A stretch of 64,000 nucleotides of DNA from a virus (lineage: Duplodnaviria; Caudoviricetes). Numbering within the stretch: position 1 is the first letter of the stretch; each line of letters starts with the position of its first letter. Location: IMG/VR virus record IMGVR_UViG_3300017912_002752, one strand, 5' to 3'. This document shows positions 1 through 64,000 of the stretch, one piece after another. The notes below the pieces were generated by a model. It was not told the DNA's origin. It was given only the letters and a program-made list of their open reading frames with translations, and searched no databases. The translations under genes and the position numbers were made by a program.

Positions 1-438
1 TGATACAAATACAGTACCAGGTCGGTAATCAGGGTCATTAGGAAATATTTTAGGTTGGATTCTAAATGAAGATGCGATTATTCTGTCAATACCATCACCC
101 TCTTCGACAATCTTTTGTAACTCTATATCTTGATTTGGTGCAATCCACATATCAGAATGAATTATGTTTACATACTCGGTTTCTGATTTGTCAACACAAA
201 AGTCCATACCACCACCAATTCCTCTTGGTATATCGTTATGTTCTATAAAACCTTTTAGATTCTTGTCCTCTTGCATTTGGTTAAGTAACCACTCGTCTGT
301 ACCATCGGTACAATTCTCTGCGTGAATCACAATCGGTTGGTCTTTGTAATATGCATTCTTTCTTACTGATTCGTAAGCAAGTTTTACATAATCAAGATTA
401 TTATTTGTCGATATACAAGTTGTTATTGGACTTTCCAT
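1..438 (-). CDS. Glycosyltransferase family 2 (3' end runs off the window)
   Basis: Not in the ORF track. Manual translation from ATG at 438 gives MESPITTCISTNNNLDYVKLAYESVRKN...HAENCTDGTDEWL...GIGGGMDFCV...YVNIIHSDM, a GT-A N-terminal pattern; open to position 1. Confidence 0.75.
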   Translation of the reverse strand, partial: MESPITTCISTNNNLDYVKLAYESVRKNAYYKDQPIVIHAENCTDGTDEWLLNQMQEDKNLKGFIEHNDIPRGIGGGMDFCVDKSETEYVNIIHSDMWIAPNQDIELQKIVEEGDGIDRIIASSFRIQPKIFPNDPDYRPGTVFVS

Positions 439-1373
439 ACATCTTTCCATTTATATGTTTTCGTTTGTTTCATAAAGTTGTAAGCATTGTATTTAGAATA
501 CTCACTTGCTTTAGGATACCAATCGGTTGACTTTCTTTGTTCATTTATATCTTTTCCATCCTCACCAACAACATATTTTCTTTTTCTTGGATGTTCTCTA
601 TTATGTACTAATAAAATATTCTTTACAATATACAAAGGAATTTGGTTATTTCCAAATATTGTTAACATTTTATTCATAAAAGCAGTATCTTCGTGAGTGA
701 AGAATACTGATTTAGGTATGTTTACACCACTTCTAATGATTTCAGATGAGATTACTAAACCACATCCGTTAAATTTGTAGTTGTATGTAGATTCTATATG
801 TGGTGATTCAACATCTGAATTTATCTCTTCCATTTTATCATAATCCATATAACATCTTGTTCCATACCATGCGTGTGCGTCTCTTGGTAAATCAGTTAGT
901 TTTGGATGTTCTAATGGTTTCCATGAATCATCCCACATTTTACAAGTTGAAAAAAATCCAACCCACTTTGGTGTTTGGTCTTTAACTGCTTCATGTAATG
1001 ATAATATTGTTTCCATCGCTTGTGATGGTACTAACATATCAGATTCACCCCAAAACAATACATCTACAAGTTCACAATACTTTTCGTTAAAATCTCTTCT
1101 ATAATCTGCGATAGTATATAACTCATCTTTTGTTGAGTATGTGATATCGTAACCTTTAAGTTTATATTGATTACAAACTCTGACATACTTTTCCATAATG
1201 TATGTCAACATATCGACTTCTTCAGAAATCTTTTCTAAGTCTTGATTTGTGACTAAACACATATCAATCTTGACCTTATCTTTTTGATTACCAATTGATT
1301 TAATTAAAGAATCTAAATATTCCTCAAACATATCAATCTCATACCATTGTACTAAACAACCTGCCGCTATCAT
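423..1373 (-). CDS. Putative GT-A-fold glycosyltransferase
   Basis: 316 aa; LFWGESDMLVP (DxD-like), FNGCGLVIS and HEDTAF motifs; lies in the GT island. Confidence 0.5.
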   Translation of the reverse strand: MIAAGCLVQWYEIDMFEEYLDSLIKSIGNQKDKVKIDMCLVTNQDLEKISEEVDMLTYIMEKYVRVCNQYKLKGYDITYSTKDELYTIADYRRDFNEKYCELVDVLFWGESDMLVPSQAMETILSLHEAVKDQTPKWVGFFSTCKMWDDSWKPLEHPKLTDLPRDAHAWYGTRCYMDYDKMEEINSDVESPHIESTYNYKFNGCGLVISSEIIRSGVNIPKSVFFTHEDTAFMNKMLTIFGNNQIPLYIVKNILLVHNREHPRKRKYVVGEDGKDINEQRKSTDWYPKASEYSKYNAYNFMKQTKTYKWKDVWKVQ

Positions 1374-2191
1374 AGTTCTATTCTTGGGATACCTTCATAA
1401 CCAGGATTGGTATCTGAGACCATTTCCCATTCTACACCTTGTTCTTTTAACCAATAGTAAATACCTTTAGTTGCTTTTGCAACTGATTTTATTTCTCTTG
1501 GCCCCATTGATGTTTTTGCATATACAATCTTTTCGTGTTCGTCACCATAGAAGTGTTCTTGAAACACTCTTTGTGTATCATCTTCTGTTCCATTTTCAAA
1601 TGATGATAAATCACCAATATCCCAACCAACCGTAACAATCTTTTTACATCCTAAGTAAAGTGCTAATGGTAATGCCATTTCGTACATGATACCAGGTCCC
1701 CAAGGTTGATTGAATCCATATTCGGGGTGGTCTAACTTCATAGCGTCCCAATCCTCTCGTTCTGATAATGAGTGAATCATTTTGTTAGGACCAACTCCAC
1801 CGCCTGTATTTGGATTATTTCTAAATATAGGAATGAATAAATCTGATTCTAAATTATTCTCGAAAATCATTTGAGGATGGAATTGTTCAAAGATTGCCCA
1901 TGTTATGATTGATTTGTTGTCTGACCAATCGTATGGTGCGAAGTTACAAAAGTTTAGTAAGTGAAAGTCAGTAACATCTTTTACTAAATTATATGATTGT
2001 TTGATTGGCATACATAACTTGTCTGCCATAAACTCATTAAGGAATTGTTTATCATACTTTTTAAGTGAAGGACCGCCTGCAATTATATATGCAGTTTCAT
2101 CTTTGTACTGATTCTTTAGTACCTTTAATCTATCTTCAGGTTCTTCTAATTGTAAAAGCTCTTTTCGTAACTTACTTGTTTGTAATTTCAT
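1370..2191 (-). CDS. DUF115/MptE-like (MAF-type) protein, possible ulosonic-acid transferase
   Basis: ETAYIIAGGPSL and ALYLGCKKIVTVGWD...HFY motifs typical of the DUF115/Maf fold. Confidence 0.6.
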   Translation of the reverse strand: MKLQTSKLRKELLQLEEPEDRLKVLKNQYKDETAYIIAGGPSLKKYDKQFLNEFMADKLCMPIKQSYNLVKDVTDFHLLNFCNFAPYDWSDNKSIITWAIFEQFHPQMIFENNLESDLFIPIFRNNPNTGGGVGPNKMIHSLSEREDWDAMKLDHPEYGFNQPWGPGIMYEMALPLALYLGCKKIVTVGWDIGDLSSFENGTEDDTQRVFQEHFYGDEHEKIVYAKTSMGPREIKSVAKATKGIYYWLKEQGVEWEMVSDTNPGYEGIPRIEL

Positions 2192-2573
2192 TGAATTGTT
2201 TCAAAGTTTGTTCCCATGATTCAAACCTAATACCTCTATCATCTATGTAACAGATTGCTCTTGGTTTTTCACAAGTTATTTCTTTTATATAAGTATCAAT
2301 CTCATATTTAGTTAACCACTCCCAAATCAACTCTTCACCTGTTTTACCATTTACAAGTGGTCTATCGGGTTTTACTTTTGCGGTAAATAAAACTATATCG
2401 TACCCTTGAGACTTAAACCACTTGATTGCGTCTAAAGAACCCTCAATAGGTGGGTCATATACAGTTCCATCATGGAATCCTTTTGAATTACCATGGACAA
2501 CACCATCAAAGTCTATCGCAACTTGATAGTTGTTTTCGTGGTGTTGCATTTTGTCATATTCATCAATATTCAT
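2172..2573 (-). CDS. HAD-superfamily phosphatase
   Basis: IDFDGVV (motif I), FTA (motif II), KP..YIDDR (motifs III/IV). Confidence 0.8.
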   Translation of the reverse strand: MNIDEYDKMQHHENNYQVAIDFDGVVHGNSKGFHDGTVYDPPIEGSLDAIKWFKSQGYDIVLFTAKVKPDRPLVNGKTGEELIWEWLTKYEIDTYIKEITCEKPRAICYIDDRGIRFESWEQTLKQFNEITNK

Positions 2574-3260
2574 TTATTTGTTTCTTTTTCTAAATACATC
2601 ACCATTTCTATATGAATAAGAACCATAGATAAACTTTCTTGGTGATTTTGTATTAAATTGTTTAGATACTGAATGATATGAATCAGGCGTTGATAGGAAA
2701 AATATTCCTTTGTTTTTCTTTGCCTCAACTGTTTGGTGTACAGGTAATGCGTTTTCGTTCCATAACCTTTGGTCTAACCTTGTCATACTATCAGATGAAT
2801 GTATTACAAAGTCACCACCTTCCCAATCTTTATCATTAAAGAATATCAAGAAGTTCCAAATTCTCTTGTCAGTATCTCTATGTATTTCTCTTACATATCC
2901 ATCTGTCGCTGACGACCAATCTATGTGTAAAAAACAATTGGTTTTAAGTGAACTATCTTTAGATATTACACTATTCCATTTTTTTAAATCGTCATTATAA
3001 TAGTCTACAAAACTATGAAATACAGAATCGTCATTCAGATAGTTATAAAACTTTTTCCAAGTTGGTGCAGTTTCTAACCATTCATTGAACTTAGGACTTC
3101 CTGAGTTCATTTTTTTTCTACCACCCATTACTGTTCCTTCTGAAGATACATCAGGGAACTCTTGTATAAGATTCTCAAGTGTTTCTTCATCAAAACAATT
3201 TTCTACTTCTATAATAGGAAACGGGTAGTCCGTTGAATTTCCTTCACTAAAATTTATCAT
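2574..3260 (-). CDS. 2OG-Fe(II) oxygenase
   Basis: IHRD...WEGGDF...SYHSV...RKFIY gives the HxD...H...R triad. Confidence 0.8.
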   Translation of the reverse strand: MINFSEGNSTDYPFPIIEVENCFDEETLENLIQEFPDVSSEGTVMGGRKKMNSGSPKFNEWLETAPTWKKFYNYLNDDSVFHSFVDYYNDDLKKWNSVISKDSSLKTNCFLHIDWSSATDGYVREIHRDTDKRIWNFLIFFNDKDWEGGDFVIHSSDSMTRLDQRLWNENALPVHQTVEAKKNKGIFFLSTPDSYHSVSKQFNTKSPRKFIYGSYSYRNGDVFRKRNK

Positions 3261-3270
3261 ATCTTTCTTT

Positions 3271-3963
3271 CTATTTTATGTTTTCGTACTCTAATATCTT
3301 GACATTCAGTCCTTTAAGTACTTCCATTTCTTTATTATAATTATGCACCCTACGACCTTCCCTATCAAGTCTTGATGTAGGGTCTTCTAAATCATAGTAA
3401 TGATATCTTCCTTTTTTATTTGGAATATTTTCAGTATAAAATGTATTACCAAAACTCCAAACCTCATCGTATTTATCACAGGCAATCTTGACTAATTGTA
3501 ATCCTATACAATTTGAGTCAGTACCAAATACATTCGTTACTTTTGTCATATCAATATTTTGAAGAAGTCTTAAGTATCCTAATTTTGCATTTGTTTCAAC
3601 TTTGAACTTATCAAATATATCGTGACCCAATTTTTCTAATTCTCGTAATTCTTTATTCACTTTTTCTTTTGTCCAAGGTGTATGCCATATTGGTCCTGGA
3701 GGTCCTGCCGTTCTAATCCAATACTCATTAACATCATGAACACCACTATCTAATTTATGTGTTTCTAATTGACCTGATACTGCGTCTATAAACTCAGGCG
3801 AATGTCTGAATGACCACACATCAGTTTTTGTTCCAACATATTTTTCAAATCCCTCAATCCGATACCAGTTACATCTGATAACAACATCAAAGTATTCGTC
3901 TATGAATTTACCATATTCATATTCAAGAACCGAAGGTGAATTACCAATTACGATTGCTTTCAT
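3271..3963 (-). CDS. GT29 sialyltransferase-like glycosyltransferase
   Basis: AIVIGNSPSVLEYEYGKFIDEYFDVVIRCN...VGTKT resembles sialylmotif L; HYY (motif III) and H-x4-E (HNYNKE, motif VS) are present. Confidence 0.7.
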   Translation of the reverse strand: MKAIVIGNSPSVLEYEYGKFIDEYFDVVIRCNWYRIEGFEKYVGTKTDVWSFRHSPEFIDAVSGQLETHKLDSGVHDVNEYWIRTAGPPGPIWHTPWTKEKVNKELRELEKLGHDIFDKFKVETNAKLGYLRLLQNIDMTKVTNVFGTDSNCIGLQLVKIACDKYDEVWSFGNTFYTENIPNKKGRYHYYDLEDPTSRLDREGRRVHNYNKEMEVLKGLNVKILEYENIK

Positions 3964-4355
3964 TAATCGTATTTTTGATATATTTTTTCTTCAAAAAATT
4001 CTGAGTTTAACAAGTGATTAATTTCTTTCTTTTCAGCTGCTCTTCTATCATTTGTATAATAAACTGCTCTTGCCAACTCAATAAACTCTTCGTCAAATTT
4101 ATCATCTTTTTCTTTTAATCTAACTGAATCTTCGATGACCCACATTTGACCATTAGTCTTTTTAAGTCTATCATAGATTTCTTTTAGTTCTTCACCACCT
4201 GCGTTCCAAAATGGTTGTAACTTATCTTGTAAGTAATTAAGTTCATTTTGTATATTTTGTTTTTGAACTTCATCTTTTACATTTTCAAGTTTTATTTCAA
4301 GGATTGATAACTTATCGAATGCGTCACCAATCGGTGTTTTAATTTCTATCGCCAT
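3963..4355 (-). CDS. Conserved hypothetical protein (DUF6165-like)
   Basis: PIGDAFDKLSILEIK...MWVIEDSVR...FIELARAVYYTNDRRA pattern, common in GT clusters. Confidence 0.65.
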   Translation of the reverse strand: MAIEIKTPIGDAFDKLSILEIKLENVKDEVQKQNIQNELNYLQDKLQPFWNAGGEELKEIYDRLKKTNGQMWVIEDSVRLKEKDDKFDEEFIELARAVYYTNDRRAAEKKEINHLLNSEFFEEKIYQKYD

Positions 4356-5274
4356 ATTTTAACATTTTATTTATTCCGTCTTCTAAACATACAAAATCTT
4401 CATAACCTATGCAACTTTTTAACTTAGAAAGTGATGGTTTTCTCCATTTTGTATCATTAGACCACGCTGGTTTATACTCTACTTTAAATTCTTTATCCAT
4501 TATTTGATGTATAACCATCGCCAAATCATGAATAGTAATCTCTTCATCAAATCCAACATTTACTATTTCGTCAGATGTATGTCTAATTAACTCAGTAACG
4601 ATATTAGCATGGTCTGTAACATAACAAAAAGACCTTGTTTGATTTCCATCACCATACAAGTAAAAGTCCTCATCTGATTTGATTCTTTCAATAAACTCAG
4701 GAATCACCTGACCATATCCACCTGTTGCCATTCTTGGACCATAAGTGTTGAAAGGTCTAACTATCAAATATTCTTTTCTTTTTTCATCTGCCCACAATCT
4801 TACTAAGAACTCACCCATACCTTTTGAAGATGCATAAGAATCTCTATTTGCAGATGGGTGTAGAATCATAGGTTCTGTTTCTTTGGTTGGAACAATTGGC
4901 GCTGGTCCATAAATCTCAGATGAAGATGCGTATACTACTTTTATTACTGAAGGTGTACATGCGTTCAATACATTCTGAGTCATTAAGATATTATGATTAC
5001 AGACTTTAAATGGAATATCATAAAAATATCTTGTTCCATTTATTGCTGCGTAGTGAACAACTATGTCGAACTGATGTTCTAACATAAATTCTTTTATTGG
5101 TTCACTATAAACTAAGTCTAGCTCTTTGAATGTAAAATTTTCATGAGTTGGTAAATTACTTACCTTTCCTCTAAAAAAGTTATCTACTCCAACAACTTTG
5201 TGACCATCATCTAATAATGAATCACAAAGATGTGAACCCAAAAATCCTGCTGCACCTGTAACTAATATCTTCAT
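4339..5274 (-). CDS. NAD-dependent epimerase/dehydratase (UDP-glucuronate decarboxylase-like)
   Basis: GAAGFLGSH, SSSEIYG, YASSK (YxxxK) and GDGNQTRSFCYVTD. Confidence 0.85.
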   Translation of the reverse strand: MKILVTGAAGFLGSHLCDSLLDDGHKVVGVDNFFRGKVSNLPTHENFTFKELDLVYSEPIKEFMLEHQFDIVVHYAAINGTRYFYDIPFKVCNHNILMTQNVLNACTPSVIKVVYASSSEIYGPAPIVPTKETEPMILHPSANRDSYASSKGMGEFLVRLWADEKRKEYLIVRPFNTYGPRMATGGYGQVIPEFIERIKSDEDFYLYGDGNQTRSFCYVTDHANIVTELIRHTSDEIVNVGFDEEITIHDLAMVIHQIMDKEFKVEYKPAWSNDTKWRKPSLSKLKSCIGYEDFVCLEDGINKMLKYGDRN

Positions 5275-6077
5275 TAAATATCGTATCTCATTCCTGGTGG
5301 TACTTTTTTCACGAACTTATCATTTTCTTCATCAATAAATCTGAAAATATCCACATCAATTTTATATTTGTCACATAATACTTTCATAGCTTTAGTATCT
5401 TTAGGAAGACACATTCCACCATAACCACCAAAGTCTTTATTTACATTTAAGTAGTGACCTTCACCAACTCCGTGAAATAAAAATGCGTCCTTGATTGCAT
5501 CATAGTTTGCACCAAAGTGTTTAGCTACTTTGTAAAAAGAGTTTGCAAATGTGATTCTCATTGCCTTGTAGGTATTAGAGAAGTACTTCATCAACTCTGC
5601 GTCAATTATTTTTACTTTTACCTTGTGCATTGGTAATCTACCATGACTCTTTACAATCAAATCATAGTTTTCATCACTATCAGTACCAACAACTAAAATG
5701 TTATTATTGTATACAAAGTCTTCGTATGCACATCTTTCTCTTAAGAACTCAGGTACAAAACACATATTCAGATTTGGATATTCTCTTCTTAATCTATTTG
5801 TTGTACCAGGTTCTATTGTACTTTTTAATGCTACAAGACCCTTGTAATTAAAACTACTAAGTTGATTTATTACACTATTAACCGCAGTTAAATCACATTC
5901 ATCATTTGGACCTGTTGGAGTTCCAACTGTAATAAAAACTATTTCTGTATCTAAAGTGTCTTCAATCTTAGTTTCTGGCATCTTGATATCATAACCAACG
6001 ACATCATGTCCCAAGTATTCAAATCCTTTAGATATTGCAGAGCCGACTGCTCCGATTCCGATTACTCCTAATTTCAT
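5274..6077 (-). CDS. ugd: UDP-glucose/GDP-mannose 6-dehydrogenase (short form lacking the C-terminal domain)
   Basis: GIGAVG, KSTIEPGT, PEFLRE, KYFSN and GGYGGMCLPKD; the start at 6077 overlaps the upstream stop (ATGA). Confidence 0.85.
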   Translation of the reverse strand: MKLGVIGIGAVGSAISKGFEYLGHDVVGYDIKMPETKIEDTLDTEIVFITVGTPTGPNDECDLTAVNSVINQLSSFNYKGLVALKSTIEPGTTNRLRREYPNLNMCFVPEFLRERCAYEDFVYNNNILVVGTDSDENYDLIVKSHGRLPMHKVKVKIIDAELMKYFSNTYKAMRITFANSFYKVAKHFGANYDAIKDAFLFHGVGEGHYLNVNKDFGGYGGMCLPKDTKAMKVLCDKYKIDVDIFRFIDEENDKFVKKVPPGMRYDI

Positions 6078-6751
6078 TTTTTCCATATATAATTCCAATT
6101 GTTTTTATGCCATTTTCCGGCTTTTATATTCTCTATGATTTCATAGTGTTCCATCCGTGGGTCAAAGTAATGTGGTTTACAATACAAGTGACCATACAGA
6201 GGTACTGACCCATCTGTTACTGAGTCTGCAAGATTCATGAAACTTCCCTCGTAAACATGAATTTCTTTTGCTTTTTGCATTATTGTTGTGTAGTCTAATA
6301 TATGCCCATGCCTTCCATCAACATTGATTACAGGTAAATCTTTATTTTCAAAGTGACTTCTGTCAATAGGATACATATGTCTACTTGAATTGTCTGATTG
6401 TCTTTCATGGATTATGATATAATCTTTTCCATGTTTGTCGACTATTTCATTATACAACTTATTTTCTTCGTTTAAATCTCTGTTCCAAGTTAAATTTCGC
6501 CAAGAACTTGTATGTTCTACACTATCTTTGAATACAATTCTTTTTGACCTTTCTCTTGTATAAATTGGTGACTTTTTACCTAAAACTATATTATCAACAT
6601 CATTATATAATTTTACATTTAACCAATTTAAGGCAGGAACATCTAAATAGACCATATCATATTCTTTACAATAGTGCTCCTTTATAACTGATGAGAACAT
6701 TAACCCATCACCTACTCCACGCTTATGCCAAATATCAGCTATCTTTTTCAT
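6074..6751 (-). CDS. Hypothetical protein, possibly GT-B-like
   Basis: 225 aa; HKRGVGDGL and AKEIHVYEGSF; lies in the glycan island. Confidence 0.4.
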   Translation of the reverse strand: MKKIADIWHKRGVGDGLMFSSVIKEHYCKEYDMVYLDVPALNWLNVKLYNDVDNIVLGKKSPIYTRERSKRIVFKDSVEHTSSWRNLTWNRDLNEENKLYNEIVDKHGKDYIIIHERQSDNSSRHMYPIDRSHFENKDLPVINVDGRHGHILDYTTIMQKAKEIHVYEGSFMNLADSVTDGSVPLYGHLYCKPHYFDPRMEHYEIIENIKAGKWHKNNWNYIWKK

Positions 6752-8472
6752 TAACTTAACATCTTTTCAACTATTTCGATATCTTCAGGATAATCAACTG
6801 CGTGTGATACATTCTCTACCATCACCATCTTTACTTTATATCCCATTTCTATAAATCTATCAATCTCGATATCTTCTTGAGATTCAAGTGGTGTCTTTTT
6901 ACCATATTCCCAAAATGATTTTAAATGCTCCCTATTGAATCCATAGATACAAACTTGTTTTAGTGGATTACTGGTCGAACCCTGTTTTGTACCTGGGAGT
7001 GGACTTCTTGAACACCAAATCAACTCATCATTTAGATTTGTGATTACTTTTGGTATCTTTGTATCTTCCACTCTTTCGTGAGGATTAAGTTTCGCCATAC
7101 AATTTACAATGTGGTCAGGATTATTTATCTTTGCCTCAATCACTTTTTGGATATCTTCTGGCGATAACATTGGTTCATCACCTTGTACATTGATAATAAA
7201 GTCTGCGTCAATCTCTAATGCCGCCTCTGCAACTCTATCTGTTCCTGTTGGACAATCGTCTGAAGTTAGAATTACTTTCCAACCATGTTCTTTTACAACA
7301 TCAACGATTTCTTGATTCTCAGTTGCGATGTAAACATTCTCTTGTCCTACCGCCCACTTCGCAGTTTCAGCTACCCAAAGAATCATCTCTTTTCCATGAA
7401 TCTTGGCAAGAGGTTTGCCAGGGAATCTTGATGATTTGTATCTTGCGGGGATAACTACTGCCACTTTAGGTTCTAATACTCCATCAAGTTTCTTCTCGTC
7501 AAAACTTACTGATTCAGGAATGTCAAGTAATACATCTTCTATTCTATTAGGATGTAAAAAAGATTGTTGTAAGTTCTGAGGATACAATGGATGAATATGT
7601 TTCAACCCACTAACCATATAATTGTGTGTGAATCCCCACTTATGTTCTTCCATTAAAGGAATCATCCAATCAGAAATAACTTTTTGTAAAGGTTTACAAT
7701 TATACTCAGTTTTATCATGTGAAAGAAATTTCATCTTGTCTTTCGCATATTGATGATAAGTCACAAGTTGTTCGGTTTTTACATTTCCAACTCCCCTACC
7801 CATTCCAAGTAAAGTACCATCCAACCAAAGTGCTCCTTCGGATTCTGCGGCAATACAATTAGCGAATGCAAGACCAAGGTTGTCGTGTGTATGAACCCCA
7901 ATCTTTGAATCACCTTCAAATAGTTTAACAACTTGTTTTGTTCTATCAGGCGTCAATGCACCATACGAATCAGCAAAGTATAAAACAAGAGGGTCTAATC
8001 CACTCATTACTTTTACAAAGTCATATATTTGAGTATCAGTCAATAAAGTTATACCCATCAGATTTACTATCAAATCATATCCTTTTGCTTTGACATAATC
8101 ACCAATCTTGACAGAATGGTCTAACTCCGAATACTTTATTGCCAGACGACAGATGTCAAATGGTGAATCTTCACTATCATGGATAACATCATCAATCAAT
8201 GAATAATCTACTTCATCATCTTTGATGAAGTCTTTTGCGTCAATCATAAACGCAAGTTTCAAGTTTACTGGTTTTCTATAATCTAATACATCCCAAATAA
8301 ACCTATCGTTACACTTACGATACTTACCACCCTTGACAGGCGACTTGTATCCCATTTCCATCACTCCAACTCCTGAAAGGTCAAGGGCTTGTACTAAGTC
8401 TTTGACCATCTGAGTGTCAAAGTTCCAATTGGTGTAGTAACCACCATCTCTTAATGTACAATCTAATATCAT
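6751..8472 (-). CDS. Fusion of an HMGL-like (DRE-TIM) aldolase and a KdsB-like CMP-ulosonate cytidylyltransferase
   Basis: N-half: LDCTLRDGGY, FADSYG, GVHTHDNLGLA, GMGRGVGN. C-half: VIPARYKSSRFPGKPLA, TGTDR, NVQGDEP, AVDYPEDI. Confidence 0.85.
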   Translation of the reverse strand: MILDCTLRDGGYYTNWNFDTQMVKDLVQALDLSGVGVMEMGYKSPVKGGKYRKCNDRFIWDVLDYRKPVNLKLAFMIDAKDFIKDDEVDYSLIDDVIHDSEDSPFDICRLAIKYSELDHSVKIGDYVKAKGYDLIVNLMGITLLTDTQIYDFVKVMSGLDPLVLYFADSYGALTPDRTKQVVKLFEGDSKIGVHTHDNLGLAFANCIAAESEGALWLDGTLLGMGRGVGNVKTEQLVTYHQYAKDKMKFLSHDKTEYNCKPLQKVISDWMIPLMEEHKWGFTHNYMVSGLKHIHPLYPQNLQQSFLHPNRIEDVLLDIPESVSFDEKKLDGVLEPKVAVVIPARYKSSRFPGKPLAKIHGKEMILWVAETAKWAVGQENVYIATENQEIVDVVKEHGWKVILTSDDCPTGTDRVAEAALEIDADFIINVQGDEPMLSPEDIQKVIEAKINNPDHIVNCMAKLNPHERVEDTKIPKVITNLNDELIWCSRSPLPGTKQGSTSNPLKQVCIYGFNREHLKSFWEYGKKTPLESQEDIEIDRFIEMGYKVKMVMVENVSHAVDYPEDIEIVEKMLS

Positions 8473-8524
8473 AGGAAATTGTTAAATTTTCTTTTTGACA
8501 CACGAATCGTTCCCAAAATGGGAG

Positions 8525-9148
8525 TTACACGAGGGTGTCATAATAATCGTTTTGTTTTATTTGTTTTTCAATATCTTTGTGGTGGAACAATGCTAGTTCC
8601 TCTACCCAAGGTAAATTTGAAATAGTATCAAACCCATCGAGTTTCTCGTGTACCTTATTTATCCAACGAATGGATTCGGATTTCTTATAAACTCTCCATT
8701 GTGGGTCTGGCCAATTCACTCTACCTTTATCATCAACATTCCATTTCCATTTTTGAATGTACTCGTCTGTTAACCCATCTACCAAATTTACTCTCGGTAC
8801 AAGGATTACATCTACTGAATTCATCTCAAGAATTTGTGGAAGGTTTTGAATTAGTTCTTCGTTTGGAATCTCATCTGCATCAATCTGAAATATGTAATCA
8901 CCATTACACAAATCAGTCAACTTGTTTTTCCAATTTGCAAAATGCCCATCAAACTCACCACTATGCCATGAGTAACTTGGGTTTACTGATTTTGCTCTTA
9001 AATATTCCTCTACTTTTTTATCACCATTTTTAGAATCGTATAGTATTACTATCTCATCTTCTGGTCTGATGTTATCTAAAAGATATGGAATTAGTTTTTG
9101 AATTTCTGTAAATTCATTACAAACTGTAACTGCGTAACTTATTTTCAT
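8525..9148 (-). CDS. Glycosyltransferase family 2
   Basis: ISYAVTVCNE, YIFQIDADE (DxD) and WINKVHE. Confidence 0.85.
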   Translation of the reverse strand: MKISYAVTVCNEFTEIQKLIPYLLDNIRPEDEIVILYDSKNGDKKVEEYLRAKSVNPSYSWHSGEFDGHFANWKNKLTDLCNGDYIFQIDADEIPNEELIQNLPQILEMNSVDVILVPRVNLVDGLTDEYIQKWKWNVDDKGRVNWPDPQWRVYKKSESIRWINKVHEKLDGFDTISNLPWVEELALFHHKDIEKQIKQNDYYDTLV

Positions 9149-9157
9149 AATTTAATT

Positions 9158-9673
9158 TTATAATCCTACGGGTGGAGTATCTTGTGTTGTTTCCAAATCC
9201 GTATCATCTTTCCTTACTTGTTCTTCTTGCCTTCTCTTAGACCTCGGTGATATTTTATCGTAAACACCGAAATCATAATTATACACCGTAACTTGACCTA
9301 CATTCTTTTCTACTAAAGTTCTGTATCCGTTTTGTAGGTCTTTGTTTTTTAACTTTGATGTATAAAATTGTTTAGAGTTAACTTCTACTCTTAATTTACT
9401 TAAATCTAATTTTCTAATCTTAGGAGTATTACTTGTTACCTCATCTAAATCTTCTGCAAGTTTAATAAACTTATCTGGTGCACAATCTTTCAAGTCTAAA
9501 CAATGAAAGTAATTTTTAAAATTAGGTTGTAGAATAAAGACAAACATATCTCTCTGAGTATTGTCTCTTTTCTTATATCTAATCTTAGCAACCATACCTC
9601 TCTCTAATTTAGAATTAGAGACTCTTGTAGGGTCTGTCATATTACTTCTATGTCTACTTGTATAATCAGGCAT
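9158..9673 (-). CDS. Hypothetical protein
   Basis: 171-aa ORF overlapping the neighbouring gene in the operon. Confidence 0.6.
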   Translation of the reverse strand: MPDYTSRHRSNMTDPTRVSNSKLERGMVAKIRYKKRDNTQRDMFVFILQPNFKNYFHCLDLKDCAPDKFIKLAEDLDEVTSNTPKIRKLDLSKLRVEVNSKQFYTSKLKNKDLQNGYRTLVEKNVGQVTVYNYDFGVYDKISPRSKRRQEEQVRKDDTDLETTQDTPPVGL

Positions 9674-10952
9674 CTTTCTTCTTCAATTTAGGTAACTTTA
9701 ATCCTACTTGTGTTGGACCTTCACCAACTTTATATTTTTCAAGTAATTCACCCAACTTAGTTGTCATGTGTTCTTGTGTAAAATTATCTCTAACAAATTG
9801 TCTATTCTTACGAGACATCTCTAATGCTTTCTTATAATTTTTATACACAGATTTCAAAACACCAGTTGCTTGTTGGTGGTCTATCTTAAACCACTTTGAA
9901 CCTTCGATGTTCCATTTATTTCTTGCTGATTTGTGTACTTCTTCTATCTTACCACCAACTAAGAAGTTAAATGAAGGATTTAAAAAATCTAAGTGACCAC
10001 TCCATGCTGATGCAATAATAGGTTTACCACTAATACATGCCTCAAGTAATGGTCTACCAAATCCTTCACCATGAGTAAACGATACATGAGATTTCACTTT
10101 TGGATGATTATATACTGAATTCATTTCGTCATCGGTTAAATCACCATCTAATATATAAATATTAGGGAAGTTACTTCCACCAATTCTTCTTTTACATCTT
10201 TCAATTATCTTTTTAATTCTATGTATATTTGATATGGAAGGATTTCCATTATTAGTTTTTAGAATCAACGCAGGTTTACTACCACCTCTAAGATTTGTAC
10301 CTTTAAATGTATTTAAGAAAACTTTTATTAATGAGTATATATTTTTTCTATCATGTCCATCATCACCAGGCAACCAATGTCCTACAAATAAGAAACAAAA
10401 TTGTTCAGGTATTTTTTCAAATACTGATTTAACATTGTTATTAATAGGTTTTTTGTTGTCATAGATATTCTTATCAAACCCCTCAAACAAAACCTCAACA
10501 GGTTTTTCTAATTTCAATTCACCAATCTTTTGTTTAGTTTGGTCATTAAGTTTATCATATACTGCACTTAATGTTCTTGCTGAATGAACGGATGATGTTA
10601 GGGTTAAATCCATTCTATTACACCCATCAATAAATTCTGCAGATGCATCAGAGGTTTCAATAACTGCAGATACACCAATATTAAAATTACCTACTGGCTG
10701 AAATTCACTTGGGATAGTTATCTGAATCCATACTTCTGGTTTCTGTTCTAAGTTATTGATGATTCTTGAAGTTAAATCACTATCTTCTGGTGTTAATGCA
10801 TTCATAGGACATTGACCCCATCTTTGAGACAAAATTTTAATATCCCATTCCTCACCTTTTACATCTATTAAGGACCTAACGAAATCTCTACTTCTTGCTC
10901 CATAACCACTTCTTGTAGCTACTGGACAACTAATTACACATAATTTTTTCAT
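9666..10952 (-). CDS. Glycosyltransferase family 4 (GT-B)
   Basis: SGYGARSR, DRKNI and THGEGFGRPLLEA...SGHLDF. Confidence 0.85.
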   Translation of the reverse strand: MKKLCVISCPVATRSGYGARSRDFVRSLIDVKGEEWDIKILSQRWGQCPMNALTPEDSDLTSRIINNLEQKPEVWIQITIPSEFQPVGNFNIGVSAVIETSDASAEFIDGCNRMDLTLTSSVHSARTLSAVYDKLNDQTKQKIGELKLEKPVEVLFEGFDKNIYDNKKPINNNVKSVFEKIPEQFCFLFVGHWLPGDDGHDRKNIYSLIKVFLNTFKGTNLRGGSKPALILKTNNGNPSISNIHRIKKIIERCKRRIGGSNFPNIYILDGDLTDDEMNSVYNHPKVKSHVSFTHGEGFGRPLLEACISGKPIIASAWSGHLDFLNPSFNFLVGGKIEEVHKSARNKWNIEGSKWFKIDHQQATGVLKSVYKNYKKALEMSRKNRQFVRDNFTQEHMTTKLGELLEKYKVGEGPTQVGLKLPKLKKKDA

Positions 10953-12361
10953 ACTTTGTAAATATCAAATCTTTGTCTTGGTTTCCAATTTTCTAAACAT
11001 CCATCAATTGCTTCAATGAATTTTTCACCCATTTTTTCTGATGCCATGTCACCATCGTTCACAATAAAGTCATGACCTTTTTTACCAGCCTCTTCACATC
11101 CATCTCTTCCCTTTTCATACCATCGTTGTATTGCCTCACCAATATCTTTATATGAACATCTGTCATCGAAAATGTATGGAGTCAAAGGTGAACCTTGTAG
11201 TGATAAGTTAGATGGCCATATAGGTTCTACCCACTCACCCCAAGTTAATTCATCTATGATAGGATTGTCTTTGTCGTGTAGTGACCCAATCTCAACATAA
11301 TCATCTGCGGTTAAAAACTTACCATTTCTTTTGAATCCACATTGGTCTTGTAGTCCACCTGTAACATTGACTACAACAGGAGTACCTGCTCTTAGTGCTT
11401 CACAAGAACCTAATCCAAACCCTTCATTGGATGCTACATTTAAAACTACATCACATGAATTGTAAAACATATTTAGTTGTTCGGTTGAGAGTTTGTCTGT
11501 ACTAAACCCTACATTACCAAACTTACAATTCATTTTAGCTAACTCAGGCATATCAGTACCATTGTCATCAATCGGATTTGTATGCATCCACAATAACATT
11601 TTCTTATCGGGGTGTTTTGCTGCAAATTGTTCAAATCCAAGAATCACATCACCTGGTACTTTTCTACGAATATTTCTATTACACCACCCAACTATAAAAT
11701 CATAGTCATTAAGTTTATACTTGTCTTTGTATGCTAATAGATTAGTGTCTGTAATCTCAAGTGGTTTGAATAATGGTGTTACACCATGTGGTATATATTT
11801 GTATGCCCAATCTTCTTTTGCCATATCATACCAATCAAGAGTTCTTTTGTTGATACCATATGTTTGTTTTGAAATACCTAATAGTAAATCACAACTTGCA
11901 TAAAATGGTGAATTCCAATGTGGGTCTGGTAAAGAGTCCCAAATATTGTAATACATGATTGGACAAACTTGTCTTACCTCAACTTCCATATCATACAACC
12001 ATCCCCAAAATCTTGGGTCTGTAAAATGTAATATGGCGTCAGGTTTTTCTATATTGATTAGTTGTCTTAAGATTTCAGGATTACCATAGCCAGTATTTGC
12101 GTATATTTTTAGATGTGCATCTTCTACGCCTGTAAACTTTCTTATATCATCGTCCAATATGAATTGTTTTCCGTGGTCAGGATGTTTAAGTGCTGCACCT
12201 AACTGAACCCAATCATATTTGTGAATAGTAGATACAACAATCTCTTTAGATTGTGTTGCGATTCCACTATGTAATCTTAAATCATCTGAGAGTAAAAGTA
12301 TCTTTGGTTTTTTAGGACCATCATTAGATACCTTTCTTAGTTTTGGTAGTTCTATACTCAT
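10949..12361 (-). CDS. Glycosyltransferase family 4 (GT-B)
   Basis: NRNIRRK and SNEGFGLGSCEALRAGTP...TGGLQDQ. Confidence 0.85.
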   Translation of the reverse strand: MSIELPKLRKVSNDGPKKPKILLLSDDLRLHSGIATQSKEIVVSTIHKYDWVQLGAALKHPDHGKQFILDDDIRKFTGVEDAHLKIYANTGYGNPEILRQLINIEKPDAILHFTDPRFWGWLYDMEVEVRQVCPIMYYNIWDSLPDPHWNSPFYASCDLLLGISKQTYGINKRTLDWYDMAKEDWAYKYIPHGVTPLFKPLEITDTNLLAYKDKYKLNDYDFIVGWCNRNIRRKVPGDVILGFEQFAAKHPDKKMLLWMHTNPIDDNGTDMPELAKMNCKFGNVGFSTDKLSTEQLNMFYNSCDVVLNVASNEGFGLGSCEALRAGTPVVVNVTGGLQDQCGFKRNGKFLTADDYVEIGSLHDKDNPIIDELTWGEWVEPIWPSNLSLQGSPLTPYIFDDRCSYKDIGEAIQRWYEKGRDGCEEAGKKGHDFIVNDGDMASEKMGEKFIEAIDGCLENWKPRQRFDIYKV

Positions 12362-12411
12362 TCTATAACTTCTTCTTTTTTATTTAACTATAAATATACA
12401 AAAAATATTTA

Positions 12412-12756
12412 TTAAATCCTATTATATTCATCAGAAATTCTAACAATATCATCTTCACCGAAATATGTACCTGTTTGAACTTCTATAAACTCAACGGGTT
12501 CATCAGTTTCGTTCCATGCTCTGTGTTTTGCACCTTTTGGTATTCTGATGGATTCCCCGTATTCTCTAAATACCTTTTCGTCATCTAAAACTATTGTTAG
12601 ATTACCTTTCGTAACAATCCAACATTCTTGTCTTAAAAGATGATATTGATACGATAATTTTTGTCCTGGATTTACTGTAATCCTTTTTACTTTTGTTGTT
12701 GGGTCATCTAATAGTACCTCGTACTTTCCCCATGGTCTTTCATCTATTTCATTCAT
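12412..12756 (-). CDS. Mannose-6-phosphate isomerase type II cupin domain
   Basis: ERPWGKY, LSYQYH, KHRAWN and IEVQTGTYFGEDDIVR; start reassigned to the ATGA overlap at 12756. Confidence 0.85.
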   Translation of the reverse strand: MNEIDERPWGKYEVLLDDPTTKVKRITVNPGQKLSYQYHLLRQECWIVTKGNLTIVLDDEKVFREYGESIRIPKGAKHRAWNETDEPVEFIEVQTGTYFGEDDIVRISDEYNRI

Positions 12757-13148
12757 TGTACAAAACTTGCCTTCTTTTTCCATCTATTTAACAATCTGTT
12801 AAAGTGATTAAATTCTTTTCTTGTAATTTCACCGAAATAAACTATTTTGTCTGAGTTGTGTACAATACAATCATATTGATGAAGTGGTTGTGTTGGATGA
12901 TATGGTCTATCATAATATTCATCGTCCATTCCACTATATAATGTTCTTGAGGTATGTGCAGGATTAAATTCAATATACTTTAGATTCATTTCTAATGCAT
13001 ATTTACGAACCCATTTTTCTACACCATTCTTTTTTCCTCTTGTGATAATTGTTAAATCCTCACCAAACTTTTGTTTTAATTTAAAAATGGTCTCTTTTAG
13101 TTCACCTCTATTCTCGTATTTTTCATCCCCTATAAGAGCTATCTTCAT
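12753..13148 (-). CDS. SLOG/YspA-like (DUF2493-like) protein
   Basis: MKIALIGDE...IITRGKKNGVEKWVRKYA pattern; start reassigned to 13148. Confidence 0.55.
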   Translation of the reverse strand: MKIALIGDEKYENRGELKETIFKLKQKFGEDLTIITRGKKNGVEKWVRKYALEMNLKYIEFNPAHTSRTLYSGMDDEYYDRPYHPTQPLHQYDCIVHNSDKIVYFGEITRKEFNHFNRLLNRWKKKASFVQ

Positions 13149-13632
13149 TTTTATTAAGTGTGTTTTGTACCTTTTTCCAATACTTTTTAGTTTGTTTCTT
13201 CTGTAATCCCTTCGGACCACCATTCCAGCACCTAGCGATTTCTTCATATGAACTCTCTTTGTGATAATAGTCTACAAACACATAAAACATTTCAATGGAC
13301 TTTTCTTTGTCCCATCTATCGTCAAGTGTATAAAATCTATCATCTTTGTTTAGGTTTAATATTCTGTTTACATCATTTACCATGATAGGTCTAATTTGTA
13401 AAATTCCTGCAGCGTTTTCTCTTTTTGCATATGCGTCTTCTTTACCTTTAGACTCTACCCATACCATTGCCTCGACTAAGTCATCGACATTTCTTACAAT
13501 GGGTGCTATTTTAATTTCTTTTTGTTCAATTTTTATTTCTTCAATTGGTAATGTCTCTATTTCATATACCATATCGGGTGAGTTTACCGAAGTACACAAC
13601 AACCCCATCAACATTATTGAAAAATTTCTCAT
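13123..13632 (-). CDS. Lysozyme/lytic transglycosylase-like protein with hydrophobic N-terminus
   Basis: VES (catalytic Glu), GILQI and ARCWNGGP...YWKKV. Confidence 0.75.
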   Translation of the reverse strand: MRNFSIMLMGLLCTSVNSPDMVYEIETLPIEEIKIEQKEIKIAPIVRNVDDLVEAMVWVESKGKEDAYAKRENAAGILQIRPIMVNDVNRILNLNKDDRFYTLDDRWDKEKSIEMFYVFVDYYHKESSYEEIARCWNGGPKGLQKKQTKKYWKKVQNTLNKNEDSSYRG

Positions 13633-14579
13633 ACATTTTTTATTCGTTCAACTTTGGGACATAATTCAGATGTCTTAAAAGGACACCACTTACAATTCTT
13701 ATTATTTTTACCTGCCATCGCAGGAAAGTCCCCTTCTGAATTGTAAGAACCATCATCATTGAAAGCCACATCAATAAACTCATCAAAGTTTTTTACAATT
13801 TTATTTAATGTTGGTTTTCCATGTGCTGGTACAAATTCTTGTACTCTTTGTTGAGCAAACATGGCCTCTTCCCATAGTTTCCTCTTTACTATAAAGTATC
13901 TAACTTGTATCTTTTCTATCGGATATCCGTATTGTTCTGAGAAAAACTTTTTGTATAAAACCAACTGAGCCGTTTTAGTTTTATCAGCTTTCTGCCACTT
14001 ATTCCATCCTCTCGTGGATGTTTTGATATCCCAAATCTCTATTGTATTATCTGCCAGATTCTCAAATACTAAGTCTAAGAATCCTTTCATCATAATATTT
14101 TCGTTTGATTCTGACGCTGGGTAGTATATTGGTAATTCAACACCAACTAATCTCATAGTCCTTGTTGAAAAATACTTTGCTCTGTTCTTTCTTAAGAAAT
14201 CCAATATCTGAATACCATCATCGTAGAACTCATTCATTTCATCTTTGGTAGTAAACTTTACTCCATAGATTGCCATCATCTTTTTGTACTCTTTAGCCAT
14301 TTCTTCTAAGAGTAACTTTTCCAAGTCCATGTCGTTTGCTTTCACCGCAGAATCATTATACATGACTTGTAACCATGCTTGAATAGTCTCGTGCATGGCA
14401 GTACCAAATACAAGATGTATGGATGGGTCAAAGTCTTTGTGACCATCCATATATGTAAGTTTCCATTGTTTAGGACAATTTGCCCACATTGTATATTGTG
14501 AGTAGGAAACCTTTACATCATCCTTCCCCTCTTTATGTACGGGGAAATTAAATATATTGGATACCATTGATTTTTTCAT
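13629..14579 (-). CDS. PD-(D/E)XK exonuclease (RecB/Cas4-like)
   Basis: SYSQY..CP, FGTAMH, GFLDL...DIKTS, QLVLY and C-terminal CKWCPF..C. Confidence 0.85.
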   Translation of the reverse strand: MKKSMVSNIFNFPVHKEGKDDVKVSYSQYTMWANCPKQWKLTYMDGHKDFDPSIHLVFGTAMHETIQAWLQVMYNDSAVKANDMDLEKLLLEEMAKEYKKMMAIYGVKFTTKDEMNEFYDDGIQILDFLRKNRAKYFSTRTMRLVGVELPIYYPASESNENIMMKGFLDLVFENLADNTIEIWDIKTSTRGWNKWQKADKTKTAQLVLYKKFFSEQYGYPIEKIQVRYFIVKRKLWEEAMFAQQRVQEFVPAHGKPTLNKIVKNFDEFIDVAFNDDGSYNSEGDFPAMAGKNNKNCKWCPFKTSELCPKVERIKNV

Positions 14580-14584
14580 CTACC

Positions 14585-14616
14585 TAAAGATAAGAAAAAG
14601 ACTTGGAATCGCCAAA
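14585..14616 (-). promoter_or_regulatory. Bacteroidota-type sigma-A promoter (TTTG-N20-TATCTTTA)
   Basis: Matches the -33 TTTG / -7 TAnnTTTG consensus with a 20-nt spacer; 5 nt before the ATG at 14579. Confidence 0.7.
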
Positions 14617-14622
14617 TCTTTT

Positions 14623-14645
14623 ATGTTAAATAATTGTTAAATTTT
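14623..14645. promoter_or_regulatory. 23-bp element with an 11-bp-period TGTTAAA direct repeat (copy 1)
   Basis: ATGTTAAATAATTGTTAAATTTT, identical to 38862-38884 and at the same offset from the promoter. Confidence 0.6.
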
Positions 14646-15054
14646 ACTTAGCCCACTTCTTTCTTTGGACTATCTGTGCTATAATTCCATAAACACTCAT
14701 ATCTTCGTAAGTATCTTGAATGTTTTCACCAACCTCATCTGGCTGACCTAAAACTACTAATTGTTTTAGTCTTTGGATTTTATCATTCATTCTAAACCAT
14801 AAACCTGTTAGTGATATTTTTATTTCATCATCAGTTTGTAAATTAGTTCCAACTGATATGTTATCAGGTCCATAATTTCTTTGCTTTTTACAGAATGTTT
14901 CATACATTTCTTCTTGAATCTTTTTAAATTCATTTGTAGTATTTGGATACATTCTTTCACAATACTCTATTGCGGTCTCATCTACATTTCTATTCTCTAC
15001 TCTCTCACCTTGCCACTCTACTTTATTTTTTCTATCTTTTATTGTTTGAGCCAT
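14644..15054 (-). CDS. DUF1599 / nucleotide-modification-associated all-alpha domain protein
   Basis: KKQRNYG...RMNDKIQRL...ENIQDTYEDMSVYGII. Confidence 0.7.
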   Translation of the reverse strand: MAQTIKDRKNKVEWQGERVENRNVDETAIEYCERMYPNTTNEFKKIQEEMYETFCKKQRNYGPDNISVGTNLQTDDEIKISLTGLWFRMNDKIQRLKQLVVLGQPDEVGENIQDTYEDMSVYGIIAQIVQRKKWAK

Positions 15055-15482
15055 TTCTTTATTTCTTTTTTATCTAAACCATATTTTAACAATATTTCTG
15101 TAATATCGTCTTTGCTTAATATCTCAAGATAATCTCTAACTTCTCTTTGAGATACTTGATAATATTTTGCAAGATATTCTAAAACATTAGAATTATATTT
15201 GTCATCCTTTTTACCTTTTATGTATTTGTCAAATGACCTTCTTTTTGGTAAAAAGTCAAGGTACATTTTATAAACATCTCTTGGACTGAGTTGACCAATA
15301 GTAAACTTTTGAAGCTCGTTTACCAACTCCAATAGTCCCATATTCATAGAAAGAAACCTATTAACCATAAATGGTTCAAAGGTTTTTTTATCCATAACTG
15401 AAAGACTATCCCAAGGAGTTTTACTTTCCTTAAGTCCAGATAGATGTTGAAATAATGTTTTAGCCTTCTTCGTTGACGCCAT
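15039..15482 (-). CDS. Clamp loader small subunit (T4 gp62-like)
   Basis: FEPFMVNRFLSM...LVNELQ...LAKYYQVSQRE; near the RFC ATPase gene. Confidence 0.65.
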   Translation of the reverse strand: MASTKKAKTLFQHLSGLKESKTPWDSLSVMDKKTFEPFMVNRFLSMNMGLLELVNELQKFTIGQLSPRDVYKMYLDFLPKRRSFDKYIKGKKDDKYNSNVLEYLAKYYQVSQREVRDYLEILSKDDITEILLKYGLDKKEIKKWLKQ

Positions 15483-15750
15483 CAATCAATTCCTTTGGTG
15501 TAAATTTAGGATGAACAGTTCCACAATTGTTACACAATACAATTGGTATTGGTAACATTGACGCTTGACCTGATGGTGATTGAACCGCAGGTACTTCTTT
15601 GTACATGGTTACTTCATCAAAAAATATCCCACCACATTCAGGACATTTCACTGTCTCTAACTTTCTTGGGTCAAGTTTTAATTGAGGTTGTTGTTGTTGT
15701 GAATTTGGTTTACCAAAGTTGACAACTTTTCCTTTTCCTTTTTTTGCCAT
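15460..15750 (-). CDS. Small Zn-ribbon protein
   Basis: CPECG...CNNCG. Confidence 0.6.
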   Translation of the reverse strand: MAKKGKGKVVNFGKPNSQQQQPQLKLDPRKLETVKCPECGGIFFDEVTMYKEVPAVQSPSGQASMLPIPIVLCNNCGTVHPKFTPKELIDGVNEEG

Positions 15751-15752
15751 AA

Positions 15753-16673
15753 TTACTTTCCTAATGTCATTAAAATATTTAATATCATAGCCATCACATT
15801 GATTTCTTTATCAACGACCATTGAGTCTTTATATTGACCATCGGCTATATTCAAAATCGTGTGTCCAACTTTACCACTTGCATATGAATCTACTTCATCA
15901 TAAAGTGCTCTATATAATGGTGTAAAATCTTTCACTTTAGAGTCTGCAATAATTTGTCTTATAGTATTGAACTTTGTTTTCATTTCACCACTATCTTGTA
16001 AAACTTTAATTACATCCTCGGTGTAGTTTGCCTGAATCGTAGATGTAGTATCTATTTTTAACTCACCTTTGACAACTTGTCTTTGTGCCGAGTTCAATAC
16101 TCTACGAATATCAGGGTAACCACTATTGACCAAAATTGCTAAGTCTTCTTTTTCAAACTTAACTGATTCCTCGTTTAATATATCAAACAATCTTTTAGCA
16201 ACTTCCTTCTTTGAAGGTGGTGTTATTGCGAATGTCTGACAACGAGATTGGATTGGGTCAATAATTTTTTCTACATAGTTACAAGTTAAAATGAACCTTG
16301 TAGATTTACTAAAAGTTTCCATTAGATTACGAAGAGCTGCTTGAGCATTTGGTGTCAAATAGTCTGCTTCATCTAATATAATAACTTTCCACTTTCTGAA
16401 ACCCATGGATGATGCGAATCCACGAATCTTATCACGGACTGCATCAACAGAGTTTTCATCAGAAGCGTTGATATACATCAAATCACAATCAATCTGATTA
16501 GTGATTATCTTTGCGAGGGTAGTCTTACCTGTTCCTGCAACTCCATAGAGTAACAAGTGTGGTACATCCTCATTCTCAATGTATATCTTTACTTTGTCTA
16601 AGATATGTTGATTACCAACATAACCATCTAATGTATCGGGTCTATACTTTTCAACCCATAGTGAATTACTCAT
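15753..16673 (-). CDS. Clamp loader AAA+ subunit (RFC / T4 gp44-like)
   Basis: WVEKYRP, GVAGTGKT, ILDEAD and SRC motifs. Confidence 0.92.
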   Translation of the reverse strand: MSNSLWVEKYRPDTLDGYVGNQHILDKVKIYIENEDVPHLLLYGVAGTGKTTLAKIITNQIDCDLMYINASDENSVDAVRDKIRGFASSMGFRKWKVIILDEADYLTPNAQAALRNLMETFSKSTRFILTCNYVEKIIDPIQSRCQTFAITPPSKKEVAKRLFDILNEESVKFEKEDLAILVNSGYPDIRRVLNSAQRQVVKGELKIDTTSTIQANYTEDVIKVLQDSGEMKTKFNTIRQIIADSKVKDFTPLYRALYDEVDSYASGKVGHTILNIADGQYKDSMVVDKEINVMAMILNILMTLGK

Positions 16674-17860
16674 CTACCTACTTCTTTTAAATATGTTTCT
16701 TTTGCTTTGTCCCAACTCATTCCAATAATATCCATGTAATACAATGTATCTGGTTTCAATCTGTTTTCATCGTGTAACTTAGTGTATCTTCTGATAGCTT
16801 TCTTTTTCCACCATCTGATTGTGTAATCGTCACCTTCTTCAAACTTCTTCTTCATCTTAAGTTGACTTTCATCAATCTCATTTCTAAGAAATTCATTTCC
16901 GTTGTCATACATCATTGCGAAGTAAACACCTCTTTTGAATCCATGTTGATATTGTGTACTTTTGATTCCTAACTCTTTAAAAATCATAGACAATATTCTT
17001 TGCTTGATACCAGATACAGGTCCTTGAATACCTTCTTTTTGAGTTGTAACTTTTTTATATTCTTCGGATTTGTTTTCTTTAATCCATTGATGCCAGATAT
17101 CGTAAAATTCATTATCAGGTTTAGTGGAAACTTTACCTGTTGATTCACCTAATGTTTTGAAGTGTGGGATTCCATTATACTGAGAATGGATTCCATAAAG
17201 AGAAGTTGTGCCAACTGCTATAAGAGTTTGTCCATACTTTTCTTTCCACAAGTCTCTGAATGTAGGTGAGGTTGTTAATGCTGATACAAGTTTACCACCT
17301 AAGAAATTATATCCTAAAGGTTGTGTTGCGATGATAGATGTTCCAATCGTAGTATGATTTAACTTACCATCTTTAAACTTATTCTCTTTATCCCAACCAA
17401 TGTATTTATCACGGACACCTAAAGATGTTACATCAGAACCAAGAGATATTACACCAAGGACTTTACCACTTTTTCGGTCTTTAGCAAATGCTTTTATATT
17501 ACGACCAGGATTAGCAGTAAATTCCATAGATGAAATACACTTACGAATGTCAGTCCACTTCGCAGTGCCTGATGAATCTGTAATTAACTCAACATAAGGT
17601 TCTAACTCCTCAATCTCTTTGATTGTTAGTTCCTTATTGTAAATGTCAGTCGGAGTCCAAATCATATCAAAAGACTTTGCAAGACTTGGTTTTCTTGCCA
17701 TAGACTTTGGTAAATCTGAATTCCATTCCTGCCACTTTTTGTAAAGAGTTTGTTCTTCGACAGGCATAGTAGACAAATACTCCATGTTGTCAATGAATCG
17801 TTTTCTCTCTACATCGTAGTCAAAAACAGGTTTCGCTGGTTCTGTATCCCAAAATTGCAT
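16670..17860 (-). CDS. DUF4338 / Druantia DruA-like protein
   Basis: NPGR...LGVISLGSD...RDKYIGW...PLGYNFLGGKLV...TTSLYG..SQYN. Confidence 0.65.
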   Translation of the reverse strand: MQFWDTEPAKPVFDYDVERKRFIDNMEYLSTMPVEEQTLYKKWQEWNSDLPKSMARKPSLAKSFDMIWTPTDIYNKELTIKEIEELEPYVELITDSSGTAKWTDIRKCISSMEFTANPGRNIKAFAKDRKSGKVLGVISLGSDVTSLGVRDKYIGWDKENKFKDGKLNHTTIGTSIIATQPLGYNFLGGKLVSALTTSPTFRDLWKEKYGQTLIAVGTTSLYGIHSQYNGIPHFKTLGESTGKVSTKPDNEFYDIWHQWIKENKSEEYKKVTTQKEGIQGPVSGIKQRILSMIFKELGIKSTQYQHGFKRGVYFAMMYDNGNEFLRNEIDESQLKMKKKFEEGDDYTIRWWKKKAIRRYTKLHDENRLKPDTLYYMDIIGMSWDKAKETYLKEVGR

Positions 17861-18555
17861 TACTTAATCTCTACTAAATAATAGTTAGACTTAAATCCAT
17901 CATTCTCAAATGAGACATGAGCTAATCCACTTGGTGAAATCTTCAATGAAGATGATTTTGCACCTTTGTTAGCATTAAGGATTTCTTTTAAGTATTTTGC
18001 TGAGAATGAAATTGGTTCTACATCACCATCACATTCACACTCTACATTAATAGAAATTCTGTTAGAGTTAATCTTTGAGTAACCTAAGATTACTTCACCT
18101 TTGTCACCTTTACAACTGAATGTAAATGTATCTGAATCAGATAATGCACCTTTTGATTTTACAAACTTGTTTACAAAATCATTGTCCATCTTGATTGTAG
18201 ATGTAAACTCAGGTAATTGTTTTAAATCTGGCACAACAGGTATAACAGATAAATCAGCCAACATATAGTTTACTGAAGTTCCTTTATCTGAGAATACAAG
18301 TGATGCGTCACCTTCGTTTACATCAATGTCAGAATCTAATACAGTTAGTAATCCTTTTAATTGAGAGGTAGTGTAAACACCAAACTCACCACTTGGGAAG
18401 TCTTTGTTATCACTACTTACATTTCCTAATAGGGTCTTATCATCAGAAATAAATTTGACAGATAATCCCTCTTCTGTTGAATCAATTTTAACTGATTCGA
18501 CTTCACCACCCAAGTTGTAACGAGTAATGAAACCTTCAAACGAGCTTTTTTTCAT
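17860..18555 (-). CDS. DNA sliding clamp (T4 gp45-like)
   Basis: 231 aa, acidic and beta-rich (EFGVY..QL, ISFSAKYLKEIL); lies between PolB and the clamp loader. Confidence 0.75.
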   Translation of the reverse strand: MKKSSFEGFITRYNLGGEVESVKIDSTEEGLSVKFISDDKTLLGNVSSDNKDFPSGEFGVYTTSQLKGLLTVLDSDIDVNEGDASLVFSDKGTSVNYMLADLSVIPVVPDLKQLPEFTSTIKMDNDFVNKFVKSKGALSDSDTFTFSCKGDKGEVILGYSKINSNRISINVECECDGDVEPISFSAKYLKEILNANKGAKSSSLKISPSGLAHVSFENDGFKSNYYLVEIK

Positions 18556-18577
18556 AATTTACTATTGTTTATTTTTA

Positions 18578-18609
18578 TTAATATACGAAATTTATTTTTA
18601 AAATCCAAA
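18578..18609 (-). promoter_or_regulatory. Bacteroidota-type promoter (TTTG-N20-TATATTAA)
   Basis: Exact 20-nt spacer; upstream of the clamp gene. Confidence 0.65.
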
Positions 18610-21114
18610 AAATTCTGAAGCTTTATTTAGATTTGGGTTTGGTTTCTCCCAATCCATAGCTTTATAGAAGTCATCAAGTTTATTTTCTAACTCCTTTTCC
18701 CAAATTTTATCGTAGTCGATATATTGTTCTACAAGTTTTAAAATCTGAGGTGGGTCATTATGTCCTTTCAGACCCGTTGCCTCTAATCCAAGAGGATTCT
18801 TTTTCAAATATACCCACTTTATCTTGTCACCATCTTTCATAGGTTCGTATTTATATGGTACTTTATAGAAAGCAAGTAATTGATTGTATGTTATTGCTGC
18901 CTTTACATGAGCAGGTGAACCTTTTTTAAACTCACCCAATACTTGTGTTTTTGTTGTATATTTACTCATACCTTTGACTGCTGAGTTCTTTGCGATATCA
19001 ATAAATGGTCTATCTTCCATTTCTTTTTTATAGTCAAGAATCTTAGTATCAATTTCTTTTTTATCAACGGACCTTAGAATATCTAACAAAACAGTTTTCA
19101 TAACTTCTTTGAAGTAAGTTGGGAATGAACTTCTTTTAACATCCAATCCTTTTACATCTAACTTGTCACAATCAACTTCGTTATCATTGATAATCCATTG
19201 TGCGTATCTTTTCTTTGATACCCAAAATCCACCCTTTGCAATTGTTTCTTGTTTAATATCAAATTTATGAGAATCAATATTAAACAATCGTTTTGCCATT
19301 GTATCATAAACCTTGTTGATATGAGTTTCTACTTCTTTTGCTGCGGATAGAATCGCAGGAATCATTTCTTCATCCGAATCCTCATTGAGTTCAGGATTAC
19401 GAGATTTTACTAATGGAGCGGCCTGATAAAAAACAGAATCAGTATCGGTATAAACATTGTAGTCATCTTCTTTTCCTATTACTTTTGAATAATATTGATT
19501 TGCAATCAACTCAGTTGTTTTAATTACAGTTTGACCTGTAATCGTAGTTGCCTCTGCGTTATCTACATCATAAAATCTGAATGATGGTAGTCCCAGCACT
19601 CCATACAATGAGTTCAACATAATCTTTTGTACCAATTGTCGTTTACCATAGAACTTGTATTGTTCGTCATTACCCTCTTTACCATACTTTTTCATCAAGT
19701 TTTTGTATTCAACTCTTTTGTCAAACCAAACACTTAGTATCTCAGGTATAACCCCAACTTTATCAGTTCTATATAAAACACCATTTGCGGCAACAGAGTA
19801 TTTGTTTTTCTCAATAAACTTTAGAAACTTTTCTTTAGGTAAAGGTGGAAACTCATTACCACCATCATCTATAATTGAATAAGTTTCAAGATTACCTTTC
19901 ATATGTTGTTCAGCAGAATAACCTTTTAGTTTACCAATCTTGGTCTCAGGTGATATATTGATACTCATAATAATAGATGGATATAGAGAAGTTAAATCCA
20001 AATCGTAAACCCATTTGTAAAGACCAGGTTTAGGTTCTTTTACATACGCACCTGTAAATTTACCTTCACCATCAGAACCATCTTCATTTCTTGGTTTTCG
20101 TCTTGGTTTGTTGGGCGCCACCCTACCACTTCTTCTAAGGAATGTTAATATTGCTCCTTCTAACCATTTTGATGAGAATAAAAAATCTTCGTAGAACACA
20201 TGACCTGTGTGACATATTGCCCTTGCCAAATCAATGAACTGAAGTTTTTTATCCAAGTCCACTACTAATTCAACATCAACTAAGTTGTACTCAATAAACT
20301 TCTCTATATCATCCCTAAATAATTGGTCCAAGTTACCTTCATACTCAATCTTACCTCTACCCAACTCAATAGTTGCTACCGTGTCTAATCGATAGTTAGG
20401 TAATTCGGTAAAGTTGTAACACTTATAAAGTGCTAAATAATCCAAACAACTAACACCACCAATAATGTATCTACTTCTATATTTGTTATAGGATACTTTA
20501 CCAATCGGTGACAACTGATTTGCGAATTGTTGACCAAACAATAGTTTGTATCTATTGTAAAGATAAGTAACATCAAAGTAGTCTATATTCCAACCTGTAA
20601 CTATTGTTGGATTTATTTCTCTCCACTTTGTCATGAACGCTGATAATAGACCTTCTTCAGTATCAAATGATTCTACCTTAGCTCCTTTGATTGTTTTATT
20701 AATCTTTTCACCTTGATTGACAACATAAACAAAATAATCATTTGTAATAGAATCGTGACCTGCGATTGAAGTGATTGCGTTACTTGCCGTTTCTATATCA
20801 GGCAACCCACTATTCATTTCAACCTCGATATCAAATGTCATGATTGTATGTCCTGTTGAAACTTCATCAGAGTCACCATACTCATCAATCAAGAAACGAG
20901 TCATTTCGTTTACATCTGATTCATATAATTGTAAATCATCGTCTGCTTTCCAAAAATTTAATTTCTTGAGTCTTTCACCATGAATAGATTGGTGTGCTCC
21001 ATTTCCATCCTTCACATAAGCATATCTACGATACTTAGATGTAAAGTAACCTTTCTGGTCATCCCAACAATGGATGATAGACTTTTCTTTTTCGAAGAAT
21101 ACATTTTGATACAT
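18598..21114 (-). CDS. DNA polymerase family B (gp43-like)
   Basis: Exo I FDIEV, Exo II GWNIDYFD; polymerase motifs DLTSLYPS, KIMLNSLYG and YTDTDS. Confidence 0.95.
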   Translation of the reverse strand: MYQNVFFEKEKSIIHCWDDQKGYFTSKYRRYAYVKDGNGAHQSIHGERLKKLNFWKADDDLQLYESDVNEMTRFLIDEYGDSDEVSTGHTIMTFDIEVEMNSGLPDIETASNAITSIAGHDSITNDYFVYVVNQGEKINKTIKGAKVESFDTEEGLLSAFMTKWREINPTIVTGWNIDYFDVTYLYNRYKLLFGQQFANQLSPIGKVSYNKYRSRYIIGGVSCLDYLALYKCYNFTELPNYRLDTVATIELGRGKIEYEGNLDQLFRDDIEKFIEYNLVDVELVVDLDKKLQFIDLARAICHTGHVFYEDFLFSSKWLEGAILTFLRRSGRVAPNKPRRKPRNEDGSDGEGKFTGAYVKEPKPGLYKWVYDLDLTSLYPSIIMSINISPETKIGKLKGYSAEQHMKGNLETYSIIDDGGNEFPPLPKEKFLKFIEKNKYSVAANGVLYRTDKVGVIPEILSVWFDKRVEYKNLMKKYGKEGNDEQYKFYGKRQLVQKIMLNSLYGVLGLPSFRFYDVDNAEATTITGQTVIKTTELIANQYYSKVIGKEDDYNVYTDTDSVFYQAAPLVKSRNPELNEDSDEEMIPAILSAAKEVETHINKVYDTMAKRLFNIDSHKFDIKQETIAKGGFWVSKKRYAQWIINDNEVDCDKLDVKGLDVKRSSFPTYFKEVMKTVLLDILRSVDKKEIDTKILDYKKEMEDRPFIDIAKNSAVKGMSKYTTKTQVLGEFKKGSPAHVKAAITYNQLLAFYKVPYKYEPMKDGDKIKWVYLKKNPLGLEATGLKGHNDPPQILKLVEQYIDYDKIWEKELENKLDDFYKAMDWEKPNPNLNKASEFFGF

Positions 21115-21118
21115 AAGT

Positions 21119-21150
21119 TAAATATACAAAAATTTTATGACATTACCAAA
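21119..21150 (-). promoter_or_regulatory. Bacteroidota-type promoter (TTTG-N20-TATATTTA)
   Basis: 4 nt upstream of the PolB ATG. Confidence 0.7.
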
Positions 21151-21931
21151 AACTAACTGCGTTTTCTGGTGTATAAGTTTCATGTTTTTCTATTGGTGGT
21201 AAAAACTCCTCAGGGTCTTTTGGATATGGACTTGTTTTGTGTTTTAACATTTTACTAAGTTTCCGTTTTTCCGATTTGTTCTTACCTAAGATTTGAATGT
21301 ACCTATGTTTAGGCGCCTCTTTCTTTCGCCAGAACTCTCTTACATTCTGTTTTCCTATTTCTTTTTTTAAATGTTCTACATTATGTGACCCCCACTTAGA
21401 AAATACAGTCCTTGAATGAATCCAATCGTAAGGACTATCACTAAGTGATACTGAATAGTTTGGCATTAGTTGTATATCACGACAATCTTGATATAACCAA
21501 TTAGTTGCTTGATAAATGCCACCGAGGTGTAATTGTTCAGGGTCTGCATAACTTAACAACATTTTAATTTTTGGTGCGTTTTCTTTCATCCATTTAAAAG
21601 ACTGACCCATTGCGTATGATTCTATATTTGAACCATATCCATCATGGATGAACAATCTTGTCAACTCCAAACACTCATCTTTCTCTAAACCATCAATTAC
21701 AGACTTAATAGCTGAACGACCTACGGGATATCCATATACCAAGCAACCAATTAGTTTTTCACTACCAAAGAATCCATCATCACCATTGTAATATACACCG
21801 AGTGCATATCTACACATAGTCCACGCATGAGAGTAGTGATATTTTATAATCATCTGTTTTGCCACACTTTTATTGATTTCTCTAATAGAAACCTTTGATG
21901 TGTCTACATAATGTTTATTAGGTTCTTTCAA
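21143..21931 (-). CDS. Mom-like (GNAT-fold) DNA adenine modification protein, paralogue 2
   Basis: KYHYS, LELTRL, SYADPEQLHLGGIYQATNWLY and KHRY. Confidence 0.8.
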   Translation of the reverse strand: MKEPNKHYVDTSKVSIREINKSVAKQMIIKYHYSHAWTMCRYALGVYYNGDDGFFGSEKLIGCLVYGYPVGRSAIKSVIDGLEKDECLELTRLFIHDGYGSNIESYAMGQSFKWMKENAPKIKMLLSYADPEQLHLGGIYQATNWLYQDCRDIQLMPNYSVSLSDSPYDWIHSRTVFSKWGSHNVEHLKKEIGKQNVREFWRKKEAPKHRYIQILGKNKSEKRKLSKMLKHKTSPYPKDPEEFLPPIEKHETYTPENAVSFW

Positions 21932-22670
21932 TTGGTTCTAATTTTTTTATTTCTTCTTCAAATAACTCACTCTGTTTAGGATATGGTAATGAAGGATATT
22001 TTAAACTCTTTAATATACGACTTTTTTTTGACTTATCCAAAATATAAATGTATCTATGCTTTCTTGGTTCTTTTTTTATCCAAAAAGTTTTACCAATTAC
22101 CTTTTGTATTTTAGTTGGATTATTAGTTCCATAATATGGAAAAATTGTTCTACCATGTTGCCACTCACCATTTTCCTCAAACTTAAATAACCAACTATCA
22201 TTTGGTCTAATTCTATTTCCTTGATATATCCAGTTTGTAGATTGATAAACAGTTCCCAAATGACCTGCTTTTGGGTCTGAGTATGATATCAATCCTTTAA
22301 TATGTCTTGCGTGTTTTCTTAACCACTTAAATGTTTGTCCAACAAACCAACTCTCAACATTACATCCATATCCATCGAATACGAATAATCTTGTGAGTTC
22401 TAACACTTCTTTTCTGTCTAATAACTCTGATATTGATTGACCAGAGTGTCTTCCGATTGGGTCACCATATGTTGCAACACCAATTAACTTATCTGTTGAT
22501 GAAAAGAAAGAGTGTGAATCATCCTCGACATATAACCCCAAACAATAACTAACTTTAGTCCAAATACCACTATAATGGTTTTTTATGATAATGTCCTTTG
22601 CTACTGATTTTGAGATAGGTCTTACGGATAACTTTGAAATATCTGTATACTCTTTCCCTTTAATTTTCAT
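21918..22670 (-). CDS. Mom-like (GNAT-fold) DNA adenine modification protein, paralogue 1
   Basis: KNHYS, LELTRL, SYSDPKAGHLGTVYQSTNWIY and KHRY. Confidence 0.8.
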   Translation of the reverse strand: MKIKGKEYTDISKLSVRPISKSVAKDIIIKNHYSGIWTKVSYCLGLYVEDDSHSFFSSTDKLIGVATYGDPIGRHSGQSISELLDRKEVLELTRLFVFDGYGCNVESWFVGQTFKWLRKHARHIKGLISYSDPKAGHLGTVYQSTNWIYQGNRIRPNDSWLFKFEENGEWQHGRTIFPYYGTNNPTKIQKVIGKTFWIKKEPRKHRYIYILDKSKKSRILKSLKYPSLPYPKQSELFEEEIKKLEPIERT

Positions 22671-22870
22671 TGATAATCGTTAAATTCACCAAACAATAAA
22701 TGTTTCCAAGTTTCACCTCTAACTATTTTTCTTATGTTAGCAGGTGACACACCGTTGTTTCTTGCCAATACTCTAATGTTACGATGACCAACAGACCACA
22801 ACTTACGAATAGACCTTACTTGTCTTTCCGTTAATTTATGTTGTGGATGTAATTCACCTCTTAATGCCAT
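22667..22870 (-). CDS. Small HTH DNA-binding protein (resembles the C-terminal domain of HNH homing endonucleases)
   Basis: GELHPQHKLTERQVRSIR...LARNNGVSPANIRKIVRGETWKH; ATG at 22870 preferred. Confidence 0.65.
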   Translation of the reverse strand: MALRGELHPQHKLTERQVRSIRKLWSVGHRNIRVLARNNGVSPANIRKIVRGETWKHLLFGEFNDYQ

Positions 22871-22884
22871 TCTAAACCTTTTCA

Positions 22885-22916
22885 CTAATATACAAAATTT
22901 TTATTAATTTTCCAAA
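22885..22916 (-). promoter_or_regulatory. Bacteroidota-type promoter (TTTG-N20-TATATTAG)
   Basis: Exact 20-nt spacer; heads the HTH-mom-mom unit. Confidence 0.7.
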
Positions 22917-23461
22917 AATAAATCACCAACTTCTAAACCAGATGGTACTTTATCCCATAAGTTGATTGCGATTGCTCTTCTTGTACCACGAGTAACTTTA
23001 GTAACTCGATGTGTATGTTCACCTGCAGGAAATATAACCAATCTATTGTATTTTGGTTCTAATCTTTCAGGTTCACCATGTTGCCCATGTGGATAAATTT
23101 CAAGGTAACCACCATCGATATCATTTTCCCATGGATAAAAAACAGTACCTATTACAGGTGTAACTATTTCTTTTGTTTGATTATACCAATACTCATCTTT
23201 ATCAAAATGAAATGGTAAATCATCTCTTTCTTCGGTTGATGAATAAACACCAATCCAATATTCAAACCCCTCAACATTTACTGATGGGTATGGTGAGTTT
23301 TCACCCCAAATATATTGTATCAATCTTTTTTTAATTGTATTTGCAGGTGAGTTCCACCAACCATCCCACCACATATAACCTTTGGTATCAAAGAAGGTCG
23401 TGTCATTCTTTAGGTCATTTAATAGTTGTTGGTCTTTTATGAAATCATCTATTACAATCAT
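22904..23461 (-). CDS. 2OG-Fe(II) oxygenase (prolyl-hydroxylase-like)
   Basis: FHFDKDE...GGYL...PKYNRLVIF...HRVT...RRAIAIN. Confidence 0.8.
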   Translation of the reverse strand: MIVIDDFIKDQQLLNDLKNDTTFFDTKGYMWWDGWWNSPANTIKKRLIQYIWGENSPYPSVNVEGFEYWIGVYSSTEERDDLPFHFDKDEYWYNQTKEIVTPVIGTVFYPWENDIDGGYLEIYPHGQHGEPERLEPKYNRLVIFPAGEHTHRVTKVTRGTRRAIAINLWDKVPSGLEVGDLFLEN

Positions 23462-24549
23462 AAGTCTTCTACTTTCTTTAGTGCCGATGCGATTACTTGG
23501 TGCATATCGTAATACTTGTATTCTGCTAATCTACCACCAAATATAACTTTATCTTGTGCATCAGCTAATTTTTTATACTTTTGATATATCTCGTTGTTAG
23601 TTTTATCATTTACAGGATAATATGGCTCTACTCCCCTTTCATAAGGTTGTGGATACTCCCAACTAACATAAGTTCCTTTTTGATTTTGATTATCAAAATG
23701 TTTATGCTCTATAACTCGTGTATATGGTGTTTCTGAGTCCGTATAATTCATTAATGCACATCCTTGATGATTATCTTTTGATTTATACATCTTACTCATC
23801 CAATGTAAAGACTTGTATTCCAAATCACCATACTTGTAGTCAAAATACAAATCAATCGGACCTGTATAAATTACTTTATCACCCAACCCATCCCAAAAAT
23901 CTTTTTTATCAAAATAATCTGTATTTGTAAATACTTCAACATCCTCTAATAATCTTTCAAATATCTGAGTGTATCCACCAATTGGTATTCCTTGATATTT
24001 GTCATTAAAATAATTGTTGTTATATGTGTATCTTACAGGCAGTCGTTTGATAATTGACTTTGGAAGTAACTTAGCTGGCTTCATCCATTGTTTTTGAGTA
24101 TAACCTTTTATTAACTTTTCGTAAATATCTTTACCAACAAGAGCCTCTGCTTGTTCTTCTAAGTTAGTAGGATTACCTTTAAATCTTTGTGACTCAATCT
24201 TTTGTTTTGCTCCTTCAGGTGTTGTCACTCTCCACATTTTATTGAATGTGTACATATTGAAAGGTAGTGGATATATTTCACCTTTATAGTTTGCAACTAT
24301 ATTAAGTTGAAACTGATGAAAGTCTACAAACTGATTTATCCAATGCCAAACCTTTTCATTATTTGTATGAAATATGTGTGGTCCATATTTGTGTACATGA
24401 ATACCTTCTATTTCTTCGGTATAACAATTACCACCAATGTGGTCTCGTTTTTCAATAACACAAACCTTTTTACCTTGTTCTTTAAGTTCATATGCACATA
24501 CTGCCCCAAAGAAACCTGAACCCACTATTACATAATCATATTTAGCCAT
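23458..24549 (-). CDS. glf: UDP-galactopyranose mutase
   Basis: GSGFFG, HIGGNCY, HKYGPHIFHT, YQGIP and GGRLAEYKYYDMHQ. Confidence 0.92.
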   Translation of the reverse strand: MAKYDYVIVGSGFFGAVCAYELKEQGKKVCVIEKRDHIGGNCYTEEIEGIHVHKYGPHIFHTNNEKVWHWINQFVDFHQFQLNIVANYKGEIYPLPFNMYTFNKMWRVTTPEGAKQKIESQRFKGNPTNLEEQAEALVGKDIYEKLIKGYTQKQWMKPAKLLPKSIIKRLPVRYTYNNNYFNDKYQGIPIGGYTQIFERLLEDVEVFTNTDYFDKKDFWDGLGDKVIYTGPIDLYFDYKYGDLEYKSLHWMSKMYKSKDNHQGCALMNYTDSETPYTRVIEHKHFDNQNQKGTYVSWEYPQPYERGVEPYYPVNDKTNNEIYQKYKKLADAQDKVIFGGRLAEYKYYDMHQVIASALKKVEDL

Positions 24550-25672
24550 CTATTCCTTTTAATGCGATTAAGTGTAATCTACTTGGTTCATCACTCGTAT
24601 CGGTATATGAGTGGTCTTCAATCAAAAATTGCCATTTTGGGAATGGATTTTTTCTGTTAACATCAACTAACATTTTTGTAGCTTGAAGCATTCTGTGATA
24701 ATCTTTGTTCTTTTCATGGATTTTCGCCAATAGTGTAAAGTTTTCATTTCTATCAGGACAAAACTCATGTGCTCTATTTAACCATTCTATTGCTTTTTCA
24801 GTTTCACCTATAAGTTCATATGCATTACCAATACCTAAACAACACCAATAAGTAAACTCATCACCTACTACATCTATTTTATTGAAAAATCTATATTCTG
24901 GATTTACAACATAGATATATTGCTTAAAGTAAAATATGCATCTTCGTACAAACTCTTTTCGGTGGTCTTCACCAAATGGAAAATCACTTCTAAGAGTATC
25001 ATAATAGGACTTTGCTATATAAAATAAGTGATATTTATCTTCTAATACCTTATTATTAGGTATTGTATCTAATTCTAAATTTAGTGCATCTTTTAGAAAC
25101 TTCATAGGTTGTAACCATGTCTGACCATCATTGGTTAAAATATGTCTAAACTTTTTATCTAAATTTACTCTTTGAAAAGTTTCTCCTATATCATCTCTAT
25201 CTAAGTAAATTGTTTCATGTGCTTTTTCAGGATAAAATCTCCAAGGTTCTTTAGCATTCCACAACCAAGTTCTGAAATACATTATACCAGGCCCTTGACA
25301 TGGTACATTCCAACTTTGTACTGATGTATCATTAAATACTGACCAATCAAAACCATCATCGACTTGTAATTGTTCGTCTGCATCAACTCTAAGAATCCAA
25401 TCACATCCGTGGTCTGCCTCTAATGCGGTTCTTACACAATGGTCTCGATTTATACCATGTCCCTTCCACCAATCTAATTGATATAGGAAACCAGGTATTC
25501 CCTTCTCGTTAAAAAAGTTTTTAATTATGTCTTGAGTTCCATCGGTTGAACCATTATCTTGAATAACCCAATAGTCAATGTATGGGTATACACTTTCCAA
25601 CATTCTCTCAATAACATGAGATTCGTTATTAACCATTGTGTTAAAACAAAACTTTGCAGTAGTGTTTTTCAT
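24542..25672 (-). CDS. GT2 glycosyltransferase with C-terminal TPR-like region
   Basis: MVNNESHVIERML, DNGSTDGT, RVDADE and AHE; helical C-terminus (FYIAKSYYD, AIEWL..A..PDRNE). Confidence 0.8.
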   Translation of the reverse strand: MKNTTAKFCFNTMVNNESHVIERMLESVYPYIDYWVIQDNGSTDGTQDIIKNFFNEKGIPGFLYQLDWWKGHGINRDHCVRTALEADHGCDWILRVDADEQLQVDDGFDWSVFNDTSVQSWNVPCQGPGIMYFRTWLWNAKEPWRFYPEKAHETIYLDRDDIGETFQRVNLDKKFRHILTNDGQTWLQPMKFLKDALNLELDTIPNNKVLEDKYHLFYIAKSYYDTLRSDFPFGEDHRKEFVRRCIFYFKQYIYVVNPEYRFFNKIDVVGDEFTYWCCLGIGNAYELIGETEKAIEWLNRAHEFCPDRNENFTLLAKIHEKNKDYHRMLQATKMLVDVNRKNPFPKWQFLIEDHSYTDTSDEPSRLHLIALKGIDG

Positions 25673-25688
25673 AACTTATTTTATTTCT

Positions 25689-25925
25689 TTATGCAGATAA
25701 ATACTCATTCATAGGTTTAACACCAATGTGTCTTTTAACTTCTTGTCCACCTTCTAACAGAACTACTGTTGGTACACTTCTAATTCCATACTTCTGTGCG
25801 AAGTCGGGTTGTTCATCTACATTTACTTTTTTTACAGGAATAGTGTTACTCACTTGTTCCATTACAGGACTCAACATTTTACATGGTTGACACCATGGTG
25901 CTGAAAAATACAAATATTCTTTCAT
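25689..25925 (-). CDS. Thioredoxin
   Basis: WCQPC active site and cis-Pro VPT. Confidence 0.9.
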   Translation of the reverse strand: MKEYLYFSAPWCQPCKMLSPVMEQVSNTIPVKKVNVDEQPDFAQKYGIRSVPTVVLLEGGQEVKRHIGVKPMNEYLSA

Positions 25926-25939
25926 TTTATTTACCTACA

Positions 25940-27724
25940 TTAACCATCGCAAGATACACAATCGGGGTCTAATGCTCGTGCTGCGATGTCACCACGAAGG
26001 ACAGACTCCGTTCTCATATAATATAAAGTTTTGATTCCTTGTTTCCACGCTTCCATAGTGACTTGATTAATCCACTTTGGACTTGCTTCAGATGGAAACG
26101 CCAGATTCAACGAAACCGATTGGTCAACATATTGTTGTCTAACACCTGCTTGTCTAATTAATTCTAATTGATTAATTTCTTTGAAGGTTTTAAATACATC
26201 CTTGACCCAAAAAACTTGGTCTTTTTCAAATGCCTCTTGAGGAATGTCTTCTTTTTTCAAAAGTTTTCCATCTACATATCCCCAATTATCCAATTCTTTA
26301 ATATCTTGAACCGAACCACCATCTTCTAAGACTTTATCCCAAGTTCCTTTTTTATTTATACCCACTTTTCTAAATACCTTTTCTAATTCAAGGTTTTTAC
26401 GGATGAATGTTCCCTTTGCCGTTTGTTCCGTAAATACATTGGAAGGCCAAGGTTCGATTCCTGCGGATACATTACCACTTAATTTAGAATTAGAAACAGT
26501 AGGAGCAATTGCTCTTAAGTGTGTGTTTCTAAATCCACTATCTTTACACCATAATGGTTCACCATACTCGGTAGCTAAATCTCTACTTGCTCTTTCTGAT
26601 TCAATCTTAATTTGAGAAAAAATCTTACGAGTTTCAAACTGAGCGGTCAGTCCTTCAAAGGATATACCTTTTCTTTGTAAGTAGGTGTGCCATCCAAGAA
26701 CTCCTAAACCTAATGCTCTACCTTTTTCTGCTGAACGAACTGCGTTTTCAAAACCTCTCATGTTTTTTGCTTTCTGTAAAAACTCTGAAAGGACACCATC
26801 TAAGAAATAAGTTGATGTATAAATTAAATCTGTATCTTTCCACTCATCATACTTTGCTAAGTTGAGTGAGGATAAACAACAAACAAAACTATGTGATTCA
26901 TCCGTATGTAGTACAATCTCAGAACAAATATTTGTCATAAAGACTTTTAGTCCATTATCTTTGTACATCGCAGGATTTGCTTTGTTTACATTACCCTTAA
27001 ACATTATATAAGGTTCACCTGTTGCTTTTCTCTTTTGAAGTACTTTACCCCACCTTCTTCTTGCTTCAGGTACACCATCTTCTAATTGTCTCATGAACTT
27101 ATCACCAACAACAATACATTGGTGTAGGTTCATACATTGTCTATTTACATCACCCTTTGGTTCTCTGATTTCAATCCACTCATCAAAATCATCGTGTTCA
27201 ATGTTTAAGTTTACAGATGCTGCTCCTCTTCTAACTGCACCTTGGTTTGTAGCAAGGATTGTAGAATCATAAATCTTACAAAATGGTACAACACCATCTG
27301 ATGTTCCGTTTTGTGTAATATTAGCACCTGCAGGTCTGATTTGATTTACACCAATACCAACACCACCACCATGTTTTGCAAGTAACATCATTTCTAAGTT
27401 CTTAGTACCAATTTCAAAGATACTATCACCTACATCGATACCAAAACAAGAAATAGGTAATCCTCTATCCGTGCCAGTATTAGATAAAACAGGAGAGGCT
27501 AGATTCAACCAACCTTTCCAAATGTAATCAAAGAACTTTGAAGCAAGTTGTGGTTTGTTCAGTCTTCTTGCTACTGCCGTTGATACTCTCCAATATGCAT
27601 CTTTGGGTTTTTCGCCAGGAAGTAAATAACCATTTGATATTGTTTTTACATATATTTCGGTGTTTGCCCAAACGGGAAAATCTACACCAACTTCCCAACC
27701 TAAATTTTCTGCGTGATTCTTCAT
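25940..27724 (-). CDS. nrdA: Ribonucleotide reductase class Ia, alpha subunit
   Basis: PISCF, TNICSEI, AIAPT, KTLYY and C-terminal CVSC. Confidence 0.95.
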   Translation of the reverse strand: MKNHAENLGWEVGVDFPVWANTEIYVKTISNGYLLPGEKPKDAYWRVSTAVARRLNKPQLASKFFDYIWKGWLNLASPVLSNTGTDRGLPISCFGIDVGDSIFEIGTKNLEMMLLAKHGGGVGIGVNQIRPAGANITQNGTSDGVVPFCKIYDSTILATNQGAVRRGAASVNLNIEHDDFDEWIEIREPKGDVNRQCMNLHQCIVVGDKFMRQLEDGVPEARRRWGKVLQKRKATGEPYIMFKGNVNKANPAMYKDNGLKVFMTNICSEIVLHTDESHSFVCCLSSLNLAKYDEWKDTDLIYTSTYFLDGVLSEFLQKAKNMRGFENAVRSAEKGRALGLGVLGWHTYLQRKGISFEGLTAQFETRKIFSQIKIESERASRDLATEYGEPLWCKDSGFRNTHLRAIAPTVSNSKLSGNVSAGIEPWPSNVFTEQTAKGTFIRKNLELEKVFRKVGINKKGTWDKVLEDGGSVQDIKELDNWGYVDGKLLKKEDIPQEAFEKDQVFWVKDVFKTFKEINQLELIRQAGVRQQYVDQSVSLNLAFPSEASPKWINQVTMEAWKQGIKTLYYMRTESVLRGDIAARALDPDCVSCDG

Positions 27725-27736
27725 AACTAATTTTTC

Positions 27737-28729
27737 TTAAAATATGTCGTCCCAATCTTCACCTTCGTTTGCCTTACTATAATCAGTAGGTCTGATAGCG
27801 AAGAAGTCCGTATGTGTTTGTCCACCTGTTAAGTGGTAGAACCAATCTAAATTACCTGCTTTCTCTGCATCAAAGTCAAAGATACCATCATATCCTAACT
27901 CTTTTAATTTAGAATTTGTTCTTGATTTTATAAATTCTTTTAGGTCATCTGCTTTTAGATTTTCCAAGTCACCCATCTCAAACATCTTATCAATGTACTT
28001 CAACTCAAGTTCAACGATTAGTTTAGCCGCTTCCTCGATTGAGTCTTTACATTGGTCTAATAATTCAGGGTATTCTTCACACATATGTCTAAATAACTGA
28101 CATCCCATCTTAGAATGTAAAGATTCGTCTCTTACACTCCATTTCATTTGCTGACCTATACCTTTTAACTTGTTTCTCATTTGAAATGAGTAAAGTACTG
28201 CGAATGAGGAATATAACGCCACACCCTCTGTAAATGCTGAGAATATAGCGAGTGATTTTCCTACTTCTTTTCTTGCGTCTGCATTATCTTTAAGGTCTTC
28301 CCAAGTATATCTGTTTGTTATACTAGCAAGGTTCTCAAATCTTTCTGCAGTCGCTGGTTCATGTAGGAATGCCTCAAAGTCTTCTAATCCGAGAGACTCG
28401 TTTAAATATGAATATGCCGTTGCGTGAATGGTTTCTTGTGAACCAAACATCATTGCCATTTGTTTTATTTCGTGTTTTGGAAACCATTCTGTTACCCAAC
28501 CTGTCCAATAATCTGATACTGCACATTCGGTTTGTGCGAATCCAAGTAGAATGTTACCGACTAAGTTTTTTTCCTCTGGTGTAAGATGTTCATTCCAATC
28601 TTTTATGTCCCCTTGCATTGGAATTTCAGTATGTAACCAAAATGCCTGTGCTTGTTTTAACCAACCTTCTGTGTAATACTCAGGGTATTCAAAAGGTTTA
28701 AACGGAATACGATTATCAAATAATCCCAT
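27737..28729 (-). CDS. nrdB: Ribonucleotide reductase class Ia, beta subunit
   Basis: QETIHATAY, EGVALYSSF, RDESLH and TDFF. Confidence 0.95.
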   Translation of the reverse strand: MGLFDNRIPFKPFEYPEYYTEGWLKQAQAFWLHTEIPMQGDIKDWNEHLTPEEKNLVGNILLGFAQTECAVSDYWTGWVTEWFPKHEIKQMAMMFGSQETIHATAYSYLNESLGLEDFEAFLHEPATAERFENLASITNRYTWEDLKDNADARKEVGKSLAIFSAFTEGVALYSSFAVLYSFQMRNKLKGIGQQMKWSVRDESLHSKMGCQLFRHMCEEYPELLDQCKDSIEEAAKLIVELELKYIDKMFEMGDLENLKADDLKEFIKSRTNSKLKELGYDGIFDFDAEKAGNLDWFYHLTGGQTHTDFFAIRPTDYSKANEGEDWDDIF

Positions 28730-28788
28730 AGTGATTTTATAGATTTTAAATTATACTTTTTGTTATATGTCGGTGATAATATATATGA

Positions 28789-30147
28789 TTAAAAATCTAT
28801 ATCACCCGACATTTCTTTATATTTTTGCGCTAATTCTTTTCTTACTAAACTCTCCCCTTGTTTCATCTGGTTAGTGGTTCTTTTACCATCAATGGAATCG
28901 TCATTATAAATGTGAATTTGCCCTGTCGAGAAGTTTGCTTTAGATGGGAATGTCATTCCATCAGGCCCAAACCTATTTTTTATTACATGCCATCTACCCG
29001 TACCTGCGAGTTTATCTTCTATTTTTCGAGATAAAGATACAACAAAATCTGCGGTCATCATTTTAGAAAACGAACCTGCGATTTTTGTACCTGTAATGAT
29101 GTCATCTTCTGCACCACTTCTATTGATTTGTGATGCCGTATAAACAGGTACCTCGTACTCACCTGCCATACCACGAAGGTCTTCAATGATTTCTTCTAAC
29201 TCTTCGTGTCTTTTTTCTTTTGTTGGTCCTCTTAATAAGTCTGCATAATCGACAATAACTACATCAGGTCTTTTACCTTGTAGAATCATCTTGTCCATAT
29301 GTGCTTTTAATGAAGTTACACTAGCGGTTTTAGTAGGATAATGTTTTACCACCAAGTCACCTGATACATTCTCAACCGACTTTTTTACATCTTCCATGTT
29401 GTATTTAAGATTACCAACTGCTACACCACTTAATACTGCATCGTATCGTTGACCAACATAACCTTCGTTTAGTTCTAATGTATAATGTGCTACTATTTTA
29501 CCTTTTTTCATAGCATTGACGCCAATATTAACTAATGACCAAGATTTACCGATACCAGGTGGTGCAGCGAATAAAATTAATTCACCTTTTCCAAAACCAC
29601 CTTGAGTAATTTCATCAATAACTTGCCAACCAGTAGATACTACATTTCTTACAGTATCTTCGTATCTTTCAACAATCATAGATTTGTATTCATGTCCAAT
29701 ATCAGAATCTTGACCTGCTTTCATTGCGGTATCAATATTCTTTTTGATTTGGTCATACTTACCATTTTCTAATAATGGTACTGAATCCAAGATTGCGTTT
29801 TTGATAGATTGATTCTTACAGAAATCAAGAACTTGTTCTTTTACAAACTCCAAATCATCACTTTCTAAATGATTCCAAGCAAACTTTAGTGTATCTACTA
29901 CCGATGTTTTTAATACATCTCGTTCTATGGTATTTATTTTAACTTTGAGAACATCCAAGGTTGGCATTTTCTCAAAATCATCAAAATACTTTAGGATTGT
30001 TTTTACCAACCACTCAGATGATTCAGAATCAAAATATTCTGGCTTCATAATATCATAAATCTGCCTTGTAAAAGACCTATCTGATAATATGGAAGATATT
30101 ACTTTGTTCTGAAATGAGGTGCTGAATTTACTTCCTAATTTTTCCAT
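28789..30147 (-). CDS. DnaB-like replicative helicase (gp41-like)
   Basis: APPGIGKS, TLEL, VDYADL, SQINR and KNRFG. Confidence 0.92.
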   Translation of the reverse strand: MEKLGSKFSTSFQNKVISSILSDRSFTRQIYDIMKPEYFDSESSEWLVKTILKYFDDFEKMPTLDVLKVKINTIERDVLKTSVVDTLKFAWNHLESDDLEFVKEQVLDFCKNQSIKNAILDSVPLLENGKYDQIKKNIDTAMKAGQDSDIGHEYKSMIVERYEDTVRNVVSTGWQVIDEITQGGFGKGELILFAAPPGIGKSWSLVNIGVNAMKKGKIVAHYTLELNEGYVGQRYDAVLSGVAVGNLKYNMEDVKKSVENVSGDLVVKHYPTKTASVTSLKAHMDKMILQGKRPDVVIVDYADLLRGPTKEKRHEELEEIIEDLRGMAGEYEVPVYTASQINRSGAEDDIITGTKIAGSFSKMMTADFVVSLSRKIEDKLAGTGRWHVIKNRFGPDGMTFPSKANFSTGQIHIYNDDSIDGKRTTNQMKQGESLVRKELAQKYKEMSGDIDF

Positions 30148-30153
30148 ATGATA

Positions 30154-30185
30154 CTAATATACATAATTTTTTTTAAATAAACAAA
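30154..30185 (-). promoter_or_regulatory. Bacteroidota-type promoter (TTTG-N20-TATATTAG)
   Basis: 6 nt upstream of the helicase ATG. Confidence 0.7.
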
Positions 30186-30187
30186 CA

Positions 30188-30733
30188 TTAGTCTAATAAA
30201 ATTGGTGGGTGATAGATATATCCTGCTTTCCTAGCATTTATGTGTTTTTCCATAGGAAATTTAGAATTCTTACAATATAACCCATCTGCATTTAGTTTCC
30301 ATTCATCTAAGTTCAATTTGTTTCCATCTTTAACAAAGTGATTAGAAACTTGATATGCTTTTATTTCTTCTTCAGGTTTCCCCGTCTTACAATACTCATG
30401 TATTGCCCATAACTTTTCATAAAATGTTATATCAACATAAAGATGTAAATCAAATGAAATTCTAAGTATGTCTTCCATTACTGATTTTATCTTTGTAGGA
30501 TTATACTTACCTATTAGTAATAAGTCAATATCCCAAGACATCCAATTTTCAAGAGTTCCACCCACTACATATAATTTAAAATCACTAAGGTCAGAACATT
30601 CGTTTTTTATTCGACTTACTAATGTTTTAAATAATGGATGTTTAGTACCACCAATTGCATACCAATTGGTTTCTTTAAACTTGTGATATTCAATCGTTCC
30701 TTGAAATAATTCAGTTGCGTAATGGTTATGCAT
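30188..30733 (-). CDS. Putative nucleotidyltransferase (Pol-beta superfamily)
   Basis: LYVVGG...SWDIDLLL...LYVDIT (hG[GS]...DxD...D). Confidence 0.55.
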   Translation of the reverse strand: MHNHYATELFQGTIEYHKFKETNWYAIGGTKHPLFKTLVSRIKNECSDLSDFKLYVVGGTLENWMSWDIDLLLIGKYNPTKIKSVMEDILRISFDLHLYVDITFYEKLWAIHEYCKTGKPEEEIKAYQVSNHFVKDGNKLNLDEWKLNADGLYCKNSKFPMEKHINARKAGYIYHPPILLD

Positions 30734-31763
30734 TCTTTATGTAATTGTGTAATGATGTAAATGAGTTTCTTAACCAAGAATCTACATTTGCAAATGCCGT
30801 ATACAGTTTATCATACATAAACATTTTTTTAAACTCTACCAAATCCAACTGAGGACGATGTGTATCCATTAACTCTCTAACATTTGACTTTATGGATGAT
30901 GATATATCAGGGTCAGCTAATTGCATAAGACCATAATTCATATTAATAGTATCTAAATTATCTTTGAGTTTTTTTGCCAACTTATCTTCACACTCTGAAG
31001 AACATTTCTCAATGAATGTGTCTAAAGAAAGGTCATTTTCAGTTAAAAACTTCATTTTGGATTCTATTGTTTTAATACCAACACCATTTACACCTTTTAT
31101 GTTGTCAGATTTATCACCCATAAGAACTCTGTAAAATATCAGATTTTGTGGAGTAACCCCATAATCCTCTATCACCTCTTTTTCGGTGTACATTTTCTTT
31201 TTAGTAGGTGTAAAAACTTTAATTCTTTGATTTACTAATTGTAAAAAGTCCTTGTCAGATGATAAAATCGTAACTTCTTTTTTAAAGTAGTGATTTGCTA
31301 AGTATGCGATGATATCATCTGCTTCAACATAATCTATATAAGTCATTGTGATAGGTAGTATCTGTAAGTATTCAATGAGTCTCTTGAATTGATTTCTCAT
31401 TGATACTTGTTGGTCTTCTAAGTCTTCATATCCTGCAAGTCTATTCAACTTAGTTAAACCTGTTCTACCTTCCTTATATCCTTTATATACGGACTTTCTT
31501 CGGTTAGAACCACCCTTTCCATCAAAAACTATAACGACACGAGTTGGTTTTAATCTTCTAATCGTTGCAGCAGTGGACAGGAGAAAACCTGTCACACCAC
31601 CACAATGTTCACCATCATCATTCAAAGCAGGAACTGCCCCAAATACTCTAATAAACTGATTAAGACCATCAATGATAAGAACTCTATCATCGAGTGATTC
31701 GTTTTTTACTTCGTTATGTTCTTTACTTACTTCTTTGAGTAGTTCTTTATACCTGTTATTCAT
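30726..31763 (-). CDS. 5'-3' exonuclease / RNase H (FEN-like)
   Basis: IIDG, VFDG, YKEGR, EADD, SSDKDF and GDKSDNIKGV.GVG. Confidence 0.92.
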   Translation of the reverse strand: MNNRYKELLKEVSKEHNEVKNESLDDRVLIIDGLNQFIRVFGAVPALNDDGEHCGGVTGFLLSTAATIRRLKPTRVVIVFDGKGGSNRRKSVYKGYKEGRTGLTKLNRLAGYEDLEDQQVSMRNQFKRLIEYLQILPITMTYIDYVEADDIIAYLANHYFKKEVTILSSDKDFLQLVNQRIKVFTPTKKKMYTEKEVIEDYGVTPQNLIFYRVLMGDKSDNIKGVNGVGIKTIESKMKFLTENDLSLDTFIEKCSSECEDKLAKKLKDNLDTINMNYGLMQLADPDISSSIKSNVRELMDTHRPQLDLVEFKKMFMYDKLYTAFANVDSWLRNSFTSLHNYIKNA

Positions 31764-32889
31764 CAAAATCTGTTACTTCAACATTATCGATATTTGCCTC
31801 TTCACTTGATTGTTTGTAAGCCATAATATATGAATTACAAATCTCATTGTAAATAGACTCTTTTAATTCGGGTCTTTCTTCTAATAAGTCTTCAAAGTTC
31901 TTTGCTTGAAACTTTAACTCCTCACCTGTTTCTTTATCGACATAAGTGTACCATGCACCACTTTGAGTTACCAACTTATATGTTTTCATCATTTGTAACC
32001 ATGAACCATAATTGTCGATACCACTATCAAAGTAGATATCATAGTCAACTGAACGAAGAGGTGGCCCCATTCTATTCTTGATAACTTGAGCACGAGTTTT
32101 GATACCAACTACTTGGTCTACTCCACCAATTTTAGATTTAAGTTGTCCCATTGATTTTAACCTAATTCTACAAGAAGAGTGGAATGCGATTGCTTTACCA
32201 CCACTTGTAGTCCAAGGGTCACCAAATGAAACACCTAATCTTGTTCTTAATTGATTTGTGAAAATTAAAGATATTCTTTCTCTACCTATAAGATTTGTAA
32301 TCTTTCTCATAGCTTTAGAAATAATAATCGCTTTCTGAGTAGCATAACCTGCTTGGTCGTAGTCTGCAGATATCTCTACTTTGGTAGATGCACCTGCGAC
32401 AGAATCCACTACAATAGTTACTAGCTTTTTCTTGTCGGATGACCTTACTGATTCTATAATTGAATCAATACCTTCAAAGATATCCTCAACAGTTTCAAGT
32501 GGAACATACAACATTTTCTGAATGTCAACTCCTATCGCCTCTAAAAACTCAGTATTACAAGCGTTCTCAGTATCTATATAAACACCAAGACCACCCTTTT
32601 TCTGAGTATCTGCGATTGCGTGAGCTGCCAATAGTGATTTACCACTTCCTTCTAAACCTGTAATTTCTGTAATACGACCTACGGGTAATCCACCATTAGG
32701 TCTGTTTGAAATTGCCAAATCTAACATCGGTGAACCTGTCGAAACCCAACCATCAAGGTCAGTCGGCGTTTGTTCACCCCCATCCAAGAAGTAAGCCACC
32801 TTATGGGCGGACTTAAACTTCTTGTTTAGGTTATCAGCTAAGATGGAAGATAGTTCATCACGAACTGATTCTTTCTTCTTCTTTGCCAT
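31756..32889 (-). CDS. uvsX: RecA/UvsX recombinase
   Basis: GLEGSGKS, VVDSVA, NQLR, TTSGGKA and KNR. Confidence 0.9.
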   Translation of the reverse strand: MAKKKKESVRDELSSILADNLNKKFKSAHKVAYFLDGGEQTPTDLDGWVSTGSPMLDLAISNRPNGGLPVGRITEITGLEGSGKSLLAAHAIADTQKKGGLGVYIDTENACNTEFLEAIGVDIQKMLYVPLETVEDIFEGIDSIIESVRSSDKKKLVTIVVDSVAGASTKVEISADYDQAGYATQKAIIISKAMRKITNLIGRERISLIFTNQLRTRLGVSFGDPWTTSGGKAIAFHSSCRIRLKSMGQLKSKIGGVDQVVGIKTRAQVIKNRMGPPLRSVDYDIYFDSGIDNYGSWLQMMKTYKLVTQSGAWYTYVDKETGEELKFQAKNFEDLLEERPELKESIYNEICNSYIMAYKQSSEEANIDNVEVTDFDE

Positions 32890-32892
32890 AGA

Positions 32893-33654
32893 TTATTCGT
32901 TAAATAAGTCGTCAAACGCTTCTTTTACATTACTCGCTGGGGAAGTTGCAGTTGTAGTTTCTTTTACTTCAACTTTAGGTTCTTCTTTCTTGTCAGAAAC
33001 TTCACCTGTATCCAACCATTCTTTTAACATTCCTTCCATTTCTTCATAAGAAACTTTTTTGAACATATCACCAAGAACGATTTGGTCTTTAGCGGTTTCT
33101 AATATGTTCTTGTCCTCTGAGATAGCTGATGTATTTGGTTTTACTCTGATGTAAGTCTCAGGATAAGTTTTACCTAATTCTGCAGCAGTTTTAAATTCTA
33201 CTGTTACATCTCTACCATTTACAGGGTCAGTTAAATCACCATAGTCAGGGTCAGCGAAGAATCCAAGAAGTTCTTGGTATACATTCTTACCGAATCCCCA
33301 AAACTTAACACCTTCAGACTCCTCACCTCTTACTAAGATAGGAACATAAGTTCTCATCTTTGGAGTAAGTTTTCTTGAAAGTTGATAGTCATTTCTATCA
33401 CCTGTTGCTTTCAACTTTTCTGCAAACTCTAAGATAGGGTCTGCTTCACCAAAAGAACTCGGGGAGATAATGTTTTTACCACCAAATCCAAAATGGAAAT
33501 AAAGTTCGATGAACGGGTTAGAGGGATTGTGAACATAAGGAAGAATCCTTACTTGTTGTTTGCCGGGTTGTGGTTTCCACAAGTTGTCGGTCTTTGTTAC
33601 TTTTGTCTGAAGAGAGTTCAGACGATTTCTGATTGCGTTTAAATCAATTGCCAT
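32893..33654 (-). CDS. Single-stranded DNA-binding protein (gp32-like)
   Basis: LWKP...VRILP, KFWGFGK, DLTDP..GRD and an acidic tail (AFDDLFNE). Confidence 0.8.
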   Translation of the reverse strand: MAIDLNAIRNRLNSLQTKVTKTDNLWKPQPGKQQVRILPYVHNPSNPFIELYFHFGFGGKNIISPSSFGEADPILEFAEKLKATGDRNDYQLSRKLTPKMRTYVPILVRGEESEGVKFWGFGKNVYQELLGFFADPDYGDLTDPVNGRDVTVEFKTAAELGKTYPETYIRVKPNTSAISEDKNILETAKDQIVLGDMFKKVSYEEMEGMLKEWLDTGEVSDKKEEPKVEVKETTTATSPASNVKEAFDDLFNE

Positions 33655-33693
33655 AATTTACCTTTTTTAATTATTAATTATTTATGTTAGTCA

Positions 33694-33725
33694 CTAATAT
33701 ACAACATTTGGTTGACAAATCCAAA
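33694..33725 (-). promoter_or_regulatory. Bacteroidota-type promoter (TTTG-N20-TATATTAG)
   Basis: Upstream of SSB; overlapped by a 9-bp inverted repeat. Confidence 0.7.
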
Positions 33726-33793
33726 TGTTTTTTCATTTTTTTTATTTTGCAGTTATCACTACTGGTATAAATATGTAAAAATATTTAATAACA

Positions 33794-34525
33794 CTATACA
33801 TTCTGAACCGGCGTTGGTCGTTTCTTCGTCATGAGTAGTTTTCTTGCTGATGGTGAGAATTTTGTAAAATCCGTGTATTTAGAGTTTTGGGTGTATTTTT
33901 TAAAACCCCTATTTTTTGACTGATAATTATACAATAATCTATTGTCGTCTTCATAAGTCAAAAATATTTTTCCGTTTGATAATTCTCTTATTCTATACTC
34001 TTTATTTTTTACAGAATCTTCCCACAACCATGCTCTTTGTTCTGCCATAAAAAGCCAAGTGTCATTTTCAAATCTAAACTTTACACTATCAGAGTGTCTA
34101 AAAATTCTGTTCGTTACTTTTTTATCAAAGTTACTGCCTGCTATAATACATTTTGTAAATGGATAGTATTGTTTTACCATATCAAGTTGTTTTTCAACTG
34201 ATGATGTGATATAAATCAAATCAATAGACTCCCATTTGTTTTTGAAGTATCTGTTAAATTCTCGTGATGGTACAAATACAACATTGTTACTGAAACCTTT
34301 AAAGTTATAACTTTTATCTACTATTACAAATATTTTTGTAAAAACATTTGAATTCATAAGTTTTGTAGTAACTTCTGGTTCATACCCTATCTGAAGTACG
34401 GATTTGTTCTGAACATAATTGTCAGGTGTATTTTCACCACTTCCTATTTGAAAGGAATCCTTATCTGAGTAGAATTTAGAAACGAATGTTATTAATTCGT
34501 CAAGACCTTTGTAACTTTTTTGCAT
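33794..34525 (-). CDS. Hypothetical protein
   Basis: 243-aa ORF; only weak Rossmann/methyltransferase-like hints (SVLQIG, IDLIYI). Confidence 0.55.
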   Translation of the reverse strand: MQKSYKGLDELITFVSKFYSDKDSFQIGSGENTPDNYVQNKSVLQIGYEPEVTTKLMNSNVFTKIFVIVDKSYNFKGFSNNVVFVPSREFNRYFKNKWESIDLIYITSSVEKQLDMVKQYYPFTKCIIAGSNFDKKVTNRIFRHSDSVKFRFENDTWLFMAEQRAWLWEDSVKNKEYRIRELSNGKIFLTYEDDNRLLYNYQSKNRGFKKYTQNSKYTDFTKFSPSARKLLMTKKRPTPVQNV

Positions 34526-34530
34526 AAAAC

Positions 34531-34920
34531 TTAATTTACATTAACAATTCTAAATAAACTTGTCTTTAATATTTTGTAACCTTCACCATCGGTTAGAATC
34601 ATAGAGTTTTTATAATCTTCCCAATTAATTTTGTATGTTTTATCTTCAACACCACCATTTAGGTCCACAATCAATCTGTTTAATGCGTTGATTGTATAAA
34701 TGGTATTTGATTCTTTCTTACGATGTGCCAATATAGTACTTCCTAAGAATTTTCTTTCATTGTTCGGTATGATATTATAACTAATCACCAATTCTTGTGA
34801 TGGTTTTAATTTTAAAATAAATATTTTTCTACTATAAAGGATGAATGAGTCTTGAATATTTTGTAAAACTGATTCAAATTCGGCCTCATTAGTAAATGTA
34901 CATAGTAATTGCGTTCTCAC
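34531..34920 (-). CDS. Conserved phage hypothetical protein
   Basis: MRTQLLCTF...HRKKESNTIYTINALN; GTG start preceded by AGGGG. Confidence 0.6.
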   Translation of the reverse strand: MRTQLLCTFTNEAEFESVLQNIQDSFILYSRKIFILKLKPSQELVISYNIIPNNERKFLGSTILAHRKKESNTIYTINALNRLIVDLNGGVEDKTYKINWEDYKNSMILTDGEGYKILKTSLFRIVNVN

Positions 34921-34934
34921 CCATTCCCCTATAA

Positions 34935-36839
34935 CTATCCAATCAAAATATACTGATTTGAGTCATAATCAAAAACTTCTTTTAGTGCGTTTTTGAATAC
35001 TTTGCCCATTTTTGGGTCATCTAATACTTTTTGACTTATCAATTTTTTATCTATTAGGTATTTAATCATTCCTTGTTGACCTTTACCTTTTAATCTATAT
35101 TCATCTGAGTTACCAACTTTTCTTGCGTTGTCCCATTCTTTTTTAAACTCTTCTTGCTTATCAGGATTCTCAGCCATTGATAATACAAATCCTCTATACA
35201 AATTGTCAGAAGATAATTTAATAGTTCTTCTACCAGTCTTGTCAGTAAGTCCTCTGGCCATACCCATAGCCATAATAGTATCTTTTCCTAATTCAGACCT
35301 TAAAGTAGATATTTTCTTTTGGTCTTTTTTATTTTCTACGACTCTTTTAAATTCGTCTCTTGCATTTTCAAAATTATCATCGTCTAAATCAAAGGTTTGT
35401 TTTAAAGTATTGTAATCATAACCTTTTTTGATTTTACCACCTTCAAGTATTAAAGCTGCAGTTTGCTCTGATTTGGAAGCGACTTTATTTACTTCTTCAT
35501 ATGCTTTATCTGCCGATTTAAAATCTTCTTCAGATTTATCACTTTGAGAATCAACATGCCTTTCTATAAAGTCTTTCATAGACATATTTGATTTTTTCTG
35601 ATTTGTGTTTGTAGCGGTAACAATCATATTATTACCATGTTCTCTATCTAAGTAGTTTTGCTCAGTAGGAGTTCCGTTATCATTATTATCAAACGCAACT
35701 ACATGCTCTAAGTCAATATTCGCCAAATCTAATGGTAATCCTGTATATGGGTCTTTACCACCTTGTTCTAATATGGCTCTCCAAATATATTTACCCCTAT
35801 CTTTACTTGGTGGGTTTCCTCTTTTAACTTCAGGTTTACCATCTTCACCTTTTTTAATGTTTGGGTCGTTTTTGTCTGATGTCACACTACCATCTTCTCT
35901 TACATATCCTAAGAAATGTTTATTTTTACCTGCGTCACCAACCTTACCCTTACCACTTAATGCTTTCTGAAGTGAATCTGGTAACAAATCAAAAGATGAA
36001 TCTACATAATTTTCACTAACTTTGATTGGTCTTGAATTATCAACAAATTTTTCTATCTGTTCAGGAGAACCATCACCATATGATTCAATCAAGTAGTCTT
36101 TGTTTTCAGATAGGTTTTTTACATCTAAATAACCTAATCTGTTTTTTCCAATACCTGAGTTAGGTCGTCCTTCATATGTTTGACCTTTTGCGAAAATATT
36201 ATTTGCGGTGTTTTTTACTTCAGGTGGTAAGTTTTTAAAAGACTCTCTTAAACTATCAAGTTCTTTTAATCTATTTACTTTTTTCTTACCCTCTAACTCC
36301 AATGCTTGTTTTTGTTGATTATCTAAGTATTTGTTAAAATCATCCAAAGAGTCTAACACCTCAGGATTAGCTACATATTCTTTTTTAAGTTCTACAAATG
36401 ATTTCTCGTTATCCGATGTATCTTTTTTAGAGTCATCACCATCTTTAGCTTTTGCTTTTTCTACTTCACCCTTTGATGGAGTTGTATGTTTAGCTGGATT
36501 TGGATTTTTTACTTTATATACATTACCTGTCTTTTTATTTTTGACATAGGTTTTTTCTTCGATATCTTGTTTTTCTTTTTTCTTTCTGAGATTGTCCTTT
36601 TCAATTGCAGTCATCATTCCAAACTTATCTATGTCTTTTTCATCATCAGATTCGTCTTCGGATTCTCTTTGAAATTCTTGAATTAGGATGTCGGCTGATT
36701 CTTCACCAACTTCATTTAATAAATGTGAATAAAAGGATTTTATGAAATCTTCGGTATAAATACCCTCAGCCATTTTGACATCAATATCTTGCCAAACTTT
36801 CTTTAATAAGTTGTCTACTATCTGTTCGGATTTCTTCAT
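34935..36839 (-). CDS. Large charged protein containing an HNH nuclease domain
   Basis: QGGKDPYTGLPLDLANIDLEHVVAF...NNMIVTATNTNQKKSN (about 35586-35765). Confidence 0.65.
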   Translation of the reverse strand: MKKSEQIVDNLLKKVWQDIDVKMAEGIYTEDFIKSFYSHLLNEVGEESADILIQEFQRESEDESDDEKDIDKFGMMTAIEKDNLRKKKEKQDIEEKTYVKNKKTGNVYKVKNPNPAKHTTPSKGEVEKAKAKDGDDSKKDTSDNEKSFVELKKEYVANPEVLDSLDDFNKYLDNQQKQALELEGKKKVNRLKELDSLRESFKNLPPEVKNTANNIFAKGQTYEGRPNSGIGKNRLGYLDVKNLSENKDYLIESYGDGSPEQIEKFVDNSRPIKVSENYVDSSFDLLPDSLQKALSGKGKVGDAGKNKHFLGYVREDGSVTSDKNDPNIKKGEDGKPEVKRGNPPSKDRGKYIWRAILEQGGKDPYTGLPLDLANIDLEHVVAFDNNDNGTPTEQNYLDREHGNNMIVTATNTNQKKSNMSMKDFIERHVDSQSDKSEEDFKSADKAYEEVNKVASKSEQTAALILEGGKIKKGYDYNTLKQTFDLDDDNFENARDEFKRVVENKKDQKKISTLRSELGKDTIMAMGMARGLTDKTGRRTIKLSSDNLYRGFVLSMAENPDKQEEFKKEWDNARKVGNSDEYRLKGKGQQGMIKYLIDKKLISQKVLDDPKMGKVFKNALKEVFDYDSNQYILIG

Positions 36840-36851
36840 AACTATAAATAT

Positions 36852-38075
36852 CTAAATATTGGCCTTAACCATATTATCATAATCTTTTCCGATTTCTAAT
36901 TGTGTAGGGAATCCATCTTTTTCCATTACTCTTTTTACTTCCCTAATATAATTCTCTTCGTCTGCCGCAACATCAAATAGAATCGAATCGTATGTATATA
37001 ATATAGGTATTGACTTTTGATTCAAATCGATTTTGGACAATTTGTCTAATATAAGTATGTTTCTTTCAGTTTCAAGCGCTTGTAAAACATAATTAAATAA
37101 CTTATTTTTATTGAGTGAGTCGTTTATTTCTATTTTCCGGCTCATAATTGGTGTGTTTGTGAGTCGATTACGCAAAAAGTCCATCCACATTGAGTTTATA
37201 TACTCAGATGTCTTTTGAAAGAACGGAATGTGATAATACTCGTCTTCTATACCACCATATAGTTGTCTAAATGTAATTGACTTTGCTTCACTCAAATCTT
37301 TACCATACTGATTTGCCAACCATTCGTGTGCTTTGACATCTAATGGAATGTCTATGCCAATTAGTTTTGAAATAAGTCTAATATGATATCCATCGAAATC
37401 TAATTGGCACAATTTACCATTTTCAAATCTTGATACAAATCTACTACGAACACCATCATCTTTTTTAAGTGCCGCATAGTTTGTTCCTTTAAATGTATTG
37501 GATGGTCTTGATGTTATTGTCAATGGATTATAACGAGTATATTCATAACCCATATTAGTATACAACCCATTCTTTTCTACCCAACCTAAACTCTTTGGAT
37601 AAAGTTGTGAGAATTTAGAAATTTTTGAGTCACCAAAAATTTTCTTCCAATCTTCGAATTGTTCATAGTGTTTCCATATAGGAATCAAATCATTTGCTTT
37701 AGGTGCCTGTCGTCTTCTGAAGATAGTGTAGATGGGTTTCTCTTCTACATCAAAGTTTTTAGCTTGCCAAAATAAAGACATCTCTAAATCGTACATATTA
37801 GGTAAAAAGTCATAATGATATAAGAAGTCTTTCATACCTACTATGTAAACTTCCTTGAAGTTATGGAACTCTACTTTTTCGTCTATTTTAGTTGCGTCTA
37901 TGTTATGATAATTGATAAATAGGTCCAATGTACCATCTGATATGATTAATGCGGATATTCGTGTATGTATAGGGTGTTTCTCTAAACTTGTAAGTATAGG
38001 GTACACCAATATCCTTTCCCTTTGGAGTTGGGATATATGTTTCCTAAGTTGTTTGTTGCTATCTACAATTTTCAT
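36852..38075 (-). CDS. Divergent, short family A DNA polymerase-like protein
   Basis: TITSRPS, motif A DFDGYHIRL, motif B EAKSITFRQLYG, NYVLQALE and motif C YTYDSILFD. Confidence 0.75.
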   Translation of the reverse strand: MKIVDSNKQLRKHISQLQRERILVYPILTSLEKHPIHTRISALIISDGTLDLFINYHNIDATKIDEKVEFHNFKEVYIVGMKDFLYHYDFLPNMYDLEMSLFWQAKNFDVEEKPIYTIFRRRQAPKANDLIPIWKHYEQFEDWKKIFGDSKISKFSQLYPKSLGWVEKNGLYTNMGYEYTRYNPLTITSRPSNTFKGTNYAALKKDDGVRSRFVSRFENGKLCQLDFDGYHIRLISKLIGIDIPLDVKAHEWLANQYGKDLSEAKSITFRQLYGGIEDEYYHIPFFQKTSEYINSMWMDFLRNRLTNTPIMSRKIEINDSLNKNKLFNYVLQALETERNILILDKLSKIDLNQKSIPILYTYDSILFDVAADEENYIREVKRVMEKDGFPTQLEIGKDYDNMVKANI

Positions 38076-38081
38076 CCGTAA

Positions 38082-38113
38082 CTAATATACGAAATATTTA
38101 TGAGTTTTCCAAA
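38082..38113 (-). promoter_or_regulatory. Bacteroidota-type promoter (TTTG-N20-TATATTAG)
   Basis: 6 nt upstream of the PolA-like ATG. Confidence 0.7.
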
Positions 38114-38247
38114 TTTATATGGGTTTCAATCAAGTCTATGATTTGTAATCTTGATTTATCCATATTTGTCTCGTAGCATAGACTCCAAATGTCTGATACT
38201 AAATTCCTTAATTTTAAGTTTTCTTTTTTTAATTCTAAATTTGTCAT
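38098..38247 (-). CDS. Small hypothetical protein (49 aa)
   Basis: Below the ORF-track cutoff: MTNLELKKENLKLRNLVSDIWSLCYETNMDKSRLQIIDLIETHINLENS; fills the gap between its neighbours. Confidence 0.55.
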   Translation of the reverse strand: MTNLELKKENLKLRNLVSDIWSLCYETNMDKSRLQIIDLIETHINLENS

Positions 38248-38248
38248 A

Positions 38249-38584
38249 TTAATATCCTATAAATTCTAAGTCAATATCACTTACTAATCCTTTTTCAGCA
38301 TAGTAAGAATACTCTTCGTTTAACCAATAGTTTTGAACATTATCAAGTTGGTTTATAACTTCTTCGTATAATTCTGAAGTATCATCATCACTTCCGTATG
38401 ATGCTCCCCATTGGATTCCACCACAAAGTTGTATCAGTTCGTTGAGTTTATCCCAATTATTTTTATTGTTCTTAATACTAAGTAATATCTCAGCTTTCAT
38501 CAATTCTGCTACTTTGTCATTGTGGTCATACATTTCTTTTGACCATGGTTTTGTAATTTCAATTCCGTATTTCATATTTTTCAT
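38249..38584 (-). CDS. Hypothetical protein
   Basis: 111-aa ORF, tightly packed with its neighbours. Confidence 0.6.
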   Translation of the reverse strand: MKNMKYGIEITKPWSKEMYDHNDKVAELMKAEILLSIKNNKNNWDKLNELIQLCGGIQWGASYGSDDDTSELYEEVINQLDNVQNYWLNEEYSYYAEKGLVSDIDLEFIGY

Positions 38585-38585
38585 T

Positions 38586-38804
38586 TTATCTGTACATTAT
38601 TACTACCGACCCAAACTTATCATCAAATACTTTTATTAAGTTTTCGTAATCACCACTCATCATTTCATCCAATATTGGTTTAGATGGGATACCTACTTGT
38701 TTACAAAGGTTTTTAGCCATCGCTAAAATGTAATAAGCATTACCTTGAGGACCTGTCAAGTCTATTTCAATTTTTCCGTTACTTTTTGGTTTTGATTTTA
38801 TCAT
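38586..38804 (-). CDS. Conserved phage hypothetical protein
   Basis: IDLTGPQGNAYYIL...MMSGDYENL; ATG at 38804 lies downstream of the promoter. Confidence 0.6.
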   Translation of the reverse strand: MIKSKPKSNGKIEIDLTGPQGNAYYILAMAKNLCKQVGIPSKPILDEMMSGDYENLIKVFDDKFGSVVIMYR

Positions 38805-38823
38805 ATCTCTTAATCTTACACTA

Positions 38824-38855
38824 CTAAAGTACGACAATTTATCGAGATATCCAAA
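38824..38855 (-). promoter_or_regulatory. Bacteroidota-type promoter (TTTG-N20-TACTTTAG)
   Basis: Exact 20-nt spacer; marks the boundary between the structural and early modules. Confidence 0.7.
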
Positions 38856-38861
38856 TTTCTA

Positions 38862-38884
38862 ATGTTAAATAATTGTTAAATTTT
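38862..38884. promoter_or_regulatory. 23-bp element with an 11-bp-period TGTTAAA direct repeat (copy 2)
   Basis: Identical to 14623-14645. Confidence 0.6.
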
Positions 38885-39454
38885 TGCTAACTCTGTAAGA
38901 TTTGTAAGATATCGTTCCAATCCTAAGAATGTGTTTTGATATAGTTGGATTGTTCTTCTATTTGTGTCTATTATTCCACTTTCTTCTGAGGTGTCGTTTA
39001 GTGGACCTGATATTTTCCATTTTAACTCAAGTTTTTGATAGTATGGCGTTTCTAATTCACCAAAACCTTCTTCACTAAGTTCAAATATAGTAGTTGACCC
39101 TTTTCTTTTTGCAAAATATCTTTTTACAAAAGAATTGTCATAGTCTTCTTGGGTTGGTTGTGGAACATATGGGTCAGGAATGTCAAGTATTTCTGTGTAA
39201 TCCTCTACAACTTCTTTCAAGGTATTATATTGAATCGTATTAAGTTCAAACTGATTGTTTAAATTATAATATCTTATTAGTTTTTTAGATACATCTTTTA
39301 TATAGTAGGATTCTGTAAATACCTCTTTTGTGTTCAGATATCTGTGATATTGACCAATATACTCTGTTCCATCTTCAAACATCCACTCAGCACCACTTGT
39401 GTATAGACCTTTTTGGATAGAACCTTCTGGATAATATATTCTTTTTCTTCCCAT
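38876..39454 (-). CDS. Hypothetical protein, probably baseplate-associated
   Basis: 192 aa; last gene of the baseplate operon. Confidence 0.5.
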   Translation of the reverse strand: MGRKRIYYPEGSIQKGLYTSGAEWMFEDGTEYIGQYHRYLNTKEVFTESYYIKDVSKKLIRYYNLNNQFELNTIQYNTLKEVVEDYTEILDIPDPYVPQPTQEDYDNSFVKRYFAKRKGSTTIFELSEEGFGELETPYYQKLELKWKISGPLNDTSEESGIIDTNRRTIQLYQNTFLGLERYLTNLTELAKI

Positions 39455-41190
39455 TACGCATCAATCATCATTAAGCCACTAATTTTAGTAGTCCAATCAC
39501 CTGCACTAAATTCTTGACCAATTTTTGTTACTATAAAATATGCTTTATCTCTTATTCTCGCAGGTAATCTATCAACAGTAAAACTTTGACCATATCTTGG
39601 TCCAACATAACCATCACAAGTTAGTTCACATTCTAATCCATAACTAATAGATGGTACAAACTTTTTATTTTGTCCTTTTACAAAAGCTTTTAGTGCCTGT
39701 TTCATATTTGTTATATCATCATTTGATATATTATCACCAAGCGCTTCTGCCGCTTCTTCGAGTGCACCTTCTAAATCTTCACCTTCACCAGCTGGTTTAG
39801 TTTCATAACAACCAGTAAATACCACATTTAATTGTTCACCACCTTCACCATCCATAGCCGCCGCAGTTGCCATACCAATTAATTCAGAATCAAGATTTGA
39901 AGTTAAACTTATATCTCTAATACCATTTTGATATCCTTTAGCAACACTAATCATAGTAGGGGATGATTTTTTACTTGCAGTAGGTTTATTTAATACTAAA
40001 AACTTACCATCAAAACATTCGTCTGGGTCATTGTATAAACAAAGTTGAATTGCACCGCCTGATAATTCTTTAACTTTATCAAAAACTTTTTTCAGAAATT
40101 TACTTGTTGATACTCTACGACCTGCATCTTCTTTTCCTGGCGGAGTTTTTAAATCAGTATATGTTTTTTGTAACCATCCTATATGAACCCATATTTTTCC
40201 TAACCCATTATAATCCTTATCGTTCATAGAATGATATTTTGCGTTATCACCATATTGTGCAGCACCTCTCGTATGAGTGAAAATCATTTCTATTGGATTT
40301 GCTGATTTTATTTTAGAATCCAAAGGTGGCATTTTTAACTCACTCATTACAAATTTTTCTTTTGGTGTTCCTTTAATACCTTGACTATTTTGATTTATGT
40401 AAGTTATTAATTGCCCAATAGTAACATATGGTTGAACATTATCATTTGAAGTAAAGTAACTGAAAAATCCTTCTCGTTCCATTTGATGATTTACTAATCC
40501 GATTTTTATTCCTTTTTTTGTAAAATAATCAGCTCTACCATCGTCAGGTTTATCGTCAATTTCAGCTGCTGCGGCTATAAAATTTGCAAATATGTCAGTA
40601 GCCGTTACTCGTTTTTCACTTTCTTCGTCTTCATAGTCTAATGCGGTTTTATCTCTTAGTGTAGTATAATCTGCGTTTGCTAATCCATCACCAGCACCGG
40701 CAATACTTAAAGTTACATCATAACTTAAGTCCTGATTGATAGTGAAACTAAAACCTGTTATTTCACCTTTGATTACTTTTTTCTTTCCACCAACCCAACC
40801 TAAAGTTAAATCAACTTTTTGACGAGGTGTCATAAAAGTCACATCGATATCATCAAAGTCATCTTTTCTAAATACTTTAACAGAAACATCTGCCTGAAAT
40901 AACATGGCATCTTCAATATTTTGTCCACCATCATTACTTAATGATACACTTTCCAAACTAGGTGGTGGTGCTAATCTACCACTATCAGATTTTAATAACT
41001 CAGAGTGTTTTTGTGTAATTGCAGATTCAATCTTTGTTATACCACCCGCACATCCTACAAGGGATGCATCACTTGAAAGTTCTAAACTTGCATATGCTCT
41101 TTTGTGGACACCTACACCTGTTGCAATTCCTGAAGATTCCATAAAGCTTACTGGTGGTGGTAGTGGGCTATTTCCTAATTCAAATGCCAT
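39454..41190 (-). CDS. Putative baseplate hub protein
   Basis: Follows the LysM gene; C-terminal FTVDRLP..YFIVTKIGQEFSAGDWTTKISG is typical of hub proteins. Confidence 0.55.
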   Translation of the reverse strand: MAFELGNSPLPPPVSFMESSGIATGVGVHKRAYASLELSSDASLVGCAGGITKIESAITQKHSELLKSDSGRLAPPPSLESVSLSNDGGQNIEDAMLFQADVSVKVFRKDDFDDIDVTFMTPRQKVDLTLGWVGGKKKVIKGEITGFSFTINQDLSYDVTLSIAGAGDGLANADYTTLRDKTALDYEDEESEKRVTATDIFANFIAAAAEIDDKPDDGRADYFTKKGIKIGLVNHQMEREGFFSYFTSNDNVQPYVTIGQLITYINQNSQGIKGTPKEKFVMSELKMPPLDSKIKSANPIEMIFTHTRGAAQYGDNAKYHSMNDKDYNGLGKIWVHIGWLQKTYTDLKTPPGKEDAGRRVSTSKFLKKVFDKVKELSGGAIQLCLYNDPDECFDGKFLVLNKPTASKKSSPTMISVAKGYQNGIRDISLTSNLDSELIGMATAAAMDGEGGEQLNVVFTGCYETKPAGEGEDLEGALEEAAEALGDNISNDDITNMKQALKAFVKGQNKKFVPSISYGLECELTCDGYVGPRYGQSFTVDRLPARIRDKAYFIVTKIGQEFSAGDWTTKISGLMMIDA

Positions 41191-41194
41191 AACT

Positions 41195-41500
41195 TTATTC
41201 CTCTATATCATTTAACTCATTGTATTCCGATATTATTTTATCTACATTTTCAGGTATTCTTAATTGGATTCCTACTTCAGGAAATAAATTACCTTTACCA
41301 ATATTGTTAGCTCTTGCGATAATCCACCACAAAGTTGGGTCTCTATAATATTCCCATGCTAAATTATCTAATCTATCACCTTGTTGAGTTATAATATATG
41401 TATCAGTTATATCTGCATTGATGATTGGGTATACAACAGTAGAGGTATATTTTCTAATACCTTCTTTTTTTAATATTTCTATGCTTTCGTATCTATTCAT
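41195..41500 (-). CDS. LysM-like baseplate wedge protein (gp53/gpX-like)
   Basis: GDRLDNLAWEYYRDPTLWWIIARAN...GIQLRIP. Confidence 0.8.
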   Translation of the reverse strand: MNRYESIEILKKEGIRKYTSTVVYPIINADITDTYIITQQGDRLDNLAWEYYRDPTLWWIIARANNIGKGNLFPEVGIQLRIPENVDKIISEYNELNDIEE

Positions 41501-41502
41501 AA

Positions 41503-44382
41503 TTAAACTCTAAAATTTCCATCAAAAACAAATACATCTTGACTATCATATTCATGTAGTGCGTTTCCAAGTATAGTACACCCAACTTGAATATCTATTC
41601 CCATAGGTAATCCAAAATCTATATCCCACGATGTATCATCTGAGTATGAATAAGATAGTGATGTAAGTAACATAGGGGTTTCTACATACAATTTACCAAT
41701 TGTTAGTAACAACTCACTTTCACCAGGTCCATTACCAGGTGCACTATATCCACCATCACTATATCTTGGCATTGTATATGTTGATAATCTTTCTAACTTA
41801 GTGTATATTGGTTGCATCTCAACTCTCGAAGTTGGATATATTTTAAAATTAAAACTGATATCTCTTTTAAATGAATCATATACATAAACAGGTTCTGCTC
41901 TACCACTATACTTTATTTCACTATAACTCGGTGAGAAGTTTTCTGATAAACCTGATATTGTTCCTCTAAATTGTAGTCTACTATTGTCTGTACCTAATTT
42001 AAAAATTAATGGAACTAAATCATCACCAACTTCACCAATCTTAAGTGCGTTAATCTTATCATAATGACTTGTAAAGTCTTTTAATTTACTAAAGTCAACC
42101 CCAAACTGGTCTTTTCTAACTTGACTATTACCATCCAACATTTTACCTGGATTACCAAATCCAAATTTTTTCTCTATGTTTTCTTGGTCGTATTCTTTAG
42201 CATTAAGTTTACCACGAGTACCATCAGGTAATTCATTTCTAAAGTCTTTAGTTGTTCCATTATCTCTTCTGTTTTTAGCCAATCCTTGAAGTTTACCATA
42301 GGTCATCATATTGTAATCTGCAATATCATTGTTAAAACCTGCTGCAGTACCTTCTTTAGATAATTTTGTTGGAGTTAGATTATCTACATCATCTCTTAGT
42401 TTTTCAAAGTCTGAGGATTCACCAATATTAGTTACACCAAAATTAGATAAACTTTCACCAGTTCCAAAGTCTTCTGCTTTAGCATCTACAAAAGCTTTTC
42501 CGTAAGTCTCTTCAAACTTTTTGTCTTCTGTGGTAAGCTTACCTTTAACCATAAATGGATTATATGGTTGAATCGCCTCCATATCTCGTTTTGCTTGGTT
42601 TACATTTTGAATAGTTGTTTGTAATGCAAAACCAAGTGAAATTGCTCCAGTTAATCCAAGTGGAGTTACAAAACTTCCCTTCGTAAGATTTAAAAATCCA
42701 AATGTGTTAACAAATCTTGATGTATTAGTTAATCCGATTCCATATAAAGAATCTATACCACCTTTATTATCTATTTGACTTGCGAATGGTGTTCCACCTG
42801 CCACTCGACTTTGCATAATAAGGTCACCATAGATATCAGATATTTTTGACTTATATTCAGTTGGACTTAGTACTTTTTGATATTTTCCATCTACATCTAA
42901 TCCAAGTATACCACTTCTATCAGGTTTAAGTCCTATATGTTGTCCACCTATTGCAGCTAAGAAATTAGCAGGTGTCCATGTTTTATTGTATTTGTTAGTT
43001 CTCTGTAATCCTATTTGTGTTGCGGACCATAGTAAACCTTTTACTGATAAGAAGAATGAACCTACTCTAAGAACATCTATTAATGCTCTTTCAGTTGATG
43101 CAACTACACCACCACGGATTAAACCATCATCAATAGGGAATCCAAGACCCCAACTTTGAGGTTCACCTTTTTTCTTTCTTTGTATACCTCTTAAGATGTA
43201 TGGTTGAGGTATCAAACTAAATTTATTTGCTGCTGGGTCTTTAAGATTAAATTTAGAATACATTTCATCCAAGAATGATGGTGATTGTCTCTGTTGTAGT
43301 AAATCACCTATACTTGTAAATGAATCTATATACCTATCACCATCTGGTGAATATCTTTGAGTATCTCCTGTTGGTTGTCCAACTTTATATTGACCATATC
43401 CTGCGTGGAATGATATTCCTCTACTTGAACCACCAAAATTACTTAATAACGAAGATGCGTTATCAAACTGAGTACCACTTATACCTGTAAATTTAGTATC
43501 ATCTTTAGTTTTCATGAATGGTGAGAATCCCTCTGCCTTATCATTTGTAAAGAAATCTACTTTTTGAGGTACTTCTAATCCTTGACTTTCTAATTTTCCA
43601 TTAAATGTAAAATCACTTGGTGTTGTCTCACCTTTAAACCTATCACCTTGTGTTATATTTTGTCTATCAGTTTCACCTAAGAATTGTTCTGATAAATTCA
43701 TTTCATTAGGAGTTGTTTCACCTAAGAACTTAGAAGACCTATCTGATAAGTTAGGAGTCGTTTCACCTAAAAATTTAGAACTTCTATCTGATAAGTTAGG
43801 AGTTGTTTCACCTAAAAATTTAGAACTTCTATCTGATAAGTTAGGAGTTGTTTCACCTAAGAACTTAGAAGACCTGTCTGATTCTTTTTGAGTTGTCTCA
43901 CCTAAGAATTGTTCTGAGTTGTTTGCACTCTTTGGTGTTGTTTCACCTAAGAATTGTTGAGTAAACTTAAATTCATTTGGAGTTGTTTCACCTAAGAATT
44001 GTTGACTAAATTTAAAGTCACTTGGAGTTGTCTCACCTTTGAACTTTTCTGATAAATTTACTAATGCGGGTGTTGTCTCACCTTTAAACTTGTCACCTTG
44101 AGTTACTTGAGTAGGTTCGGTCTCACCTTTGAACTTATCACCTTGAGTTACTTGGGTAGTTTCTGTTTGTCCTTTGAACTTATCACCTTGAGTTACTTTA
44201 TTTGGATTTGTACCAACTTTTTCAGGTGTTTGTTTTGATGATTGTATTTTTTTATCTTGAACTTTATCAGATAGAGGCATTGTATTAAATGAAGTAGGTT
44301 CTGGTCGTTCCTTCTTACTTAATAATTCTTTTTTTGGCTTTCTATAATCACCAAGATTTGATTTTAAATCTTTTAATGACAT
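41503..44382 (-). CDS. Tail-tube initiator/baseplate protein with N-terminal 15-aa repeats
   Basis: C-terminal LQFRGTISGLSENFSP...YSGRAEPVYVY..FKRDISFNFK tube-like fold; directly after the tape measure gene. Confidence 0.6.
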   Translation of the reverse strand: MSLKDLKSNLGDYRKPKKELLSKKERPEPTSFNTMPLSDKVQDKKIQSSKQTPEKVGTNPNKVTQGDKFKGQTETTQVTQGDKFKGETEPTQVTQGDKFKGETTPALVNLSEKFKGETTPSDFKFSQQFLGETTPNEFKFTQQFLGETTPKSANNSEQFLGETTQKESDRSSKFLGETTPNLSDRSSKFLGETTPNLSDRSSKFLGETTPNLSDRSSKFLGETTPNEMNLSEQFLGETDRQNITQGDRFKGETTPSDFTFNGKLESQGLEVPQKVDFFTNDKAEGFSPFMKTKDDTKFTGISGTQFDNASSLLSNFGGSSRGISFHAGYGQYKVGQPTGDTQRYSPDGDRYIDSFTSIGDLLQQRQSPSFLDEMYSKFNLKDPAANKFSLIPQPYILRGIQRKKKGEPQSWGLGFPIDDGLIRGGVVASTERALIDVLRVGSFFLSVKGLLWSATQIGLQRTNKYNKTWTPANFLAAIGGQHIGLKPDRSGILGLDVDGKYQKVLSPTEYKSKISDIYGDLIMQSRVAGGTPFASQIDNKGGIDSLYGIGLTNTSRFVNTFGFLNLTKGSFVTPLGLTGAISLGFALQTTIQNVNQAKRDMEAIQPYNPFMVKGKLTTEDKKFEETYGKAFVDAKAEDFGTGESLSNFGVTNIGESSDFEKLRDDVDNLTPTKLSKEGTAAGFNNDIADYNMMTYGKLQGLAKNRRDNGTTKDFRNELPDGTRGKLNAKEYDQENIEKKFGFGNPGKMLDGNSQVRKDQFGVDFSKLKDFTSHYDKINALKIGEVGDDLVPLIFKLGTDNSRLQFRGTISGLSENFSPSYSEIKYSGRAEPVYVYDSFKRDISFNFKIYPTSRVEMQPIYTKLERLSTYTMPRYSDGGYSAPGNGPGESELLLTIGKLYVETPMLLTSLSYSYSDDTSWDIDFGLPMGIDIQVGCTILGNALHEYDSQDVFVFDGNFRV
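43603..44187 (-). repeat. 13 x 45-bp (15-aa) tandem repeat, consensus xxKF(L/K)GETTPxxxxx
   Basis: Includes three identical SSKFLGETTPNLSDR units flanked by diverged copies. Confidence 0.9.
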
Positions 44383-46745
44383 TATTCTCCTCTACTCTGT
44401 CTTGTTCTTTGTGCTCTTGATATTTCACTAATAACTCTGTTGTCAAATACTATTTGTATTGGTTGTGATTGCATATCTTGTCGTAATCCTCTAATCTCTT
44501 CCAATAATGGGTCACCTTCACCACCACCTGCGGCTTCTGCACCTGCCTCTTCACCACCCATACCGAGTGCACTTGTAATAAGAGGTAACATAAGTCCTAA
44601 TACTACTAATGTACCAATGAAAGGTGTAATTAGTGCCAATCCAAGTGCGAATGGTATCATTGATAATCCTAACATAGTAAATGCACCTGCCAATGCTATT
44701 AATCCTGGTGCAATTAATACTAATTGACTTAGTCCTAATGACATCGCTTCAATTGCAGGAACTGCCGCCTGTAAAACTAATGATGCTATTCCAAACGCTA
44801 AAATACCAGGCGTTGCGAGTAGTAACCCTACACCCAATGCCATCATTCCCATTCCAAGTAATCCTAATATCATGGTTAATGGTAGTAACGCTGGAGCAAT
44901 CATAATCAGACCCATTAAGGATTCTGTCATATTACCCATCATTTCAAATCCTGTTGCCATTTCTTGTATGGCGATTCCGAGAACTAATACTGCCGCGGCT
45001 ATTAATATCATTGCCCCTGCAGCTATTAGAATAAGTGCGTATTGAGGTCCACCTATCAACAATCCAAGAAGGGCAACTGCCCCAACTAAGGCTAACATTG
45101 ATACTATTGCCATTCCAATGGATTCCCAACTAACTTCCATAAATTCTTGTACTGCTTTTCCAAATATAAATACGGATGAGGCTACAAGTACCATTGCCGC
45201 ACCACCTGCCATTAATTTTTTACCATCAATTTTTTCAATCGCTCCTGTCAGGTTACTCAGACCCCCGCCAGTCTCTTGACCAATTGGTGGAGCTTCAACT
45301 GATGGTCCTTTACTTTTTGCGAATGGATTAAGATTTCCTATACCAGTACCTTTACCTTGCATTTTATTCATTAGTGCGTACTGACCTACCATTAAACCAA
45401 GTTGTAGTCCTGCTTGTTTTACTTGACCACCAAATGCCTGCATCGCAGCTCGATTTTCTTCTATTGCTGCAAGTTCCTCAGCTGATTTATTTGGGAACTC
45501 TGCTTGTAGTTTTGCAAAGTTTTCTCTTTGTAATACCATTTTAGATAATTCATCCGCTTCCATACCAAACATCGCAGCGGTTGCCTCTCTTTGTGCAATA
45601 CTCATATCACCTAATGATTTAGAGGTAATGTTTGCATCTTTAAATGCCTGTGCCATCATCTCTGCACCTTTTGCAGCATCACCGAATCTCATTTCCATCG
45701 ATGCTTTTCTGATTTCGTTAGCGTGTGATGCTTGTTCACCCAATCCCATCGCCCTTGCTTTCATCTCTGCTTGGATAGAACTTTCGATATTTAACATATT
45801 ACTTGAAATACCTTCCATCATTTTCATGGAAAGTCCTTGTTTCTGTAATTCTGCCGTTTTCTTAACTAACTGAATTATTTCTTCTTTACTTGCACCTACT
45901 AATAGTGATGAATTTTCTGCTAATTCTTTAAATATTACATTTGCATTAACACCTTCATTATATGCAATTGCACGAATTTCTTTTGTTAGGTCTTTTGCGT
46001 TACCTGCGGCATCTTTAAATATTGTATTTAATTCTACTGATGATGCTGCGTCTCCTGTTAATGCGGTTAACTCTGCGATGTTTTTTTGCATATCGCCAGT
46101 TATACCTCTTGTTGTTGCGAAGTAATCACCTGCATCTTTTGCAGCTTGTGCGATTCCTTCCATACCATATAACATACCCTCAATACTAAGAGATGCTGCA
46201 AAAGTTTGTGCACCCAATCTACCTGCTTCATTTGCAGTAGTACCTGTTGTTATATATAAATCTTTTGCAAGTCCAACTGTGTTTTCAAATGCCCCACTTA
46301 CCAACTCAGATGCTTTATTTACTAAGACCATCCCTGCACCAAATGCAGTTCCAGCTTTTACCATATCACCAAGTGTTCCAAGTGACCCTAACATTTTATC
46401 ACCTGTTTCACTAAATAAGTCTCTAATTTCTTTTTGTTTTTCTTCTCTTTGTTTTTCAATTTCTGCTAATTCTTCTGCAGTTTCTAATTGTTCTAAGAGT
46501 TTTTCTGCTTGGTCTTCTGATATTTTGAAATTACCTTCTAATAATTCTTGTTTGGCCTCTAATATTTTTTCTAGTTTACCAGCAACATCTTTTTCTTGAC
46601 CTATTGACTCAACAATAGCTTTTTGAGCCTTCGCATACTTAGTTCTACCATCTATTTGTTTTTGTAAACTGGCAGTTAAGTTATTTTGAAGAATCTCTTC
46701 TTGCTTTAACGCATTTATTCGTTCTTGAGTATCTTTGTTGGCCAT
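44382..46745 (-). CDS. Tape measure protein
   Basis: 787 aa, Ala/Gly-rich and helical with hydrophobic C-terminal segments; lies between chaperone and baseplate genes. Confidence 0.8.
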   Translation of the reverse strand: MANKDTQERINALKQEEILQNNLTASLQKQIDGRTKYAKAQKAIVESIGQEKDVAGKLEKILEAKQELLEGNFKISEDQAEKLLEQLETAEELAEIEKQREEKQKEIRDLFSETGDKMLGSLGTLGDMVKAGTAFGAGMVLVNKASELVSGAFENTVGLAKDLYITTGTTANEAGRLGAQTFAASLSIEGMLYGMEGIAQAAKDAGDYFATTRGITGDMQKNIAELTALTGDAASSVELNTIFKDAAGNAKDLTKEIRAIAYNEGVNANVIFKELAENSSLLVGASKEEIIQLVKKTAELQKQGLSMKMMEGISSNMLNIESSIQAEMKARAMGLGEQASHANEIRKASMEMRFGDAAKGAEMMAQAFKDANITSKSLGDMSIAQREATAAMFGMEADELSKMVLQRENFAKLQAEFPNKSAEELAAIEENRAAMQAFGGQVKQAGLQLGLMVGQYALMNKMQGKGTGIGNLNPFAKSKGPSVEAPPIGQETGGGLSNLTGAIEKIDGKKLMAGGAAMVLVASSVFIFGKAVQEFMEVSWESIGMAIVSMLALVGAVALLGLLIGGPQYALILIAAGAMILIAAAVLVLGIAIQEMATGFEMMGNMTESLMGLIMIAPALLPLTMILGLLGMGMMALGVGLLLATPGILAFGIASLVLQAAVPAIEAMSLGLSQLVLIAPGLIALAGAFTMLGLSMIPFALGLALITPFIGTLVVLGLMLPLITSALGMGGEEAGAEAAGGGEGDPLLEEIRGLRQDMQSQPIQIVFDNRVISEISRAQRTRQSRGE

Positions 46746-46753
46746 TTAAACCC

Positions 46754-46987
46754 TTATTTTTTTCTAAAAGCTTTTAAGTCGCCTAATTTAAAATCTTTAT
46801 CATAAGGAACAGGTTCAATATTATATTTTTTTAATATTGCCTGATACTTTGGGTCATTAGTAAGTTTCTGAAATTCTTTTTCTTTTTTCTTCTTTTTTAG
46901 ATTTTTGAAAAAGTCATCTATGAATCCTTCGTCAAGACCTTTACTTTTCAGTATTTCTTTAAGTTGTGATTCTTTTATGGTTTTCAT
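46754..46987 (-). CDS. Small basic hypothetical protein
   Basis: 77 aa; preceded by TATTTATA and AAGGGA. Confidence 0.55.
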   Translation of the reverse strand: MKTIKESQLKEILKSKGLDEGFIDDFFKNLKKKKKEKEFQKLTNDPKYQAILKKYNIEPVPYDKDFKLGDLKAFRKK

Positions 46988-47021
46988 ATAGTATCCCTTA
47001 GTTTATATTCTATAAATATGT

Positions 47022-47046
47022 AAAAACCCAACAAATATGTCGGGTT
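47022..47046 (-). terminator. Intrinsic terminator
   Basis: AACCCGAC-atattt-GTTGGGTT hairpin followed by a T run on the - strand. Confidence 0.7.
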
Positions 47047-47052
47047 CTTATA

Positions 47053-47286
47053 TTACTTCTTTATACGAGGCATTTTTGACTTCATTTTCCTTACTTCCTT
47101 ATCATGTGCTTTCTTTTCTTCTTGTTTAAAGTCAACTATCTTGCTAACATAGAAGTTTCTTGCCCAAACTGGGAAGTTGTAAACATCGGAATGTGTGAAT
47201 CCACCATTTCCGTGATAAATGAGGTCAAATATTTGAGAATGTAAATGCTTTCTATAATCACTCGGAAGGCCAAAAAAACCCGACAT
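47053..47286 (-). CDS. Tail assembly chaperone, C-terminal ('gpT-like') ORF
   Basis: IFDLIYHGNGGFTHSDVYNFPVWARNFY; overlaps the end of the upstream chaperone gene at a GGGTTTTTTT run. Confidence 0.6.
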   Translation of the reverse strand: MSGFFGLPSDYRKHLHSQIFDLIYHGNGGFTHSDVYNFPVWARNFYVSKIVDFKQEEKKAHDKEVRKMKSKMPRIKK

Positions 47287-48136
47287 CCATAGGCAGTTGC
47301 ATTTCTCTCTCTTCCCCGGTCTCCTCAGATACAAATTCAAATGTTAAATCAATATCTGGAACACTTTGGTTGATATACGCTCTGAGGGCCTTAGAATCTA
47401 CCGCAAATAACTCGTTGTCCACGAAATGATTAATGTCTTTTTGGTCGTCTGAACCATCTACTGAAAGAATCATGTTTTTCATCCTTGTAGTTAATTCTCT
47501 TGAAGTCATATCTTTAATTTTACGATTTGCCTTCTTTTGAGCCTCTACTTGATGTTTAACTTTTCTTTCTTTTGACTCAGTCATAGCCATGAATGTGACT
47601 TTTCTATCCGATGTAGGTAGTGTAAACTCAAATTCATTCTTATTTAGTTCTACTTGATTTGAACCATCATATGGTTTGTTTTCAAACTGAGTAAGGTCGA
47701 TGTTTTCTTTTTGCTTTGTACCTGGACTAAATGGGTCTTCTATTTCTACTTTATATTCTTTCCCATATCCAAGAACCCTTGCAGCAATCATGATTGCGTT
47801 TTTATCACCTGTAACTAAATCAATATATTTTATAGGTTCACCTTCACCATTTCCTACGATTAGTGATTGAAACAATCTGTCTAAAACAGTTCCGTCTTTA
47901 ATATATGATTGTGTAGTTAGGATATCTTCCTCTTTTGCAGTCATATACTTCATTTCGATTTTTCCACTTGAAAGTGGATTGTCTTTAGCGTATATTAGAC
48001 CTTTTGAGGGTAAATCTATAACTTCCGTTGGGAATTTATAGTCACGAACTTCTTTTGATTCGTGTTGTTTGATAGCTTGTTGTACCATTTCCTTATCGGA
48101 AACTGGGTACTCGTCTTCTAATTTTTCTTTTGCCAT
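47258..48136 (-). CDS. Baseplate hub assembly / tail assembly chaperone (gp26-like)
   Basis: LPSKGLIY...MTAKEEDIL...GDKNAIMIAARVLGYG...FFWP. Confidence 0.7.
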   Translation of the reverse strand: MAKEKLEDEYPVSDKEMVQQAIKQHESKEVRDYKFPTEVIDLPSKGLIYAKDNPLSSGKIEMKYMTAKEEDILTTQSYIKDGTVLDRLFQSLIVGNGEGEPIKYIDLVTGDKNAIMIAARVLGYGKEYKVEIEDPFSPGTKQKENIDLTQFENKPYDGSNQVELNKNEFEFTLPTSDRKVTFMAMTESKERKVKHQVEAQKKANRKIKDMTSRELTTRMKNMILSVDGSDDQKDINHFVDNELFAVDSKALRAYINQSVPDIDLTFEFVSEETGEEREMQLPMDVGFFWPSE

Positions 48137-48208
48137 AATAAAACTCGTTTTATATCTATTTTGTTGTACTGTACACTAATATATATGTAACAGGAACATT
48201 TATAATAC

Positions 48209-48234
48209 AAAAAACCCCCAAAAAGTTGGGGGTC
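48209..48234 (-). terminator. Intrinsic terminator
   Basis: ACCCCCAA...TTGGGGGT hairpin plus T tract. Confidence 0.75.
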
Positions 48235-48257
48235 TCTATTTTTTCACCAAATTTTGA

Positions 48258-48527
48258 TTATGCCCAAGAATAACTTCCCTCTGAACCATTTAAAACATTT
48301 ACACCTGCTTCAAATCCATCTGGTAAATCACCATCATATGTGATTTTGTCTCTTCCACCATAGTCAAAACCATTTTCTGGTAATCCCCACTCTGCATCTG
48401 CCTCTGCAATAGTAAAGTGAGTTGCTGGGTCTTCACCATTTGCAACATCTTGCCAAGTTCCTTCAGAATCATGTCCTATCCACTCAACAATGTTGTCGTC
48501 TTTTCTTCTAACGATTAAGTATGCCAT
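48258..48527 (-). CDS. Small acidic hypothetical protein
   Basis: 89 aa; AAGGAG RBS; flanked by terminators. Confidence 0.65.
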   Translation of the reverse strand: MAYLIVRRKDDNIVEWIGHDSEGTWQDVANGEDPATHFTIAEADAEWGLPENGFDYGGRDKITYDGDLPDGFEAGVNVLNGSEGSYSWA

Positions 48528-48575
48528 AATATCTCTCCTTTGTATTAATATGTAATAAATATGTGTTTATATAAT

Positions 48576-48600
48576 AAAAAACCCACCGATTGGTGGGTTT
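48576..48600 (-). terminator. Intrinsic terminator after the tail tube gene
   Basis: AAACCCACC-aatc-GGTGGGTTT plus T tract. Confidence 0.75.
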
Positions 48601-48633
48601 ATCATTTTGTAATTTCTATTGACAATCAGTATC

Positions 48634-49122
48634 TTAGAATTGTAATATTGCGTAATCGTAAGTAAGTGTCATTTCTACGGTTGCTAAGTCTTCACCTGCG
48701 TAGTCCATATCTGAAAAGTTTGCAGATTGGATATATGCACCTTTTAGTGTCCACTCTTCTACTTTATCACCAACAGGACCCAAACTGTTGAATGTGATAT
48801 CTTTTTTATAGAAATCAGAGTATCCATCTCTACCTGTTACAGATTCGTGATGTAGTCTTACCCACTCCATTACTGCTTGTGCAGCGGAAGGTACGACTGG
48901 GTCGTATAAAGTGATTGCTAAATCTTGCCACTCAGAACGACCTTTTACATATCTTCTAACATTGATATGGTCGATGGTAACTTTACCATTGTTTATTTCT
49001 GGTCTGGCTGCTGTTTTCACCAAGTATGCAGGGATTCCTTCGATGTACATGATGAACCTATTTGACATTTTAGGTTCAAAGTTGGTGAACATTATTTCAT
49101 TTGGGTCTAATAATTGTGCCAT
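48634..49122 (-). CDS. Tail tube protein (gp19-like)
   Basis: FEPKMSNRF, WQDLAITLYDP, YKKDI..LGPVGDKVEEWTLKGA and LTYDYA. Confidence 0.9.
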   Translation of the reverse strand: MAQLLDPNEIMFTNFEPKMSNRFIMYIEGIPAYLVKTAARPEINNGKVTIDHINVRRYVKGRSEWQDLAITLYDPVVPSAAQAVMEWVRLHHESVTGRDGYSDFYKKDITFNSLGPVGDKVEEWTLKGAYIQSANFSDMDYAGEDLATVEMTLTYDYAILQF

Positions 49123-49170
49123 TTAATTCTCCTATTTCTCTTTCTAATAAATAGTGTTATCTATTTTTTT

Positions 49171-51570
49171 TTATTCAGGGAATGCTGCGCCTGTTGGTAG
49201 TACATTGAAATCAAGTACTATAAACTCTGCAGTTTTCGCTGGTTGAATAAAAATCTCTCCTTTTAAGATGTTTCTGTCAATAATATCTGGTGTATTGTTT
49301 GACTCATCCATGATTACTCGGAATGCGTAAAGACCTTGTCTTTGTTGAACTGACTCTAAGTAAGGATTAACTATACTTAAGAATCTGTTTCTTGTCGCTG
49401 CCGTGTTATTTTCGAACAATAGATATCTTGAAGATGATGCGATGAACTTCTTCAATGCTATTAACAATCTTCTTACATTGATTCTGTCAAGTGCTGATGG
49501 TCTAGCTTGGAGTGTTTTTTGTCCAAATACCGTTGCTCCTTGTCCAGGGAATGTTGCGATTGGGTTAATTCTATTTTCGTATAATGTATCTCTTTCATCG
49601 TGAGTTAATCTTGATTTAACTTCGATTACATTTGATAAACCACCTCTGTTAAGACCAGCTGGTGCGAACCATGGTTCTGCAACTGCGTCATTAAATGCGA
49701 TAACACCTGGCAATACAACACTTGGTGGTACCCAGACTGGCTTGTTCTTATCTACATCAAGGATTTTAACCCATGGGTGATAAGTACCAACATAATTCGA
49801 GTCAAATGAACTTAGTGAGTTAACTACTGTTGCGATTGAATCTTGATATGCTCCTGCGTCCATTACATAGAATGCGTCTTGTCTGTCTTCACACATATCT
49901 TTTGCAAATGTACTAACTGAAGAGTGTAGTCTATTGATTACACCTGGCGTTACCAATAAGTTCATATCATACTCATCAGGATTTGACACTGCGTTGATTG
50001 CTTTTCTGAAAGCGATTGTACCAGGAGCCGTAGCTGATGATAAATCTAATCCTTGCATATTACCTGCAACAATGTTTTGACCTGTAAGTACTGTTCTGTT
50101 TGGTGCGAATCCATCAAAACCACCTTGGAATGGTACTAAGAATTTCTTAGCATCTATAACAGAGTTTAATGTGATTGATGCTCCGTTAGAAGTACAATTA
50201 CTTAACAAGAACTTACTACCAACAGTTTCAGTATTTGAATCTGGCAGTGGGTTCAAGAAGTTTAAGTTATCAGTATTTGTAAAGTCAAAGTTATAACCTA
50301 AGAATGCTCTCTTGTTATACTCAGTACCAATAACTTGGTCAGTTACATATGATGGAGCTGGTAAATTGTGTCCACTATGTAAAGGTGAAGTTAATTTTGC
50401 AAATCCAAATGGTACAAGACTTGAATCAAGTGCACCTGCATCTAAATCAGTATCAACTTCTACTCTAATATGTGAAGATGCGTTTGGATAGTCACCATTA
50501 CTTGATACTTTTCCGTTTGCATCAACAGTAATGTATTTGTCACCGATTACCCTCTTAATATAGTTTGGTGAGTTAGGGTCTAAGTTTACACCACTAAACT
50601 CTTCTACGATGTTTGGTCTTAAATCAGAATCTTGAACTGTTTGTCCAAAAATTGAATTAGCAATCTTAGAAGTGTCTACTCTTCTTACTATTACTGAGAA
50701 TGTTCCGTATTCTGAACCTGGTACTTCATTTGCAGGTTTGATATCTCTAATACCTACTTTAAACTCATAGTTCGTAGATGTACCATGTGATAATGTATGG
50801 AACTTAAATAAGTTTTTAGTTACACCTGCGATATCTTGTGATATAATATAAGGAGTACTTGCTTCAGAGTATGCTTTTGTATAGTCAGTCTTTCTCATTG
50901 TATCGACTTCAACATCACAATTAGCGTCAGCTGAGAACGAAGAAGATTGGAAAGTCTTAAAGTTCATGTATAAGAAACCAAATTCCGAACCATTTTTAGG
51001 AGATGAACCAAATGTTTTTCCGATATAATTAGTGGCAGTTGGGTTCAATGATGCGGTTGGTATAGCTAATACTGCTGATTCTGATAATCCTGTAATTGCA
51101 CCATTACCTTTTAGGTAAAGTGCGAAGTTAGACGCCGATACTTCAGTTGTTGGGTTGTCATATGACCCACTTATGTTAGTAACTTTTGAAATATTGAAGG
51201 AACCTGTTGAGTTCGCAACACTACCAAATGGTACTTTTGTAGTAGGATGAATTACTGCTGCTACTGAACCACTAATTTTTAAAACTAAAGGTTCAACTGT
51301 GTAACCACTCTGTCCTAATACTCTAACGATAGTTGCAGTTCCTGCGTCTTCTAAATATGATTGTGCAGTATATGGTAAATATGAATCTTGTGTCAATCCA
51401 CCAAATATCTGCGTAAATTCTTCGAAGGACTCTACTTTTGTCGGTACGAATGCAGGTCCTTTTATACTTTGTCCAATTAGAGCTGCACCTATTTCACCGA
51501 TACCTTGAGGTAAAAACGATAGGTCTTTTTCTCTTGTGAATACACCTGGACTAACAATTCTTTCTGCCAT
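49171..51570 (-). CDS. Tail sheath protein (gp18-like)
   Basis: SPGVFTRE, PWFAPAGLNRG, INPIATF, GQKTLQ and DRINVRRLL. Confidence 0.95.
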   Translation of the reverse strand: MAERIVSPGVFTREKDLSFLPQGIGEIGAALIGQSIKGPAFVPTKVESFEEFTQIFGGLTQDSYLPYTAQSYLEDAGTATIVRVLGQSGYTVEPLVLKISGSVAAVIHPTTKVPFGSVANSTGSFNISKVTNISGSYDNPTTEVSASNFALYLKGNGAITGLSESAVLAIPTASLNPTATNYIGKTFGSSPKNGSEFGFLYMNFKTFQSSSFSADANCDVEVDTMRKTDYTKAYSEASTPYIISQDIAGVTKNLFKFHTLSHGTSTNYEFKVGIRDIKPANEVPGSEYGTFSVIVRRVDTSKIANSIFGQTVQDSDLRPNIVEEFSGVNLDPNSPNYIKRVIGDKYITVDANGKVSSNGDYPNASSHIRVEVDTDLDAGALDSSLVPFGFAKLTSPLHSGHNLPAPSYVTDQVIGTEYNKRAFLGYNFDFTNTDNLNFLNPLPDSNTETVGSKFLLSNCTSNGASITLNSVIDAKKFLVPFQGGFDGFAPNRTVLTGQNIVAGNMQGLDLSSATAPGTIAFRKAINAVSNPDEYDMNLLVTPGVINRLHSSVSTFAKDMCEDRQDAFYVMDAGAYQDSIATVVNSLSSFDSNYVGTYHPWVKILDVDKNKPVWVPPSVVLPGVIAFNDAVAEPWFAPAGLNRGGLSNVIEVKSRLTHDERDTLYENRINPIATFPGQGATVFGQKTLQARPSALDRINVRRLLIALKKFIASSSRYLLFENNTAATRNRFLSIVNPYLESVQQRQGLYAFRVIMDESNNTPDIIDRNILKGEIFIQPAKTAEFIVLDFNVLPTGAAFPE

Positions 51571-51640
51571 TATTTTCTCCTAAATTAAATCTTTGGGTTT
51601 ACCTTTATATAAATACCTCAAAAATTTCGAAAACGAATAC

Positions 51641-51922
51641 TTATTTGCTAGGTGTGAATGTATTGGTTTGAACATCATATGTTCCATCACCATATTTACT
51701 TCTCAATTCTTCACCAAACTTGTTTTCTTCGTCAACTAATTCTCTGTAAGATTTCATCAATGTGTCTTTTTCGTCTTTTAAACTACTGAATTGTGATTCT
51801 AAGGTAGTTATACCGATTTCAATTTCACCTAACCTTGCAGTTATAGATAAAACTTTACTTTGAATTTCTGTAATTTTCTTTTTCTCTTCTTCCGAAAAAC
51901 TTCTTAATTCTTTTTCTGCCAT
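51641..51922 (-). CDS. Coiled-coil hypothetical protein
   Basis: 93 aa with a heptad pattern ending KYGDGTYD. Confidence 0.6.
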   Translation of the reverse strand: MAEKELRSFSEEEKKKITEIQSKVLSITARLGEIEIGITTLESQFSSLKDEKDTLMKSYRELVDEENKFGEELRSKYGDGTYDVQTNTFTPSK

Positions 51923-51966
51923 AACTCTAAAATTTATTGTTTACTACTAATATAAATATGGAAAAA

Positions 51967-52806
51967 TTATTCATTACCACTTTTTTTGGCTTTTTTATTG
52001 CCAGAAAGTGTTGGGTCTTCAGTAAATACTACTTTTCCTTTTGATATTCTTCGTTTTGTGTTGTTGTTTAAACCTACATATTCTGGTACAATATATGCTT
52101 TTGCTACCAATGATATTGTTGCTTTAGTAATTCTATCTTGACCCATTTCTGCAATAGTTTCAAATGAGTAAGAATCACCTTTTATTACAAACTTGTATCT
52201 TTCACCAAAAGAACGACCTTGAAAGAATACAATCTGTTCTACTACTTTATTAACCTGCTCCATGTAGTCACACCAAACTATTACTTCATATTGTAAATCG
52301 ACATAATCTGGTCTTTCTACTGATAAAAATTCTTTTTTAGGAACTTCACCTGTTAATATTGAAAATTGGTCATAACGATTTACTTTTGTATATTTTCTTT
52401 CAAATGCCTGATGTGCGTCTTCGTTTTGTGCAACTTTTAGTTTTGATAGTTCTGTATTAATTGAAAGATTATCTCTTTTGAAGACTATAACGGGTGTTAA
52501 TATCATTCCGTTTTCATCTTTCATAAAACCATCTCTTTGTGCACTTGCCCATTTTTCAGGTGAAGCGTACATTACAGGTACAGGAAAAAATCTTCCATCA
52601 TCCTCAACAGTTGGTCTTACATCTTTTTCTAAAAAGTTTTTAAATGCAGAATCAACATCATAAATACCAACACTAACATTTTTTACATTGTCTTTATCTC
52701 GTCTTATTTGTTTTGCCTTGTTTAACTTAGGGTCAACAGATGTAGACGATTGTGTTTGTATAATCTGAGGTTTTGATTTATCTTCGTTTCTGTATCTTGT
52801 TGCCAT
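51967..52806 (-). CDS. Tail terminator / sheath stabiliser (gp15-like)
   Basis: VPVMYASPEKW and PDYVDLQYE...QVNKVVEQI; follows the neck genes. Confidence 0.7.
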   Translation of the reverse strand: MATRYRNEDKSKPQIIQTQSSTSVDPKLNKAKQIRRDKDNVKNVSVGIYDVDSAFKNFLEKDVRPTVEDDGRFFPVPVMYASPEKWASAQRDGFMKDENGMILTPVIVFKRDNLSINTELSKLKVAQNEDAHQAFERKYTKVNRYDQFSILTGEVPKKEFLSVERPDYVDLQYEVIVWCDYMEQVNKVVEQIVFFQGRSFGERYKFVIKGDSYSFETIAEMGQDRITKATISLVAKAYIVPEYVGLNNNTKRRISKGKVVFTEDPTLSGNKKAKKSGNE

Positions 52807-52807
52807 T

Positions 52808-53335
52808 TTATAATCCTACTGGTACTTCATTATCATTCTGATTTGAATTACCAAATCTTGTTTCTACTAATTTAATACTTGATTGTCTTGTTACATGAGT
52901 ATCACATATAATAGATACATTAAGACCTTGAGTGTCACCACCATCCCAATATTTAGGATTTTTACCTGCAAAGTACTGATATGAGTACGATGCGTCAATC
53001 AAATGATATTCATTATTCCATTGTATAATGTCACCAACTTCAGGCACTAAGTCTTTTGATACAAGTGTATCTCTTAAAAATTTGAATTGTACTTCACGCT
53101 GATATGATTGTCCAAATTCATCTGAAATTTGTGATGCTTGATTTCTTTCAACTAAACATGGTACTTTTATTGGATTGTGAAATACTTTATCTTTGCCTTC
53201 ACCATATAAATTAGATTTAGTTTCAGTAACCGCTACCATATAGTAATAGACTTCTGTATCAATAATATCATTGATGAGTTCTTTGTTCACTTTGTTGAAC
53301 AAATCCATATCTCGTTGTCCACCGAACAATGCCAT
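52808..53335 (-). CDS. Neck / head-closure protein (gp14-like)
   Basis: NLYGE...PEVGDIIQW; follows the gp13-like gene. Confidence 0.7.
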   Translation of the reverse strand: MALFGGQRDMDLFNKVNKELINDIIDTEVYYYMVAVTETKSNLYGEGKDKVFHNPIKVPCLVERNQASQISDEFGQSYQREVQFKFLRDTLVSKDLVPEVGDIIQWNNEYHLIDASYSYQYFAGKNPKYWDGGDTQGLNVSIICDTHVTRQSSIKLVETRFGNSNQNDNEVPVGL

Positions 53336-53338
53336 GTC

Positions 53339-54502
53339 TTATCCTATATAAATTGGTCTTGGAACTCTGTTTAAAGTTTCTTCTAAGAATTCAGACTCTT
53401 CTTTACGCGCTTCCATTAATGCTCTACGAGATGTAGATTCTAACATTTCTTTTAATTCTGTTAGTAAAGTTTCTTTTTCAGCTGAAGCTTCGTTTCTTAA
53501 ATCAGAACCATCAAGTGTTACATCTGCACCTGGTATAGGAATAGAACTAAATTTAGCTCTAATTGCACCTAACATTTCTTTTGCTAACGCCAATGCGTAT
53601 CTAGCAATCCATTGTTTTCCTGCGCTATTAATATTTGTGTATGTTAATCTTCCAAATGGTGCGTTTGATAAATCACTTACAACATTTGTACCTGCTACTG
53701 CTGATTTACTATCACTTTCTAATGTATAGTCAAAGTAAACCTTTTTACCATCATCTCTTCCTGATGGTAATGGGTATAGTCTTATTCGTTTACCATCTAC
53801 ATGAAATCCATATGCAGATTTACGAATGTAATCATTAAATTCAATAGCTTGTAATCTTAACAAGTCATCAAACATTGGTTGCATCATAAAAGAAACACCT
53901 GGCGAATAGTTACCCCATCCAAAAGTTTCTAACATTTGTTGAGAACCTAAACCAGTACCCACAAATGGGTCAAAGTATCTTATAATAGCAGGTGGTTGTG
54001 TATGGAATACTTTTCTTAACACAACACCATCATTAACCGACCCACTTTCTAAACTTACAACACTTGCATCCGATAAGTCATAAATTTGTTGTCCTGATAC
54101 CATATTGAACGACCCCGTGAATACTGTGACTCTTCCACCACTACCCGCTTCCGTTCCATAATCTTTTGCTATACTTACTACACCATTTAGGTTTGGTGCT
54201 ATTTCTGTATCTTTTAAATCACCATTCAGGTCAGACCCTTGTAATGATAATAAATTTTCTTTTGCTCTATATTGATTTACTTGTGAAGAATATTCATTAG
54301 CTGCCTCTTCAAGACAAGTAAAAAAGTTAATGTCTTGTAATTCAACATCTACGATTGGATATCCCAATCTCTTCGCACACCACTCTGCAACTTTCGGAGC
54401 ATCACTTTGAAATTGTGCATCACCATCAAAGTATCCGAAAGGAGTTGATGAACCACTTGTAAATGAACCTGAGCCAGGCCAAATTGGAATGTTTACTGCC
54501 AT
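53339..54502 (-). CDS. Neck protein (gp13-like)
   Basis: RLGYPIVDVEL and WIARYALALAKEMLGAIRAKF..IPIPG..VTLDG. Confidence 0.8.
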   Translation of the reverse strand: MAVNIPIWPGSGSFTSGSSTPFGYFDGDAQFQSDAPKVAEWCAKRLGYPIVDVELQDINFFTCLEEAANEYSSQVNQYRAKENLLSLQGSDLNGDLKDTEIAPNLNGVVSIAKDYGTEAGSGGRVTVFTGSFNMVSGQQIYDLSDASVVSLESGSVNDGVVLRKVFHTQPPAIIRYFDPFVGTGLGSQQMLETFGWGNYSPGVSFMMQPMFDDLLRLQAIEFNDYIRKSAYGFHVDGKRIRLYPLPSGRDDGKKVYFDYTLESDSKSAVAGTNVVSDLSNAPFGRLTYTNINSAGKQWIARYALALAKEMLGAIRAKFSSIPIPGADVTLDGSDLRNEASAEKETLLTELKEMLESTSRRALMEARKEESEFLEETLNRVPRPIYIG

Positions 54503-54520
54503 TTAATTCTCCTCTATGTA

Positions 54521-54528
54521 TATAAATA
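54521..54528 (-). promoter_or_regulatory. Putative late-promoter motif TATTTATA (upstream of the neck gene)
   Basis: Same octamer at 12389, 33766, 36843, 47011, 51608, 51951 and 58223, each time intergenic and just upstream of a start codon. Confidence 0.6.
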
Positions 54529-54537
54529 TGGAAATAA

Positions 54538-56301
54538 TTAGCTTTCCCTATTTTCCATAAACGAAACTACAATATAACGAGTACCTTTTGTTGTAGCCCT
54601 TGCGCCGTGCTTATGTGTTATATTGCCAGGGTGTAATGTTGCGTAACCGATTGGACCTTTTACTAACTTCTTTTGTCTTCTAAACCAAGTACCACCACCC
54701 TCGTACTCGTCTAAGTCTGATAATTGTATCAAACAAGTAATATCAGCTTTATCATGATGTATAGAAAGATGTCCTTGTGCATCTGGTTTATATTTAGCTA
54801 AAAAGTTTTCAGAACTCATATCATCCCAACCCTTACCTTCTAACGCCCATAAATATATGCTAAGTTGCATAACATACTCTTTTAGTACATCATTATATAT
54901 TTCATCCATACCGATTGCGGTCAATAACATATCTGTTGTTGGATAGTTTTCGTGTCTATCAACAGTCCATGCATTTGAGTGTTCTGCCTCTTCTCTAATT
55001 TTTTTACAAAACTCCTCTGTAAATAGTGGGAATGTAAAACAACTATCAAAAGGTTCGTCTACTATCAAGTCCCATTCTTTTGTTCTTGCTGAATATGTTA
55101 TAAATTTATTTGTCCATTCTTGTTTATTATCCCAATATGAGTATAAATCGGAATGTAATCTTTCACCTTCTTTTGGTTCTACATCCATTAGTAATGTTTT
55201 TTGAAGTTCTGTTAATTCATTATTTGTAGAAGAATCGTTTATCATATCCATCCATTCATTATATCTTACACTCCAATTTTGTTCTCTTGCAAACTTTTCT
55301 GACTTATCTAAGTTTACTATACTGTTTTGTTCTCTATCAGCTTCAAATGCGTATGCAGCTACTATTGTTTCTCTCATCAATCCCACATCTACATTAGAGT
55401 TTACGACTATGGATTTATTATTTAGTAATTTTTTTAAATTACCTGTATCGGTTGATATTATTTTAACTCTACCCATCATCATTTCAAGTGCAGTTATACA
55501 ATATGTTTCATCATATTGTGATGGATAAATCCAATACTCAGATGATTTTATTTGTCTGTATAAATCACTTGGGCTTAAAGAACCTAAAAATCTTACATCT
55601 AAATCTTCGATGTTAGGGTAATCTTTTTTAATTCTGTCTAAATCACTCCAATCATCTGTATATGGTGGTTGTGCCACCCATAATGTTAATTTAGGATTTA
55701 TTTTCTTTAAGTCATCCCATATATTAAATAAATTCCATAGACCTCTATCTGGTCCTGATGTGTAAATTACTTTGTGTTTAAATTTTTCTTGTTTGATACT
55801 ATCAAATAAGTCTACATTTACGGCATTACCTATTACCTTTATCTTATCACCTTCGATATTATACTTTTCATATAACTTACCTCGTTGCCAATCCGATACT
55901 GCTACTATATTTGTTAGTTTTGGGTGTTTAAGATAGTCTAATCCGTTATTTGGTAATACACCACCATTGTACCACGGATAAAATTCTAAGTTATGTATCC
56001 AAAAGTATGATTTATCAAATGTAATATTTTTTTCTTCTAAATGTTTGAAATAGTGTATATAATTAGATGCGATTACAACATCAAAGTGTTGATTATTTTG
56101 AAGACTTGTGTAATCAACATACTTTACTTGATTGTATGTTTCAGAATCTAATTCACCTGTAACAAATACATCGTGTCCGTTTTTTGAAAACTCTTCTGCA
56201 AGATGTATTATACAATACTCTGAACCACCCACACCATTTTTTATCCAATTTGTTTTATTGAATGGTTTATTTTGATAACCTACTGTAAATAATATTTTCA
56301 T
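54538..56301 (-). CDS. GT4-like glycosyltransferase fused to a PLOD-type (procollagen lysyl hydroxylase-like) 2OG-Fe(II) dioxygenase
   Basis: N-part: GGSE, YTSGPDRGL, YPSQYDETYCITALE (GT-B). C-part: FPLFTEEFC..IREEAEH...PTTD...KYKPDAQGHLSIHHD...YEGGG...HPGNITHKHG...TTKGTRYIVVSF. Confidence 0.85.
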   Translation of the reverse strand: MKILFTVGYQNKPFNKTNWIKNGVGGSEYCIIHLAEEFSKNGHDVFVTGELDSETYNQVKYVDYTSLQNNQHFDVVIASNYIHYFKHLEEKNITFDKSYFWIHNLEFYPWYNGGVLPNNGLDYLKHPKLTNIVAVSDWQRGKLYEKYNIEGDKIKVIGNAVNVDLFDSIKQEKFKHKVIYTSGPDRGLWNLFNIWDDLKKINPKLTLWVAQPPYTDDWSDLDRIKKDYPNIEDLDVRFLGSLSPSDLYRQIKSSEYWIYPSQYDETYCITALEMMMGRVKIISTDTGNLKKLLNNKSIVVNSNVDVGLMRETIVAAYAFEADREQNSIVNLDKSEKFAREQNWSVRYNEWMDMINDSSTNNELTELQKTLLMDVEPKEGERLHSDLYSYWDNKQEWTNKFITYSARTKEWDLIVDEPFDSCFTFPLFTEEFCKKIREEAEHSNAWTVDRHENYPTTDMLLTAIGMDEIYNDVLKEYVMQLSIYLWALEGKGWDDMSSENFLAKYKPDAQGHLSIHHDKADITCLIQLSDLDEYEGGGTWFRRQKKLVKGPIGYATLHPGNITHKHGARATTKGTRYIVVSFMENRES

Positions 56302-56303
56302 AC

Positions 56304-57596
56304 TTAATCTATTATGTAATTTACAAATCCTTCGTTTTCGTAATATTTTGTTCCATTTCTATAACCAATTTCTTTTATAGAGTGTCCTGCATCATCATCC
56401 CACATCCAATCTTCTTTTCCAAGTTCTTCAAATCTTTCTTTGATTTGAAAATCATAATGGTCTCTAATTAATCTTGCTCTTCGATTAATATCTACTCTAT
56501 TGTTATCAACAGTAGAATCACCATTATTATATTGTACATATAACATTTTTCTAACATGAATAAATTTAGTTTCTAAAAATGTTTTAATAATCAGTTCGAA
56601 ATCATCTGCTACTGATATGTTTCTACTATGACCCCTTATCTTATGATAAGTATCTCTATTCCAAACTCTACAATGATTTGGCATACCTATATTAAATCTA
56701 ATTGTTTTTGGATTTATTTCAGGATAATGATGAACTAACCATCTCTTACCATCTATTTGTTTCCAAGTATGTCCTGCGTATGCAAAAACAAACATATTTT
56801 CAGGATGACCATACCAATCATCACCAATATAACCATATTGTCTTGGTGAATTATCTTTGTTAATTTCGGTTACATCTGTATAAATAAACCCTGCATCAGG
56901 ATATTTTTTAGATGCATTCAGTACATCTTCTAAACAAGTTGAGATTAACCAATCGTCATGGTCCAATTCAAATAACCACTCACCATCACATAACATAGCT
57001 GCTCTATGTTTTGCTTCACCAACATTACCACCTGAATTTGGTTGGATTCTATATATTTTTACTCTATCATCTAAACTTGCTATATGATTTAACATTTGCC
57101 AAGTTAAATTATGGTCTTCTGGTGAATCGTCTACAACAACCCACTCCCAATTTTGATATGTTTGTTCAACTAAGGATTTGTATGTTCTAAAAATTCTTTT
57201 TTCTGTTTTATATGTTGGTGTAAATATAGATAAAATGGGATTATCTTTATTACCATAAATTTCTTTTTGAGATTTACACGCCCAAAATGTAGATTGACAA
57301 ACAATTATGTTAGCTATAACATTATCATCAAATATCTCATCTCTTTGAACTATTTTAGACGATACATCAGTTCTTTTGGATAATTCTTTTAAATTCTCAG
57401 GAATTTCACCAAATACTAAAATAATATCAGGTTTGTGCTTAGAAAGATGTACTTTTACATTTTTATCTGTACGATATGAATGTATAACTACCTTTTCGAT
57501 TAAGTTTTCTTCCCAATAAACATCGGATTCTAACTCATACCTTCCAAATCTATTCCATCCATAAACTAATGCGGTTGGTAAACTTGTTTTTCGCAT
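56304..57596 (-). CDS. Glycosyltransferase family 2
   Basis: SIFTPTYK, WEWVVVDDS, ELDHDD and ADDFEL; ATG at 57596 preferred. Confidence 0.85.
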   Translation of the reverse strand: MRKTSLPTALVYGWNRFGRYELESDVYWEENLIEKVVIHSYRTDKNVKVHLSKHKPDIILVFGEIPENLKELSKRTDVSSKIVQRDEIFDDNVIANIIVCQSTFWACKSQKEIYGNKDNPILSIFTPTYKTEKRIFRTYKSLVEQTYQNWEWVVVDDSPEDHNLTWQMLNHIASLDDRVKIYRIQPNSGGNVGEAKHRAAMLCDGEWLFELDHDDWLISTCLEDVLNASKKYPDAGFIYTDVTEINKDNSPRQYGYIGDDWYGHPENMFVFAYAGHTWKQIDGKRWLVHHYPEINPKTIRFNIGMPNHCRVWNRDTYHKIRGHSRNISVADDFELIIKTFLETKFIHVRKMLYVQYNNGDSTVDNNRVDINRRARLIRDHYDFQIKERFEELGKEDWMWDDDAGHSIKEIGYRNGTKYYENEGFVNYIID

Positions 57597-57600
57597 ACTA

Positions 57601-58203
57601 CTACCTATATGGTTCACCACCTACCCAAAGAACGAAAGACTTTCTTACACCCTTTGTTACAGGAGTTACTCTATGTAAATAAAATGAAGGAAATATAATT
57701 GCAGCTCCTTGTTCTCTGTGTGCTACTATTTCTTTTCCAATATTAAATTCTAAATCACCACCTTCATACTCATCTGAATCTGAAAGTTGTACTGTTACTG
57801 ATATTTTTCGTTGATTCTGTATCTCTATACCACAATCCATATGCCAGTCATATCCACCTTCTTGTGTTCCATAATATTCTGTATATTGAATTTGTTCATT
57901 CATAGCAGATAAATCAAACTTCCACATTGAATCATTTGCGGATTTTATAAAATCATGTAGTTTTCCATACACCCATGCCCATTCTTCATTTTGTGGACAC
58001 CACTTTATTCTTGATTTTCTGTAATCGTCTTTTTTGGATTGTTCACCTTCACCTACTTTAGCATCTTGAAAAGGAAGTTTATTTGTCATTTCCTCAATAG
58101 TTTTCAACTCTTGTCTGCTAAATGCGTTTTTGAACCAATAGTAATCGTTGAAGTTTACATTTTCTCGATAGGAATCTCTATCAAATCTAAAACCTGCTCT
58201 CAT
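57601..58203 (-). CDS. 2OG-Fe(II) hydroxylase (prolyl-4-hydroxylase/PKHD-like)
   Basis: YDWHMD...RKISVTVQL..YEGGDL...FPSFYLHRVTPVTKGVRKS. Confidence 0.85.
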   Translation of the reverse strand: MRAGFRFDRDSYRENVNFNDYYWFKNAFSRQELKTIEEMTNKLPFQDAKVGEGEQSKKDDYRKSRIKWCPQNEEWAWVYGKLHDFIKSANDSMWKFDLSAMNEQIQYTEYYGTQEGGYDWHMDCGIEIQNQRKISVTVQLSDSDEYEGGDLEFNIGKEIVAHREQGAAIIFPSFYLHRVTPVTKGVRKSFVLWVGGEPYR

Positions 58204-58222
58204 AACTTTTATTTTGTTTTAT

Positions 58223-58230
58223 TATAAATA
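58223..58230 (-). promoter_or_regulatory. Putative late-promoter motif TATTTATA heading the hydroxylase/GT cassette
   Basis: Octamer 19 nt upstream of the ATG at 58203. Confidence 0.6.
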
Positions 58231-58241
58231 TTAAAAATTAA

Positions 58242-61200
58242 TTAGTAAAAGCTACCACTTACGATAGACCTTACTATATAAACATCATCACCACTTTGCC
58301 ATCCATTTGGTTTAAATGTTAATTTACCACCAGTTACCTCAAAGTAACCACTACCTGCTATTAAAGTTCCTTGTGCTCCTATACCACCTTTGTTACCTGC
58401 ATTTCCAGTTATACCTTTATTACCTTGATTACCTTTTGGGCCTGTTGAACCGCTTGGTGCATCTGAACCATCTGCACCTTGAGCACCTTGTCCACCTGTG
58501 TTACCTTTTGAACCTTTATCACCTGCAGCGCCTGTGTTACCTTTTGAACCTTTATCACCTGCAGCGCCTGTTGCACCTGTGTTACCTTTTGAACCTTTAT
58601 TTCCGGCATCGCCTGTTACACCCGTGTTACCTTTAGCTCCCGTAGCTCCACTTGGTGCATCACTTGCATCAGCACCCGTTGCACCTTGTCTACCCGTTGC
58701 ACCAGTTGAACCCTTAGCACCTGCGTTACCTTTATTACCTTTTGAACCTTTAGCACCTGCATCGCCTGTTGCACCTGTATTACCTTTTGAACCTTTTGCA
58801 CCTGCGAGGCCCGTTGCACCTTGGTCACCTTGTGGACCTGTTTGACCACTTGGTGCATCACTTGCATCAGCACCTTGAGCACCTTGTCTACCTGTTGCGC
58901 CTGTTGAACCTTTATTACCTGCGGCGCCTGTGTTTCCTTTTAAACCTTTAGCACCCGCGTTACCTTGAAGACCTGTTGCACCTTGAGCACCTTGGTTACC
59001 TGCAGCACCTTGAGCACCTGTTGCACCTTGAGCACCTGTTGCACCACTTGGAGCATCACCTGCTTCATCGCCGGTTGCACCTTGTCTACCTGTTGCGCCT
59101 GTTGAACCTTTATTACCTGCGGCGCCTGTGTTTCCTTTTGCACCCTTGTTTCCTGCATCGCCTGTTCCACCTGTGTTTCCTTTAGCACCTTTAGCACCTG
59201 CCGAACCTTGAGCACCTTGTGGACCTTGGTCACCTTGTGGACCTGTTGCACCGCTTGGTGCATCTGAACCATCTGCACCTTGAGCACCTTGAGAACCTTT
59301 TCTACCTAAGTTTCCTTTAGAACCTTTAGCACCTGCAACACCTGTATTACCTTGTGTACCTTGTCTACCACCTGCACCTGTCGAACCTTTAGCACCTGCA
59401 TTACCTTGTGGACCTGTTGCACCCTTTTGTCCTTTATCACCAGTTTGACCACTTGGAGCATCGCCGGGTGCTGATGCACCTTGAGCACCTTGGTTACCTT
59501 TTGAACCTTGTCTACCACCTGCGCCTGTTGAACCTTTATTACCTGCTGCACCTTGAGCACCTACTTCACCATCCCTACCTAAATTTCCTTTAGAACCTTT
59601 AGCACCTGCGAGGCCTGTATTTCCTTTTACACCTTGGTTACCTGTATTTCCTTTTGCACCTTTAGCACCTGCGAGGCCGGTTGCACCTGTTGAACCTTGG
59701 TTACCCGTATTTCCTTTTGCACCTTTAGCACCTGCGAGGCCTGTATTTCCTTTTGCACCTTGTCTACCTGTGTTACCTGTTGAACCTTTATTACCTGCGG
59801 CGCCTGTGTTTCCTTTTTGTCCTTTTTGACCCGTATCCCCACTTGGTGCGTCGCCTGGTGCTGATGCCCCTTGAGCACCTTGAACACCTTGTCCACCTGT
59901 GTTACCTTTCGAACCTTTAGCACCTGCGAGGCCTGTATTTCCTTTTGCACCTTGTCTACCACCTGCGCCTGTTGAACCTTTAGCACCTGCGAGGCCTGTA
60001 TTTCCTTTTACACCTTGGTTACCTGTATTTCCTTTTGCACCCTTATTTCCTGCATCGCCTGTTGTACCTTTAGTACCTTTTAGACCAGTTGCGCCTGTAT
60101 TACCTTTTGCACCTTTAGCACCTGCGAGGCCGGTTGCACCTGTTGAACCTTGTCTACCTAAATTTCCTTTAGAACCTTTTGCACCTGCGAGGCCCGTTGC
60201 ACCTGGGTCACCTTGCTCACCATCTACGCCTGTATTACCTTTTGCACCTTTAGCACCTGCGATGCCTGTATTACCTTTTAGACCAGTTGCGCCTGTATTA
60301 CCCTTTGCACCTTTAGCACCTGCTCTACCTTCTGCACCCGTTGGACTTAAACCTGTTGCACCTTTAGCACCTTTAGCACCTGCGAGGCCGGTTGCACCTG
60401 TTGGGCCTGTTGCACCTTGTCTACCTGTGTTACCTTTTGAACCCTTTTTACCTGCGAGGCCTGTTGCGCCTGTTGGACTTGCACCTTGAGCACCTTGGTT
60501 ACCTTTTGCACCTGCGAGGCCGGTTGCGCCTGTTGGGCCCTGTATACCTTGTCTACCTGTTGCACCTTTACCACCTTTAGCACCTGCGAGGCCTGTTGCA
60601 CCTTTGGGACTTGAACCTGTTCGGCCTGTATTACCTTTTGAACCTTTTGCACCTGCAGCACCTGCGGGACTTGCACCTGTTCGGCCTGTTCGGCCTGTAT
60701 TACCTTTTGCACCTTTAGCACCTGCAGCACCTGCGGGACTTGAACCTGTTCGGCCTGTTGCGCCTGTTGCACCAGTTGAACCCTTAGCACCTGCTGCACC
60801 GCCGGGACTTGCACCTGTTCGGCCTGTTCGGCCTGTTGCACCCGTTGAACCTTTTGCACCTGCTGCACCTTTGGGACTTGAACCTGTTCGGCCTGTGTTA
60901 CCTTTTTGACCTTTATTTCCTGAAGCCCCTTTTTGGCCAGTTCGACCTGTGTTACCTTTTGCACCTTTATTACCTGCGGCGCCTGTATTACCTTTAGCAC
61001 CTTTAGCACCTGGTGCACCCGCTGGACCTTGATTTCCTTGAGCACCTTGAGCACCTTGAGCACCAGCTGGTGATGGACCTTGAGAACCTTGAGGACCACT
61101 AAATCCTTGTGCACCAGAAGGACCCCTAGCACCTTTTTGTCCTTTTATACCTTTAGCACCTGTTGAAGAGTCTGAATCACCACACGCGCTACAACTTGAA

Positions 61201-62033
61201 TACCAAGTGTAATTACTTGTATCAAGACATAAGGAAGTCCCATCTGGAATACTTTCATTTACACTACCAAAATTCCAACAAACACTACCAATTAGAGCTA
61301 CATTGTTTGGAACAAAATTTTCAAATGCAAAAGAAGCGGGTCCGTATCCACTACATCTTGGTACATTATTATATTGAACTGAACAATCTTCGTCACCATT
61401 AAGGAAGTTGTGTACTACGAACCTATTTACCATGAATAGGTCAGATTCTTCTACATCAAAACTTCTAACTGGAAACATTCCATAAACTGGCTCGTCTTCA
61501 TTTGTTTCTTCAACACCATTAGTAATTGGTACATATTCAAATGTTTGATTGTCTTCTTTTAATCTTACTAAATGATGGTTTAAAGAATCATCTTCATTTC
61601 CCCACTCAATACCATCTAATTGTTCAAAGTAAACATAATATCCATCTGAATAAGTTCCACCACCATCTTCCCAATTGTAAACTGGCATATTGGTAACTTT
61701 TTGAGCTACCATTATATATTCATCTTCACAAGTACTTAATGAACCTGATGGCGTCTCTAATGTATATACTGTTTTAAAAAGTCGTGTACCTGTTGGTCCA
61801 ACATCTTTAATAACCTCGTTTTCGTTTAATTGAAGAAATGAAAAGTCAGGATTATTTGATACATTAACAAAGCTACCTGTCCAATTTAAAGGTATATCGT
61901 TGTTTTCCGTGTACGGATTACCATTGATACTAATACCTACAATAGAAGAACCTGTTTGAAGTGTACCTATTTCGGCAGTAGAACCTGATAGATTTAATAA
62001 AGTATGTTGAGATTTTAAGAAACCACCTATCAT
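58242..62033 (-). CDS. Collagen-like fibre protein with an N-terminal Hint-like domain and a Cys-rich linker
   Basis: About 930 aa of interrupted Gly-X-Y rich in GAK/GNK/GSK/GQK; N-terminal domain ends FDVEESDLFMVNRFVVHN. Confidence 0.9.
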   Translation of the reverse strand: MIGGFLKSQHTLLNLSGSTAEIGTLQTGSSIVGISINGNPYTENNDIPLNWTGSFVNVSNNPDFSFLQLNENEVIKDVGPTGTRLFKTVYTLETPSGSLSTCEDEYIMVAQKVTNMPVYNWEDGGGTYSDGYYVYFEQLDGIEWGNEDDSLNHHLVRLKEDNQTFEYVPITNGVEETNEDEPVYGMFPVRSFDVEESDLFMVNRFVVHNFLNGDEDCSVQYNNVPRCSGYGPASFAFENFVPNNVALIGSVCWNFGSVNESIPDGTSLCLDTSNYTWYSSCSACGDSDSSTGAKGIKGQKGARGPSGAQGFSGPQGSQGPSPAGAQGAQGAQGNQGPAGAPGAKGAKGNTGAAGNKGAKGNTGRTGQKGASGNKGQKGNTGRTGSSPKGAAGAKGSTGATGRTGRTGASPGGAAGAKGSTGATGATGRTGSSPAGAAGAKGAKGNTGRTGRTGASPAGAAGAKGSKGNTGRTGSSPKGATGLAGAKGGKGATGRQGIQGPTGATGLAGAKGNQGAQGASPTGATGLAGKKGSKGNTGRQGATGPTGATGLAGAKGAKGATGLSPTGAEGRAGAKGAKGNTGATGLKGNTGIAGAKGAKGNTGVDGEQGDPGATGLAGAKGSKGNLGRQGSTGATGLAGAKGAKGNTGATGLKGTKGTTGDAGNKGAKGNTGNQGVKGNTGLAGAKGSTGAGGRQGAKGNTGLAGAKGSKGNTGGQGVQGAQGASAPGDAPSGDTGQKGQKGNTGAAGNKGSTGNTGRQGAKGNTGLAGAKGAKGNTGNQGSTGATGLAGAKGAKGNTGNQGVKGNTGLAGAKGSKGNLGRDGEVGAQGAAGNKGSTGAGGRQGSKGNQGAQGASAPGDAPSGQTGDKGQKGATGPQGNAGAKGSTGAGGRQGTQGNTGVAGAKGSKGNLGRKGSQGAQGADGSDAPSGATGPQGDQGPQGAQGSAGAKGAKGNTGGTGDAGNKGAKGNTGAAGNKGSTGATGRQGATGDEAGDAPSGATGAQGATGAQGAAGNQGAQGATGLQGNAGAKGLKGNTGAAGNKGSTGATGRQGAQGADASDAPSGQTGPQGDQGATGLAGAKGSKGNTGATGDAGAKGSKGNKGNAGAKGSTGATGRQGATGADASDAPSGATGAKGNTGVTGDAGNKGSKGNTGATGAAGDKGSKGNTGAAGDKGSKGNTGGQGAQGADGSDAPSGSTGPKGNQGNKGITGNAGNKGGIGAQGTLIAGSGYFEVTGGKLTFKPNGWQSGDDVYIVRSIVSGSFY

Positions 62034-62052
62034 TGTAACCTTTTATTTTTTC

Positions 62053-64000
62053 TTAAGAAGAACCACTTGTGTACATCAATACAACAAATTTTGTACTTCC
62101 ACTCGTAAATGTTAATAATCCGTCTGTTGCCGAGTATGCAAATCCACCACTTGGACCAATTTCAGGACCGCCTATTACTGTTCCTAATGCATTTGCACCT
62201 TTTTGACCTTTAGAACCGGCAGCACCTTGTGCGCCTGTTGCTCCTTGATTTCCTTGAGCACCTGTAGCTCCTTGAGCACCTTGAATTGTTCCACCCGTTG
62301 CACCTTGAGCACCTTGAGCACCTTGGTCACCTTTTGGACTAGCTCCTTGAGCACCTTGGTCACCTTTAGGACTTGCACCTTGTGCACCTTGAGCACCTGT
62401 ATCACCTTTTGGACTGGCACCTTGAGCACCCGTTGCCCCTTGAGCACCTTTTGCCCCTTGAGCACCTTGAATTGTACCACCTTGAGCACCTTGAGGTCCT
62501 TGAGCTCCTTGAGCACCTTGAGGACTTGCACCTTGAGCACCTTGGTCACCTTTAGGACTTGCACCTTGTGCACCTTGAGCACCTGTATCACCTTTTGGAC
62601 TAGCACCTTGAGCACCCGTTGAACCTTTTGCACCTTTTGCCCCTTGAGCACCTTGAATTGTTCCACCTTGAGCACCTTGAGGTCCTTGAGCTCCTTGAGC
62701 TCCTTGAGGACTTGCACCTTGAGCACCTGTATCACCTTTAGGACTTGAACCTTTTGCACCCGTTGCACCTTGAGCACCTTGAGGACTTGCACCTTGAGCA
62801 CCTTGTGGACCTGTTGCACCTTTTGCACCTTGAGAACCTTGGACTGTACCACCTTGAGCACCTTGAGGTCCTTGTGCACCTTGAGCACCTTGAGGACTTG
62901 CACCTTGAGCACCTTGGTCACCTTTAGGACTTGCACCTTGAGCACCTTGAGCACCTGTATCACCTTTTGGACTTGCACCTTGTGCACCCGTTGAACCTTT
63001 TGCACCTTTTGCACCTGTAGCACCTTGTGCACCTTGTACAGTTCCACCCGTTGCACCTTGAGCACCTTGTGGACCTTGTGCACCTTGAGAACCTTTTGGA
63101 CTAGCACCTTGTGCACCTTGTGCACCTTGAGGTCCTTGAGCACCCTGAGCACCTTGAGGACTTGCACCTTGAGAACCCGTTGCTCCTTGAGCACCTTGTG
63201 GACCTTTTGCACCTTGAGAACCTTGTATATTTGAACCTGCAGCACCTTGAGCACCCGTTGAACCTTGTGGACCTTGAGCACCTTGAGCACCTTGAGGACT
63301 TGAACCTTGAGCCCCTTGTTCACCTTGTGGACCTTGAGAACCTTGAGCACCTTGAGGACTTGAACCTTGAGCCCCTTGAGACCCTTTTGGTCCTTGAGCA
63401 CCTGTATCACCTTTAGGACTTGCACCTTGAGCACCTTGAGCTCCTTGTGGACCTTGTGCACCTGTATCACCTTTTGGACTAGCACCTTGTGCACCTTGAG
63501 ACCCTTTTGGTCCTTGTGCACCTTGAGCACCTTGAGGACTTGCACCTTGAGCACCTTGATTACCCGTTGAACCTTTTGCACCTTGAGAACCTTGTATATT
63601 TGAACCTGCAGCACCTTGAGCTCCTTGTGGACCTTGTGCACCTGTATCACCTTTTGGACTAGCACCTTGAGCACCTTGAGCACCTACTTCACCTTGAGCA
63701 CCTTGAGCACCTTGAGGACTTGAACCTTGAGCGCCTTGAGACCCTTTTGGTCCTTGAGCACCTGTATCACCTTTAGGACTTGCACCTTGAGCACCTTGGT
63801 CACCTTGGTTACCCTGCGGTCCTTGTGCACCTTGGTCACCTTTTGGACTGGCACCTTGAGCACCTTGAGCACCTTGAGGTCCTTGAGCACCTTGAGACCC
63901 TTTTGGACTGGCACCTTGAGCACCTTGAGCACCTACTTCACCTTGTGGACCTTGAGCACCTTGGTCACCTTTAGGACTTGAACCTTGTGCACCTTGAGCA
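62053..64000 (-). CDS. Collagen-like fibre protein (5' end outside the window)
   Basis: Not in the ORF track because it has no start in the window. The frame is open from 64000 to TAA at 62055-62053: (GAQ)n with GASP(K/Q) interruptions, ending [31 protein letters not shown]. Confidence 0.9.

Follow-up and report, generated by a model that had tools for sequence, protein, structure and literature searches.

Five genes of an uncultured bacteriophage, read as a marine T4-like phage, probably (at roughly 0.6) form a fibre-maturation cassette. On the evidence of sequence comparison and structure models, a lysyl hydroxylase (LH) would act on Y-position lysines of the phage's own Gly-X-Y fibres, and glycosyltransferases would then glycosylate the resulting hydroxylysine (Hyl). 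Published accounts of combined lysine hydroxylation and glycosylation of collagen were found only for animals and giant viruses, and the literature search found no publication on a phage collagen LH-glycosyltransferase system.

Organisation of the locus

All five cassette genes lie on the minus strand of the window, that is, the whole stretch of 64,000 nucleotides that was analysed. The relevant features are:

62053..63999, minus strand: collagen-like fibre gene 1, at least 648 aa, open at the window end with its 5' end outside the window
58242..62033, minus strand: collagen-like fibre gene 2, 1263 aa; Pfam Collagen, E 1e-112
58223..58230, minus strand: promoter-like motif TATTTATA, 20 nt upstream of the oxygenase gene, within ATTTTT-N3-ATATTTATA
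57601..58203, minus strand: small 2OG/Fe(II) oxygenase, 200 aa; PF13640 E 7e-14, phrog_61 4e-37
56304..57620, minus strand: GT2 (inverting GT-A) glycosyltransferase, 438 aa; PF00535 E 4e-19
54538-56301, minus strand: GT4-LH fusion protein, 587 aa
55234..56301, minus strand: GT4 (retaining GT-B) domain of the fusion, aa 1-356; PF13439 and PF00534 above cut-offs
54541..55173, minus strand: PLOD-type LH domain of the fusion, aa 377-587, assigned by phmmer, profile and Foldseek
53339..54502, minus strand: neck/head-tail adaptor gene; phrog_211, phrog_23, phrog_4542
49171-51570: sheath gene
48634-49122: tube gene

The neck gene is the downstream boundary of the cassette; beyond it come gp14-like and gp15-like genes (the T4-gp15 Pfam match in the neck-region genes is weak), sheath and tube. 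The predicted order of two Gly-X-Y genes, oxygenase, GT2 and fusion was borne out for all five ORFs, and the enzyme trio does lie between fibre and neck genes, inside the structural module.

The motif TATTTATA, a putative promoter with the extended context ATTTTT-N3-4-ATATTTATA, is found 20-35 nt ahead of the oxygenase (58223-58230), neck (54521-54528), sheath (51608-51615) and other genes, on the coding strand, with another copy at 51951. The original prediction had the enzymes sharing this motif with the structural genes. It does precede oxygenase, neck and sheath genes, but 14 occurrences in all do not exceed chance expectation (9.3), and genes in the replication region also have it upstream, so that it does not mark structural genes in particular.

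The lysyl hydroxylase domain

The C-terminal ~210 aa of the fusion protein genuinely belong, by sequence and model, to the collagen lysyl hydroxylase family, since sequence scores, catalytic residues and predicted fold agree. In phmmer searches, the domain matches human LH3 with E 1.3e-31 and the LH domain of mimivirus L230 with E 2.3e-22. The profile search suggested at the outset against PLOD and L230 gave 3e-50 for LH3 and 3e-49 for L230; the next family scores 2e-6. Every other solved oxygenase is more distant from the domain than collagen LHs are by 40 orders of magnitude. The AF2 model has a pLDDT of 89.7, and Foldseek superimposes it on the LH domain of L230 (6ax6_B) with TM 0.89 and rmsd 1.8 Å at 30% identity. 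A disordered linker (aa 360-378) connects the GT4 and LH domains. The PLOD hallmarks first noticed in the sequence (FPLFTEEFC, PTTD, HHD, YEGGG, HPGNITHKHG and GTRYIVVSF) are all present in this part of the protein.

The Fe triad is formed by H515/D517/H565, with Y504/R575 as 2OG binders; these residues are invariant in 48 full-length homologues with identities down to 24%. They correspond to H825, D827, H877, Y814 and R887 of L230, each shown to be essential (PMC5802723). In a quick unrooted tree, the phage domain falls into a separate microbial radiation outside the PLOD/L230 clade.

The glycosyltransferases

Sequence and model identify the transferase fused to the LH domain as a bacterial-type, retaining GT4 with GT-B fold, and not the GT-A type of LH3 and L230. 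Its EX7E motif comprises E265-E273, both Glu being invariant in 12 orthologues, and Foldseek matches include PimA, MshA and BshA. The fusion as such was predicted correctly, with the class of the transferase left unspecified, but its architecture is unlike that of LH3/L230; because the transferase is a retaining GT4, the GT4-LH fusion arose independently of both.

The separate GT2 enzyme has its catalytic domain at aa 131-248, flanked by N- and C-terminal extensions, with chondroitin/heparosan synthase GT2 domains as best PDB matches. Cassettes of other loci retain it, with identities of 62-98%. Since the alignment with every relative begins at residue 9-11, the ATG at 57596 is the more likely true start.

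Collagen-like fibres and placement of lysine

The fibre gene 2 product, which matches PHROG tail-fibre families, opens with a non-collagen N-terminal domain (aa 1-291); the collagenous region that follows (aa 292-1222, nt 58368-61160) contains 277 Gly-X-Y triplets in runs and leads into a 41-aa C-terminal tail. Lysine occupies 84 of the 277 Y positions (30%) and a single X position; Pro occurs at Y twice, and Thr at Y 87 times. The partial product of fibre gene 1 has Gly-X-Y runs with regular G-A/S-S-P-K/Q-G interruptions and a non-collagen tail of ~45 aa; its 137 triplets in runs carry Lys at Y 14 times, with none at X and no Pro at Y. The predicted X-Lys-Gly sites are thus abundant and correctly positioned within the triplet, with 98 lysines at Y versus one at X in the two proteins together. 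The same bias holds clade-wide: over 9005 triplets, Lys is the Y residue in 28% and the X residue in 0.9%. Thr is the typical Y residue of bacterial collagens (PMC8968730). Microcystis phage Mel-JY01, the nearest cultured relative, lacks the LH, and none of the 164 triplets in its collagen-like ORF contains Lys.

The small oxygenase

The 200-aa oxygenase belongs to the PHD/PKHD (P4Hc) fold class, with an HxD...H...R signature (H121/D123/H177/R187) whose catalytic residues show no variation among 28 homologues. Its profile matches PKHD/PiuC in the PDB at 3e-10; the AF2 model (pLDDT 82.7) resembles PHD2/PPHD at TM ~0.7 in Foldseek. A role as collagen prolyl 4-hydroxylase was considered and rejected, PKHD/PiuC and PHD2/PPHD being closest instead. 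"Prolyl-type hydroxylase", as the enzyme was originally called, stands as a fold-class label but not as a collagen activity: with Pro at Y in only 2 of the 414 triplets of both proteins, there would be no substrate for classical collagen prolyl 4-hydroxylation. Cyanophages and pelagiphages commonly carry homologues from its family, phrog_61.

Conservation and genomic linkage

The order collagen-oxygenase-GT2-GT4/LH was found in 38 IMG/VR loci. A second clade has the same cassette with a GT25 domain added to the fusion; the Hyl galactosyltransferases of animals belong to GT25. A divergent clade (587-aa sheath, 32-54% identity) retains collagen-oxygenase-[GT4-GT25-LH], with neither GT2 nor neck gene between the cassette members. 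In a further lineage, GT4 and GT25-LH are separate genes, and nothing recognisably homologous to the neck or sheath genes of the present phage lies nearby. Four diverging phage lineages therefore keep collagen, small oxygenase and LH/GT genes side by side, the last as GT4-LH, GT4-GT25-LH or split GT4 and GT25-LH, while other structural genes diverge; the synteny predicted across phages is largely upheld, in a sample drawn mostly from one related myovirus group that partly reflects inherited gene order and not independent association.

Enzymes occurring independently of collagen genes, named at the outset as evidence against the prediction, were found in part. In one standalone-LH phage lineage (L081-L084), collagen, GT4 and small oxygenase are all absent within 8-10 kb. 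Bacterial GT4-LH orthologues (40-46% identity) lie in housekeeping-gene surroundings where collagen genes are absent within 10 kb. Lys-at-Y-rich collagen-like ORFs do exist elsewhere in the genomes of GT4-LH bacteria, for example in Aliishimia (41% of Y), but collagen ORFs in four of five such genomes, versus four of 14 controls, are not clearly above the control rate.

Proposed pathway and alternatives

The two collagen-like genes, which immediately precede the neck genes as the fibritin/short-fibre genes do in T4, would encode virion fibres of a T4-like marine myovirus. In the host cytoplasm during infection, and prior to triple-helix zipping of the chains, the LH domain would hydroxylate the Y-position Lys of Gly-X-Lys-Gly using Fe(II), 2-oxoglutarate and O2. 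The hydroxylysines would then be O-glycosylated: a first, beta-linked sugar may come from an inverting GT-A enzyme (GT2 here; in sister lineages, a GT25 domain of the COLGALT family), and a second, alpha-linked sugar from the fused retaining GT4. This would parallel Gal-beta-Hyl followed by Glc-alpha1,2-Gal in animals. The transferases are taken to act on the hydroxylase product because LH is recurrently fused with GT25, the animal collagen galactosyltransferase family, and with GT4. The PHD/PiuC-like oxygenase might add a second hydroxylation on the same fibres, with X-position Pro and Ser-Pro/Ala-Pro interruptions as candidate sites. The substrate, the order of steps and the sugars are putative, and the modification may serve stability, shielding or receptor binding.

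It is unlikely that the LH acts on fibre lysines while the transferases glycosylate Y-position Thr, Ser/Thr in the interruptions or another acceptor, leaving Hyl for helix hydration or cross-linking. Thr equals Lys at Y in fibre 2 (87 vs 84), BclA-type collagen regions carry their glycans on Thr (PMC8968730), and the GT2 and GT4 families are broad and cover many acceptors, the donor and acceptor of the GT4 not being readable from sequence. Yet GT4 and/or GT25 repeatedly share one polypeptide with the LH, the usual mark of consecutive steps, and GT25 belongs with Hyl galactosylation in animals; no lysyl oxidase-like gene was seen within the window.

A host-directed role appears improbable. Here, the hydroxylases would instead target proteins of the host or other proteins of the phage, for instance translation factors (compare PPHD on EF-Tu), the transferases would act on host envelope or glycans, and adjacency to collagen would be inherited order. 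The solitary bacterial orthologues in housekeeping contexts, the standalone phage LH without nearby collagen, the resemblance of the small oxygenase to PHD2/PPHD/PiuC and its family's frequency in cyanophages and pelagiphages, and the wider distribution of the TATTTATA motif would all fit. However, the profile distance of the LH domain from other solved oxygenases, the persistence of the cassette beside Lys-at-Y collagens while other neighbours change, and its position between fibre and neck genes favour modification of the fibres. The LH/GT enzymes of this phage could also be inactive or vestigial, a formal possibility without specific support that is very improbable given catalytic residues invariant across the 48 homologues, a confidently predicted fold, and retention of the gene in lineages with sheath identity down to 32-54%.

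Comparison with known systems

L230 of Acanthamoeba polyphaga mimivirus is a bifunctional collagen lysyl hydroxylase/hydroxylysine glucosyltransferase, and the virus encodes collagen-like proteins as presumed substrates (PMC5802723). Like the phage protein, it is virus-encoded and carries a C-terminal LH of the same family fused to a glycosyltransferase, with identical Fe and 2OG ligands. It differs in its PLOD-type GT-A domains, where the phage fusion has a retaining GT4 (GT-B); L230-like representatives contain GT25, GT_PLOD and LH domains. Furthermore, the phage host is a bacterium, and its prokaryotic cytoplasm would be the site of the reactions. With human LH3/PLOD3 and COLGALT1 (GT25), the phage shares a homologous LH and the proposed logic of hydroxylase, inverting GT-A and retaining transferase, and sister phage lineages fuse a GT25 domain to the LH. 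In contrast, the phage has neither the PLOD GT-A nor the accessory domain, and no ER; GT2 stands in place of GT25, and GT4 in place of the LH3 glucosyltransferase domain.

Known prokaryotic cases are BclA, a modified collagen-like protein, and prolyl 4-hydroxylase, a collagen-type 2OG hydroxylase, both from B. anthracis (PMC8968730). BclA is glycosylated on Thr, with no Lys hydroxylation known for it. The prolyl 4-hydroxylase matches the phage LH profile at 2e-6 only, and other enzymes are more closely related to the small oxygenase than it is. The small oxygenase shares its DSBH fold and HxD...H...R signature with PKHD (PiuC/YbiX, Sbal_3634) and PHD2/PPHD, reaching TM ~0.7 with Pseudomonas PPHD and PHD2. 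Identities to these proteins are 16-21%, and, unlike them, the phage enzyme is set beside collagen fibres.

The cassette and the phage that carries it

The window (33% G+C) is a piece of a T4-like myovirus, with all of its genes on the minus strand. Its replication and nucleotide genes encode a DNA polymerase, UvsX, a DnaB-type helicase and a ribonucleotide reductase; its virion genes encode a baseplate hub, tail tube, tail sheath, neck/adaptor proteins and a gp15-like protein. The five genes of the cassette are transcribed ahead of the neck gene and lie where the original prediction had placed them.

Genes of the cassette (coordinates, strand, product)
62053–63999, −, collagen-like gene 1, open at the window end, at least 648 aa
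58242–62033, −, collagen-like gene 2, 1263 aa; Pfam Collagen (PF01391) at E 1e-112 over 9 stretches; matches to PHROG tail-fibre families
57601–58203, −, small 2OG/Fe oxygenase, 200 aa
56304–57620, −, glycosyltransferase family 2 (GT2) protein, 438 aa
54538–56301, −, fusion of a GT4 glycosyltransferase and a lysyl hydroxylase (LH) domain, 587 aa

Among the deposited phage genomes of INPHARED, the cassette has no close relative: megablast gave 0 matches, and tblastn returned partial, distant matches only, with no full-length fusion. By sheath protein, Microcystis phage Mel-JY01, at 54% identity, comes nearest among the cultured phages, together with Flavobacterium phages (~51%). Nine studies of seawater and other marine metagenomes contain DNA of the window; the family itself occurs in seawater metagenomes of nine studies and comprises hundreds of protein clusters. 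Contigs from RNA libraries match parts of the cassette at 97–99% identity, for which DNA carry-over is a possible source; such contigs are not evidence of transcription.

The putative collagen substrates

By their sequences, the two long proteins are collagen-repeat proteins with long uninterrupted Gly-X-Y runs, for which a triple helix is predicted. Triplets in runs of at least three number 277 in the 1263-aa collagen and 137 in the partial one. Their lysines are placed almost exclusively at Y (98, vs 1 at X), which makes X-Lys-Gly, the site that a collagen LH would 5-hydroxylate, abundant; in the 1263-aa collagen lysine accounts for 30% of Y positions. The same bias holds over 9005 triplets of relatives within the clade, with lysine at 28.4% of Y vs 0.9% of X. 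The residue typically found at the Y position of bacterial collagens is threonine (PMC8968730). Proline is nearly absent from Y, with 2 of the 277 triplets in the 1263-aa collagen and 0 of the 137 in the partial one; it is frequent at X and in regular interruptions of the types G-A/S-S-P-K/Q-G and D-A-P-S-G.

These interruptions are distributed unevenly between the two proteins. The upstream collagen (62053–63999, −) and its relatives at loci L003, L031 and L036 have a strictly periodic G-A/S-S-P-K/Q-G break, with four residues between glycines and 37–49 copies per protein in the relatives; the downstream collagen has breaks of the D-A-P-S-G type instead.

The lysyl hydroxylase domain

Residues 377–587 of the fusion form the LH domain. 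Phmmer matches it to human LH3 (PLOD3) at E 1.3e-31 and to the LH domain of L230, the mimivirus collagen lysyl hydroxylase/glucosyltransferase, at 2.3e-22. With a profile of 24 homologues these values become 3e-50 and 3e-49, and the next solved family, the prolyl 4-hydroxylase (P4H) of B. anthracis, follows at 2e-6. In an AF2 model of the fusion (pLDDT 89.7), the LH part is predicted to adopt a double-stranded β-helix fold that superposes on the solved LH structure of L230 (6ax6_B; Foldseek TM 0.89, rmsd 1.8 Å over 207 columns).

The catalytic residues are also in place. In L230, H825/D827/H877 are the Fe ligands and Y814/R887 bind 2OG, and their mutation abolishes activity (PMC5802723). H515, D517 and H565 of the fusion align with this Fe(II) triad, and with H667/D669/H719 of LH3, and are invariant in all three alignments of homologues (A1, A2 and A3). 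The residues that would bind the C5-carboxylate of 2OG, Y504 (11 residues before H515) and R575 (10 after H565), are invariant as well. L230 forms a tail-to-tail dimer locked by a conserved leucine, L873, in an aromatic pocket (PMC5802723). Its equivalent by sequence, four residues before the His ligand, is Ile561, a position that is hydrophobic (I, L, V or F) in all homologues.

The original prediction of a C-terminal PLOD-type dioxygenase is thus upheld by sequence, catalytic residues and fold alike. Clustering with a non-PLOD family was not seen in the profile and structure searches, since LH3 and L230 score far above the next family and both fold and residues match. The domain is very probably an active PLOD-family dioxygenase. 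The main reading proposed here, with a probability of about 0.65, is that the collagen fibres encoded next to it are its substrate.

The glycosyltransferases

Residues 1–356 of the fusion constitute a GT4 domain of GT-B fold (PF13439 33.1 bits, PF00534 29.7 bits, both above cut-off), separated from the LH domain by a disordered linker (residues 360–378). Its Foldseek neighbours are PimA, MshA and BshA (TM 0.6–0.74 on target), and its EX7E motif, E265-x7-E273, is invariant in 12 orthologues. LH3 and L230 carry a PLOD-type GT-A domain N-terminal to LH, whereas the phage fusion has GT4/GT-B at this place. In the Pfam search, the fusion has no match to PF25342 (GT_PLOD), which PLOD-like representatives do have. 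With the GT-A PLOD domain absent and GT4 present, the architecture differs from that of LH3/L230. The GT4 partner of the phage enzyme, with or without GT25/GT2, was assembled independently of the animal/mimivirus type.

The 438-aa protein is assigned to GT2 by PF00535 (69.5 bits vs a cut-off of 23.3) and by PDB GT2 domains at 3.5e-14; a DxD-type motif within ELDHDDW was read in this one sequence. Alignments with relatives begin only at residue 9–11, so that the true start is probably the ATG at 57596.

Two-step glycosylation of hydroxylysine, like the animal Galβ then Glcα, may be envisaged by analogy, because the collagen galactosyltransferases of animals belong to CAZy family GT25, and GT2 and GT25 are inverting and GT4 retaining. 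Whether the transferases of the cassette glycosylate the resulting hydroxylysine is put at even odds.

The small oxygenase

The 200-aa oxygenase has an intact HxD…H…R motif (H121/D123/H177/R187). In profile searches against the PDB, its best solved relatives are PKHD/PiuC proteins (3e-10), with P4Hs at 0.07–0.12; the nearest folds are PHD2 and Pseudomonas PPHD (TM about 0.7). The label ‘prolyl-type hydroxylase’ therefore stands for the fold, but not in the sense of a collagen P4H, given these P4H scores and proline at Y in 2 of 414 triplets. A classical collagen P4H was rejected because Y-position proline is nearly absent, and collagen prolyl 4-hydroxylation by this protein, as judged from the sequences, is unlikely. 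The Ser-Pro/Ala-Pro sites of the collagen interruptions are candidate targets of the oxygenase. A literature search on the function of PiuC found no report.

Conservation of the cassette in phages and bacteria

Related loci show the cassette in four phage lineages, in differing arrangements.

Arrangement of the cassette in four phage lineages (lineage, loci, gene order)
Window clade (fusion 63–99% identical), 38 IMG/VR loci: collagen(s)-oxygenase-GT2-GT4/LH-neck…sheath, where the contig reaches
Sister clade (sheath about 70% identical), L052–L061: same order; fusion with an extra GT25 (GT4-GT25-LH)
Divergent clade (587-aa sheath, 32–54% identity), L063–L069: collagen-oxygenase-[GT4-GT25-LH]-sheath; GT2 and neck gene absent between
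Split lineage, L078–L080: Lys-at-Y collagens-oxygenase-GT4, then a separate GT25-LH gene

These arrangements point to a minimal conserved set of collagen, small oxygenase, LH, GT4 and one inverting GT-A enzyme (GT2 or GT25). Near the cassette of the split lineage, neither the neck nor the sheath of this phage has a detectable homologue. The predicted synteny of collagen with LH genes holds in these four lineages, where much of it is due to shared ancestry, but fails in bacterial orthologues and in phages with standalone LH. In the lineage with a standalone 232-aa LH (L081–L084), no collagen, GT4 or small oxygenase was found within 8–10 kb, on contigs that are fragmentary. Scans of viral contigs with the standalone or GT25-LH representatives P0127, P0154 and P0152 gave 0 matches. 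Phage Mel-JY01 has no LH, and its collagen-like ORF is without any lysine.

Full-length orthologues of GT4-LH (40–46% identity) also occur in five bacterial genomes, namely a Chromatiales symbiont of Bugula, two Granulosicoccaceae, a Rhodobacteraceae MAG and an Aliishimia chromosome. Within 10 kb of these genes there is no ORF for a collagen; because they are surrounded by housekeeping genes, a prophage origin was rejected. Collagen-like ORFs, some of them very rich in lysine at Y, occur elsewhere in 4 of the 5 genomes, vs 4 of 14 controls, a difference that is not decisive. The Aliishimia MAG chromosome (L044) has, at about 1.497 Mb, a collagen-like ORF (≥667 aa) with lysine at 41% of Y, about 1.3 Mb from its GT4-LH orthologue.

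The wider LH family and the proposed pathway

Searched with the LH domain as query, 1.84 billion representatives yielded 2056 proteins at E ≤0.001, 89 of them at ≤1e-30. Their architectures comprise GT4-LH, GT4-GT25-LH, GT25-LH, standalone LH, GT_PLOD-LH (the animal type) and GT25-GT_PLOD-LH. Two further forms, GT25-LH-TPR and DUF6445-LH, the latter with a second putative oxygenase domain, are represented by the metagenomic proteins P0131 and P0137. A quick, unrooted tree groups the PLOD-type architectures into one supported clade. The LH domain of the window falls outside it, in a microbial and phage radiation, within a 99%-supported GT4-LH group that also holds the bacterial orthologues and some GT25-bearing forms. 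Since forms with and without GT25 are mixed in this one group, the GT25 module was apparently gained or lost repeatedly.

Hydroxylysine and its glycosides count as hallmarks of animal collagen; mimivirus is, to our knowledge, the one viral example. In full-text searches of the literature, lysyl hydroxylation and glycosylation of a viral collagen were found only for mimivirus, and no bacteriophage lysyl hydroxylase was reported. The collagen-like proteins of prokaryotes have been described as carrying essentially no modification (PMC8968730). Iyer et al. (2010) predicted that bacterial β-hydroxylase/PhyH-type dioxygenases modify collagen-like and tail-collar proteins; PLOD-type phage enzymes were not described. 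As far as its sequence tells, the cassette would be a variation on known collagen lysyl hydroxylation and glycosylation, but one encoded by a phage.

A joint reading is offered more tentatively, and is rather doubtful as a whole. Tailed phages that infect marine and fresh-water bacteria would make glycosylated hydroxylysine on their collagen-like fibres within the host cytoplasm, by a pathway built independently of that of animals from LH, an inverting GT-A enzyme (GT2/GT25) and a retaining GT4, with a second hydroxylation by the PHD/PiuC-like oxygenase; the microbial and phage LH radiation (>2000 representatives at 50% identity) would have been the source of the eukaryotic PLODs. A working phage system would mean that the chemistry of hydroxylysine and its glycosides runs in bacterial cells and is common in the ocean virome. 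It would also bear on the origin of the animal PLOD and COLGALT enzymes, supply a compact, bacteria-compatible LH with transferases for modified recombinant collagen in E. coli, and offer a handle on how phages stabilise their fibres, shield them from proteases or tune receptor recognition.

A candidate promoter

The motif ATTTTT-N3-4-ATATTTATA lies on the coding strand 20–35 nt upstream of the oxygenase gene. Copies of it stand before the neck, gp15-like and sheath genes too, as would fit co-expression of the three enzymes with the virion genes. The shared motif of the original prediction is thus found before enzyme and structural genes, but is not confined to the latter: its sites (12389, 33766, 36843, 47011, 51608, 51951, 54521 and 58223, −) precede the start codons of structural genes and of some replication-region genes by 20–35 nt. 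The plain 8-mer TATTTATA is not enriched in the window (14 vs 9.3 expected); only its strand, position and extended context stand out. The extended motif is a candidate phage promoter, in an orientation unlike that of the T4 late TATAAATA.

Additional features

At 23458–25672 (−), a UDP-galactopyranose mutase gene, Glf (PF03275, E 1e-74), adjoins a GT2 gene whose product has C-terminal TPR repeats. The phage may therefore make UDP-galactofuranose, and this GT2 gives it a fourth transferase, one with a protein-binding module. The two genes could supply a donor for fibre glycosylation or for remodelling of host glycans.

Both collagen genes finish in non-collagen tails of ~40 aa (58245–58367 and 62056–62190, −), which are alike and β-rich, and one of which carries GYFEVTGGKLTFKPNGW. 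They might be foldon-like trimerisation or registration domains. Collagen length differs among near-identical phages, with 1263 aa here vs 1270 and 1333 aa at L001 and L030, loci with 99% identity in the flanking genes. Within the collagen repeats (58242–64000), contigs from metagenomes are broken or mis-joined, so that fibre length is either polymorphic or poorly assembled.
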